This document shows positions 1-64,000 of a stretch of 64,000 nt of DNA, piece after piece. Position 1 is the stretch's first letter. Each line of letters starts with the position of its first letter. The position numbers and the translations under genes are program-made. The notes under the pieces were generated by a model. That model was not told the origin of the DNA. It made no database searches and was given only the letters and a program-made list of their open reading frames with translations. The stretch spans positions 28,769,917 to 28,833,916 of the forward strand of contig NC_068994.1 of NCBI RefSeq assembly GCF_001194135.2, given 5' to 3'. Source of the DNA: Octopus bimaculoides (lineage: Eukaryota).

Positions 1-282
1 TCATCGTACTGTGGTGGCTACATCGTGGTATGTTAATTCTTGTTTATTTTTATGCATCTCGACCATACGTGTACTGATGAACAAAAGAATGCAGGTTACT
101 TCACAGTTTTTCTGTATTTGATTGAGAAACCAGTGGTTTACCGTTAAGTTAAATGTTTTTAAGAGATAAATTTTGAAAGCTGCATTCCCTCGCTTTCAGT
201 AAATATGTTGCTTATTTTTTGGTAGCTTTTTACTTATTTAGTCCCTCGAAGCGTGAGGCATTACTACACAGTTAATGCCCTT

Positions 283-321
<39 letters not shown>

Positions 322-326
322 GTATA

Positions 327-525
327 AATGTGCCTCTAGGCTTCTTCAGAGGGTCTAAGTGGTTGGGAGGTTTAATATATATAAGAAACAGTTAACAATA
401 AGTACAGTGTATTTGTCTTTTTGAAAGGGCAGAAAAAGACAAACACACTGTACCTCTTGTTAACTGTTTATATGTATTAGCCCTCCTAACCACTTAGACC
501 CTCTGAAGAAGCCTAGAGGCACATT
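327..525. repeat. Imperfect fold-back inverted repeat (~95-bp arms), probably a Penelope-like terminal fragment
   Basis: 327-422 (aatgtgcctctaggcttcttcagagggtctaagtgg...ttgtcttttt) is the reverse complement of 433-525 with a few mismatches and a 10-nt loop. The arm ends contain CTGAAGA-A-GCC-TAGA-GGC, the 5' half of a hammerhead core. Confidence 0.8.
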
Positions 526-1407
526 CATCATCCAAACTTTATCTGCCCATCCCTGCACAACACTGAGGAGATGCAGATGGCATGGAGGATTTTGTTGCCT
601 CTTGGCAGAAACGGCCGTAAGGAACTAGAACCTACTGTCAATCTGATCTTTTGCTCTTTTCTGTAATATTAGTACCTGTGTGTGTAACACAGTTATTACA
701 TGTGTATGTATTCTTCCAATACTTTCTAATAAATAGACATACTCAAATGACTACCGCCTGATGTATGTCTTTTTGTATCCTCTCCATTTTCTTATTTGCC
801 ATATAAATTAAGGGTAAACCACTTTTTACCCCTGCCCATACATAACACTCAATTGCGAGATTGCCACACTCAATTGCGAGATTGCCACACAATAACCAGC
901 ACTTGGGTATGAATACCAGCAGTATATTGGATAGATAGTTGATTGGTTTCCCAACCTCTNNNNNNNNNNNNNNNNNNNNNNNNNNNNNNNNNNNNNNNNN
1001 NNNNNNNNNNNNNNNNNNNNNNNNNNNNNNNNNNNNNNNNNNNNNNNNNNNNNNNNNNNNNNNNNNNNNNNNNNNNNNNNNNNNNNNNNNNNNNNNNNNN
1101 NNNNNNNNNNNNNNNNNNNNNNNNNNNNNNNNNNNNNNNNNNNNNNNNNNNNNNNNNNNNNNNNNNNNNNNNNNNNNNNNNNNNNNNNNNNNNNNNNNNN
1201 NNNNNNNNNNNNNNNNNNNNNNNNNNNNNNNNNNNNNNNNNNNNNNNNNNNNNNNNNNNNNNNNNNNNNNNNNNNNNNNNNNNNNNNNNNNNNNNNNNNN
1301 NNNNNNNNNNNNNNNNNNNNNNNNNNNNNNNNNNNNNNNNNNNNNNNNNNNNNNNNNNNNNNNNNNNNNNNGATATATATATGTATCTATACACACATAC
1401 ACACAGA

Positions 1408-2667
1408 CATGCAGGAAGTAAATAGACACCTTTAATTTTCAAAATCTTTTATTTCATATGCAAAGCAAACAATTGAAATGTGATCGATAGGCAGGACTAC
1501 ATACTTTAGTATTTAGTTGACATTCCTTTTGCAGTTTTTAATTCAGAAACTCTTTTTGGCATTGAACTGATGAGCTTTGTGATTGTCTCTTGTGGGATTT
1601 CTACCCACTTTTCACGCAACAATCAAAACAATTCATCTTTAGATTTAGGTTTCTGTCGAGTTTTTCATATAGCTCTATCTAGTATGCTCCAAAGATTTTC
1701 AATTGGTTTCACGTCAGGAGATTGGCTCAGCCAAAGAAGCTTTTTGATCCCATTTTCAGTTAGCTATTGTTGATTCCATTTCACTGTATGGCATGGAGCC
1801 CTATCTTCCATGAATAAAAACTCATTTTACGTTATCTTATCATGTGACTACGTCGGAAGTAGTCCTTGCTTAAGTATTTCAATGTATTTTTCAGAGTTTA
1901 TTGTTCTAACACATTCAATTAGCTCAGAACGACCATTGCTGGCGACAGCTCCCTATACTATTACATAGATACCGCCATGTTTCACAGTTGGTTGTAGTTG
2001 TTTCAAATCAAATTCTTGATTGGGAAGCCTCCAGACCCAAACACGTCCACTGTCTGAAAATAATGCAAATCTGGATTCATCTGAGAAAATCACTCTATCC
2101 CAAAATGAACTGGATTTTTCTGATATCTCCTTAGCCCATTTCTTTCTTTTCATGATATTCATTGGTTTAAGGAGAGGTTTTCTTGTAGCTGCTCATCCAT
2201 AATACCCAAGCTTATGCAGATATGTAACATGTTCTGGGACTAACTTCTAGCTGTTTTGCAATGTTAAAAACCTTCAAACAGGGTTCGTTTTTCACAATTC
2301 TCTTCAAATAGCGAAGCTTCCTTTCCAAGGACCCAGGTCGGTCGGGACAAGAGTCTGTTGATTCTTTTCCTTGGCTTTTGAATTGCACTATAATTCTATT
2401 AACAGTAGCAAGAATTTTAAAATTTTCGGCAATTTTTCTCTGGCTGAGACCAGCCTCAGATTGCCCAACAATACCCCCACTTTGAAAATCTGACAGTTCT
2501 GCTGAATTTTTTGTGTGTGGCATGGTTACTCTTTGCAGATGTTTAATATAATGGCACCTGGAATGTAAAAGAATAATTACATTGTAAATTCTACACCGCT
2601 GAAAACATATTAAAACGCTTAGATCAGAAATTTTGAAATTTTAAAGTGTCTATTTACTTCCTGCATG
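1408..2667 (-). mobile_element. Tc1-family (DD34E-type) DNA transposon, full length, degraded transposase
   Basis: TIRs CATGCAGGAAGTAAATAGACAC at 1408 and GTGTCTATTTACTTCCTGCATG ending 2667. Minus-strand fragments: HTH (ELSDFQSGGIVG...SQRKIA), [35 protein letters not shown]. Frameshifts and stops present. Confidence 0.92.
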
Positions 2668-2682
2668 TGTGTGTGTGTGTGT

Positions 2683-2715
<33 letters not shown>

Positions 2716-2716
<1 letters not shown>

Positions 2717-4724
2717 CATCATCATTATCATCATCGTTTAATGTCCGCTTTCCATGCTAGCATGGGTTGGACGATTTGACTTAAGACTGGCAAGCCAGAA
2801 GGCTGCACCAAGCTCCAATCTGATCTCGCAGAGTTTCTACAGCTGGATGCCCTTCCTAACGCCAACCACTCCGAGTGTGTAGTGGGTGCTTTTATGTGCC
2901 AGCGGCACAAGGGCCAGTCACATGGTACTGGCAACGGCCACGCTCAGAAAGGTGTTTTTTACATGCCACTTGCACGGGAGCCAGTCCAGNNNNNNNNNNN
3001 NNNNNNNNNNNNNNNNNNNNNNNNNNNNNNNNNNNNNNNNNNNNNNNNNNNNNNNNNNNNNNNNNNNNNNNNNNNNNNNNNNNNNNNNNNNNNNNNNNNN
3101 NNNNNNNNNNNNNNNNNNNNNNNNNNNNNNNNNNNNNNNNNNNNNNNNNNNNNNNNNNNNNNNNNNNNNNNNNNNNNNNNNNNNNNNNNNNNNNNNNNNN
3201 NNNNNNNNNNNNNNNNNNNNNNNNNNNNNNNNNNNNNNNNNNNNNNNNNNNNNNNNNNNNNNNNNNNNNNNNNNNNNNNNNNNNNNNNNNNNNNNNNNNN
3301 NNNNNNNNNNNNNNNNNNNNNNNNNNNNNNNNNNNNNNNNNNNNNNNNNNNNNNNNNNNNNNNNNNNNNNNNNNNNNNNNNNNNNNNNNNNNNNNNNNNN
3401 NNNNNNNNNNNNNNNNNNNNNNNNNNNNNNNNNNNNNNNNNNNNNNNNNNNNNNNNNNNNNNNNNNNNNNNNNNNNNNNNNNNNNNNNNNNNNNNNNNNN
3501 NNNNNNNNNNNNNNNNNNNNNNNNNNNNNNNNNNNNNNNNNNNNNNNNNNNNNNNNTGCCTCGGTGAGGCCTAAAGTTTGAAGGTCGTGCTTCACCACCT
3601 CATCCCAGGTCTTCCTGGGTCTACCTCTTCCACAGGTTCTGTCAACTACTAGGGTGTGGCACTTTTTCACACAGCTATCCTCATCCATTCTTGCCACATG
3701 TCCATACCAGCGCAATCGTCTCTCTTGCACAACACAACTGATGCTTTTTAAGTCTAACTTTTCTCTCAAGGTACTTACACTCTGTCGAGTATGCACACTG
3801 ACATTACACATCCATCGGAGCATACTGGCTTCGTTTCTTGCAAGCTTACGCATGTCCTCAGCTGTCACGGCCCATGTTTCACTGCCACGTAACATGGCTG
3901 TTCGTACACATGCATCATACAATCTGCCTTTTACTCTGAGTGAGAGACCCTTTGTCACCAGCAGAGGTAAGCGCTCTCTAAACTTTGCCCAGGCTATTCT
4001 TATTCTAGCAGCTACACTTTCAGTGCACCCTCCCCAGTTACAAACTTCGTCACCTAGGTAGCGGAAGCTATCAACTACTTCTAGTTTATCTCCCTGGAGT
4101 GTAGCAAAGGTTGTTTTCTGCACATTTTCAGTGTTAATTGCTCCTGAGCATCTGCTACATACAAAAACTATTTTGCTAGTTAGCATTCCTTTGATATTGC
4201 TGCACCTCTTATGTGTCCATAGCTTACACTGGGTACATCTTATGGAGTTTCCACCTACGCCTTTTCTACAGATTGAGCAGTGCCATCTACCTGAAGGAGT
4301 TTGTGTTTTGTCTATCTTCCTACTTATTAGGACTTTGGTTTTAGCTAGGTTGCCTCTCAGGCCCTTCGATTCTAGTCCTTGCTTCCACAGCTGATCTTCT
4401 CCACTAGTTCTGATAGTGACTCAGCAATTAGTGCAAGATCATCAGCATAGAGGAGCTCCCAAGGGCATCCCGTCTTGAATTCCTATGTTATTGGCTGGAG
4501 GACTATGATAAATAGGAGGGGGCTGAGTACTGAACCTTGGTGGACCCCTACCTCTACCCGGAATTCTTCACTGTACTCATTGCTAACCCTCACCTTACTG
4601 ACAGCGTCCCTGTACATCTATCCCTAGTTTCCTCATTGACCACCAGATAAGGGAGCGGGGGACCCTGTCAAAGGCTTTCTCCATGTCAACGAAAGCTAGG
4701 TACAGAGGTTTATCTTTGGCTAGG
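2716..4724 (-). mobile_element. RTE-clade LINE, 5'-truncated (RT, Cys-rich insert, C-terminus, 3'UTR, (CAT)n tail); interrupted by an N gap
   Basis: Minus strand reads FVDMEKAFDRVPR, VGVHQGSVLSPLLF, LLYADDL, VVDSFRYLG, RLRWYGHVARM and GRGRPRKTW. The tail aaagcggacattaaacgatgatg abuts (TA)n at ~2716. Confidence 0.93.
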
Positions 4725-4765
4725 TGATGATGATGATATATATATATATATATATGGTGGAGTTG

Positions 4766-6600
4766 TCATGTACATCTGCATGGACCTCACACCCCAGGTC
4801 CTTTTGTCACACTCAAATTCAGTATGTGATACACTAATTGTACATATAAAACAACCCAATGTAGTTATATGTACTACATATTGCCCTCCAGTTGCTCCAA
4901 ATCATGCAGTCAAGTTTGAAAACTACCTTACAAAAATAGAAGTTCTAGTCACATTAGAACAACACATAAGTGTACTTCTTATGGGAGACTTCAATCTGCT
5001 GAATGTCAGATGGCCTGATGGCCTTTCTCTCCCAGAATGGCACGATGCAAACAAGGACATGTGGAGTCCCTCCTGAACTTCATCAACACTTTGTACATTG
5101 AACAAATAGTTCTCAAACCAACCAGGGTAAGTAATATACTGGATCTCTGCTTCACATATAATATGGATCTTGTCTATAATGTGAAAGTGACACTGATGCT
5201 ACTCTTGGATCACATGGTAGAACTGACCATGTATGGATCAAAGGAGACCATGGACATGCAGCCTACAAGAAACTCTCAAAATCTTTAGAGCTTGAACTTC
5301 CAAAAGGCAAACTGGAAACAAATTGGGAAAGAGATCATCAGACTAAACTAGCCTAAATGTCTCTCCTGACCGGACACCGACATGAAACTTCAACAATTCA
5401 TGTCTGTAATGCAAGCCATATGCTACAAATGTGTCCCGGAGAGAAAGGCCACACGAACAAAATCCCTAGGGAGACGAAAATTCTTATGAAACGGTGTACA
5501 AAAATTTCAAATTGCTTAAACAAATTGAAAGTAGTGAAAAATCCCACCTGAAAATACAACTGCTGGAAATTGAAAAAAATCTGCAACTCTCCTATGGAAA
5601 AAAAAAAAAAGAGCAGACAAGGAAGCCTGGGCTATAGACAATTTAAAATCTAACTCCAGAGCCTTCTACAAGTTTGCCAAAGAAACAGCCTCAGTGCACT
5701 GCAGGATAGGGCCACTCCTTGAAAAAGATGGTTCACTCACAGGAAACCCAAGGAGGATAAGTGAAATACTAAATGAGCAATTCGAAAGTATTTTCAATCC
5801 ACCCCTAGGACACTTGCAAGTCAGCAACCCAGCTGACTTTTTTACCACTGCAGATATAAAAACAGAAGCAGTGATGATTGATTACATCAATATAAAAGAT
5901 GATGTAATAAAGGCTATAGATGAAATAAACCTGAACTCAGCTACTGGCCCTGATGGATTCTCAGCAATCCTTCTAAAAGCATGTAAGTGTGTCTAGCAAG
6001 ACCACTGGAGTCCCTCTTTCAGAGCTTCCATGCAACTGGCAAACTTCCAAGCAAGCTGAAGGAGGGTAAAATATGCCCTATTCTTAAAGGAGGTAGCAGA
6101 GCAGAGGTCAAAAACTACAGACCTATATCTCTGACCTCACACAGCAGCAAGGTCATGGAACGAATAGTCAGAAGAAAACTAATCGCCTTCCTTGAGGAAA
6201 ATGAATTGCTGACTGACACTCAACATGGTTTCTGATCAGGAAGAAGCTGCCTGACTCAGCTCTTACACCACTATGACTGGGTGTTGAAACAGCTGCTTAA
6301 CCACTCAAATGTGGAAGTGATATATCTCAACTTTGTAAAGTCCTTTGATAAAGTCGATCATGGAATATGTCACAAACTCCAAATTTGCCATCAGGATATA
6401 GGACAAGATGCTGCAATTGCCTGGGCTTTAGGGGACCACAGCTCTTCAGGATCTTCCCGAAGGGCCTGAGAGACCTACATGGGGTGAATGTGGGTGTTTT
6501 CAAAATGTAACTAGATGTTTTACTGTCAAATGTCTCAGGTGAACCAACTTCACAGCAGGAAGTGCAGATGAGGGCAGCAAATGTCAATTTCTAAAAAGAA
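4766..6600 (+). mobile_element. CR1/Jockey-group LINE relic (AP endonuclease and RT, internal deletion, 3' end)
   Basis: LLMGDFN, PTRVSNILDLCFT, ATGPDGF, NYRPISLTS, QHGF, YLNFVKSFDKVDH. 6400-6600 resembles the 3'-end fragment at 33420-33680. Confidence 0.88.
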
Positions 6601-6693
6601 TTAGTGAAGTAAAATTATGTAACAACACCATGGTGACAGCTCATGAGCTGAAACTAGATCAAATCAAATCAAATCACATGTATATATACATAC

Positions 6694-6725
<32 letters not shown>

Positions 6726-6795
6726 ATGTATATGTGTGCGTGTGTGTATATATGTATGTATGTGTGTGCATATATGTATGTGTGTGTATGTATAT

Positions 6796-6857
<62 letters not shown>

Positions 6858-7221
6858 NNNNNNNNNNNNNNNNNNNNNNNNNNNNNNNNNNNNNNNNNNN
6901 NNNNNNNNNNNNNNNNNNNNNNNNNNNNNNNNNNNNNNNNNNNNNNNNNNNNNNNNNNNNNNNNNNNNNNNNNNNNNNNNNNNNNNNNNNNNNNNNNNNN
7001 NNNNNNNNNNNNNNNNNNNNNNNNNNNNNNNNNNNNNNNNNNNNNNNNNNNNNNNNNNNNNNNNNNNNNNNNNNNNNNNNNNNNNNNNNNNNNNNNNNNN
7101 NNNNNNNNNNNNNNNNNNNNNNNNNNNNNNNNNNNNNNNNNNNNNNNNNNNNNNNNNNNNNNNNNNNNNNNNNNNNNNNNNNNNNNNNNNNNNNNNNNNN
7201 NNNNNNNNNNNNNNNNNNNAT

Positions 7222-7810
7222 GTACTAGCTGTTGGACCTGGCATTGCTCAGGTTCTCCATGTTGAAGTTAAGCCCACCTCTGACCGCATATTGAAATCTT
7301 CTATGTTCCCCGTGCTAACTATTACAAATTAAGATTTTATATCTGGTTTGGCAGGGATTTTACCCGGTTAACAAACTCCTACACACTGGACCATCTGAAA
7401 TCGCAGTCAAACTTTTGGGTGTACCTCGACCCGTTGAGAGTGATGTTTGTTTAGTTCTCTCCCCTTAATGCCATCCTCTGTAGAGAATTGATCAGTGTCC
7501 ACTCTTAACCAAATCCGAAGAAAAGTGTTATGGTTATGTCATAAAATAGAATCCATGTGACCATTTACATGAAAATATCCCATTGACTTTTAAATCCCAA
7601 TACATTATATGAATAATCAATGTTTCATATGTCAAAGTGCTTAATTTTACTCATGTTCGTTATTTTATTGTGAGCGAATTTTGAAGATTTCTGCCTTTCA
7701 CCAGTTTAATTTAATTCTACCACATGACTCTGACCATAAACTTTACCTAAATGTCAAATTTCATCAAAATCGGTTGAATTCTGTAGAAGTAACAGCATAA
7801 AGTATTAATC
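7222..7810 (+). mobile_element. Possible non-autonomous Helitron/Helentron-like repeat
   Basis: Starts tACTAGctgttggacctggc and contains aaatttcatcaaaatcggttg, motifs typical of DINE/HINE-type elements. No coding evidence. Confidence 0.35.
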
Positions 7811-9314
7811 CTATGGGTAATTGCATACAAAAAGCCTATTGNNNNNNNNNNNNNNNNNNNNNNNNNNNNNNNNNNNNNNNNNNNNNNNNNNNNNNNNNNN
7901 NNNNNNNNNNNNNNNNNNNNNNNNNNNNNNNNNNNNNNNNNNNNNNNNNNNNNNNNNNNNNNNNNNNNNNNNNNNNNNNNNNNNNNNNNNNNNNNNNNNN
8001 NNNNNNNNNNNNNNNNNNNNNNNNNNNNNNNNNNNNNNNNNNNNNNNNNNNNNNNNNNNNNNNNNNNNNNNNNNNNNNNNNNNNNNNNNNNNNNNNNNNN
8101 NNNNNNNNNNNNNNNNNNNNNNNNNNNNNNNNNNNNNNNNNNNNNNNNNNNNNNNNNNNNNNNNNNNNNNNNNNNNNNNNNNNNNNNNNNNNNNNNNNNN
8201 NNNNNNNNNNNNNNNNNNNNNNNNNNNNNNNNNNNNNNNNNNNNNATATATATATATATATATATATATATAGGCCAGTAGATAAGGATAGTAAAAATTG
8301 TCTGCTTTTTAAAATCATCGGCTATACAGACCACTAGTGATCTGTATGGTCAACTTAGATAGATTTTGTAGGCAGGGATTTGGTTACTAGAAGCTGACTG
8401 TATCACTCCTGGCGTACCGAGCTTACAGAGACCAGATTAGCAAATTACTTATGCAGACATTGATGGAGTCACCAACAAATAGTGGTTTTTCCTTGAAGAG
8501 GGGCAAATAGAGGAGAATTGATTAGGTTTAGTAAAGCATTAGTAATAGAACAGAGAAAAACTTAGAAGAGGCACTTAGGAAAGGTATCGCAACTGACAAG
8601 CTGGGGGCAAGATTGGCTCTGGACCAATTCTTCAGTGCTTAGCATGAAGAATGCATTGTTAGGGCTAAGGTGCATGCTCTAAGGGACAAGGAAACGAAAG
8701 GCATTTCATCCAGTTCACTGCCTTAATGATGATGATGACGACGACGATGACAATGCAGTACCAGGCAGTGGCTTTCATGGCTCTTGATCTTAACTGATTG
8801 GATGTGTTATCATGTAGATTGTTTTGTCCTGGTTTAAAAGATGGGCTACAATAAATATATTCTGCTCAGTGCCACAAATTTGCTTGTCAGTTATTTGACC
8901 TTAACCAGTTGAGCATGTCCCTTGGTAGCTGATGATATGTGCATCTCTGATCATGAGCAGAAGTAGTGGGAGAGCATCATAGCCATGTGTGGAGAGGAAT
9001 TTTGGAGGGTTTGAATAATTCACCTCTGGAAACACAGGTGTTTCGTTCATCATCCTTAAACAAACCCTATTCAGGGACCTTTTGAGCAGAATGGGCTACT
9101 CGACCTGATGAAAATTCTAACTTGCAAGGTCATGTGCTGTTTATCTTGATATGAGATCACCATATTGTGTACATATCGTTGTGATCCATGTATCCTATGT
9201 ACCTTTATCAGATGGGTAGTCATGATGGGTATACTGGGCTTCGTATATTTTACCCCAGTGTCATTTTGATGGCATGCACTGCTCTCTCACTCAATAATAA
9301 TAATAATAATAATA

Positions 9315-9520
9315 AAGGTGGAAAGCTGGCAGAATCATTGCTGCATCAGACAAAATGCTTAGTCGCATTTCTCTCAGCTTTCTGTTCTGAGTCACCAAGG
9401 TCAGTTTTTGCCTTTTCATTGTTCTGATAAAATAAGTACCACTTGAGCGCTGGGGTTGATGTAATTGACTAAACCTCCCCACAGAATTTCAGGCCTTGTT
9501 CCTGTAGTAGAAAGAATTGT
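9315..9520 (+). mobile_element. SINE family B (tRNA-derived, degraded)
   Basis: gctggcagaatc head and ataagtacca...ggggttgatgtaattgact...tttcaggccttg core, shared with copies at 19965, 20180, 55825 and 57435. Confidence 0.75.
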
Positions 9521-9659
9521 TATTGATATTAAAATTATTATCATTACTAGTGTTTCATATTAGTCTTTTGTAATGTTATTGATATTTTTATTAATTTGGT
9601 TCTACTGAATATATATATGAAACAGGAAAGATCCTTTTCACACATCATGGATGATAACT

Positions 9660-12610
9660 AAGCTTATCTCATCTCATCTAGGTCATCCCGTAGGACGCCC
9701 CAAAACTGTTTCCACACATTTTCCCCATTCATCTCGATCTTCCATAATGGTCCTCAGCTCCTGTACCCCTTCCATACCAGTATCCTCCAGCAAGTTGTCG
9801 CTACAGGTCATCTTCCTCCTTCCTTCCTTGGTTCTTCCTTCTGTTGGTTGCCAGAGCACTAGCTTGTTAGCAATTTCATCAGCGTGTCTGATGCAGTGTC
9901 CAGCTATGCTGTATCTTCAATGTTACTTTTGGTAGTCCCTGGTATAAGTCGGTGTTTGTTGTATGACTCTTCCAGGAGACATTGAGTACCATTCTAAGCA
10001 TCCAACTGCTTCTTCAGTGCTTTAGTGAACATTCATGTTTCAGCCCCGTATAGAACAGACTCTATTGTTGCCAGAAATAACCTCATTTTCAATTTCCTTG
10101 CTAACTTTGAACTCCATACCTTTCTCAATTTATAGCATGCACTCCAGGCAAGAGCTTTCCTTGCTACGATGTCTTTTTCAGTACTTTGTGTCCACACACC
10201 AAGGTATTTGAAATTTTCAATTACTTTCAGTGACTTACTGTCTCTCACTTTCACTGACAGGCATTTCGTGATTGAATACTTGCAGCTCTGTTTTGTTTCC
10301 ATTACAGTACAATCCTACCTTCCCCGATTCCTGCTCTAATTCCGTCTCTCCATCAGGAGTGATCACTTTTGCTCTGGTGTTCTCATATAGCTTACTTATT
10401 GCTCTCAGAATTCTTGGTGGAATATCATATGCTTTAAGTATCTTCTTCATCATTCCTCTATGTACTGAATCAAAAGCCTTTTTTAAAGTCTACATAGATA
10501 ACGATAGCCTTCTTGTTATGGCTCTTAACTCCCTCTATCAATCTTCTAAGTGCAACAGTGTGAGATGTTGACTGTCCTGATCTGAATCCATTTTGATTTG
10601 GTCGCAATTGTTTGTCTATCTTATGTTGTATTCAGTTAAGTCAACTTCTGGATCCTTCCCAAGTAAGTTGTAGAAATGAGTGTACCACTTCTTGATTCTC
10701 TCATCCTTTGATTTCCCTTTGATGATTCCCTGCTTTGCAGCTTTGCAACCAGTGATAGAGCTAATCAGCCACCAGCTTTCTCCATGCTTACTCTTTGTAT
10801 CTGCATTTTCGACCTGGGAGATCACTTCATCCAGTTCTTCTTCTTGAATCTCTTGGTACACCTGTTTTAGACCCTCTTTCTTTCTTTGTAAAGTTGGTTT
10901 AGTACCATTGTTGGCAACTTTTTGATAGTTGCTGAAAGCCTCTTGTACTTCACTGCATGCTTTTTCTACCCTAGCATCATCAGCTAACTGTCTCCGTTTC
11001 ATCCTCTTCTTTATCAGTATCAGTTCTGCTGCCGCTTCTTCATTTAATTGGCATAAACTTGCAATATTGCTCTGTAACAGTATCCCTGTTGTTCTGCTGC
11101 CGCTTCTTCATTTAATTGGCATAAACTTGCAATATTGCTCTGTAACAATATCCCTGTTGTTGGATAGTTCAGCCAATCTGTTATGCATTGTGACCGTATT
11201 AAGCTGTTGAAGTTCTGTATTTTGGAATGTAGACCAATTGTAGCATTTTTTCCTTGCAGGAGTTTATCTTGTACGTAGACTAAAACATAGTCTGGCTGTC
11301 ACTAAGTGATGGTCACCCCCTAAGCTGCTTAAGCTGTTATATGCTTCTACATTGTGTACAGAATTCTTCCTTTTCTTATTAATTAGAATGTAATCAATTT
11401 GGGACCTGCTACCATTCATGTCGGAGATAAATGTCCATTGTTTTCCTTTCTTTTTCTTGAATAAAGTGTTAGTGATGTGAAGATTACATTCTGTTGCATG
11501 ATTCAGGAGAAGCTGGCCATTCTTGTCGGTCTCTTTATGGAATGTGTAGCATCAAAATCACCGCATTCTATGGTAACATGGTATTTTGGTATTTCATTGA
11601 TGACATTTGTCAGTGTTTCATAGTGCTCCTCTGCATCCTTGCTTCCCTCTGTGGGTGCATAGTTAATAACTACTGTGGTGGATGGGTTTCCATTGAACGT
11701 GGCTGTGACTATTCTGTCATTTACTGGTATTACTTCAGCCTATGCTTTCTCTGCCAAACTGTTGATTACTAATCCTACCCCTCCTGCTGCAGCACCATTA
11801 GTACTTCTCCATGCACTTGTTATTAGTGTGCAGCCTTCAAGTTGTTCAATGAGAGTAGGTCTTCTTCATGCACTATCTTGTGTTCAACTACTCCAAGGAT
11901 GTTTAGTTTGCATTTGTTAAAGTTATTAGCCATCTCCAAATGTTGCTCTTTTCCTTAAGCATTCTGACATTAAGTGTTCCAATTTTCAGGTACCTTTTAC
12001 TGTTCATAAGTTTAATTCCTCTGTTCTCGCCATCAGCTACTTCCAGTTGGATTTAAAGTAGTACCTTCATCAATCTTTATGCGACTTTCTTGAACATCTG
12101 GAATGTCTGAGTCAGGGGCTCTAACCCTAGTGCTGTTAACGTGTGGATTCATAGAGGTGTCAGTTGCACATATTATAGGAGTCATAGGGTGCTGCTTCAT
12201 GTGGTCCTGCAGTTTCCATCTAAATAGGAATATTAGGATCTCATCCATTGTCTTGTATTCAAGATCCCCTGCATGACATCCTGCTAGTTCAAAGCCAGGA
12301 ATCTGATCTGTTAGGTCCTGCCAATAACTAAATCCATGCCCTGCTGCTGACACTTCGATTTATTGTCATTAAGGTTTTGTCTGTCTCCTACCCTTTGATC
12401 TGTCTGGCCTGGTAAGACCTGCCTGAAGATTTCTCTCCCTCCAGCATAGCTCTCTGGGTCAATGGAGCACATAAGCACTTCACCGCGACAAGGTACTTGT
12501 TGAACTGGCCTTTGATTACACAGTAGTTCTTCTGCCCTTTGACAAGTCTTATTTTTCGTCCTGCAGGGTGTCCTACAATCACTCTCCTCACCAGTTACCA
12601 GTAGCACTCA
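9660..12610 (-). mobile_element. RTE-clade LINE relic (endonuclease and RT, internal deletion)
   Basis: Minus strand gives KLKIGTLNVRML, ECGDFDA, RSQIDYILI, KKAFDSVHR, ENFKYLGVW and SVLYGAET. A short (GATGA)n tail lies at ~9665-9680. Many stops. Confidence 0.85.
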
Positions 12611-12982
12611 AGAGCTACCTGACTATAAAATGGCTAAAACAAGTAAACTAAGTTTAATGAGTGTCTGAAGAGGATGACATTTCTTACTATTTCAATCAGG
12701 CATAATTTATGAGTCTTGTGTTATGTATCACATATAATTATTTATGTGTAATGTGATTTGAAGCAGAATGCAACTGAAACAATTGTAACTAATGTTAAAC
12801 TTGTGTTATACTAATGTCTTCATCTATCTATCTACCTATCTATCCATCCATCCATCCATCCACCCATCCAAAACCCACTCACTTCAGCAATGTAAGTACA
12901 TGTGGGCCGTTTGCAATTTCTTCTCCTTCTTTGGACTTTTCCCATTCTCCTTTCCAATGGAGAGCCATGCTCAAAACCTTAA

Positions 12983-25195: not shown

Positions 25196-25634
25196 ATATG
25201 TATGTATATATAATATAGTCATAGAAGGTGTAGAAATGGCGTACTCTGAATGAATAAGGTAATGTAATCTTATGACAGAAAGAATTCCGCGAATTAAGTA
25301 CTCCAAAGCTAGTTGGAAGGATGGGGGTTCTGTGTGAGCATAGGTGGTATATATAATGTGGGTAGAATAAGGTGTTTATAGCTAGGGGGTCTTTTATTGT
25401 AGGTCTATAGTCATGAGTTTATGAAAAATACTCAAGTAAGATTTTTTTATATCTTTTATCTTTTATTTGTTTCAGCCATTATACTGTGGCCATGCTGGGG
25501 CACTGCCTTGAAGAATTTTTTTTTAGTCAAATGAATCGGCTTATTTTTTCCTTTTAAAGCCTGGTACTTATTCTTTCAGTCTCTATTATAGTTATCTATA
25601 TTGTATTTGTAAATTCAAATTATAAGCACAAGCA

Positions 25635-26010
25635 TGGTTATGTGGTTAAGAATCTCACATTGCAACCAGATGGTTGTGGGTTCAATACCACTGCACCGCA
25701 CCTTGGCCAAATATCTTTTACTATAACCCCAGGTCAGCAAATGCCTTGCGAGTAAATTTAGTTGATGGAAACTGTGGAAACCTGTCGTGTGTGCATATAT
25801 GTATATGTGTATGTTCTTGTGCTTGTGTTCCTACTACATGACAACTGGTGTTGGTTTGTTTACATCCCCATAACTTAGCAATTAGGCAAAAGAGACTGAC
25901 AAAATAAGTGCCAAACCTAAAAATGAGTACTGGTGTCGATTTGCTTAACTAAAACCCTTCGAGGCAGTGCCCCTACATGGTCATAGTCCAATGACTGAAA
26001 CAAGTAAAAC
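25635..26010 (+). mobile_element. SINE family A, near full length
   Basis: A-box-like tggttatgtgg, B-box-like ggttcaatacc, family core and 3' actgaaacaagtaaaa. Confidence 0.8.
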
Positions 26011-26162
26011 ATAGCAGTTATATAAATGGGACAACACTGTTACTGCATATAAATATCACAGATTACATTTCAAAATAGCCATTCAGCCATTCAATCAGCA
26101 AAGACTTGTGATATTGGTAAACTGGGAGCTGGATTATTTGGTCTGGTTGTGTTATATATATA

Positions 26163-26442
26163 TGTAAACAATCAATATCACATAATTATTGTATGTGCAT
26201 TGTTAAACATTGTGAAATTGCAGTGCTTCATCCAGGGAGGACTCCTTTAAAGATGTTGTTTAAAAACACAGCATACCTCAAAGAATCTTTCTCACTTCTG
26301 GGGCAATTTTATGTTTCACCTAGCTTTGAGATATTCTGATTTTTATACATAGTACATCCTTAAAGGGTTCTCTCCTGGATGAAGTTTCACAGCATCTAAT
26401 AATACACTACACATTAAGTGTGTGATATTGATAATGTTTACA
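26163..26442. repeat. Fold-back/MITE-like inverted repeat
   Basis: Outer arms tgtaaacaatcaatatcaca / tgtgatattgataatgtttaca; inner arms cttcatccaggga..ctttaaagatgt / acatccttaaagg..tcctggatgaag. Confidence 0.75.
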
Positions 26443-27011
26443 TTATTAAGCTACTTCAAACACAAAATATATAAATATATCTATATGTGCATGCACACAC
26501 ACAGACTCTGAGACTTTGAGACCAGGTCACTATGAGGGCTCTTAATATTTTGAGGCTCCTGTGAGAGGTCATTTGAGTTTGCAAGCTCACTACAATAGAT
26601 ATTCTGAGATGGTGAGTTACTATGTGGGGTAGGGGAGGGGAGGAGTTTGAAATTGAGACTCATTTGAGATTGTAATATTGTGAATGGGGGGAAGGGTAGT
26701 GTGAGTCTGCTTCCTTGACATGTCTAGTGATTTTGTCCTTGTACTTTTGAAGAACAATTTATATGAAAATGCACTGACTAATCAACCCTGATTTAGTCCT
26801 TTATCAAAAGAAAGTTTAAATTTAATTAAAAACTGTTATATTCAGATTGTAAGCCTAATAGTGATTTGAGAACTCCTTTGTTTTATCCAAAGTGTACCTA
26901 CATTATGTTTTAAATATAAAATAGATAAATTTTTTTTGTTATTGACAATCACAAATGAACAGTTTATGTAACTGACCTGTTTTTTTTCTTTTTCTTTTTT
27001 CTGTTTTCTAG

Positions 27012-27109
27012 TTCTTCATGGAAAGGTTTCCAAGACAGTTCATTGGAGAATCTCTTCTACTGAAAGTGCCCAGATAAATTCAACATTGCCATTCTTGACA
27101 ACAACATAA
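27012..27109 (+). other. Candidate exon after a strong splice acceptor
   Basis: Branch-like aactgac (~26970) and a long pyrimidine tract ending ttttctAG at 27011. One frame reads LHGKVSKTVHWRISSTESAQINSTLPFLTTT*. Parent gene unknown. Confidence 0.35.
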
Positions 27110-27404
27110 CTGACACCACTACTGCTTCTACTGTCTCATCTTTCACAAACCATTATACATAAACTTCAGGAAAATAAAAAGGAAATTGCCACCATAAATA
27201 TTTTCATAAACTGAACCAATAATCATAAGTTTTTAGAAGGAAAACAAGGCAAAAATACACACTGCTGTCTGTGTAATTGACTACGAAAAACCAATCTAAT
27301 GTTGGAAATAGTTATTGTCAGTGGAGATCAGTATTAATGTGTGTCTGTAGATATATAAATATATAGATGTAAAAAGACACAGGTACACACACACACACAC
27401 ACTC

Positions 27405-27447
27405 ACATAAATAGCTAGCTAGATAGATAGATAAATAGCTAGATAAG

Positions 27448-27502
<55 letters not shown>

Positions 27503-27539
27503 GTAGGTAGATAGATAGGTAGGTAGATAGATAGGTAGG

Positions 27540-27589
<50 letters not shown>

Positions 27590-27590
27590 T
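27405..27590 (+). repeat. (GATA)n/(GGTA)n tetranucleotide microsatellite
   Basis: Directly visible. Confidence 0.97.
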
Positions 27591-30422
27591 TGTTGGAAGT
27601 TAAGTTGGTAAATAACTAGAGACAGTTACATAGACAAATAATGTATCAATATAATATATAGATATCATTGACACTAATATATCTAGAAATTAGTAGTTAG
27701 AAAGATAGATGAATAAACAGGTTAACAGATAGATTTAGGTTGAAAGATTTAAGCTGATAAAATATATATTTATCAACATCAACAGATGTCTTGGGATGAA
27801 GGCTGATAGATATAAAACTGTGACTGTAAATATATAGTCTGCTGTTTAACTGATATTACTATAATGCATACTCACAGCTTATTATGAGAGAAGGGAGAAA
27901 AGAGAACAATATATAAAAAAAAATTGATATTTTATTAAAAGTGTTAAGTCAAATTCATGAGTGCATGACTGCATGCATGGTGCAAGGTTTTTATCATTTT
28001 ACAAGGACATTTTGGCTGCAATGTACCTGTTAATTGCAGGATAAGGTCAACAGCAGCAGACATCATACTTTAAACTCAATGAACTGCAGTTCTGGAATAT
28101 CTCATATGTAACTAATCTAAACTCCATTTAAGCAAGTAATAGCGTTAGATGTAGCAGCAGCAGTAGTAGTAGTATAGCCAAAACTAGATATTTTATAGAA
28201 CACAACTGGAAGGTATTTGTGAGTTGAATCCATAATTAGTTAGTGATTGTTTCATTTCACTTCTATTTGGTTGCTAATGCCTTTCATAGAATTAACATTG
28301 CACTGTTTCATTCCCTGATCTCTGTAAATCTGAGGTATGTGAATAATTAAGAAGTTATTGTTTTTGTTATTATTTATAGTAGTGTTGTGGTTGATGGCAT
28401 AGCACAGCAATGAATACTTGTTTTCTGACTTTGCCTACTTTACTAAAGCCCTTAAAAAAGTTATGAACAACACAATATCACCTTCCATATTCTCTTCTCT
28501 ACATGATTAAGAGATCGTGTTTAATTAAGAAAATTCTTTCATCATTAGATCGCCATCATCATCATCATTATTATTATTATTCTTATTCTTTAAGAATTTG
28601 TGTAAATGTGTGAATTTGCAGAAGCTGTCAACCCATGGCTATAGTGTGGAGAAGATAAATGTAAAAACAGGAATATATAAATGGAAATAAAACATTACAG
28701 TTGTTAACCGTAGGGTCAATAAAATTGCAAAATAAACACCCTACTGTCATTGTTGTTACCATCATCATCATCATCAACAATAACATCATCATCATCAATC
28801 AGAACTGGCTTAGCTATTTTTTTACAGTCATTTGATGTAAACCTGTTGCACTCAAACTCACTAACTCCCCGTCTTTTTACCTCACAAGTAATCTCACTCA
28901 TACTCAGATGCAAAAGTCACACGGGTAACTGTGTGACTTTCACATGCTCATTCATATAGACTGTTCCATAGAACATTTTCAATGTAAAGACATACTCATG
29001 CTGCACAATCTCCTGCTCATACACATTTGAAGAAAACACAGACAGACTCTCTCTTACACTACAGACTCAATGATATAAACGCCAGTCTCTGAAAAGAAGA
29101 TTTCGTTACATTTAACCCTGATTACCCACATTCTTCAGTCTATGAGGACATGAAAAGCTACAAGTACTTCCCTACTTGTTTTAGACTAACTAACAGTTAA
29201 AGAAAAAAAAAAAGATAGTAAAAAGAAACAGCTACCCATAGTTTCAGTTTGGAAAAAATTATTTCACAAATTATTTCTGTAAATATCGATACTTCATAGA
29301 CATATATATGTAATCAACATGGATATATCCACTTGATTGTGTTGGGAATTACAAGTCAGTTGATATTTAGTAATTGATGAAAGGTGGTGGCTCTTCTCAT
29401 GTTTGCATTGCATAGACGTTGGAGGCCAGTCTCATCATTTATATCATCTATTAAAAATAATCTGTCATAACTTCTACAATCCTTAATTATTTTTAAATAT
29501 TAATTTGATATTTATTGTGTTAAGTTAAAGGAGTGGGGGCAGGCAGGTCACATCGAACTCATCTTTTTCAATTTGCTATCTCATTCATATCATAGACATC
29601 AGAAAACATAAATACACACACACACACACCCATGCAGAGAAATTGAGAGAGAGAGAGAGAGAGAGAGAATGGGAAGTTAACAGAAAAATAAGTAATGAAA
29701 CCAATATTTATGAGCCCAAATGATTTATTCATGAAGAAGGGCATGATTTTTCTAGTTTCTGTTGTATTAAAAAGCTCTTTTTGATCTATTCCTGGATAGA
29801 AGGCTAGTCTGTTGCTGGCTAATTTCACTGCTATCACCATCAGCAGACTCTTTAAGTGGTGCCTGTTTTATCCATTCTACTGAAAAAGTTTGACAAAATA
29901 CAAACCAAAAAAAAAATAATAAAAGGGCATGATGAAGTAAATAGTTTAGGTGGATATAGCTTAATTATGTTAGATGTAAATGAGGTGTTTTTGATATTGA
30001 CCTAATATCACTTCCTGCATTCATAGACCAGCTGCACTAAGCACCCACTTTAAAAAGTATATGTGCAAAATATATAACAAGGGGAGATCTGCAGAAGATA
30101 GTGAATTGGTTCCAGTATTTAAGTTATTCTCTTCAGCCTGGTGAGTTTTTTTTTTCATTCCAACAATGGACTGCAAGAGACTTCTGCTGCATCAAGACAA
30201 CAATAAATCAATGTTATAGAATTTGGATGTTAACTCTTTACAAGATTGCTCTTCACAATTTGCTTTGGTTTTTGATTTTTTATATGCCTATTTTTGGAGC
30301 ATATACATACATCAGTACACTTTTTACACTGACAACTATTTGTAATATACCTTAAATGAATTTAAATACAGATATTTATATACAGCTATAAGTATATGTT
30401 TATATGTATATATATACACATT

Positions 30423-30455
<33 letters not shown>

Positions 30456-30534
30456 ATTTTCAAAATTCCATTCTAACCCTCCAAAACAAATTTTTCATTA
30501 TCTCCCTTCTCTTTCTTGACCAATCTACATTCAG

Positions 30535-30549
30535 TGCAAACTGATCATA
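30535..30549 (+). promoter_or_regulatory. Exon start upstream of the zinc-finger ATG (acceptor AG at 30533-30534)
   Basis: Pyrimidine tract tctcccttctctttcttgacc...ttcAG, then 15 in-frame nt to the ATG. Candidate upstream donor CTG|GTGAGT at 30140/30141. Confidence 0.55.
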
Positions 30550-32004
30550 ATGGAAAAATCTTTCACATGTGAAATTTGTCAAAAGACATTCACCCGTCGA
30601 TCAAACTTGACCCGACATGTCTCAAACTGTCACAGAGACAGAGAAGTAGTAGAAAAATCAGAGAACAATGTCAGCATGGAAGAAACCAACGACGTCAGCT
30701 TGAGCAACAGCCCAATGGGTGTATTTTCCTGTAACATATGCCTACAAGGCTTTACCTTGAACTCTCAACTTCAAGCTCATGCTCGGGAACATGAGGCAGA
30801 AAGTGGTGTCAGTAGTGAGAACATAAATTCAGTTGCTAATACTGATACAAAAAGTGACGAAGTCAGTTCTAGTGTCGAGAGTCTTGGAATGGTGAACCCT
30901 TCTATTAGCCCAATTATTACTACTGATAACAATAATTTGAATAATGGTCCTGATGTTGCTTCTTCAGAAGTTGTTGTCACCACAGATGTGTTAAATCATG
31001 ATGTCACTTCTCCAGTTATGGTTGTCAATGGTGTTGTACGTGGTGATACTACTGTTACTCCCAGTCTAATCAACGAAACTATAAATACCACCACCACCTC
31101 CACCACTGTCTCAGCTATATCTCCCTCACCATCTCTTTTGGTTCGTCACTCAAGTCCTTACTCCTGCTCTATTTGTCAACGAGGCTTCTCCCAGCGATCA
31201 CATCTTGACGCACATGTTCGCATACACTCGGGAGAGCGGCCCTACCAGTGTAACCAGTGCGGGGCAGCCTTCTCTCGAAGAGGTAACTTGGTGCGTCATC
31301 GGCTGTCTCATGGAGGTGAACGAAAACACAAGTGTACTGTGTGTGGACGGAGATTCTCGCAAAAGTCACATCTTCAAGTCCATTTACGGATACACACTGG
31401 TGAACGACCTTACAAGTGTGACCGTTGTGGTTATGCCTTTTCTCGCAATGGTAATCTCGTCCGGCATCGACGAGCCAACAGCAGCGGCAAGCGTAAATAC
31501 AGTTGTGTGCCTCCCACATTGCTGTCAACATCAAGTGGACAACAGTCAACATCAAGCACATCTTCATCGCAAGCTGCTCTCATATCTATGTGCCAAAATA
31601 ATTTGGCACAGACACAAATACAAACTAAAAATGTGGTGAGTGGTTCAAGTCAGAAGGGAGTGAAGACCCATGTTGGTAACAGTGCTGAAGGCAAGAATGC
31701 AGCAGCCTTACATCAGCAACAATTACTGCAAACCACTTCCAATACAACTACCACCACTGCAGTGGTAGCAACAGCACCAACTGCTGCAAGCACCAATGTG
31801 GTTCAATTAGCAAATGTCCCCTATCAAATAATGACAGCTCTCCCAAGTCCCCTAAATGCCATTCAGCCAGTGACTAGTTACCACTCCCTGGCTAATGTCC
31901 CCCATCAGCTAGTCACTGTTCCACAACCAATTAGTGTCCACCAACTGGCCAGTCTAGGTAATATTGCCAGCATCCCTCTTCACATTGATGTACCAACAAC
32001 ATAA
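30550..32004 (+). CDS. C2H2 zinc-finger protein, 484 aa: two isolated N-terminal fingers, a four-finger cluster (last finger lacks the second His) and a Q/T/S-rich C-terminus
   Basis: Uninterrupted 1455-nt ORF. CxxC-x12-H-x3/4-H motifs at aa ~7, ~61 and ~206-312; SGERPY and TGERPY linkers. Confidence 0.95.
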   Translation: MEKSFTCEICQKTFTRRSNLTRHVSNCHRDREVVEKSENNVSMEETNDVSLSNSPMGVFSCNICLQGFTLNSQLQAHAREHEAESGVSSENINSVANTDTKSDEVSSSVESLGMVNPSISPIITTDNNNLNNGPDVASSEVVVTTDVLNHDVTSPVMVVNGVVRGDTTVTPSLINETINTTTTSTTVSAISPSPSLLVRHSSPYSCSICQRGFSQRSHLDAHVRIHSGERPYQCNQCGAAFSRRGNLVRHRLSHGGERKHKCTVCGRRFSQKSHLQVHLRIHTGERPYKCDRCGYAFSRNGNLVRHRRANSSGKRKYSCVPPTLLSTSSGQQSTSSTSSSQAALISMCQNNLAQTQIQTKNVVSGSSQKGVKTHVGNSAEGKNAAALHQQQLLQTTSNTTTTTAVVATAPTAASTNVVQLANVPYQIMTALPSPLNAIQPVTSYHSLANVPHQLVTVPQPISVHQLASLGNIASIPLHIDVPTT

Positions 32005-32494
32005 AACTGTGTTTAATGTAACATTGTGATGCTTGCAAGCATTCGGCATAAATATGCAAAAAAAAAAAGAAAGAAAGAAAACTCCTGGAAAAAATTAGAC
32101 CTTTCAGGAATCTGGCCCTGGAGAACAGAGTAGTTTTTCTTTTTCTTATTTTAAACACTGAAGAAACAAAGGTTAAACCAAACAGAAAAAGAGGGTGACA
32201 TGGTAACAAAAGAAATAAATTGACAGACTGACTGCATAAAATGTATAAAGAAAAAGGGTTAGTGTGAGAGAATAAGGGATAGTAGGATGAAAGAAAATTA
32301 GAAAGTATATGAAAGGGTGTGGAAAAGCATTAGGATAAAAGAGAGCTAGAAGATTGAAAATGAAAGGGAATAGAGAAAGAGGTTGTCTGAGATAGAGGAT
32401 AGTAAGAAAAGAAGTTTGTGTGTTTTAGGGAAAACAAATAAATAAGTGATTTTGTATATGTAGAATAATATGCATATGTGTGTGGGTGTGTATA

Positions 32495-32860
32495 TTTTTT
32501 TTTACTTGTTTCAGTAATTTGATTGTGGCTATGTTGGAGCACCACCTTGAAGGGTTTTAGTCAAACAAAAATGACTTCACGACTTATTTTTAAAGCCTAG
32601 TACTTATTTTATCAGTCTCTTTTGCTGAACTGCTAAGTTACAGGGACATAAACACACCAACACTGGTTGTCAAGTGGTGAAGGGGGGATAATCACACACA
32701 CACACACACGTATATATACATACAATAAGAGTCTTTTAGTTTCCATTTGCCAAATCCACTCACAAGGCTTTGGTTGACCCAAGGCTATAGTAGAAGGTAT
32801 TTGCTCAAGGTGCCACGCTGTGGGATTGAACTTGGAACCATGTTGTTGGGAATATACATA
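32495..32860 (-). mobile_element. SINE family A
   Basis: tttacttgtttcagt...caaatccactcacaaggctttgg...aaggtgccacgc. Confidence 0.85.
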
Positions 32861-33419
32861 TATTTTCAGTTTCTCGCTTCCGTAGAAGCTTTCAGGAAAT
32901 AAAGCATGAATGGAGAAACTTAGGTGGTGGGTTCAGAAAAGTTAATCAGGAAGCATCAAATTACTTTCCCTTTTATTTCTTGTGTGCACACAAGTGTGTG
33001 TGTGTATGTGTGTATATATGTAAAACTTTGCATCCATTATTTGTTAGTGAGCAGAATAGTTTTTTCATGCAATTATTCATATATATATATATATATATAT
33101 ATTTCTCCAAATGTTGTTTTTGTGGCTCAGTGCTCTTTTTACTGTTTACTACTTCACTGTGAAGCAACAGTTGGTGAAATCTGTTGTTAGAGGCACATTG
33201 AAGCAAACAGAGTTATGTTCCTTGCTCAAGAAAACAAGATGATTCTCATACTACAAATTGAAATCTTGTCTAACTGTTCTGTACTCTAACACTTAAATCT
33301 CAGAGAAATTGTGATGCATGATCGTATGATCTTTACTCTCTACTCTGAATTGTACATGAATATTCCACATTTGTTGATAACACTGAAATATGTGTGTGTG
33401 GGTATCTATCTGTCTATCT

Positions 33420-33680
33420 AGGGGTGCCATTGCATAATACCTAAGATCCCTCCTCTCAAAATATGGGACTAGACACTGTAGTAACTTGGGATTCAAGGGA
33501 TCACATCTCTTCAATATCCTCCCAAACGAGCTGAGAGACCTATGTGGTGTGGATGTATATGTCTTCAAAACTAAACTGGATCTCCTACAATCAAAAATCC
33601 CAGATGAGCCACCTTCACAGTAGGAAGTGTGAATGAGAGCAGCAGCATCAAATTCCCTCATTCATCAAATGCCAACTACT
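33420..33680 (+). mobile_element. CR1-type LINE 3'-end fragment
   Basis: LFNILPNELRDL..VDV.VFKTKLD-like; similar to 6400-6600. Confidence 0.7.
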
Positions 33681-34686
33681 AAAGGAGGATTAATGATGAT
33701 GCAGTAATGCCAGTTGGCAGAGCCCCAGCATGGCCCAGCCATTGAGCTGAAACTAGTAAAGAGTAAAGGATATATATATGCACACACTTTTTCTAACTTA
33801 GAGGATGTAAAACTGCTGTGTCTCTTTAATTTCTCTCATGTCTGAAATGTTAGATTTTCCACTCGCCATGGCAAGTTTACTGTATTCTATCAATTTTACA
33901 AAATACTACAAGTCTTGCCAATGCAGGAGTATGATGGTATATACCTGTGTGTACAAAAAATTTGAATACTGGAATAAATTTTAAGTAGTTAGGAGAAAGA
34001 AAAGTGGTTTGGCAAAACTAGTAAAAATTTCATTTCTGTTCAATTTATGATTTTGTTCAAAACCTTTGACTACTCTTCTCAACAATAAATTTTTACTGTT
34101 GTTTGAATTATTTGTATTACTCTTTGCTGACAGTACTGCACTAATTTTTTGAGATTCTGTTTTCTAACATATATATACAAGTTTACATCACTATGTGTAT
34201 ATGATGAAAAAATGTTAAAATTTGATGATATATATTAATATATATACTTCTATGGTATTATATTTATAATACATATGATACTACAAGTGTCATATTACAT
34301 ACACATGTATATATTAACAGTCTCATTTGATTGAGGGTTTCTTTTCAACTCACTGTATAACGTATGTGAAACCTGACCATATACATGTGTCTGTTGCCTA
34401 GAGATGTCATCAAGTATATTTCCTCAAACTTTACATATGTATACATCAGTTAATAAAAGTCTCTCACTGATTGCTTTATAAAATATTTTACAACAGTAAA
34501 ATCCAGTTTCGGGCCAAATTTCCTTGTGTTTGGAAATTTATGACAAGAAACAATCAATATGTGGGTATAAAAATCATCATAATGGCAAAATTTTGAGTTT
34601 TTTTTTTTTTTTGACAGAAATCAATTGTGAATGATGTATTTTTATTTTTACTTATGTAAAAAAAATAACAAAAACAATGCTTGCTT

Positions 34687-34721
<35 letters not shown>

Positions 34722-35712
34722 TTACACACACACTCATACTCACATGTGCACAGACACATACATAAATTGGTCAGTTGCACATAGATGGCTGATGAAATGG
34801 TCTGGTTATATGGTTAAGATAATGTAATACATCATTGAACAAATAAAAAAAACCATTCTATGGAAACAACAGTAATACAGCGTGAACAATGTCTCTATTC
34901 CCGTTCTTTTATTTTATATATGTGTGTGTGTGTGTGAGAGAGAGAGTTAAAAGCTTCTTTATTGGTAGAGAATTGATGTGAGGTAAAATAAACAAGTTAA
35001 GTTAGAAAATATGTAAATGAATGTGAAATAATATTTACAAAGGTAGAAATCAGAGTAGTGGTGGCAGCAGTGAAATCTATTTCATTCAATTCAGTAAACT
35101 TTCTTTATCACAAGAAACATAAAATGTGCTATAAAACAGCTCATCCAATCAGTTATGCCACATTTTCAAGACCTTTGCTTTTATGAACATCCAATTTGTA
35201 CATGCCATAGAAAATATGAAATTTATACATTGCACATATGAAACATGAAATATGTACATTACAAATACAAAACTATTTCCATGTAATCACCATTGAAATT
35301 AACTTTTTTTTAAAAAATATTTAAGAAGACTTTTAAAAACTCTTTTTTCACTATCTTTGTAAAATTTCATGAATTTGTAACCATTGGCCATTTACAGTTT
35401 TGCAATGTTTGTGTCAGTGTCTATCTGCTGATATAATAATACATACACACACACATATATACACACATGTATTATATATGCCTTGTAGAGTAGAGAGTCT
35501 TTGGTAAGACAAACTTGTGAGAAGTTTACACTCCTGGTTCATGTAATTTCACCTCAATGACGTCACTAAATGCCCTAAAAAATGTATGAGTATTACAACA
35601 CTCAATAAAATTATATGTATGAAGTACATATATATAAATATATACATACATACACACACATAAATAACAATGTTTTAATTGAACTTTATTACATTTCAAT
35701 GTATTTTTATCA

Positions 35713-35769
<57 letters not shown>

Positions 35770-36023
35770 TTCACACATGTATAGGTGCATAAACATCTTA
35801 TTTGCTTCTGTTACGTAGGCATACAATCTGCATTTAATTTTTGACTAGAGTTTATTTGCAATATTTAAATGAGATATGTACTAAAAACAACAAAAAATTA
35901 CACCAGCATTCACATTGAGTACAAATCAGACACACACACACATACATACATACATACATACATACATGCATACATGCATACATACATACATGCATGCATA
36001 CATACATACATACGTACATACAT

Positions 36024-36241
36024 AGTAATCCCTTGCCATATTGCAGTACACCTATCATGGTTTATTATTTAAACTTACATCGATTCTTCCATGGTACTGT
36101 GTAGCATTTATGATTAACTGTATACAAATTATAAAAATTATTAACAAAATATACAGTACAGTGCTGTTTTTACTTCGTGGATTTTCACCTACCACAGGGG
36201 GGTTTCGGAATGTAGCACCCGTAATTGTTGAGGGATTACTG
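36024..36241. mobile_element. Tigger/pogo-like MITE
   Basis: Ends agtaatccct... and ...agggattactg in TA context. Confidence 0.65.
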
Positions 36242-36375
36242 CATATATCATCATCATCATCATCATCGTTTAACGTCCGCTGATGATGATGATGATGATA
36301 TATGCAGTAATCCCTCAACAATTACGGGTGCTACATTCCGAAACCCCCCTGTGGTAGGTGAAAATCCACGAAGTA
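36171..36375. repeat. Perfect 95-bp inverted repeat around a 15-nt RTE-tail remnant
   Basis: 36171-36265 is the exact reverse complement of 36281-36375; spacer tcgtttaacgtccgc. Confidence 0.95.
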
Positions 36376-36589
36376 TATATATATATATATATATAAATAC
36401 TTACATATGTATGTATATATATATGTGTATATATATATATATATATGTGTGTGCGTGTTTGTATATATATATATATATATATATATAAATATATACTTAC
36501 ATATATATGTATGCATATATATTTATGTGTATGTATATATATGTATACATATATGTGTATGTTCGTACATGTATATGTGTGTGTGTGTG

Positions 36590-36865
36590 TGGAGGCGCAA
36601 TGGCCCAGTGGTTAGGGCAGCAGAATCATGGTCGTAAGATCGTAGTTTCGATTCCCAGACCGAGCATTGTGAATGTTTATTGAGCGAAAACATCTAAAGT
36701 CCCATGAGGCTCCGGCAGGGGATGGTGGTGAATCCTGCTCACAACGTTAAGGGTACACATGTCTGTGGAGTGCTCAGTTACTTGCACATTAATTTCACGA
36801 GCAGGCTGTTCCGTTGATCGGAACAACTGAAACCCTCATTGTCGTAACTGACAGAGTGCCAACAA
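36590..36865 (+). mobile_element. tRNA-derived SINE (family C)
   Basis: A box TGGCCCAGTGG, B box GTTTCGATTCCC, followed by a non-tRNA body. Confidence 0.85.
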
Positions 36866-37352
36866 CATATATATATGCACACACACATATATATGTATGC
36901 ATATATATATATATATATATATATATTGCATGATAGTATTGCCCTTACTTGTTGCATGAAAGAAGTACTGTAAGGGGGTAAGCATTAGGAAGGGCATCCA
37001 GCCCTAGAAGTGATCCAAAGTAGACACTAGAACACAATACAGTCCTTGGACCCATCAGATCTTTTCAAACCATCCAGCCTATTCTAGTGTGGAACATGGA
37101 TGATGTTGATATATATTATTAATCAGTTGTAGGATTTGTTAGAATCAAGATATTCTAACATACAGGATGGTGGGCATGGGTCAAGTATCACGCGTGTGTA
37201 GATGTATTATAAACATGCACCCATTTATATATACATATATATACAAATACACATGCACACACACAGAGGTTCCCAAGTTATAGATCCAACAAAGAAATGG
37301 TTCCAGTTATGTCATTTGTATAATAGAAGAACACAAGTGGAGTTTAAAGATT

Positions 37353-37697
37353 CACAACAGCTGTTTCAGCAGCATTTTTTTTATTGAACACTAGTTCAGT
37401 CATCATGATCACATCATGAAAAAACTTTACTCCTATTGGGTGATTTTAAACATAGGTAAGAAAAAAATTCAAATCAACTCACCTTGCCAAGCATTAGCAG
37501 AGTAGGTGGGTATATTTGAAATTTTAACAGTTCTTCAAATATACTCACTGGTTCTGCTGATACTCCAGGTGAGTCGATTTGAATTTTTTTTCTCTTACAT
37601 ATGTTTAAAATCACCTGATGGAAGAGGATATTTTTCATGATGTAATCGTGATGATTTAACTATTCATCAATAAGAAAATGCTGCTGAAACTGTTGTG
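37353..37697. repeat. Fold-back element (~165-bp imperfect arms, 13-nt loop)
   Basis: Outer cacaacag..tttcagcagcatttt / aaaatgctgctgaaactgttgtg; centre tatatttgaa-loop-ttcaaatata. Confidence 0.85.
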
Positions 37698-37987
37698 TAT
37701 ATGTGTGTATATAAGTATGTATATATATATTTATATATGTATGTATACTTTTTATTAAAGCCAATAAAATTTTCACAAACTGTTAATCAGAGTTCCACAT
37801 TACCATTTGTTAGACAGTTTTAATTACAACTATCTGACAAATGGCAATTTGGAATTCTGAGTAACAATTTGTGAAAAAAATTTCAGCTTGAATAAAAAAC
37901 ATATTACTCTACCTTTGGTATTCAGGTACTGTTTTTTCCACCATGTTTTGCATTTATGTGCTTACTTGTGCATATGTATATATATAA

Positions 37988-38083
<96 letters not shown>

Positions 38084-38914
38084 GTGTGTATGTATGTATA
38101 TATGTATGCATATATGTATTTATATATATATGTGTTAATCTATGGGTTTAGTTTTGTCTACTGAAACTGATGCATCATTTTGGGTATGCATTTGCACAGT
38201 GAGTGAATGATGAGAGTAATGAAGGACTTATTTAAATAATCACCTGAAGAAGCGCATTTTACACCTTGTATATATGATAATGATTACTTGGCATCTTACC
38301 AACGTATAACTGGTGCAAAAATGTGTTGAAACAATTGTTGTGATTTTAAATATAAAAAATGTCATTAATTTCTTTTTTTTGTCATTTATCTAAACATGTA
38401 TGTGTAAACACACACACACATACACTCATATACATATATAGATATGTACTTATGTATATTGGCATTAGGAAGGGCATCCAGCCATAGGAGCGTTGCCCAA
38501 TCTGATAGTAGAGCATGATGCAGTCCTTAGACCCATTGGATTGTGTCAAACAGTCTAACTCATTTCAGCATGGAACATGGATGTTAAATAATAAAATATA
38601 TATGCATGTATATATTTATGTATGTATATGTATAACCTGCTAGAAACAGTAGCTCAATCATCTGTCTAATTTAAATAACAAAAAAGGATTTAGATAGTGT
38701 TGTCCTTGATATCCCTAAAAGTACAGCATCATCATAGCTGAAGTGTCTTTGATCATATGGTATCTGTGCAATCACGGCTGACATAGGGCTAAACAACAGC
38801 TACACACTGTTATCACATACACACAGTCACGTATACTCAACCACTGGGCAATTGATTGATATCCATGGCTCTCCCCCGCCTCTCTCAATCTATCTCTTTC
38901 TCAATATTTTTTAC

Positions 38915-39320
38915 TTATTTCAGTCATTTGGCTGTAGCCATGCTGGGGCACCACCTTGAAGGGTTTTAATTGAACAAATCAACCCCAGGCCTTTTTTCCT
39001 TTTAAGCCTGCTACTTATTCTGTCAGTCACTTTTGCCAAACTGCTAAGTTACAGGAACATAAAAACACCAGCACCATTAGTCAAGCAATGGTGGGGGACA
39101 AATACAGACACAAAGACATACATGCATAAATATACATACACATGCACGCGTGTGCACACACACACACATACACATATAAATGTGTGACAGGTTTCTCTCA
39201 GTTTCGTCTACCAAATCCACTCACAAGGCCTTGGTTGGCCCTGAGGCTATAATAGAAGACTGAACCTGGAACCATGTGATTGAGAAGCAAGCTTCTTAAC
39301 ATACAGCCATACTTGTGCTT
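38915..39320 (-). mobile_element. SINE family A
   Basis: Same motifs as 43980-44335. Confidence 0.85.
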
Positions 39321-39509
39321 ATATATGTATGCCTATGTACACCCAGGCCTGCATCTATATATATATATTTCTATATATATATATACACGCACAGACATGA
39401 CAAAAATAAATATGTACACAGACATGACAGAAATAAATCTATTTAAATCTGAAATTATACATTCAAATTATTTATTATTAATTGTTATAATGTGAATATT
39501 TAATATTTA

Positions 39510-40496
39510 GTAGGCATGCCCTTTGAATCTTTCAATGCAAGGTCCCTATTAGGCATGTTATTGATCAGATGACGAATATTCTCTTGCAGAATTTCTTGCC
39601 AAGTTTCATGCAGTAATCTTAAAAGATCTGGCTTTGAAGATGCTTTCTAATTCTTTTTATGATATGTCCTGTCCATTATGTCCCAGAGGTGTTCAATAGG
39701 GTTCATATCTAGTGACTGGCTTGGTCATGGAAGCTTTTTAATGCCATTCTCATCCAACAAATCTTGGGTCAGTTTAGCTGTGTGACAAGGAGCCCCATCT
39801 TCCATAAATAAAGAGTCTTCTTTAATCATTGCACCACTGGAGAAGATTGGAAGGAGCCCTTTCTGCAATATGGACACATATTTATCTGAGTTTATGTTTC
39901 CCTCACACTCCACCAGCTCTGGTCAACCATTGCTCCAAATTACTCTCCAGACCATCACAAAATAGCTGGCATGTTTCATTGTTGGGTGCACTCTTTTCTC
40001 TGCTTGATGTTGGCTGGTCAAAGAAGTGACTTCCTTCTTGCTGCTGTGCCATAGTAACCAAGTTTGTGGAGACACCTGACAGCTTTTCTGGGATTGATAT
40101 CAACTTGTTCTGCCATGCCAGAGGCCTTGCAATGAGAATTATCCTCCACACTTCTCTTAAGAGAAGGGTCCTGTCAGAGGGCCCTGGCTGATCTGGGCAA
40201 GATGATGTGGACTCCTTTATCTCTCTGTTGAATTTCACAATCACTCTATCAACTGTAGACTGTGGGGTCCCAAGGTTTTCTCTGATTTTATGCTATGTCC
40301 ACCTTCAGAATGACCCACAATACAGCCTCTTTGAAATTCAGACAGTTCCAAGGCTTCTTTTCTACATGGCATAATTAAACAGTCATATATAAGAACCTGA
40401 AACATAAAAATGTCAACTAATAAAAAATATAAACCTTTGCAAATTAGAGTAAACATGAAACGATGTTTTATGGGGTGTCTATTTATTTCTATCATG
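39510..40496 (-). mobile_element. Second Tc1 copy related to 1408-2667; left TIR lost
   Basis: ELSEFQRGCIVG, FMEDGAPCHTAK, SQSLDMNPIEH; right TIR gtgtctatttatttctatcatg. Confidence 0.88.
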
Positions 40497-41102
40497 TCTG
40501 TGTATGTAACTCATCGACTCCTGTTCATGGCATTATTGCCTTTATCCAGCTGACCATTTTTGCACCTGTTTCTCTCCATCTGTTGCTTTCCTCCCATTCT
40601 CTTGCCACCTTGCCTACATTCTCTGATTATTTTCTGTTTACCTTCTTGGACATGTTATTTTGAGGGTATGTCACCACCCATTCACCTATGTAAAATGCAA
40701 GGAAGCCATACATTTATTTCTTCCACAACAATAAGCCTATTCTTGTTTTTTCCCTCTCACCTGCTCTCATAAAGCAACCACTCTATGTCCCATCCACCTT
40801 TTCACTTCAAGGAACTTATAGTCTCCTCAGTTACAAGATGATCTTCCTTGTGCTGATGCCATGAAAAAGCTCCCCACACTCTATGTAAAGAGGTTGATGT
40901 TGAAGAAGGCATCCAGCCATAGAAAATATGCCAGAACTGGGACACTGGAGTAAGATGTGGTCTTGCAGTCCATCGGATCTTGTCAAAACATCCAACTCAG
41001 ACAGGAAATGATGATCTATTGATCTATCTAACTATATATACATATATGTATGCATGTAAATGCATATACATATGTGTGTGTATGTGTTTATATATGTATA
41101 TG

Positions 41103-41137
<35 letters not shown>

Positions 41138-41310
41138 ATTTTATATTTATATGCATGTATATGTCATGCATATAGATATATGCAGACTTTTTTGTGTGTA
41201 TATATATATGTTTGTATATGTGTGTGTATACATATATGTATGTATGTGTGTGTGCATTATATATGTATATATGCATACATATATTTACTTATTTATATTA
41301 TATATGTGCG

Positions 41311-41345
<35 letters not shown>

Positions 41346-41434
41346 TTTTACTTTCTTGTTTCAGTCATTAGACTGTGGACTTAAATGTTCTTTCTTTCTA
41401 TATTGGCATGTACATATGTATACATGTGTGTGTG

Positions 41435-41645
41435 AAAGCACTTGGCCTAGTGGTTAGGGTATTTGACCCATGATCGTCAAGTCATGAGTTGGAATCCTGG
41501 CTGCATTTTTTGTTCTTGTGCAACACATTTTGTTTCATGTTGCTCCAGTCCATTCAGCTGGCAAAATGCTTAGTACCTGTATTTTAAAGAGTCAGTCTTG
41601 TCACATTGTGTGCCAAGCTGAACCTCCCTCAGAACTCTGAGTATA
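41435..41645 (+). mobile_element. Degraded tRNA-derived SINE
   Basis: A box tggcctagtgg, B-box-like gagttggaatcc. Confidence 0.65.
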
Positions 41646-41845
41646 CAATGTTGAAGTGTGTTAAAATTTTTTTTAATATTTAGTAATGTTCATAAAGTTC
41701 ACCTAGTACTTTTATACATTCTTAGTAATCATCAGATTGTAAAAAAATTTTTTTTTAAATAATAAAAACATGGAAACCAGACCATGTTGTAACTTTATTC
41801 AACTGATATATTATTCTATACAAATTCAGAAAAAAATACATATGC

Positions 41846-41881
<36 letters not shown>

Positions 41882-42493
41882 TAAAAATATAAAAATAAAA
41901 ACAGAACACAAAGGATTCCGCGGTACATGTGTTTCAANNNNNNNNNNNNNNNNNNNNNNNNNNNNNNNNNNNNNNNNNNNNNNNNNNNNNNNNNNNNNNN
42001 NNNNNNNNNNNNNNNNNNNNNNNNNNNNNNNNNNNNNNNNNNNNNNNNNNNNNNNNNNNNNNNNNNNNNNNNNNNNNNNNNNNNNNNNNNNNNNNNNNNN
42101 NNNNNNNNNNNNNNNNNNNNNNNNNNNNNNNNNNNNNNNNNNNNNNNNNNNNNNNNNNNNNNNNNNNNNNNNNNNNNNNNNNNNNNNNNNNNNNNNNNNN
42201 NNNNNNNNNNNNNNNNNNNNNNNNNNNNNNNNNNNNNNNNNNNNNNNNNNNNNNNNNNNNNNNNNNNNNNNNNNNNNNNNNNNNNNNNNNNNNNNNNNNN
42301 NNNNNNNNNNNNNNNNNNNNNNNNNNNNNNNNNNNNNNNNNNNNNNNNNNNNNNNNNTAAGTAAATGAGTGGAAATCAGACCAGTGAGTGCATTAAATTA
42401 ATAAGGTACTAAAAGAGAATGACCCTCCTCAGACACAATAAAATATGCTTCAACACATGAATTCATATAAAGAATCTTGCAAACCATATATGT

Positions 42494-42541
<48 letters not shown>

Positions 42542-42554
42542 AAAACATAAATAG

Positions 42555-42665
42555 TGAGCGGTGTTCCACAGGGCACTGTTTTGGGTCCACTGCTTTTCAT
42601 AGCGGCCCTCTCAGACATGCCCTCCACTGCCCAGATAGCTACACAGACGATATGAAATTGGTCAC
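42555..42665 (+). mobile_element. CR1-type RT fragment
   Basis: SGVPQGTVLGPLLF...DDMKL. Confidence 0.75.
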
Positions 42666-43398
42666 CAGTTTATTTATGCTAAGATGATTGTTTTTGTTAA
42701 TGTTTTAGCATTCAGATTATTAATGATGTTAAGTATGTTGAGGCATTCATATACAAAGAATAGATGAGTGACCCCCAAGATTAACATATATATATTCTTG
42801 TGTGATTTTAAGAGTGCTCTCAAACTATTAAAAATAACACTGACTAGTCGAAGCTGAAAAGCCCTTCTGGGCTTAATATATTTTTGGCTCAGAAGCCATG
42901 CAGTTTTCCTAACCTAGGAATTATGAACAGTTTGAGGTATTTCCTCATAGGAAGTACTTTATCTTAATGTAGGCTGTTTTTGGCAAGTTAGAATGTTAAA
43001 ATGGGAAGTGTTTCAACAGCATAAATCAAACATAAGAATGAATATTTCTTTACATGAGTAATAAGGGAGCACCTACATGGTTGTCCTAACTGCTAGAAAT
43101 AGTAACCAAATCACATTGTACTGTCATAAAAGAGGGAGGATACATTTTATAGTATAATCCTACATATTCCTGAAAGAAGACGTAGAGGAACAACTTTACT
43201 CACTGTTGATGGGGACAATTACAAAAAACATCTTGTTTATACAGCAGGTAGATCTGTTTATAAATGTCAGTAGCATTTGGCCTGTAGGCTGCATATTATA
43301 ATCTATATACTCACAAGTCAAAGATGGAAAGTTGATTGTGCACCTACAACCCGGTGGATCATAGGAGCATCATTGAAGATTTTCATCTTTGTGTAGTG

Positions 43399-43651
43399 CA
43401 GTGGTGCTCAACTGGGGTTCATTTGACCCATGGTGGTCCATATAAGATTTTGTTAAAATTCATGTCCAATAAATTCCTTATACTTCTGCAATACACAAAA
43501 TATTTTAATTTTTTTTATACAAATCCTAATAATATTTAATTATAAAAATACAGTAGGACTTTTTTTTATACATTGAATAATAATGAAGGTCCAGTAGAGT
43601 AAAATAGGGGATCAACAGGGCTCATAGGCAAAAATGCTTGAAAACTAATTG
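43399..43651. mobile_element. hAT-family MITE
   Basis: Termini CAGTGGTGCTCAAC and ttgaaaactaattg; 8-bp TSD gtgtagtg/gtgcagtg (one mismatch). Confidence 0.7.
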
Positions 43652-43979
43652 GTGCAGTGTATGTATAGGCCATATCCCTCATTTCTTTTTCTCATTTCAC
43701 TCTCCTTGACTCCCCCACATTGGTCATTCATTCCTTCTCAATGAATCAACAGGGAGCTTCTACATGGCCACTTGACCTATTAATAATAGCACTTGACCTC
43801 CATCTGAAACAGAAGAAAGATACATTATATAATGTAATCCTACATACTCTTAAAATGCCAAAAGCCTTTGATCATAGGTTTGTTTGATCAAGGGGAATAC
43901 TTCTAACAGCAGATATTTCCCTTTATAATTTTTGGCATCATATGTTGTCATTCATAATATATATATACTCTCTCTCTTT

Positions 43980-44335
43980 TTACTCTTACTTGTTTCAGTC
44001 ATTTGACTGTGGCCATGCTGGGGCACCGCCTTTAGTCGAGCAAATCGACCCCAGGACTTATTCTTTGGAAGCCTAGTACTTATTCTATCAGTCTCATTGG
44101 TTGTCAAGCGATGTTGGGGGGACAAACACAGACACACAAACATATACACACACACATATATATATATACATATATACGACGGGCTTCTTTCAGTTTCCGT
44201 CTACCAAATCCACTCAAGGCTTTGGTTGGCCCGAGGGTATAGTAGAAGACACTTGCCCAAGGTGCCATGCAGTGGGACTGAACCCAGAACATTGTGGTTG
44301 GTAAGCAAGCTACTTACCACACAGCCACTCCTGCA
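43980..44335 (-). mobile_element. SINE family A, best-preserved copy
   Basis: Minus-strand tRNA-like head gtgtggtaagtagcttgcttaccaaccacaatgttctgggttcagtcccactg, central (TA/CA)n and 3' ctgaaacaagtaaga. Confidence 0.9.
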
Positions 44336-44337
44336 CC

Positions 44338-44391
<54 letters not shown>

Positions 44392-44631
44392 NNNNNNNNN
44401 NNNNNNNNNNNNNNNNNNNNNNNNNNNNNNNNNNNNNNNNNNNNNNNNNNNNNNNNNNNNNNNNNNNNNNNNNNNNNNNNNNNNNNNNNNNNNNNNNNNN
44501 NNNNNNNNNNNNNNNNNNNNNNNNNNNNNNNNNNNNNNNNNNNNNNNNNNNNNNNNNNNNNNNNNNNNNNNNNNNNNNNNNNNNNNNNNNNNNNNNNNNN
44601 NNNNNNNNNNNNNNNNNNNNNNNNNNNNNNN

Positions 44632-44679
<48 letters not shown>

Positions 44680-45430
44680 AAAGTACAAGTTAACTAGAAA
44701 ACTTCACGATAAGTCTAATGTTTCACTAAGGCAAAAAGCAAACATCCCTTCTTTGGCAGTAAATTCCTTACAGTCATCAGAAATGAAACAAGATATTTTA
44801 TGATCTAATAAGACTATGAACAGAGGTGGAGTAATGTTGTACGTAAGTTGCATAATTTGCTTAATTAGTGGCCAGTTTATGTATTTGCTTGAGATTAAGT
44901 TGGTGACTGAAGGAATTTTGGGGGATAACTAGGTTACAATTTATTGGGAGAATCTTTAGAACTGTGGGCAAAATGTTTGCAGTGTTTAGTTATGGCCTAC
45001 TCACATTCTAAGTTCAAATCCTGTTATGGTCAACTTTATTTTCCATCCTTCTGGAACATGAAAAAATAATAAACTATTAGTCAGGAATCAATATCAACTA
45101 CTTCTCTATATCTGCCTACAAAATTGTGCCCTTGTGCCAATGAAGTTAATGGTCAGTTTGAAGTCTGGAAGGTCAGTGTATGGGGTGGTTAGAAAGTTTG
45201 AAAGGTAGGGTCTGTTCTAGGGAAGACAGTCTCAGCAAAGTGTTTAGTACATGACCTGTAGTTAAAAATTAAGGCACGCAAAATGATGTATACACACACA
45301 CATACATGTGTATATGCTCATACATGATGGTTCTTGAAAACACATTGCACAGTGATATGTGTGTGTATGTACATATGTATATGTAAATATACATATACAT
45401 ATGTATATATATATAGACATATGTATTTAC

Positions 45431-45468
<38 letters not shown>

Positions 45469-45568
45469 NNNNNNNNNNNNNNNNNNNNNNNNNNNNNNNN
45501 NNNNNNNNNNNNNNNNNNNNNNNNNNNNNNNNNNNNNNNNNNNNNNNNNNNNNNNNNNNNNNNNNNNN

Positions 45569-46171
45569 TTAGGCCTCACCGAGGCAATGACTTGTGACCG
45601 AGACATTTGGAAATATGCAGTGTGTGAGAAGACCTGGCAAGCCAAGTGAGTCCATAATCCGAGGCCTCTGCCAGGGGTGTAGTCAGCCCACTTATGTGTA
45701 CCTTTCCTTCATTGGACACTAAACTTTGTTTGCAAAGACCTGTTGAGGCAAATGAAATCGATCCAAATTTGACGACTGGCACCCATGCCAACCTTTCTTT
45801 CATTGGACACTAAACTTGGCTTGCGAAGACTTGTTGGGGCAAGTGAAATCGAAATCGTGATTGAACCAAATTCAATGACTGGCACCTATGCCAGTGGAGC
45901 GCTAAGAGCACCATCCAAGCGTGATCATTGCCAGAGCAGCTGTCTGGTTTCCGTGCCAGTGGCACGTAAATAGCACCATTTGAGCATGATCGTTACCAGC
46001 GTCGCCTTACTGGCACTTGCGAAAATACGTGAAAAAACATTTGAGCAAGGTCGTTGCCAGTGCCGCTGGACTGGTTCCTGTGCAGGTGGCACATAAAAAA
46101 CACCATTTTGAGCATGGCCGTTGCCAGTACCACCCGACTGGCCCTTGTGCCGGTGGCACGTAAAAGCACCC
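45569..46171 (+). mobile_element. RTE LINE 3' end and 3'UTR with tandem hairpin units (between gaps)
   Basis: LGLTEAMTCDRDIWKYAV*, then repeats of gtgccngtggcac-gtaaaagcacc; homologous to 2880-2990 and 3557-3580. Confidence 0.85.
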
Positions 46172-47688
46172 NNNNNNNNNNNNNNNNNNNNNNNNNNNNN
46201 NNNNNNNNNNNNNNNNNNNNNNNNNNNNNNNNNNNNNNNNNNNNNNNNNNNNNNNNNNNNNNNNNNNNNNNNNNNNNNNNNNNNNNNNNNNNNNNNNNNN
46301 NNNNNNNNNNNNNNNNNNNNNNNNNNNNNNNNNNNNNNNNNNNNNNNNNNNNNNNNNNNNNNNNNNNNNNNNNNNNNNNNNNNNNNNNNNNNNNNNNNNN
46401 NNNNNNNNNNNNNNNNNNNNNNNNNNNNNNNNNNNNNNNNNNNNNNNNNNNNNNNNNNNNNNNNNNNNNNNNNNNNNNNNNNNNNNNNNNNNNNNNNNNN
46501 NNNNNNNNNNNNNNNNNNNNNNNNNNNNNNNNNNNNNNNNNNNNNNNNNNNNNNNNNNNNNNNNNNNNNNNNNNNNNNNNNNNNNNNNNNNNNNNNNNNN
46601 NNNNNNNNNNNNNNNNNNNNNNNNNNNNNNNNNNNNNNNNNNNNNNNNNNNNNNNNNNNNNNNNNNNNNNNNNNNNNNNNNNNNNNNNNNNNNNNNNNNN
46701 NNNNNNNNNNNNNNNNNNNNNNNNNNNNNNNNNNNNNNNNNNNNNNNNNNNNNNNNNNNNNNNNNNNNNNNNNNNNNNNNNNNNNNNNNNNNNNNNNNNN
46801 NNNNNNNNNNNNNNNNNNNNNNNNNNNNNNNNNNNNNNNNNNNNNNNNNNNNNNNNNNNNNNNNNNNNNNNNNNNNNNNNNNNNNNNNNNNNNNNNNNNN
46901 NNNNNNNNNNNNNNNNNNNNNNNNNNNNNNNNNNNNNNNNNNNNNNNNNNNNNNNNNNNNNNNNNNNNNNNNNNNNNNNNNNNNNNNNNNNNNNNNNNNN
47001 NNNNNNNNNNNNNNNNNNNNNNNNNNNNNNNNNNNNNNNNNNATATATATGCCAACCTCAACAGGGATCTTCTCTGCCCATCTCTGTGCCAGCTTCTAGA
47101 GCCAGAGGTGGTTTTCACAGCTGAATGCTTTGCTTTAATATAGACCACTCAACCATGAAGTGGGATTGCTAAATATTTTCTTTCTTTTTTCTACTTCATT
47201 GATGAGGCAGGTGGAATAATCGCCTCCCCAAAAGACAGATTAATACCTTTGTCAAGTTTTGAGTTCAACTCCTGCAGACCAGCACCTTAGTCATTTCAGC
47301 CATTGTGCAGCATATACCCAATTCAGGTTGTTATATTATTTATATGTGTAAACATTGTATTAAATATTTCAGCATGGATAATTGTATATACTGTCTATAA
47401 CATTTAAACATGATTTGAGCATTATATTTCAAATACAGCTTGCACTGTTAAGTCATACCCTCCATCAGCTGTTGATTAGAGATAACAATTTCAGCACCTA
47501 TAAGCTACATCACTGCTTCAAGCATTAATGAGCAGTATTTGATGCTACCAGAGAATGTCTGAGTTATTTTGGTCCTCACCTCAGCATGGTCTGTTCCCTT
47601 CCTCTTATCCATGTATCTACTAAAATCACTTTTAATCACTCCAATATGACCGCAGCCACTTGGCTGAAACACATAAATAAAAAAATAA

Positions 47689-47740
<52 letters not shown>

Positions 47741-47924
47741 AACAGAATAGGATTACAGGAGCACAAAGAAAATGTGAGCTGTGCAAGTCCAGAGCCAATT
47801 CTTTGCCTTCATTCCCAGTAGACCACCAGTGCCCAACCTGCAACAGAACCTTCTGAACACTCATTGACTTGATTGGCCACAGCCAGATGCACTGTCACCT
47901 TTCTGCTCACTACAGACATTGTTT

Positions 47925-47987
<63 letters not shown>

Positions 47988-48107
47988 TTCCTCTGTTTAG
48001 ACGAACTTTCCTACCTTTTCGGACAAAACCTTTTGTAACCTTCGTCCTGTCTTTGTCCTTATATGTTTTTAATTGATATTAGCCCTTGTGGCCAATAAAA
48101 CGAATTA

Positions 48108-48149
<42 letters not shown>

Positions 48150-48150
48150 C
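47925..48150 (+). repeat. (ATT)n tracts flanking a short LINE-like 3' end
   Basis: (ATT)n - ~120 bp ending ccaataaaacgaat - (ATT)n. Confidence 0.6.
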
Positions 48151-48964
48151 TGGATCACCTCCTTTAATGTCCCCTTTGTTGTGGTAAGACATGTGCTTCT
48201 GTCTCTTTGTCTCTTTGTCACACTTTAACCTTTCATACTCTGACACAAGTTCCCCTCCTCAAATGCCCCTGCCCCTGCCCCTCTCATAATTCCTTGTCGT
48301 ATGAGTTACTTGGTTACACTGCCAGTGCTGGTGTCATGTTAAAAGCATCCAGTCCACACTATAACGTGATTGGCATTTGGAAGGGCATCCAGCTGTAAAT
48401 ATCATACCAAAATTAGCCTCACCTGTGCTAGTGTCACGTAAAAAGCACTGGGTTCACTNNNNNNNNNNNNNNNNNNNNNNNNNNNNNNNNNNNNNNNNNN
48501 NNNNNNNNNNNNNNNNNNNNNNNNNNNNNNNNNNNNNNNNNNNNNNNNNNNNNNNNNNNNNNNNNNNNNNNNNNNNNNNNNNNNNNNNNNNNNNNNNNNN
48601 NNNNNNNNNNNNNNNNNNNNNNNNNNNNNNNNNNNNNNNNNNNNNNNNNNNNNNNNNNNNNNNNNNNNNNNNNNNNNNNNNNNNNNNNNNNNNNNNNNNN
48701 NNNNNNNNNNNNNNNNNNNNNNNNNNNNNNNNNNNNNNNNNNNNNNNNNNNNNNNNNNNNNNNNNNNNNNNNNNNNNNNNNNNNNNNNNNNNNNNNNNNN
48801 NNNNNNNNNNNNNNNNNNNNNNNNNTATATATATATATATATATATATGGACTCCTCATTCGCATAATCACCAAACCTGGAGCTTAACTATAGTTTGTCC
48901 ATAGCACTTACTCAGCATTACCTGACACCTTTGGGTCTTCTTGATACCACTACCTCTCATAACC

Positions 48965-49003
<39 letters not shown>

Positions 49004-49004
49004 G

Positions 49005-49365
49005 TCTTTTTACTTGTTTCAGTCATTAGCCTGCAGCCATGTTGGAGCACCACTTGGAGAATTCTTTAGTCAAATGAACTGGCCCCAGTAGTTATTAGTC
49101 TTTTCTGCCAAACCACTAGATTATGGGGACATAAACACACCAGCACTAGTTGTCAAGTGGTGGTCAGGGACAAACATAGACACAAAGACACACACACATA
49201 GATATATACATACATATTTATGGCAGGCTTTCAGTTTCTGTCTTTCAAATTCACTCACAAGATTTTGGCTGGCCCAAGTCTATAGTAAAAGACACTTGCC
49301 CAAGATACCATGCAGTAGGACTGAACCCAAAACCATGTGGTTGGGAAGCAAGCTGCTTACCCCAC
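49005..49365 (-). mobile_element. SINE family A
   Basis: Family motifs as above. Confidence 0.85.
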
Positions 49366-49439
49366 AAACACACAGATACACAAAAATACAAACACACAGA
49401 CACACAGATGCAATCACAAGAAATCCAAAAACAGCAGAA

Positions 49440-52400
49440 ATATAGAGACAAAAAGTGACAACATGAAAAACAAGCAAAAAGAAAAATTATAGTGAGATAG
49501 GAGACCCCAACTTAAAAGACTGCAAAATTGAAAGACATTGTGAGAGACAGAAGTGGTAAGTCATTACAATTTTGTAAAGACTGTAACTGAGAAAAATATT
49601 TATTTGAAATTTTATGGAAAAAATTATGGACACAAAGAATGAAGTGGTGGAGACATGCATGGCACCAATATAGAATAAAGTATGCTACATCAGCCGTGGA
49701 ACATGAAGCGCAACTGTTAAAGTGCAGTTTCAAATGACTGACATAGAAAAGGAAGTATCAACAAAGACACTAAAAACAACGAAATTATGCTGCTACCCAC
49801 ATAGAATGGTGCAGAATGGCGAAAGTCATGGTAGAAGATATACCAGTTGGTTATGAAGTGATGTGGGTAGCAGCGGCAGTCATATATGACGTTGAAGAAG
49901 TATCCATCCTGCAAATGAAGAGGAGGGATGCTGTGAACTGGCGAGGTCAGACGATTGAGATGGTAATTCAAGCGGCAAACCAAACTCTGAAAAATTTACC
50001 CAATAGAGTGTTTGTGGGGTAGGGGCTGACAATGTGAGTGGCTGTGAAGGGACGTAGGCCCAGATGCTTCAAGTGTGGAGAGAAGGGCCACGTCTGCTCC
50101 AAGTGTACCAAAAAGAAAAATAAGAATGAGGCCCCTCCCCCCAAAAAACATCAGCAGACAGACCAGAAAGTGCAGCAGAAGGGAAGAAGGAGAGAACAAC
50201 GGAAGAAAAGAACCAAACTACCAAGGAGATGGAGTTTACAACAGTGACTCATAAGCGTAAGAAGGCACGGACAGACGTTAGGTATGCAAAAATAAACAAG
50301 AAACTGTTTACGGATATGAAGGCGAGGTATCCGGAAGACATAAGAGACATAACCGCCAAAGTGGCAGAGGGTAAACATATTATAAGCCCAACTGCCACAC
50401 CCAGGAAAAGGACGGGGAAATAGGCGAATTTGTACAGCCCCTCCCCAAACTGAAAATGTGAGTAATCTCTTTCCTTTTATTTTTCAAAAATGATTAAGTT
50501 AGGCTGCATAAATGTGCATGGACTGGGGTTGAAATGGAAACAGGCTTGTTTTCTGGACAACCTCAAGACAAGTGATATAGATGTAGCAGTCTCAACTGTG
50601 TCCAAGATGAGTGGATCACAAGTGTTCTCTCCTCTTCTGAATGACTGAGAAAATTATTTCTCCTAGCTGACAAGGAGTGGGAGGTGTGGTGGTCTTATTC
50701 AGGAAGAACTTGAACCCAGAGGATAGGCTGGTCGTCCTGGATGTAACTCACGAAAGTAAACAGTTCTTCAGGCTGGTAGCTGTGTACGCTCCTAACAAGC
50801 ATGGGCAGTCGGGTTTTTTCCAAGACCTGGAGCACTTTCTAGTGACATCTAAAATGGTAGTTCTGTTAGGAGATTTTAACACTATACTCAATACATGGGT
50901 AGATAGTGTTGGCTCGATTGATAGGAAAGGAAATCCTGGCCTCAAGGGTCTACTAGAGAGCTATAATCTAGTAAGCCGTTACAGACTGGATGAGCCGTTT
51001 GTTCCACAGTAGATGTGGAGTAATAACGATGGCTCTCACAGATCTTACATAGATAGGATATTCATTAGAGGTAGAGATAAGACTACTTTTAGTTGTCCAT
51101 AATTTGATATAGTACCTTATACGGATCACAAATTTGTGATGTGTGAGGTACACTTAGATAAATGTCATAGACAGGAATCCGGGTACTGGAAGATGAACAA
51201 GTCTATTTTGACTTGTAAACCCTTCCATGCCCGGATTAAGGAGTTAATACAGAGGGCACTATATGGTGCCATCATTAATAATAGATGGTGGCATGCCCTC
51301 AAGAGAGCCATTTGTTTAGAGTCTATTAGATTTAGCTATCAGCTAAGTTTATATAGATCTAGAATAGAGGGTGAATTAGTTAAGAACTTAGACGAGGCCT
51401 TGGAATCTGGCTCTGCATCTAGAGTGCTGGTGGTGAGAACGGTCTTGTACTGTCACCTCAACACCAAGCACGAAGGCTGCAGAGCTAGAGCTATGCTACA
51501 TGCCGTGGGACGAGAAGGTATTAATGATGCTGGTTGGGCACGTCGTGTGGAGAGTCAGAAGGGTAAAAAAGCCTCTATAAAGTCTTTAACAGATGAACAG
51601 GGGCGCAAGATCTATGGACAGGATGAGATGCAAAAGACCTTTCATCAGCATTTCACACGGTTGTTCGGGCAGGATGGTGCACTAGAGTGTGGGGAGACCC
51701 TAAAGGGCTTCCTCGCCAGCGGGCCACGACTCTCGGCATGGAAGGCGAGGTGCTGTGAAGGGCTGATTACAGCTGCGGAGGTCAAAGAGGCGTTGGCCGA
51801 GTACACTGGGGGAAAGTCGCCGGGGCTGGATGGTCTACCCTATGAGTTTTATTGTAGCATGCCAGACTTGTTTGGGGACCTGCTGGCCAGCGTCTACACA
51901 AACTGGCAACAGGATGGGAGAATTCCCAGCTCTGTGAATCAGGGAGTGGTGACGCTGATCCAAAAGAACTCGAGCAAGGGGGATATTATAAGTAATTACA
52001 GGCCCGTAACTCTACTCAGTGTAGAGTTAGAGGTTTTGGCCAAGGTGTTAGCTAAAAGGTTGACACGTGTCATGGAGAAACTTGTAGGGAAGCCGTGCCA
52101 TCCCAGGCAGGTCGATCCAGGACAATCTTCACCTTATCTGCTACACTTTAGACAGATTGGGTAAATTAACCGGCAAAGGTGAGGCATTGGTCCATTTAAA
52201 CCAAAGTAAAGTGTTTAGTAGGGTAGACCATCAGTACCTGGTGGCAATCCTTGAAGCGGCTGGGCTGGGTCCTGACTTCTGTGGTTGGATCTTTGCCATG
52301 TATAGCAGCATCAAATCCATAGTCCAAATAAATGGCTACCTGTCGAAGCCATTTCCGATCAAACATTCAGTTCATCAAGGGTGTCCCCTGCCTCTGCTTC

Positions 52401-53090
52401 TGTATGTGGTGTGTGTTGGCTCTTGAACCATTACTGCAGAAGTTGGAGAATTTTGTGGGGCACCCACCAATGAAATCAGTTGCAGTAAGTCTGTCTCTGC
52501 TTACGCGAATGATGTCCAATGAGGCTCAGCTATCTTGTGTAGAGGAGGCTATCAGAGGATACAAGGTGGTGGCAGGAGCAAAAGTTAACAAGGACAAGTC
52601 CATCAGTTTGCACCTCAGCACCTGGAGGAGCAAGTTGATATCGTACAGTGTCATGGGTCACTCGACAGATAGTTCTGTTAAGTTGCTTGGAGTTTGGTTT
52701 GGACCGGACTCCCAGACAGAGAAGAATTGGAGCAAGGTAGCAGACAGGGTGGAGGCCCTTGTCCGGAAGGTCACTGTCCCTGAAAGGAAGGGCGGAGGTG
52801 CTACAGAGGTTTATTGCATCTGTAATCACCTACCACCTGACCGTTGTCCCTTGCTCTGACACGTGGCTGAACAAGTTGGAGCAACTCCACTTCTGCATAT
52901 TGTGAAAGGGAGGAAAGCCATTTGTGAGGTGCTCTGTTTGCTGCCAGGAACCACTAAAGGGTGGGTTAGGGATGCCCTGGTTGATGATGTGCAGACATGA
53001 GTTGAGGCTGAGGCACCTCTGGTGCTACCTGTAGGGTGATAAGGTGTGGAACCTGCTGGCAGAGGATCTCTTTCCGTGACCAGCCTCTTT
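49440..53090 (+). mobile_element. L1/Tx1-clade LINE relic (ORF1 with CCHC; ORF2 endonuclease and RT)
   Basis: PRCFKCGEKGH, KLGCINVHGL, VAVYAPN, LLGDFN, SYIDRIF, TDHK, GYWKMN, KSPGLDGLPYEFY, NYRPVTLL, HQGCPL. Many stops and frameshifts. Confidence 0.92.
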
Positions 53091-53394
53091 GGAGCAATAT
53101 TGTCACATTAAGTTAACATGACATCACTTTTATATATATATATATTATTTATATTATTTATATTATTATTTGATTTAATGCCATGCATCCATTTCCAAGT
53201 AAGTTTATCTTAATCTTTTCGATGCGACTCTACTCTATATTGTTTTCTCCCTCATCTTTTCCTCCCTTCGCCGTTTTCTATCTGTCTTTCTCTCTCTCTC
53301 TCCCTTTCTCTTTTTCTCCTTATCTTTTGCTCACACATGACCATCGTCCATCTTTTATTTCCTCACATGATCATCTTTCTTTTCCTTCAGGACT

Positions 53395-53930
53395 GTCCTA
53401 AGGACTGGACATATTCATAGGAGCATCTTGGCCTGGCAGAACCCATCCTTTAGCCCATCCATCTGAACCATCTAATGTGATGCACGATTCATCAGTGAAT
53501 ATGACATTTCTGAAACCTGTTTTTGAGTACTTTCTTGCCCACCTTAGAAGTTTATCAATATTAGTTGGAAATATAGGAGGCTAGTGAGGAGATTTTTTCA
53601 CAGAACCAATGTCGCAAAGGACTCTACACTTTTCATCTCTCTTTACTCCAAGAATCCCAGCCATACTAAATACCTTATCACTACTGAGTAGTGGGTTTTT
53701 AGCGACAATGCATTTCAGCTGACGTTTATCTCTCAGGGACAAGTTCTTGAACCCCTTTCCAGACCTTGGTTTCCTGTTCTTTGTTATATCTTCAATTGTT
53801 TTCTTGATTGTTCGATGATCTCAACCAAGCTGCTTAGAAATGTTTAAAGAGGTCATGCCATCACTTAAAAGCTAAGTTATTTTCTGCTTTTCAGATACTG
53901 TAATATTTTTCTTTTTACCCATGAAATTAT
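53395..53930 (-). mobile_element. Tc1/mariner-superfamily transposase fragment (different family)
   Basis: Minus strand: MTSLNISKQLG*DHRTIKK and VIFTDESCITLDGSDGWAKGW. Confidence 0.75.
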
Positions 53931-54206
53931 TGTAACCTGCAAAATAATAAAAACATATTATTAACACTGTAAAAATACAAATTCCAACATTTGTTTAGTA
54001 ACTTCAGACAGCCATTTTCAGTAAATTCTCAATTACTCGTGAAAAACAGATCAGATGTATGTCAAATTTTAGCCACAATTAAGAAAGAGCATTTGTACCA
54101 ACATCCTAAAATTTTGACCTCCTATGTACAAGTACATTCATTTTATTAAAAAAAAAACCCAATTTGCATAATATCTTCAGACAAGGTGTGTATATGTATA
54201 TATATA

Positions 54207-54248
<42 letters not shown>

Positions 54249-54249
54249 T

Positions 54250-54300
54250 AACCCATGCTAGCATGGAAAGCGGACGTTAAACGATGATGATGATGATGAT
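54250..54300 (+). mobile_element. Ultra-short RTE tail insertion with a (TA)nGACATA target-site duplication
   Basis: (TA)n gacata|acccatgctagcatggaaagcggacgttaaacgatgatg|(TA)n gacata. Confidence 0.8.
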
Positions 54301-54489
54301 ATATATATATATATATATATAGACATATATATGGCTGACTTCCTTTCAAGTGTTGGGCCTCACAGAGGCAATAACCAAGGCCTTTGGCATTATGTCATAC
54401 TTGAGAAGAAGACCCATCAAGCCGAGCAAAATCTCAGTCATGGCAGATACCCATGTCATGCAAATGGCACCCATGCCAGTGGCATGTAA

Positions 54490-54623
54490 TTATTGGATTA
54501 CCTTAGGTTTCTCATCCATAGATTTAGCTGTATGGTGTATTGTCAGATCCTAAAGCCTGGCATCTGACGATATGTCATAAAACTAAACCTTTTATAGATG
54601 GGAAACCTAAGGTAATCCAATAA
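54490..54623. repeat. Hairpin with ~60-bp arms and a 13-nt loop
   Basis: ttattggattaccttaggtttc...gtcagat / atctgac...gaaacctaaggtaatccaataa. Confidence 0.88.
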
Positions 54624-54730
54624 ACTGGCCTTCTCCATTTTTCAGTTCTATATTTAAGAGATGAGGAATTATTTACATTATTTACATTATCTACATTTGA
54701 CGGATATTCGTCCTCATCTTGTTTGTTGTT

Positions 54731-54776
54731 AACACAACGTTTCGGCTGATATACCCTCCAGCCTTCGTCAGGTGTC
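54731..54776 (-). ncRNA. Minimal type I hammerhead ribozyme with intact core (family 1)
   Basis: Minus strand GACAC-CTGACGA-A-GGCTG-GAGGGTATAT-CAGCC-GAAA-CG-TT-GTGTT: stem I GACAC/GUGUU, 5-bp stem II, palindromic ACGU helix III and a GUU site. Confidence 0.8.
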
Positions 54777-54861
54777 TTGGGGAAATTTCGAACCTGGGTT
54801 CTCATTCCTATCGATGTTACTATTATTATTATTATAATATTATTATTATTATTATTAATCA

Positions 54862-54934
54862 GGTCGCTGCCGTGAATCGAACTCGGAACCTTGGGGTTAG
54901 TAGCCCGCGCTCTTAACCACTACGCCATATGCCC
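54862..54934 (-). ncRNA. tRNA-like Pol III head (not a functional tRNA)
   Basis: GGGCATATGGCGTAGTGGTTAAGAGCGCGGGCTACTAACCCCAAGGTTCCGAGTTCGATTCACGGCAGCGACC: A box, B box and partial arms; acceptor stem does not pair. Confidence 0.8.
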
Positions 54935-55693
54935 GTGGGCAATTATGGGGTGAATTTTAAGGCTTATAAATCTATTATTTTTCTATCCTTNNNNNNNNNN
55001 NNNNNNNNNNNNNNNNNNNNNNNNNNNNNNNNNNNNNNNNNNNNNNNNNNNNNNNNNNNNNNNNNNNNNNNNNNNNNNNNNNNNNNNNNNNNNNNNNNNN
55101 NNNNNNNNNNNNNNNNNNNNNNNNNNNNNNNNNNNNNNNNNNNNNNNNNNNNNNNNNNNNNNNNNNNNNNNNNNNNNNNNNNNNNNNNNNNNNNNNNNNN
55201 NNNNNNNNNNNNNNNNNNNNNNNNNNNNNNNNNNNNNNNNNNNNNNNNNNNNNNNNNNNNNNNNNNNNNNNNNNNNNNNNNNNNNNNNNNNNNNNNNNNN
55301 NNNNNNNNNNNNNNNNNNNNNNNNNNNNNNNNNNNNNNNNNNNNNNNNNNNNNNNNNNNNNNNNNNNNNNNNNNNNNNNNNNNNNNNNNNNNNNNNNNNN
55401 NNNNNNNNNNNNNNNNNNNNNNNNNNNNNNNNNNNNNNNNNNNNNNGTAGATAGTATGTTCTTGGGGTAGTTGTTTCTTAATAGATTGTTACTGAGCTTG
55501 ATCATTTCCTCGTGGTGGGTATCACGATCGCTACTTATATTCTTTGCTCGGTGTTTTAGGCACTGAGCAATTCCTCTCTTTACACTGTATGGATTCACGG
55601 CAGCGACCTGATTAATAATAATAATAATAATATTATAATAATAATAATAGTAACATCGATAGGAATGAGAACCCAGGTTCGAAATTTCCCCAA

Positions 55694-55736
55694 GACACCT
55701 GACGAAGGCTGGAGGGTATATCAGCCGAAACGTGTT
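55694..55736 (+). ncRNA. Inverted hammerhead copy disabled by a 3-nt deletion at the cleavage site
   Basis: Matches 54731-54776 except GAAACGTGTT replaces GAAACGTTGTGTT. Confidence 0.75.
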
Positions 55737-55824
55737 AACAACAAACAAGATGAGGACGAATATCCGTCAAATGTAGATAATGTAAATAATGTTCTCCATT
55801 TTTGATATATACTGCTTTACAAGG

Positions 55825-56045
55825 TGGCGAGCTGGCAGAAACGTTAGCACGCCAGGTGAAATGCTTAGTAGTATTTTGTCTGTCTTTACATTCTGAGTTC
55901 AAATTCTGCCAAGACTGACTTTGCCTTTCATCCTTTCAAGGTCAATAAATTAAGTACCAGTTGTGTACTAGGGTCGATCTAATCGACTGGGCCCACCCCC
56001 CACCCTAAAAATTTCAGGCCTTGTACCTAGAGGAGAAAAGAATAT
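55825..56045 (+). mobile_element. SINE family B, well preserved
   Basis: ggcgagctggcagaaacgttagcacgcc...ttctgagttcaaattc...taagtaccagttg. Confidence 0.85.
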
Positions 56046-57378
56046 ATACTGCTCTACAGCTTAGAGTATGCTTCTTCTTTCAGATTTATGTTTTTTATAA
56101 ACTATAAATATATATATAACATACCTCTTTCAGTTTCCATCTACCAAATCCACTCACAAGGATTTAGTTGGCCCAAGGCTGTAGTAAAGGACACTTGCTC
56201 AAAGTGCCACAGAGTAGGACTGAACCCAAAACCATGTAGTTGGGAAGCAAGCATCTTACCACACAGTCACACTTGCACCTGTAAATCCAAAATAAATTTG
56301 ACAAGCCAATGAGAGAGTCTCTGTACAGTATATCTGACCTGCTACAGAGAGCAGCCAAATCCCTTTTAAACTTCCAATACAATATTTTTAATGTATGCTT
56401 AAATTAGTTGGTAAATTATTTAAGATTTGGAAGAATTTAGCAAAATAACTAACTTTTTCATTATTAAGTTCATGTTTGGAACATAATGACATTACATAAA
56501 ATTATGAAGAAAAATTTAACTTTAGATATAAACACTATAAAGAAAGAAAGTTTGAATGAATAAAAAGAAATCTAGGAAGTCTTGGGTGGATTGTAGGAAA
56601 AGCATATCCTACTATCTTAAAAAAACAAAAACCAAAGACACATTGTATAGTGTAGTCCCAATATATACTGTTTGAAAAAAATAAAAGGCAGGATGGTCTG
56701 CATAGAACATATTTGATCATAGGTCTTCATGAGTGCAGGTCTGCATTTAAACAACATTATAGATTTAAAGATATTTTTTAAATTACTAGAATTAACAAAA
56801 AAATCTTTTGTAATTTACAAAAATTTAAAAAAAGAAAATGAACAAATAGATGTCAGTCTTTGTCCCCCACACACACACATACACACTCTCTTGCGCGCTC
56901 TCTCTCTCTCTCTCTCACACGCACACACACACACTTTTTCCCTCTCTCCTCCTTCATCCAAATTAAATTCAGCAACTGCTCCTTAGGGAACTGCAACAAT
57001 AACAACAACAGCAACACCAACACCAGGACAGTACAACAACAACAGGATAGTATCTTGTCCCAGCTGGTAAGAGAGATGAGGATCTGTTGGCTGTGTACTG
57101 GTGGTGGTGGTGGTGGTGGTGGAGTAAATGTACTGGGAGATGAAGGTGAAAAGTGTAGTAGGTCACCTTCAAGGAATTTGTCCTCCTCATCACATTTTAC
57201 TCCTCACAACCGCAATTATTATCTTTACTTTTCATCCCTTCTACCAGAATAAAATAAGTACCAGTTAAATTCTAGGACCCCAATACAATCAACTATTCCC
57301 CCTACCCAACACCCATTAATAATAATAATGATAATAATAACAACAACAACAACAACAACAACAACAATAATAATGATG

Positions 57379-57431
<53 letters not shown>

Positions 57432-57611
57432 TTCTACTATAGGCACAAGACCTGAAATTTTGGGGGAGGAATTTAAGTCAATTACATTGACCCCAATACT
57501 CTACTGATACTTAATTTATTGACACCCAAAGGATGAAAGCAAAGTTGATCTCAGCAGCATTTGAACTCAGAACATAAGGATAGATGAAACGCCACTAAGC
57601 ATTTTGCCTGG

Positions 57612-58285
57612 AGATCTCTTCAGTTTCTCTCATAGAATTTTTTATTTTTGTTAACAAAACAGTTGGAAACTTCATATACTGGTGTAATTTCTCATGCTGA
57701 ACACAGTTTACTGCCAACATTTTTGACATTCCATATTTTAGAAGTTATTTCGTGTTAAAGTTGTCATATTTGGGTAATTTTAACCAATCAACGATGTGTA
57801 TTCAGCTGAAGAAATCTACTGCTGTATGCGATAGTAATTGAACAGCGACAACTTTAAAGTCAACTCTACTAAATGTTACCACTCTGTTCTATTTTTTTTT
57901 TGTTTACTGCCTGTGTTGCATATTACACTTTTGTTTTTTTTTTGCTTTTCGATCGCTTCTTTGTACATTTACATTTACACTACTCATATAAAGAGGCAAT
58001 CAGAAAGTAAAACAAAAACACAAACAAAGCATGTAATATGCAACACTGGCAGTAAACAAAAATAAAATAGAACAAAGTGGTAACATTTAGTAGAGATGAC
58101 CTGGAAGTTGTTCTTCGATTACTAATGCATACAGCATGAAATAACTTCTAAAATACGAAATTTTGTCAAAAATGTTGAAAGTAAACTGTATTCAGCATGA
58201 GAAATTACACCAGTATATGAAGTTTCAAATTGTTTAGTTAAAAAAAAAATAATTAAAAAATCTGTGAGCAAAACTGAAGAGATCT
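57612..58285. mobile_element. MITE with ~145-bp TIRs inserted into a family B SINE
   Basis: Termini AGATCTCTTCAG and CTGAAGAGATCT; 57612-57755 is inverted relative to ~58132-58285; SINE halves lie on either side. Confidence 0.8.
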
Positions 58286-58668
58286 TTATTGGATGCACTA
58301 ACAATTCTGCCTGCAATTTCAGGGAAGGGGTAAGTCTATTTCATCGATACCCTGTACACAACTATACTTGACTCTGAAAGAATGAAAGGCAAAGTGGACC
58401 TTGATGGAATTTGAACTCTGAACATGCAGATGAATGAAATGTGGCTAAGCACTTTTCCTGATGTGCTAACAATTCTGCCAGCTCAGTTTTACCTTTTGGA
58501 ACAAGGCCAGCAATTTTGGGGAGAGAGTACAAGTCAATTAGGTTGATTCCAATGCTCAACTGATATTTATTTTATCAAACTCGAAACGATGAGAACATTA
58601 AGAGCCAGGAAAAATGCCACTAAGCATTTTGTCTGACAATCTAACAATTCTGCCAGCTTACCACCTTC

Positions 58669-58717
<49 letters not shown>

Positions 58718-58920
58718 GTGATAATAATAATCTTTAAACCTTTAATCTTTAAACTGTTTCAGCTTTAAAGCTGTGGTCATGCTGGGGCACCAATAATTCT
58801 GGTACATGACCAATAATTTTGAGAAGAGGAAGTTGATTACATTGACTCCAATATTTGACTGGTACATTATTCCAGCCTTATAATGATGATGATGATGATG
58901 ATGATAATAATAATAATAAT

Positions 58921-60145
58921 GCTATTATGAAGGAAAAAATAAGAAACGAATACTACAGAATAAGACTCATACTAAAAACTAAACTCAACTCTAAAAATCG
59001 CATCCAGTAGTCCAATATAGTTTTAACATCATTAACTGGAATCTTACAGAGCTCCAACACCTGGACAGGAAGACAAGAAAAATACTAACTTCTGAGAACA
59101 TGCACCACCCAAAAGCAGATGCTGATCGTCTCTACTTACCTAGAAGTAATGGGGGAAGAGGAATGATACAGGTAGAACTGTACTATAAGACCACCTCAAT
59201 AACAATGAACAGGTACTTATCTAGCACAGAGGACTGGACACTGCAACTTGTGTGCAAACATGAAAGCAGCAAAAAATCACATTTGATTGGCAAGGAAGCT
59301 TGCAAATTCACAAGGGAACTTGGCATTAACCCTAAAATTAACCCTGAAACCACTGCCACAAAACAAGCAAAATGGATCAAGCAAACTGTAAAAAAGAACA
59401 GGCAGAAACAAATTGAGGAGCAATGGAGCCAGAAACCTCTGCATGGACGGTATATACTTCGAAGTTGAAATGCTGATGTAGATCAAGCAATAGCCCATCA
59501 GTGGCTGAGAAGTTCAGGACTGAAATCAGAGACTGAAGGTTTCATATTGGCAGCACAAGATCAAAGCTTGCTCACAAAAAACTACCAGGCTAACGTTCTT
59601 CAAAACAGTTCTGACCCTAAATGCAGATTCTATAACACATTTGATGAAACAATAGACCATCTCATCTCAGGATGTCCTGTGCTGACACCAAACGAATATA
59701 AAAATCGCCACCATAGGGTAGGACAGTATTTACATTGGAAAATATGTAAACACTACAAATGAGCCAGTTGTTGAAGGTAAAAATGTCATTATCCTCTGGG
59801 ATTTTGCAGTCAACACTGACAGAACAATTTAGGCTAATTAACCAGACATAATTATTAAAGACAAGGAAGAAAATACTTGTACACTAATAGATATAAGTGT
59901 TCCTACTGATAAAAATATATCTGTCAAGGAATTTGACAAATAAAGTAAATATAAGGACCTGGAAATTGAAATACAAAAGATGTAGTATCTTAAAACGAGA
60001 ACTGTTCCTGTTATTGTAGGTGCCCGAGGTATGATAAAAAAAGGGATGACAGAAGCATCTAGATAAGATCCTAGGAGTACCATGTCTCAGAGAATCCAAA
60101 AGATTGTGCTGACAAGTACTATCCACATCCTTAGAAAAACCTAAT
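58921..60145 (+). mobile_element. R4/Dong-type (RLE endonuclease) non-LTR element, 5'-truncated
   Basis: LDRKTRK, RLYLPRSNGGRG, ETEGFILAAQDQ, ETIDHLISGC, RHHRVG, PDII, IDISVP..KEFDK, VPVIVGA. Starts directly after (GAT)n(AAT)n. Confidence 0.85.
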
Positions 60146-60149
60146 CCAT

Positions 60150-60740
60150 TTAAATGTCTGTGTTGTGTTATATCCCATGAACTGTTTGCCAGGTATGGTA
60201 TTCCTGATATCATTGTGTCTGATAATGAAACTCAATTTACTTCAGATGAGTTCAGAAAATTTTGTAAAATGTTTGTTATTGAATATGTGACCACCCCACC
60301 GTATCATCCTAGGTCAAATGGACAAGTGAGGAGTTTTGTAGACACTTTTAAGAGGGTGCTAAAAAAGGTGAACCATGAAGTAATGGACAACCTTGTACTT
60401 CAACAATTTCTAAGAGTATACTGAGTAACACAATATGAATACCCTGTCTAAAATGTTACCCGCAGAATTGATGTTTGCTAGAAAGGTTAGATTCATCTTT
60501 GATAAGCTGAGTGAAAATAGAAAAAAAGCAAATAACACATATACTTCAAAATTCTTCAAGTTAGGTGACAAAGTTTCTTTTAAAACTTTTAGATATGGTA
60601 AAGAAAGCTGTGAGGATGGTGTAATTATTAAACAAATTGGTAAAATGTTATTCCTGGTAAAAGGAAAAAATGTCGAACATAAAGACATATTAACCAACTT
60701 AAAAGTGATGCATGGAAAAAACAGTCATGAGAAATGAAAT
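60150..60740 (+). mobile_element. Ty3/Gypsy integrase fragment
   Basis: FARYGIPDIIVSDNETQFTS..F...YHPRSNGQVRSFVDTFK and PAELMFARKVR. Confidence 0.88.
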
Positions 60741-60892
60741 CCACATGGAAGTAGTTTACGGCATTTGAGGTACCAACACCCAGACAATTTGAAACTACAT
60801 TTTTCTAGCACCAGAAAACGGAAAAGAACAAAACACTGGAATTGTACCCTAAGCGTAAGAGATATCAAAACTCTGAGCAGAGTTTAATTCAC

Positions 60893-61290
60893 AAAAGGGG
60901 AGATGTGAAAGGATTCTGACCGTTCCCAAGTGACTAAAAGTGAACCGATACATTGCAATGAAATAAAGAACTGTCAGCAATTGAGGATGTGCAACTGGAT
61001 AAGCAGGTCACTTATGAGTCATTGGCAGAGAGTGTTTAACCTTGTGCAACAGTAATAGTAGTGCATCGTCTGAATACTGTCTTTCCCTCTGCTTTGTTAT
61101 ATTATTTATCGAACATCAGGATATAAAATTAACTATGTTCAATCTTTAGACTCTGGCCATGTATATGTACTCCAAACTATGGAATGGTAAAACGCCAAAG
61201 TGAACCTAAGGGATTGAACTGACTGCCGGTGTTTTGTATGATGTAATACACAAATAATAAATAAAATGCTGTGCTAGTGAAACATATGTA
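60893..61290 (+). mobile_element. Polypurine tract and putative 3' LTR of the Gypsy element
   Basis: AAAAGGGGAGA immediately before TGTGA at 60904; AATAAA near 61257; CA end at ~61284-61293 is uncertain. Confidence 0.6.
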
Positions 61291-61499
61291 ACACGGATTG
61301 AATTGCAATTGTTCATTCATCTCCTTTTAATGTATTAATTTACTGCATACCATATGTGACTTATGTTGCTACTGAGATTGTAGTTGTGGATTACATGTTA
61401 TCTTTATATTTTATCTTTTACTAGTAGAATTTTCTAGTTGAAAGAATTGGCTCCAGTACTTTTTTCACAACCACATGGGCAAATATGTATGTATGTATG

Positions 61500-61890
61500 T
61501 ATTTATGTGTGTGTCTGTGTTTGTCTCCCCCATCACTGCTTGATAACCGGTGTTGGTGTGTTTGCATCCTCATAACTTAGCAGTTTGGCAAAAGAATATG
61601 TTGGAATAAGTACTAGGCTTAAAAGAAGTCCTGGAGTTGTTTTGTTCAACAAAAACATTTTAAGGTAGTGCTCCAGCATGGCCGCAGTCAAATGGCTGAA
61701 ACACGCAAAAGAATAAAAGAATATATATATATATGGAGGGTTTCTTTCAGTTTCTATCTACCAAATCCACTCACAAGGCCTTGGTTGAGGCTATAGTAAA
61801 AGACATGTACCTAAGGTGCCACACAGTGGGACTGAATCTGGAACCATGTGATTGGGAAGCAAGCTTCTTACCACCCAGTTATGTCTGTGC
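61500..61890. mobile_element. Two SINE family A halves in opposite orientation
   Basis: 3' half on + (61500-61720), 5' half on - (61730-61890). Confidence 0.75.
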
Positions 61891-63064
61891 CTTTAAATAA
61901 ACATTCTTAATTTTATAACAGAATATTGGGAATATTATTAGCCAATTAATTAAATAATGAATTTATCAATGTTCCCTTGGTGTAGATTACTAGTTAATCG
62001 CATGAAAGCTCCCAAGTTAGTGACATATCAGCATGATACACACACACACGACACACACATACAGACATATACACATTACTGTCCGTATGAATATATTTAA
62101 GAATGCTTGTATATATTCATAGATGTATGTATGTATGTATGTATGTATGCATGCATGTATGTATGCATGCATGTATGCATGCATATATGTATATGTATGT
62201 ATGCATATGTGTGTGTGTTTGTGTGTGTGTGTGTATGTGTGTGTGTGTCTGTGTGTCTGTGTGATCAGTCAATGTTGAGAATTTGTAAGCAAAAAAAAAC
62301 AGGTTTCTAAGGTTGCATATAACGCTTTATAAGTATACATTTGATATAGTATTTCCATTTATATATATGCACTTGATATAGCATTTCCTTTGCCAGAATA
62401 TTTAAGTTACACCAGAGAAAATATTGTATTAAAAATTTATCTAAAGACCAAGAGAAATAAGTGAAATAGCTGATAGGATTAAGCCTATGAATTTAGAATA
62501 CAGCGATGTATTTATATGTTTAAAACATAGTTAAGATTTGTTGTAGAATCAAACTAACAGGACACAGCCCAAATTTTCTGCAAAACTCTATGAGCAGCAA
62601 ATTCACTACTTATTCATTTCAGATGTTTTTCTAATACTTATCAGAGATCATTTAAAGCAGTCTAATTGAAAATAACTCACAGTTGTAAAGCAAAGCAAAA
62701 AAGTGTCTTAATTTCAGCAGAGTAAGATTATTTGTATGACGACCATTAGAAAAGCACTAATACAACTCAAAAATATATGAATTTGTGAATATTCAAGTTT
62801 TGTTGCATAACTAGAGCACAACACATGTTTTAAATATACAAATATACTTCAATATATTATCAATGTTTTAATTGTTTATACTGGTTATTAAGTTATTAAC
62901 TATACAGGAATGTCTTAGAAAATGTGTGTGTGTGTGTGATTCATGCCAATGACTAAATCCATTGCTACTCTGAGTTTCTCCCTATTGTATGTCAACTCTG
63001 GTAGCAAGGAGATTTCATCAAATAAACAAACTGTGGAACATATATTGAATGCTATTTACAATTT

Positions 63065-63126
<62 letters not shown>

Positions 63127-63198
63127 TCTCTATATATATACTTTGTAACTTTTATGTAATTGTTTTGCAAGATTCCTGGTGTAAAATTGTGTTGAAAC

Positions 63199-63270
63199 AG
63201 ATATTGTTATATGTGGGGAAGGTTATATTTTCACTAAAGCACTATATACTTGGTCTTCACTTCTGCTTTA

Positions 63271-63313
<43 letters not shown>

Positions 63314-63495
63314 GTTAGTGTCTTTTGTCTAAGCTCATTCATCACACATCCTGTGACCTCTTCATCAACTCTTTATCCCACACATCTCTTGTTCTGCAAA
63401 ATGGACTAAACAGAACAAGAGGAGACATATGGGATAAAGAGTTACTGAAGCAATCACAGGATGCAAGATGAAAGAGCTTAGCCAAAGGACATAAA

Positions 63496-63536
<41 letters not shown>

Positions 63537-63614
63537 AGTTGAAGTGAAGACCAGGAATATAGCATACGTGTTTAATTAGCAAAAATATGACCATCCCCAC
63601 ATAAAACAATATCT
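63199..63614. repeat. Fold-back element with ~200-bp imperfect arms that include (TAT)n/(ATA)n
   Basis: Centre ctcttgttctg-14 nt-cagaacaagag; outer agatattgtt / aacaatatct; the ORF track shows mirrored peptides on the two strands. Confidence 0.88.
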
Positions 63615-63639
63615 CATATATATATATATATATATATAT

Positions 63640-63870
63640 AGGAGAATTCACAAAAAAACAACAGACGAAGACAGGCGGTGTAAACAACAGAGAAAGTCTT
63701 TAACGTTTCGAGCCTACACTCTTCAACAGGAAGGAACACAGAAAGAAACAAGGAGTATAGTTCAAATTTACAGAAAACAAAAGACAAAGGCAGGTGAGGG
63801 AACAGTGAGCAAGTGTATTGCTTTAATGCTCGGTAAGAATGGAAAAGTCTTTGACATTTCAAGACTACAA
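63640..63870 (-). mobile_element. Penelope-like terminal repeat (family 2), ~1.5 tandem copies
   Basis: Homologous to 22150-22345; hammerhead-like motif at 63698-63733; second partial copy at ~63785-63870. Confidence 0.7.
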
Positions 63871-63955
63871 GAGGAAAAAAAAATAGAGTGAGAACGTTAA
63901 AAAACAGAGAAAGAAATTAATGTGTAGGGATTACAGTTTAACATGGTGAAATATA

Positions 63956-64000
<45 letters not shown>

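What the first reader, a model, noticed from the sequence alone, without database searches (positions are those of the whole stretch)
30550..32004. Zinc-finger protein with alternating helices predicting a (GA)n microsatellite reader (GAGA-factor/CLAMP-like by convergence)
Seen: helices (-1 to +6) of the cluster are F3 QRSHLDA, F4 RRGNLVR, F5 QKSHLQV, F6 RNGNLVR, i.e. a duplicated two-finger unit; F1 is RRSNLTR. Known: the engineered modules RSDNLVR bind GAG and QLAHLRA bind AGA, and fingers bind antiparallel to DNA. Inference: F6-F5-F4-F3 reads GAG-AGA-GAG-AGA = (GA)6. With isolated N-terminal fingers and a Q/T-rich tail, the layout parallels Drosophila GAF and CLAMP, which use GA repeats for chromatin opening and dosage compensation. 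In a microsatellite-saturated genome this could turn (GA)n tracts into regulatory elements.
Basis: partly seen in the sequence, partly recalled or inferred. Interest (0 to 1): 0.78.

Follow-up and report, generated by a model that had tools for sequence, protein, structure and literature searches.

The report
Octopus zinc-finger gene, predicted GA-repeat reader
This is a real, conserved cephalopod-only zinc-finger transcription factor gene whose DNA-reading residues predict binding to GA-rich DNA such as (GA)n microsatellites. That binding is only a prediction from the sequence, and the gene is not related to the fly GA-binding proteins GAF or CLAMP.

Summary
Window 30550-32004 (+) is an intact 484-aa ORF with six C2H2 fingers, and the quoted helices are exact.

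- **Origin.** The window is Octopus bimaculoides chromosome CM046614.1.
- **Selection.** The gene is under purifying selection: dN/dS is 0.12 against O. sinensis and O. vulgaris, with no amino-acid change in any finger.
- **Orthologues.** One-to-one orthologues exist in cuttlefish and another decapodiform. They keep F4-F6 helices identical; F3 differs only at +5 and +6.
- **Recognition code.** The standard code gives 5'-GAG-nGA-GAG-nGA-3'. All 75 matches in the window lie inside pure (GA)n tracts, against 0.04 expected.
- **Paralogue.** An octopus paralogue repeats the same alternating finger pair in three four-finger blocks; ten of its eleven fingers fit.

- F6 lacks its second zinc-binding His. 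It has a conserved His-x12-Cys instead, and its fold is uncertain.
- The 5' base of the nGA triplets is weakly specified.
- F2's reading residues are not conserved.
- GA is the rarest of the three dinucleotide repeat classes present here.

There is no BTB domain and no specific similarity to GAF or the CLAMP N-terminal finger. The resemblance is functional analogy at most.

No binding or expression data exist. Verdict: a new, uncharacterised member of a known kind, with a testable but unproven GA-repeat prediction.

The parts
30550..32004 (+). Complete single-exon CDS of a 484-aa C2H2 zinc-finger protein (stop codon included).
   Evidence: ORF found. Same CDS annotated in O. bimaculoides GCA_001194135.2. 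Orthologous 490-aa CDS in O. sinensis and O. vulgaris. dN/dS 0.12.
30562..30633 (+). Finger F1 (aa 5-28), helix RRSNLTR. It ends H-x3-C-H, so it could be C2H2 or C2HC. It is present in octopuses and absent from decapodiform orthologues.
   Evidence: It matches the Pfam C2HC BIRD-IDD model and CTCF's last finger. No F1-like sequence within 6 kb upstream in Sepia pharaonis. AF2 pLDDT 78-87.
30724..30792 (+). Finger F2 (aa 59-81), helix LNSQLQA. The framework is conserved across coleoids but the base-reading residues are not (ESAELEA in Sepia).
   Evidence: AF2 pLDDT about 73.
31159..31227 (+). Finger F3 (aa 204-226), helix QRSHLDA. Code prediction nGA, with A favoured.
   Evidence: QRSHLET in decapodiforms.
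31243..31311 (+). Finger F4 (aa 232-254), helix RRGNLVR. Code prediction GAG.
   Evidence: Identical in all orthologues.
31327..31395 (+). Finger F5 (aa 260-282), helix QKSHLQV. Code prediction nGA.
   Evidence: Identical in all orthologues.
31411..31506 (+). Finger F6 plus extension (aa 288-319), helix RNGNLVR. The second His is missing. A conserved basic extension ends in Cys319, giving C-x2-C-x12-H-x12-C.
   Evidence: The same H-x12-C spacing occurs in Sepia and in paralogue P0029. AF2 folds it in the fragment model but not in the full-length model.
31507..31794 (+). S/T/Q/A-rich, poorly conserved, predicted disordered region (aa 320-415). It is a candidate activation region.
   Evidence: Composition. 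pLDDT below 30. Q/V/A/P-rich in Sepia.
31795..32001 (+). Conserved C-terminal tail (aa 416-484): VQL..VPYQxM..VPHQLVTVPQ..PLHIDxPTT. No homologue outside cephalopods.
   Evidence: Alignment. A profile search of 1.84 billion representatives found only the cephalopod cluster plus one spurious repeat protein. 0 non-synonymous and 2 synonymous changes between octopus species.
30141..30534 (+). Putative 5'-UTR intron: donor CCTG|GTGAGT at 30140/30141, polypyrimidine tract plus cag| acceptor at 30532-30534. It contains a (TA)n microsatellite.
   Evidence: Read from the sequence. The region is 96% identical to O. sinensis. In-frame stops at 30120 and 30517 make ATG 30550 the first start. This is an inference with no transcript evidence.
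29645..29668 (+). (GA)12 tract about 880 bp upstream of the start codon, next to a (CA)8 tract. It is a candidate self-target only if the binding prediction holds.
   Evidence: The tract is present at the same place but shorter in O. sinensis. One tract within 1 kb is not unusual at 9 tracts per 64 kb.

Best explanation
This is a functional, solitary, single-coding-exon gene for a sequence-specific C2H2 transcription factor restricted, as far as could be tested, to coleoid cephalopods.

Its canonically linked finger array F3-F5, with F6 if that degenerate finger folds, docks in the major groove antiparallel to the purine strand. It reads 5'-(GAG)-nGA-GAG-nGA-3'. The R-type fingers (Arg-1, Asn+3, Arg+6) read GAG. 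The Q-type fingers (Gln-1, His+3, small residue at +6) read nGA with a weak preference for A.

In this AT-rich, repeat-rich genome such sites are almost only (GA)n.(TC)n microsatellites, so these are its most likely targets. The disordered S/T/Q-rich region and the conserved C-terminal motif would recruit cofactors. F1 (octopus-only, also GAG-type) and F2 (reading residues not conserved) are auxiliary or protein-binding.

Shown here: gene integrity, selection, orthology, conservation of the reading residues, and the distribution of matching sites. Inferred: DNA binding, GA specificity, and any regulatory outcome.
For: 1. Real gene under constraint. dN/dS is 0.12 with dS 0.06. All 8 replacements and the indels lie outside the fingers and the tail. 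The CDS is about 98% identical, against 87-95% for the flanks.
2. One-to-one orthologues in O. sinensis, O. vulgaris, Sepia and another decapodiform keep F3-F6 about 90% identical while the linkers diverge.
3. Reading positions are the most conserved. In this protein, its Sepia orthologue and paralogue P0029, the Q-type fingers have Q-1 9/9, S+2 8/9 and H+3 9/9. The R-type fingers have R-1 8/9, G+2 8/9, N+3 9/9 and R+6 9/9. Positions +1 and +5 vary freely.
4. The linkers are SGERP, GGERK and TGERP, all of canonical length. Canonical linkage is a hallmark of DNA-binding arrays (PMC3668361).
5. Code support: AGA=QLAHLRA and GAG=RSDNLVR (PMC7317221). Arg-1 to G and Asn+3 to A are well defined. 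GAF's own finger reads GAG with Asn+3 and Arg+6 (1YUI sequence; contacts from my knowledge of Omichinski 1997).
6. The best sequence and structure matches are DNA-bound arrays. Aart, the designed ANN reader, is top in Foldseek.
7. Site counts in the window: GAGNGAGAGNGA has 75 matches, all in 7 pure GA tracts, with 0.04 expected. The three-finger subsites are 91/98 and 88/91 inside GA tracts.
8. A random two-finger unit has roughly a 0.3-1% chance of specifying a dinucleotide-repeat hexamer (my arithmetic: 12 of 4096 hexamers, times 4 for one free base).
Against: - No binding assay, no trained specificity predictor and no expression data were available.
- Simple one-to-one codes are known to fail in context (PMC4330361).
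- The 5' base of both Q-type triplets rests on Ala/Val (Thr in Sepia F3) and is weakly specified, so GAGTGA-type or GAGGGA-type sites are equally allowed by the code.
- The R-type fingers have Gly rather than Asp at +2, which normally buttresses Arg-1.
- F6 lacks its last His. AF2 folds it in a 135-aa fragment (pLDDT about 80) but not in the full-length model (pLDDT below 50 from residue 286).
- The F4-F5 linker lacks the usual Pro.
- GA tracts are the rarest of the three dinucleotide microsatellite classes found here.
- The conservation count in item 3 is partly circular, because fingers were sorted into types by two of the scored positions. However, those two types cover all cluster fingers but one.
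Confidence: 0.5

Rival explanations
1. It is a sequence-specific transcription factor, but its true site is a unique, non-repetitive motif. That motif might be GA-containing, such as GAGTGAGAGGGA, or quite different. GA microsatellites would then be at most incidental low-value sites.
For: The 5' base of the Q-type triplets is unspecified by the code. Context dependence of simple codes is documented (PMC4330361). F6 is degenerate. The Sepia F3 +6 residue differs, Thr against Ala. Non-repeat three-finger matches do exist in the window, 7 and 3 of them.
Against: Strict conservation of the alternating Q/H and R/N/R pattern across orthologues and across the paralogue's blocks (ten of its eleven fingers) points to a periodic target. 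No non-repeat 12-mer match exists in 64 kb.
Confidence: 0.3
2. It is a repeat-silencing or transposon-silencing zinc-finger protein, functionally like vertebrate KRAB-ZNFs. It would target a GA-rich element and act as a repressor rather than a GAF/CLAMP-like activator or chromatin opener.
For: Cephalopod C2H2 genes are massively expanded, about 1,450 in O. bimaculoides. A link to repeats has been proposed but is untested (PMC12513265). The window is full of transposon debris.
Against: The gene is solitary and not in a tandem ZNF cluster. It is one-to-one across coleoids with near-invariant reading residues, the opposite of arms-race turnover. Pfam detects no repressor domain. Most cephalopod repeats are lineage-specific.
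Confidence: 0.08
3. The fingers mainly bind RNA or proteins, and the protein is not a DNA-sequence reader.
For: C2H2 fingers can be protein-binding modules; CLAMP's N-terminal finger is an example (PMC9226498). F2's reading residues are not conserved. Weak Pfam matches to zf-met/jaz-type models occur at F1. Most of the protein is predicted disordered.
Against: F3-F6 have canonical-length TGEKP-like linkers. The region carries strong positive charge, 25 K+R against 5 D+E in 120 aa. The base-contacting positions are conserved. The best matches are DNA-bound arrays.
Confidence: 0.07
4. It is a chance or decaying ORF that is not expressed.
For: No transcript evidence could be obtained. The Sepia Logan contigs are colinear with genomic DNA, so they do not prove expression.
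Against: It is the longest uninterrupted ORF without assembly-gap residues in the 64-kb window. dN/dS is 0.12. The reading frame is intact in five species spanning the octopus-cuttlefish split. Both Met1 and Met43 have a good start-codon context, read from the sequence.
Confidence: 0.02

Closest known systems
Drosophila GAGA factor (GAF/Trl), DNA-binding domain PDB 1YUI/1YUJ
   Same: Both use a C2H2 finger in which Asn+3 and Arg+6 read the A and the 5' G of GAG. GAF's helix is QSRNLRR; F1, F4 and F6 here are R..N..R. Both have a Q-containing low-complexity region. The predicted targets are GA repeats.
   Different: GAF has an N-terminal BTB/POZ domain and a single finger helped by two basic regions, and reads a 5-bp GAGAG. 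This protein has no BTB and a four-finger array. Its similarity to GAF is only generic C2H2 similarity: 37% over 27 aa, best to F1. It is not a family member.
Drosophila CLAMP (CG1832)
   Same: Both are multi-finger C2H2 proteins with isolated N-terminal finger(s), a low-complexity region and a C-terminal tandem array. CLAMP binds long GA-rich motifs: a 15-bp motif with an 8-bp core, and four C-terminal fingers suffice for weaker binding (PMC4945028).
   Different: CLAMP has six tandem fingers at its C-terminus and a poly-Q stretch between the N-terminal finger and the array. It is conserved in insects. Here there are four fingers followed by 165 further residues. The N-terminal fingers show no specific match to CLAMP's N-terminal finger (7NF9 is absent from the 60 PDB hits shown, of 245). 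CLAMP's C-terminal helices could not be compared because no sequence was to hand.
C. elegans EOR-1/PLZF
   Same: It is a C2H2 protein bound in vivo to a dimeric GAGA motif and linked to chromatin accessibility (PMC5741055). It shows that GA-reading zinc-finger factors have arisen in several phyla.
   Different: EOR-1 has a BTB/POZ domain and belongs to the PLZF family. Pfam detects no such domain here.
Engineered Barbas modules and the designed six-finger protein Aart (PDB 2I13)
   Same: The modules are QLAHLRA=AGA and RSDNLVR=GAG (PMC7317221). F3 and F5 share Gln-1, His+3 and Leu+4 with the AGA module, and F3 also shares Ala+6. F4 and F6 share Arg-1, Asn+3, Leu+4, Val+5 and Arg+6 with the GAG module. 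Aart is the top structural match and a top sequence match.
   Different: The natural fingers have Gly rather than Asp at +2 in the GAG-type fingers, and Val/Thr as well as Ala at +6 in the AGA-type fingers. Module behaviour in a foreign framework is not guaranteed.
Octopus vulgaris 'finger 665-like' (P0029), a paralogue
   Same: It has three four-finger blocks built from the same Q-type/R-type pair. Examples are QRSHVSV/RLQNLER/QRSHLKA/RNGNLAR. Its last finger ends with the same H-x12-C basic extension, RHRRGNKKKGKRWSC.
   Different: It is 687 aa, with eleven intact fingers plus one degenerate finger, a different N-terminus and a different C-terminal tail. One block has GAA-type and GC-type fingers in place of GAG-type ones.

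Membership tests
Classical C2H2 zinc-finger proteins (Pfam PF00096) | Repeated C-x2-4-C-x12-H-x3-5-H fingers scoring above the Pfam threshold. | tested here: met
   PF00096 at E 6.2e-34, 114.9 bits against a cut-off of 25.2, with six stretches. Five fingers are fully canonical; F6 lacks the last His.
Classical C2H2 zinc-finger proteins (DNA-binding arrays) | Tandem fingers joined by TGEKP-like linkers of canonical length. | tested here: met
   The F3-F4 linker is SGERP, F4-F5 is GGERK and F5-F6 is TGERP, all 5 residues. The Pro is missing in the middle linker.
GAGA factor (Trl/GAF) | N-terminal BTB/POZ domain. | tested here: not met
   The Pfam scan of the whole ORF at E<=1 shows mostly zinc-finger families and no BTB among the 25 families listed. 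In-frame stops upstream (30517; 30120 in the putative 5' exon) leave no room for an upstream coding exon in frame.
GAGA factor (Trl/GAF) | Single C2H2 finger flanked by basic regions BR1/BR2 that complete GAGAG recognition. | tested here: not met
   There are six fingers. BLASTP against the 1YUI domain aligns only the finger core (37% over 27 aa) and not the basic regions.
CLAMP | Six tandem C-terminal C2H2 fingers forming the DNA-binding domain (PMC4945028). | tested here: not met
   The cluster has four fingers and is followed by 165 more residues.
CLAMP | Conserved N-terminal finger (PDB 7NF9) that binds partner proteins. | tested here: inconclusive
   phmmer of aa 1-90 against all PDB sequences at E<=10 gave 245 hits. 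The 60 shown are generic fingers and 7NF9 is not among them. A direct pairwise test was not possible without the sequence.
CLAMP | Sequence similarity of the C-terminal finger helices to CLAMP's. | not tested
EOR-1/PLZF (BTB-ZF) | BTB/POZ domain plus a C-terminal finger array. | tested here: not met
   No BTB.
Lineage-specific tandem C2H2 expansions of coleoids (PMC12513265) | Membership in a tandem cluster of recent paralogues with species-specific copy number. | tested here: not met
   There is no other finger array in the 64-kb window. One-to-one orthologues exist across octopus and decapodiform lineages. Placement in the published tree was not tested.

The most novel reading that the evidence does not exclude
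Coleoid cephalopods evolved a small family of zinc-finger proteins of their own, unrelated to GAF, CLAMP or EOR-1. The family comprises this gene and the multi-block paralogue P0029. It is built from a repeated 'AGA-finger + GAG-finger' pair that reads (GA)n microsatellites in register. Tract length would set occupancy, and GA microsatellites would act as tunable regulatory or chromatin-opening elements in these repeat-rich genomes. The family's terminal finger would use an undescribed Cys2-His-x12-Cys zinc site.
Probability: 0.15. Interest if true: 0.6.

Novelty: new member of a known kind. Interest (0 to 1): 0.35.

Why it matters
About 1,450 C2H2 genes exist in O. bimaculoides and none has a known binding site. 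The authors of the latest survey name finding those sites as the next step (PMC12513265).

This gene is a favourable first case for four reasons:
- It is short.
- It has a single coding exon.
- It is conserved one-to-one across coleoids.
- Its reading residues give a simple, sharply testable prediction.

If the prediction holds, it would add a mollusc example to the independently evolved GA-repeat readers of flies, nematodes, plants and vertebrates. It would also link microsatellite length variation to gene regulation in cephalopods. If it fails, it is one more ordinary lineage-restricted zinc-finger factor.

Tried and rejected
- **Sub-region homologue searches.** Word-indexed searches with the post-finger region (aa 309-484) and with an N-terminal/F2 alignment returned nothing, not even the query's own protein or the known Sepia orthologue. 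These are uninformative, not negative.
- **Full-length homologue search.** It was swamped by vertebrate poly-zinc-finger proteins that out-score the true orthologues. Any non-cephalopod four-finger orthologue would be hidden below the 120 rows shown.
- **Tail profile search.** A search of 1.84 billion representatives found only the cephalopod cluster plus P0128, a repeat-rich protein unrelated by eye. A wider origin for the tail was therefore rejected.
- **Expression evidence.** Sepia Logan contigs L001-L004 are colinear with S. pharaonis genomic DNA and bounded by homopolymers. They do not show splicing or expression.
- **Locus of paralogue P0029.** It is not on record.
- **B1H data.** No supplementary tables of Persikov 2015 are held, so no data-driven position weight matrix could be built.
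- **Upstream coding exon (for example BTB).** Rejected because of in-frame stops.
- **RNA genes.** tRNA and Rfam scans of the window found nothing.
- **Neighbouring ORFs.** Pfam on eight of them gave only a piggyBac transposase fragment.
Full report
**What is there.**
Window 30550-32004 (+) is an uninterrupted 484-aa ORF. Pfam finds six C2H2 fingers (PF00096, E 6e-34) and no other domain type of note.

The fingers are:
- F1: aa 5-28, helix RRSNLTR.
- F2: aa 59-81, LNSQLQA.
- F3: aa 204-226, QRSHLDA.
- F4: aa 232-254, RRGNLVR.
- F5: aa 260-282, QKSHLQV.
- F6: from aa 288, RNGNLVR.

F3 and F5 are 61% identical, and F4 and F6 are 54% identical. All other finger pairs are 25-46% identical, so the 'duplicated two-finger unit' is real.

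After the first His the sequence runs RRANSSGKRKYSC, with a Cys 13 residues on.

**Where it comes from and whether it is a gene.**
The identical protein is annotated on Octopus bimaculoides chromosome CM046614.1, assembly GCA_001194135.2. A 490-aa orthologue lies at the corresponding place in O. sinensis and O. vulgaris, named only 'zinc finger protein 436-like / 287-like'.

Between O. bimaculoides and those two species dS is 0.06 and dN/dS is 0.12. The eight replacements and the indels all fall in the linkers and in the spacer just after F1. F3-F6 show 0 non-synonymous and 2-3 synonymous changes. The C-terminal tail shows 0 and 2.

The CDS is about 98% identical between species, against 87-95% for the flanks.

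Orthologues of 389-393 aa exist in Sepia/Acanthosepion and in another decapodiform.
- They lack F1. Their Met aligns with octopus Met43, and no F1-like sequence lies within 6 kb upstream in S. pharaonis.
- They keep F2's framework, F3-F6 and a 70-aa C-terminal tail.
- The helices of F4, F5 and F6 are identical. F3 is QRSHLET, so only +5 and +6 differ.
- F6 lacks its second His there too, with the same H-x12-C spacing.

The gene is therefore old, dating at least to the octopus-cuttlefish split, and constrained.

It is solitary. No other finger array lies in the 64 kb, which otherwise holds transposon debris, twelve assembly gaps and many microsatellites.

A likely 5'-UTR intron runs from 30141 to 30534, with donor CCTG|GTGAGT and a polypyrimidine tract plus cag acceptor. 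With in-frame stops at 30120 and 30517, this makes ATG 30550 the first possible start. This is inference without transcript evidence.

**How far the family reaches.**
A HMMER profile of the tail, run against 1.84 billion representative proteins, found only the cephalopod cluster and one spurious repeat protein.

The full-length search was swamped by poly-zinc-finger proteins. The two sub-region searches failed even to recover the query itself. Orthologues outside coleoids are therefore not excluded for the finger array.

One octopus paralogue, P0029 ('finger 665-like'), is informative. It has three four-finger blocks built from the same alternating pair:
- Block 1: QRSHVSV/RLQNLER/QRSHLKA/RNGNLAR.
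- Block 2: QRSHISV/QYGNMLR/QRTHLKV/RNGNLMR.
- Block 3: (degenerate)/NMNDLER/QKSHMKA/RVGNLIR.

Its last finger ends with the same H-x12-C basic extension.

Across this protein, its Sepia orthologue and P0029:
- The Q-type fingers have Gln-1 9/9, Ser+2 8/9, His+3 9/9 and a small residue (A/V/T) at +6.
- The R-type fingers have Arg-1 8/9, Gly+2 8/9, Asn+3 9/9 and Arg+6 9/9.
- Positions +1 and +5 vary freely.

The sorting into types uses two of these positions, so the count is partly circular. However, the two types cover every cluster finger but one.

**What the fingers should read.**
Arg-1 to G and Asn+3 to A are described as well-defined preferences (PMC3668361). The engineered modules are GAG=RSDNLVR and AGA=QLAHLRA (PMC7317221 Table 1).

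The GAF finger itself, whose 1YUI sequence I confirmed, has helix QSRNLRR. By my knowledge of the NMR structure it reads GAG with Asn+3 and Arg+6.

Since fingers bind antiparallel, F6-F5-F4-F3 predicts 5'-GAG-nGA-GAG-nGA-3'. The 'n' rests on Ala/Val/Thr at +6, which is a weak determinant. The neighbouring fingers carry Gly at +2, so they add no cross-strand constraint there. (GA)6 is therefore one of 16 sequences the code allows, not the only one.

In practice the distinction hardly matters here:
- All 75 matches to GAGNGAGAGNGA in the window lie in seven pure GA tracts, against 0.04 expected.
- If F6 is ignored, 91 of 98 matches to the F3-F5 site lie inside GA tracts.
- If F3 is ignored, 88 of 91 matches to the F4-F6 site lie inside GA tracts.

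The linkers have canonical length (SGERP, GGERK, TGERP). The finger region carries 25 K+R against 5 D+E. The best sequence and fold matches are DNA-bound arrays, headed in Foldseek by Aart, the designed ANN-triplet reader.

**Caveats.**
- Simple codes fail in context (PMC4330361).
- No trained predictor or binding data could be used.
- F6's competence is unclear. AlphaFold2 gives it a normal beta-beta-alpha fold in a 135-aa fragment (pLDDT about 80) but not in the full-length model (pLDDT below 50 from residue 286).
- 'Degenerate' fingers with an alternative last ligand can be genuine, as in ZNF711 Z7 and ZNF750. An H-x12-C spacing is much longer than in those cases.
- GA tracts are the rarest of the three dinucleotide microsatellite classes found in the window: 9 tracts, against 44 CA and 59 TA.
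- F2's reading residues are not conserved (LNSQLQA against ESAELEA), so F2 is unlikely to read DNA sequence.
- No evidence of expression could be obtained, because the Sepia contigs are colinear with genomic DNA.

**The rest of the protein.**
Everything outside the fingers is predicted disordered. The post-finger stretch is S/T/Q/A-rich in octopus and Q/V/A/P-rich in Sepia, which is compatible with an activation region.

The last 69 residues are conserved without any non-synonymous change between octopuses. They have no homologue elsewhere. They are best read as conserved short linear motifs for a partner protein, which is unknown.

**Comparison with known systems.**
The protein is a classical C2H2 protein.

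It is not a GAF family member. It has no BTB/POZ domain, it does not have GAF's single finger with basic regions, and the similarity is only generic finger similarity of 37% over 27 aa.

It is not a CLAMP family member by architecture. CLAMP has six tandem C-terminal fingers and an insect-conserved N-terminal finger. Here there are four clustered fingers followed by 165 more residues. The N-terminal fingers show no specific match to 7NF9 among the PDB hits shown. CLAMP's C-terminal helices could not be compared.

EOR-1/PLZF of C. elegans, another GAGA-motif binder, also has a BTB domain.

GA-reading factors have arisen repeatedly in flies, nematodes, plants and vertebrates. A mollusc one would be a new member of a known kind rather than a new kind.

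**Verdict.**
The GA-rich prediction survives the conservation test that could have refuted it and is strengthened by the paralogue. It is still a sequence-based prediction with a degenerate fourth finger and an unspecified base in every second triplet.
- The GAF/CLAMP-like biology is untested.
- I put about 0.5 on GA-rich/(GA)n binding. I put about 0.15 on a genuine microsatellite-reading regulatory system.

Noticed in passing
window 31465-31506 (aa 306-319); same feature in L001 (Sepia) and P0029: The last finger of the array replaces the usual H-x3-5-H with H-x12-C inside a conserved basic segment: RRANSSGKRKYSC here, KRANKGGKRKYSC in Sepia, RRGNKKKGKRWSC in the paralogue. It could be an unusual zinc ligand arrangement, a nuclear-localisation signal or a DNA-backbone clamp.
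   Followed up: partly
window 29614-29668: A compound (CA)8...(GA)12 microsatellite lies about 0.9 kb upstream of the start codon, just upstream of the putative 5'-UTR exon. It is present at the same place in O. sinensis, where the GA part is shorter. One such tract within 1 kb is not statistically unusual here.
   Followed up: partly
window 29700-30549: The kilobase upstream of the ATG is 96% identical to O. sinensis, higher than the more distant flanks. It contains a plausible donor (30140/30141) and acceptor (30534/30535) around a (TA)n-bearing intron.
   Followed up: partly
window 30550-30675 (aa 1-42): F1 and the N-terminal extension exist only in the octopus orthologues, and Sepia proteins start at the residue aligned with octopus Met43. 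Both Met1 and Met43 have A at -3 and G at +4, so two isoforms, with and without F1, are conceivable. F1's end (RHVSNCH) resembles C2HC fingers such as CTCF's last finger.
   Followed up: partly
P0029 (O. vulgaris 'finger 665-like', 687 aa): This paralogue has three four-finger blocks of the same alternating finger pair. By the same code nearly all of its fingers read GAG or nGA. Its genomic locus could not be retrieved.
   Followed up: partly
L009 (Sepia pharaonis CAHIKZ030000894.1), protein P0122/CAE1243979: The public cuttlefish model, named 'KRAB', replaces the conserved C-terminal tail by a long low-complexity F/L/S-rich sequence through a predicted intron. The intronless 389-aa reading seen in the Logan contigs fits the octopus protein, so the public model looks mispredicted and misnamed.
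   Followed up: partly
window 14030-14395 (-): A fragment of a piggyBac-type transposase (Pfam DDE_Tnp_1_7, E 1e-13).
   Followed up: yes
window 2918-4186 (-), 51136-52859 (+), 16318-16917 (-), 10616-11002 (-): Long ORFs that look like retrotransposon (LINE/RT) remnants by eye, for example RLRWYGHVARMDEDSCVKK. The fragments tested gave no Pfam hit at E<=0.001.
   Followed up: partly
window, 12 runs of N (e.g. 960-1371, 2990-3556, 46172-47042): There are 4,877 bases of assembly gaps, several placed inside or next to microsatellites (for example 44392-44631 inside a GA tract). Microsatellite lengths in this assembly are therefore under-estimates.
   Followed up: no
(tool behaviour): Word-indexed homologue searches with sub-regions of the protein did not return even the query's own database entry. 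Empty results from that tool for short or low-complexity queries should not be read as absence.
   Followed up: no
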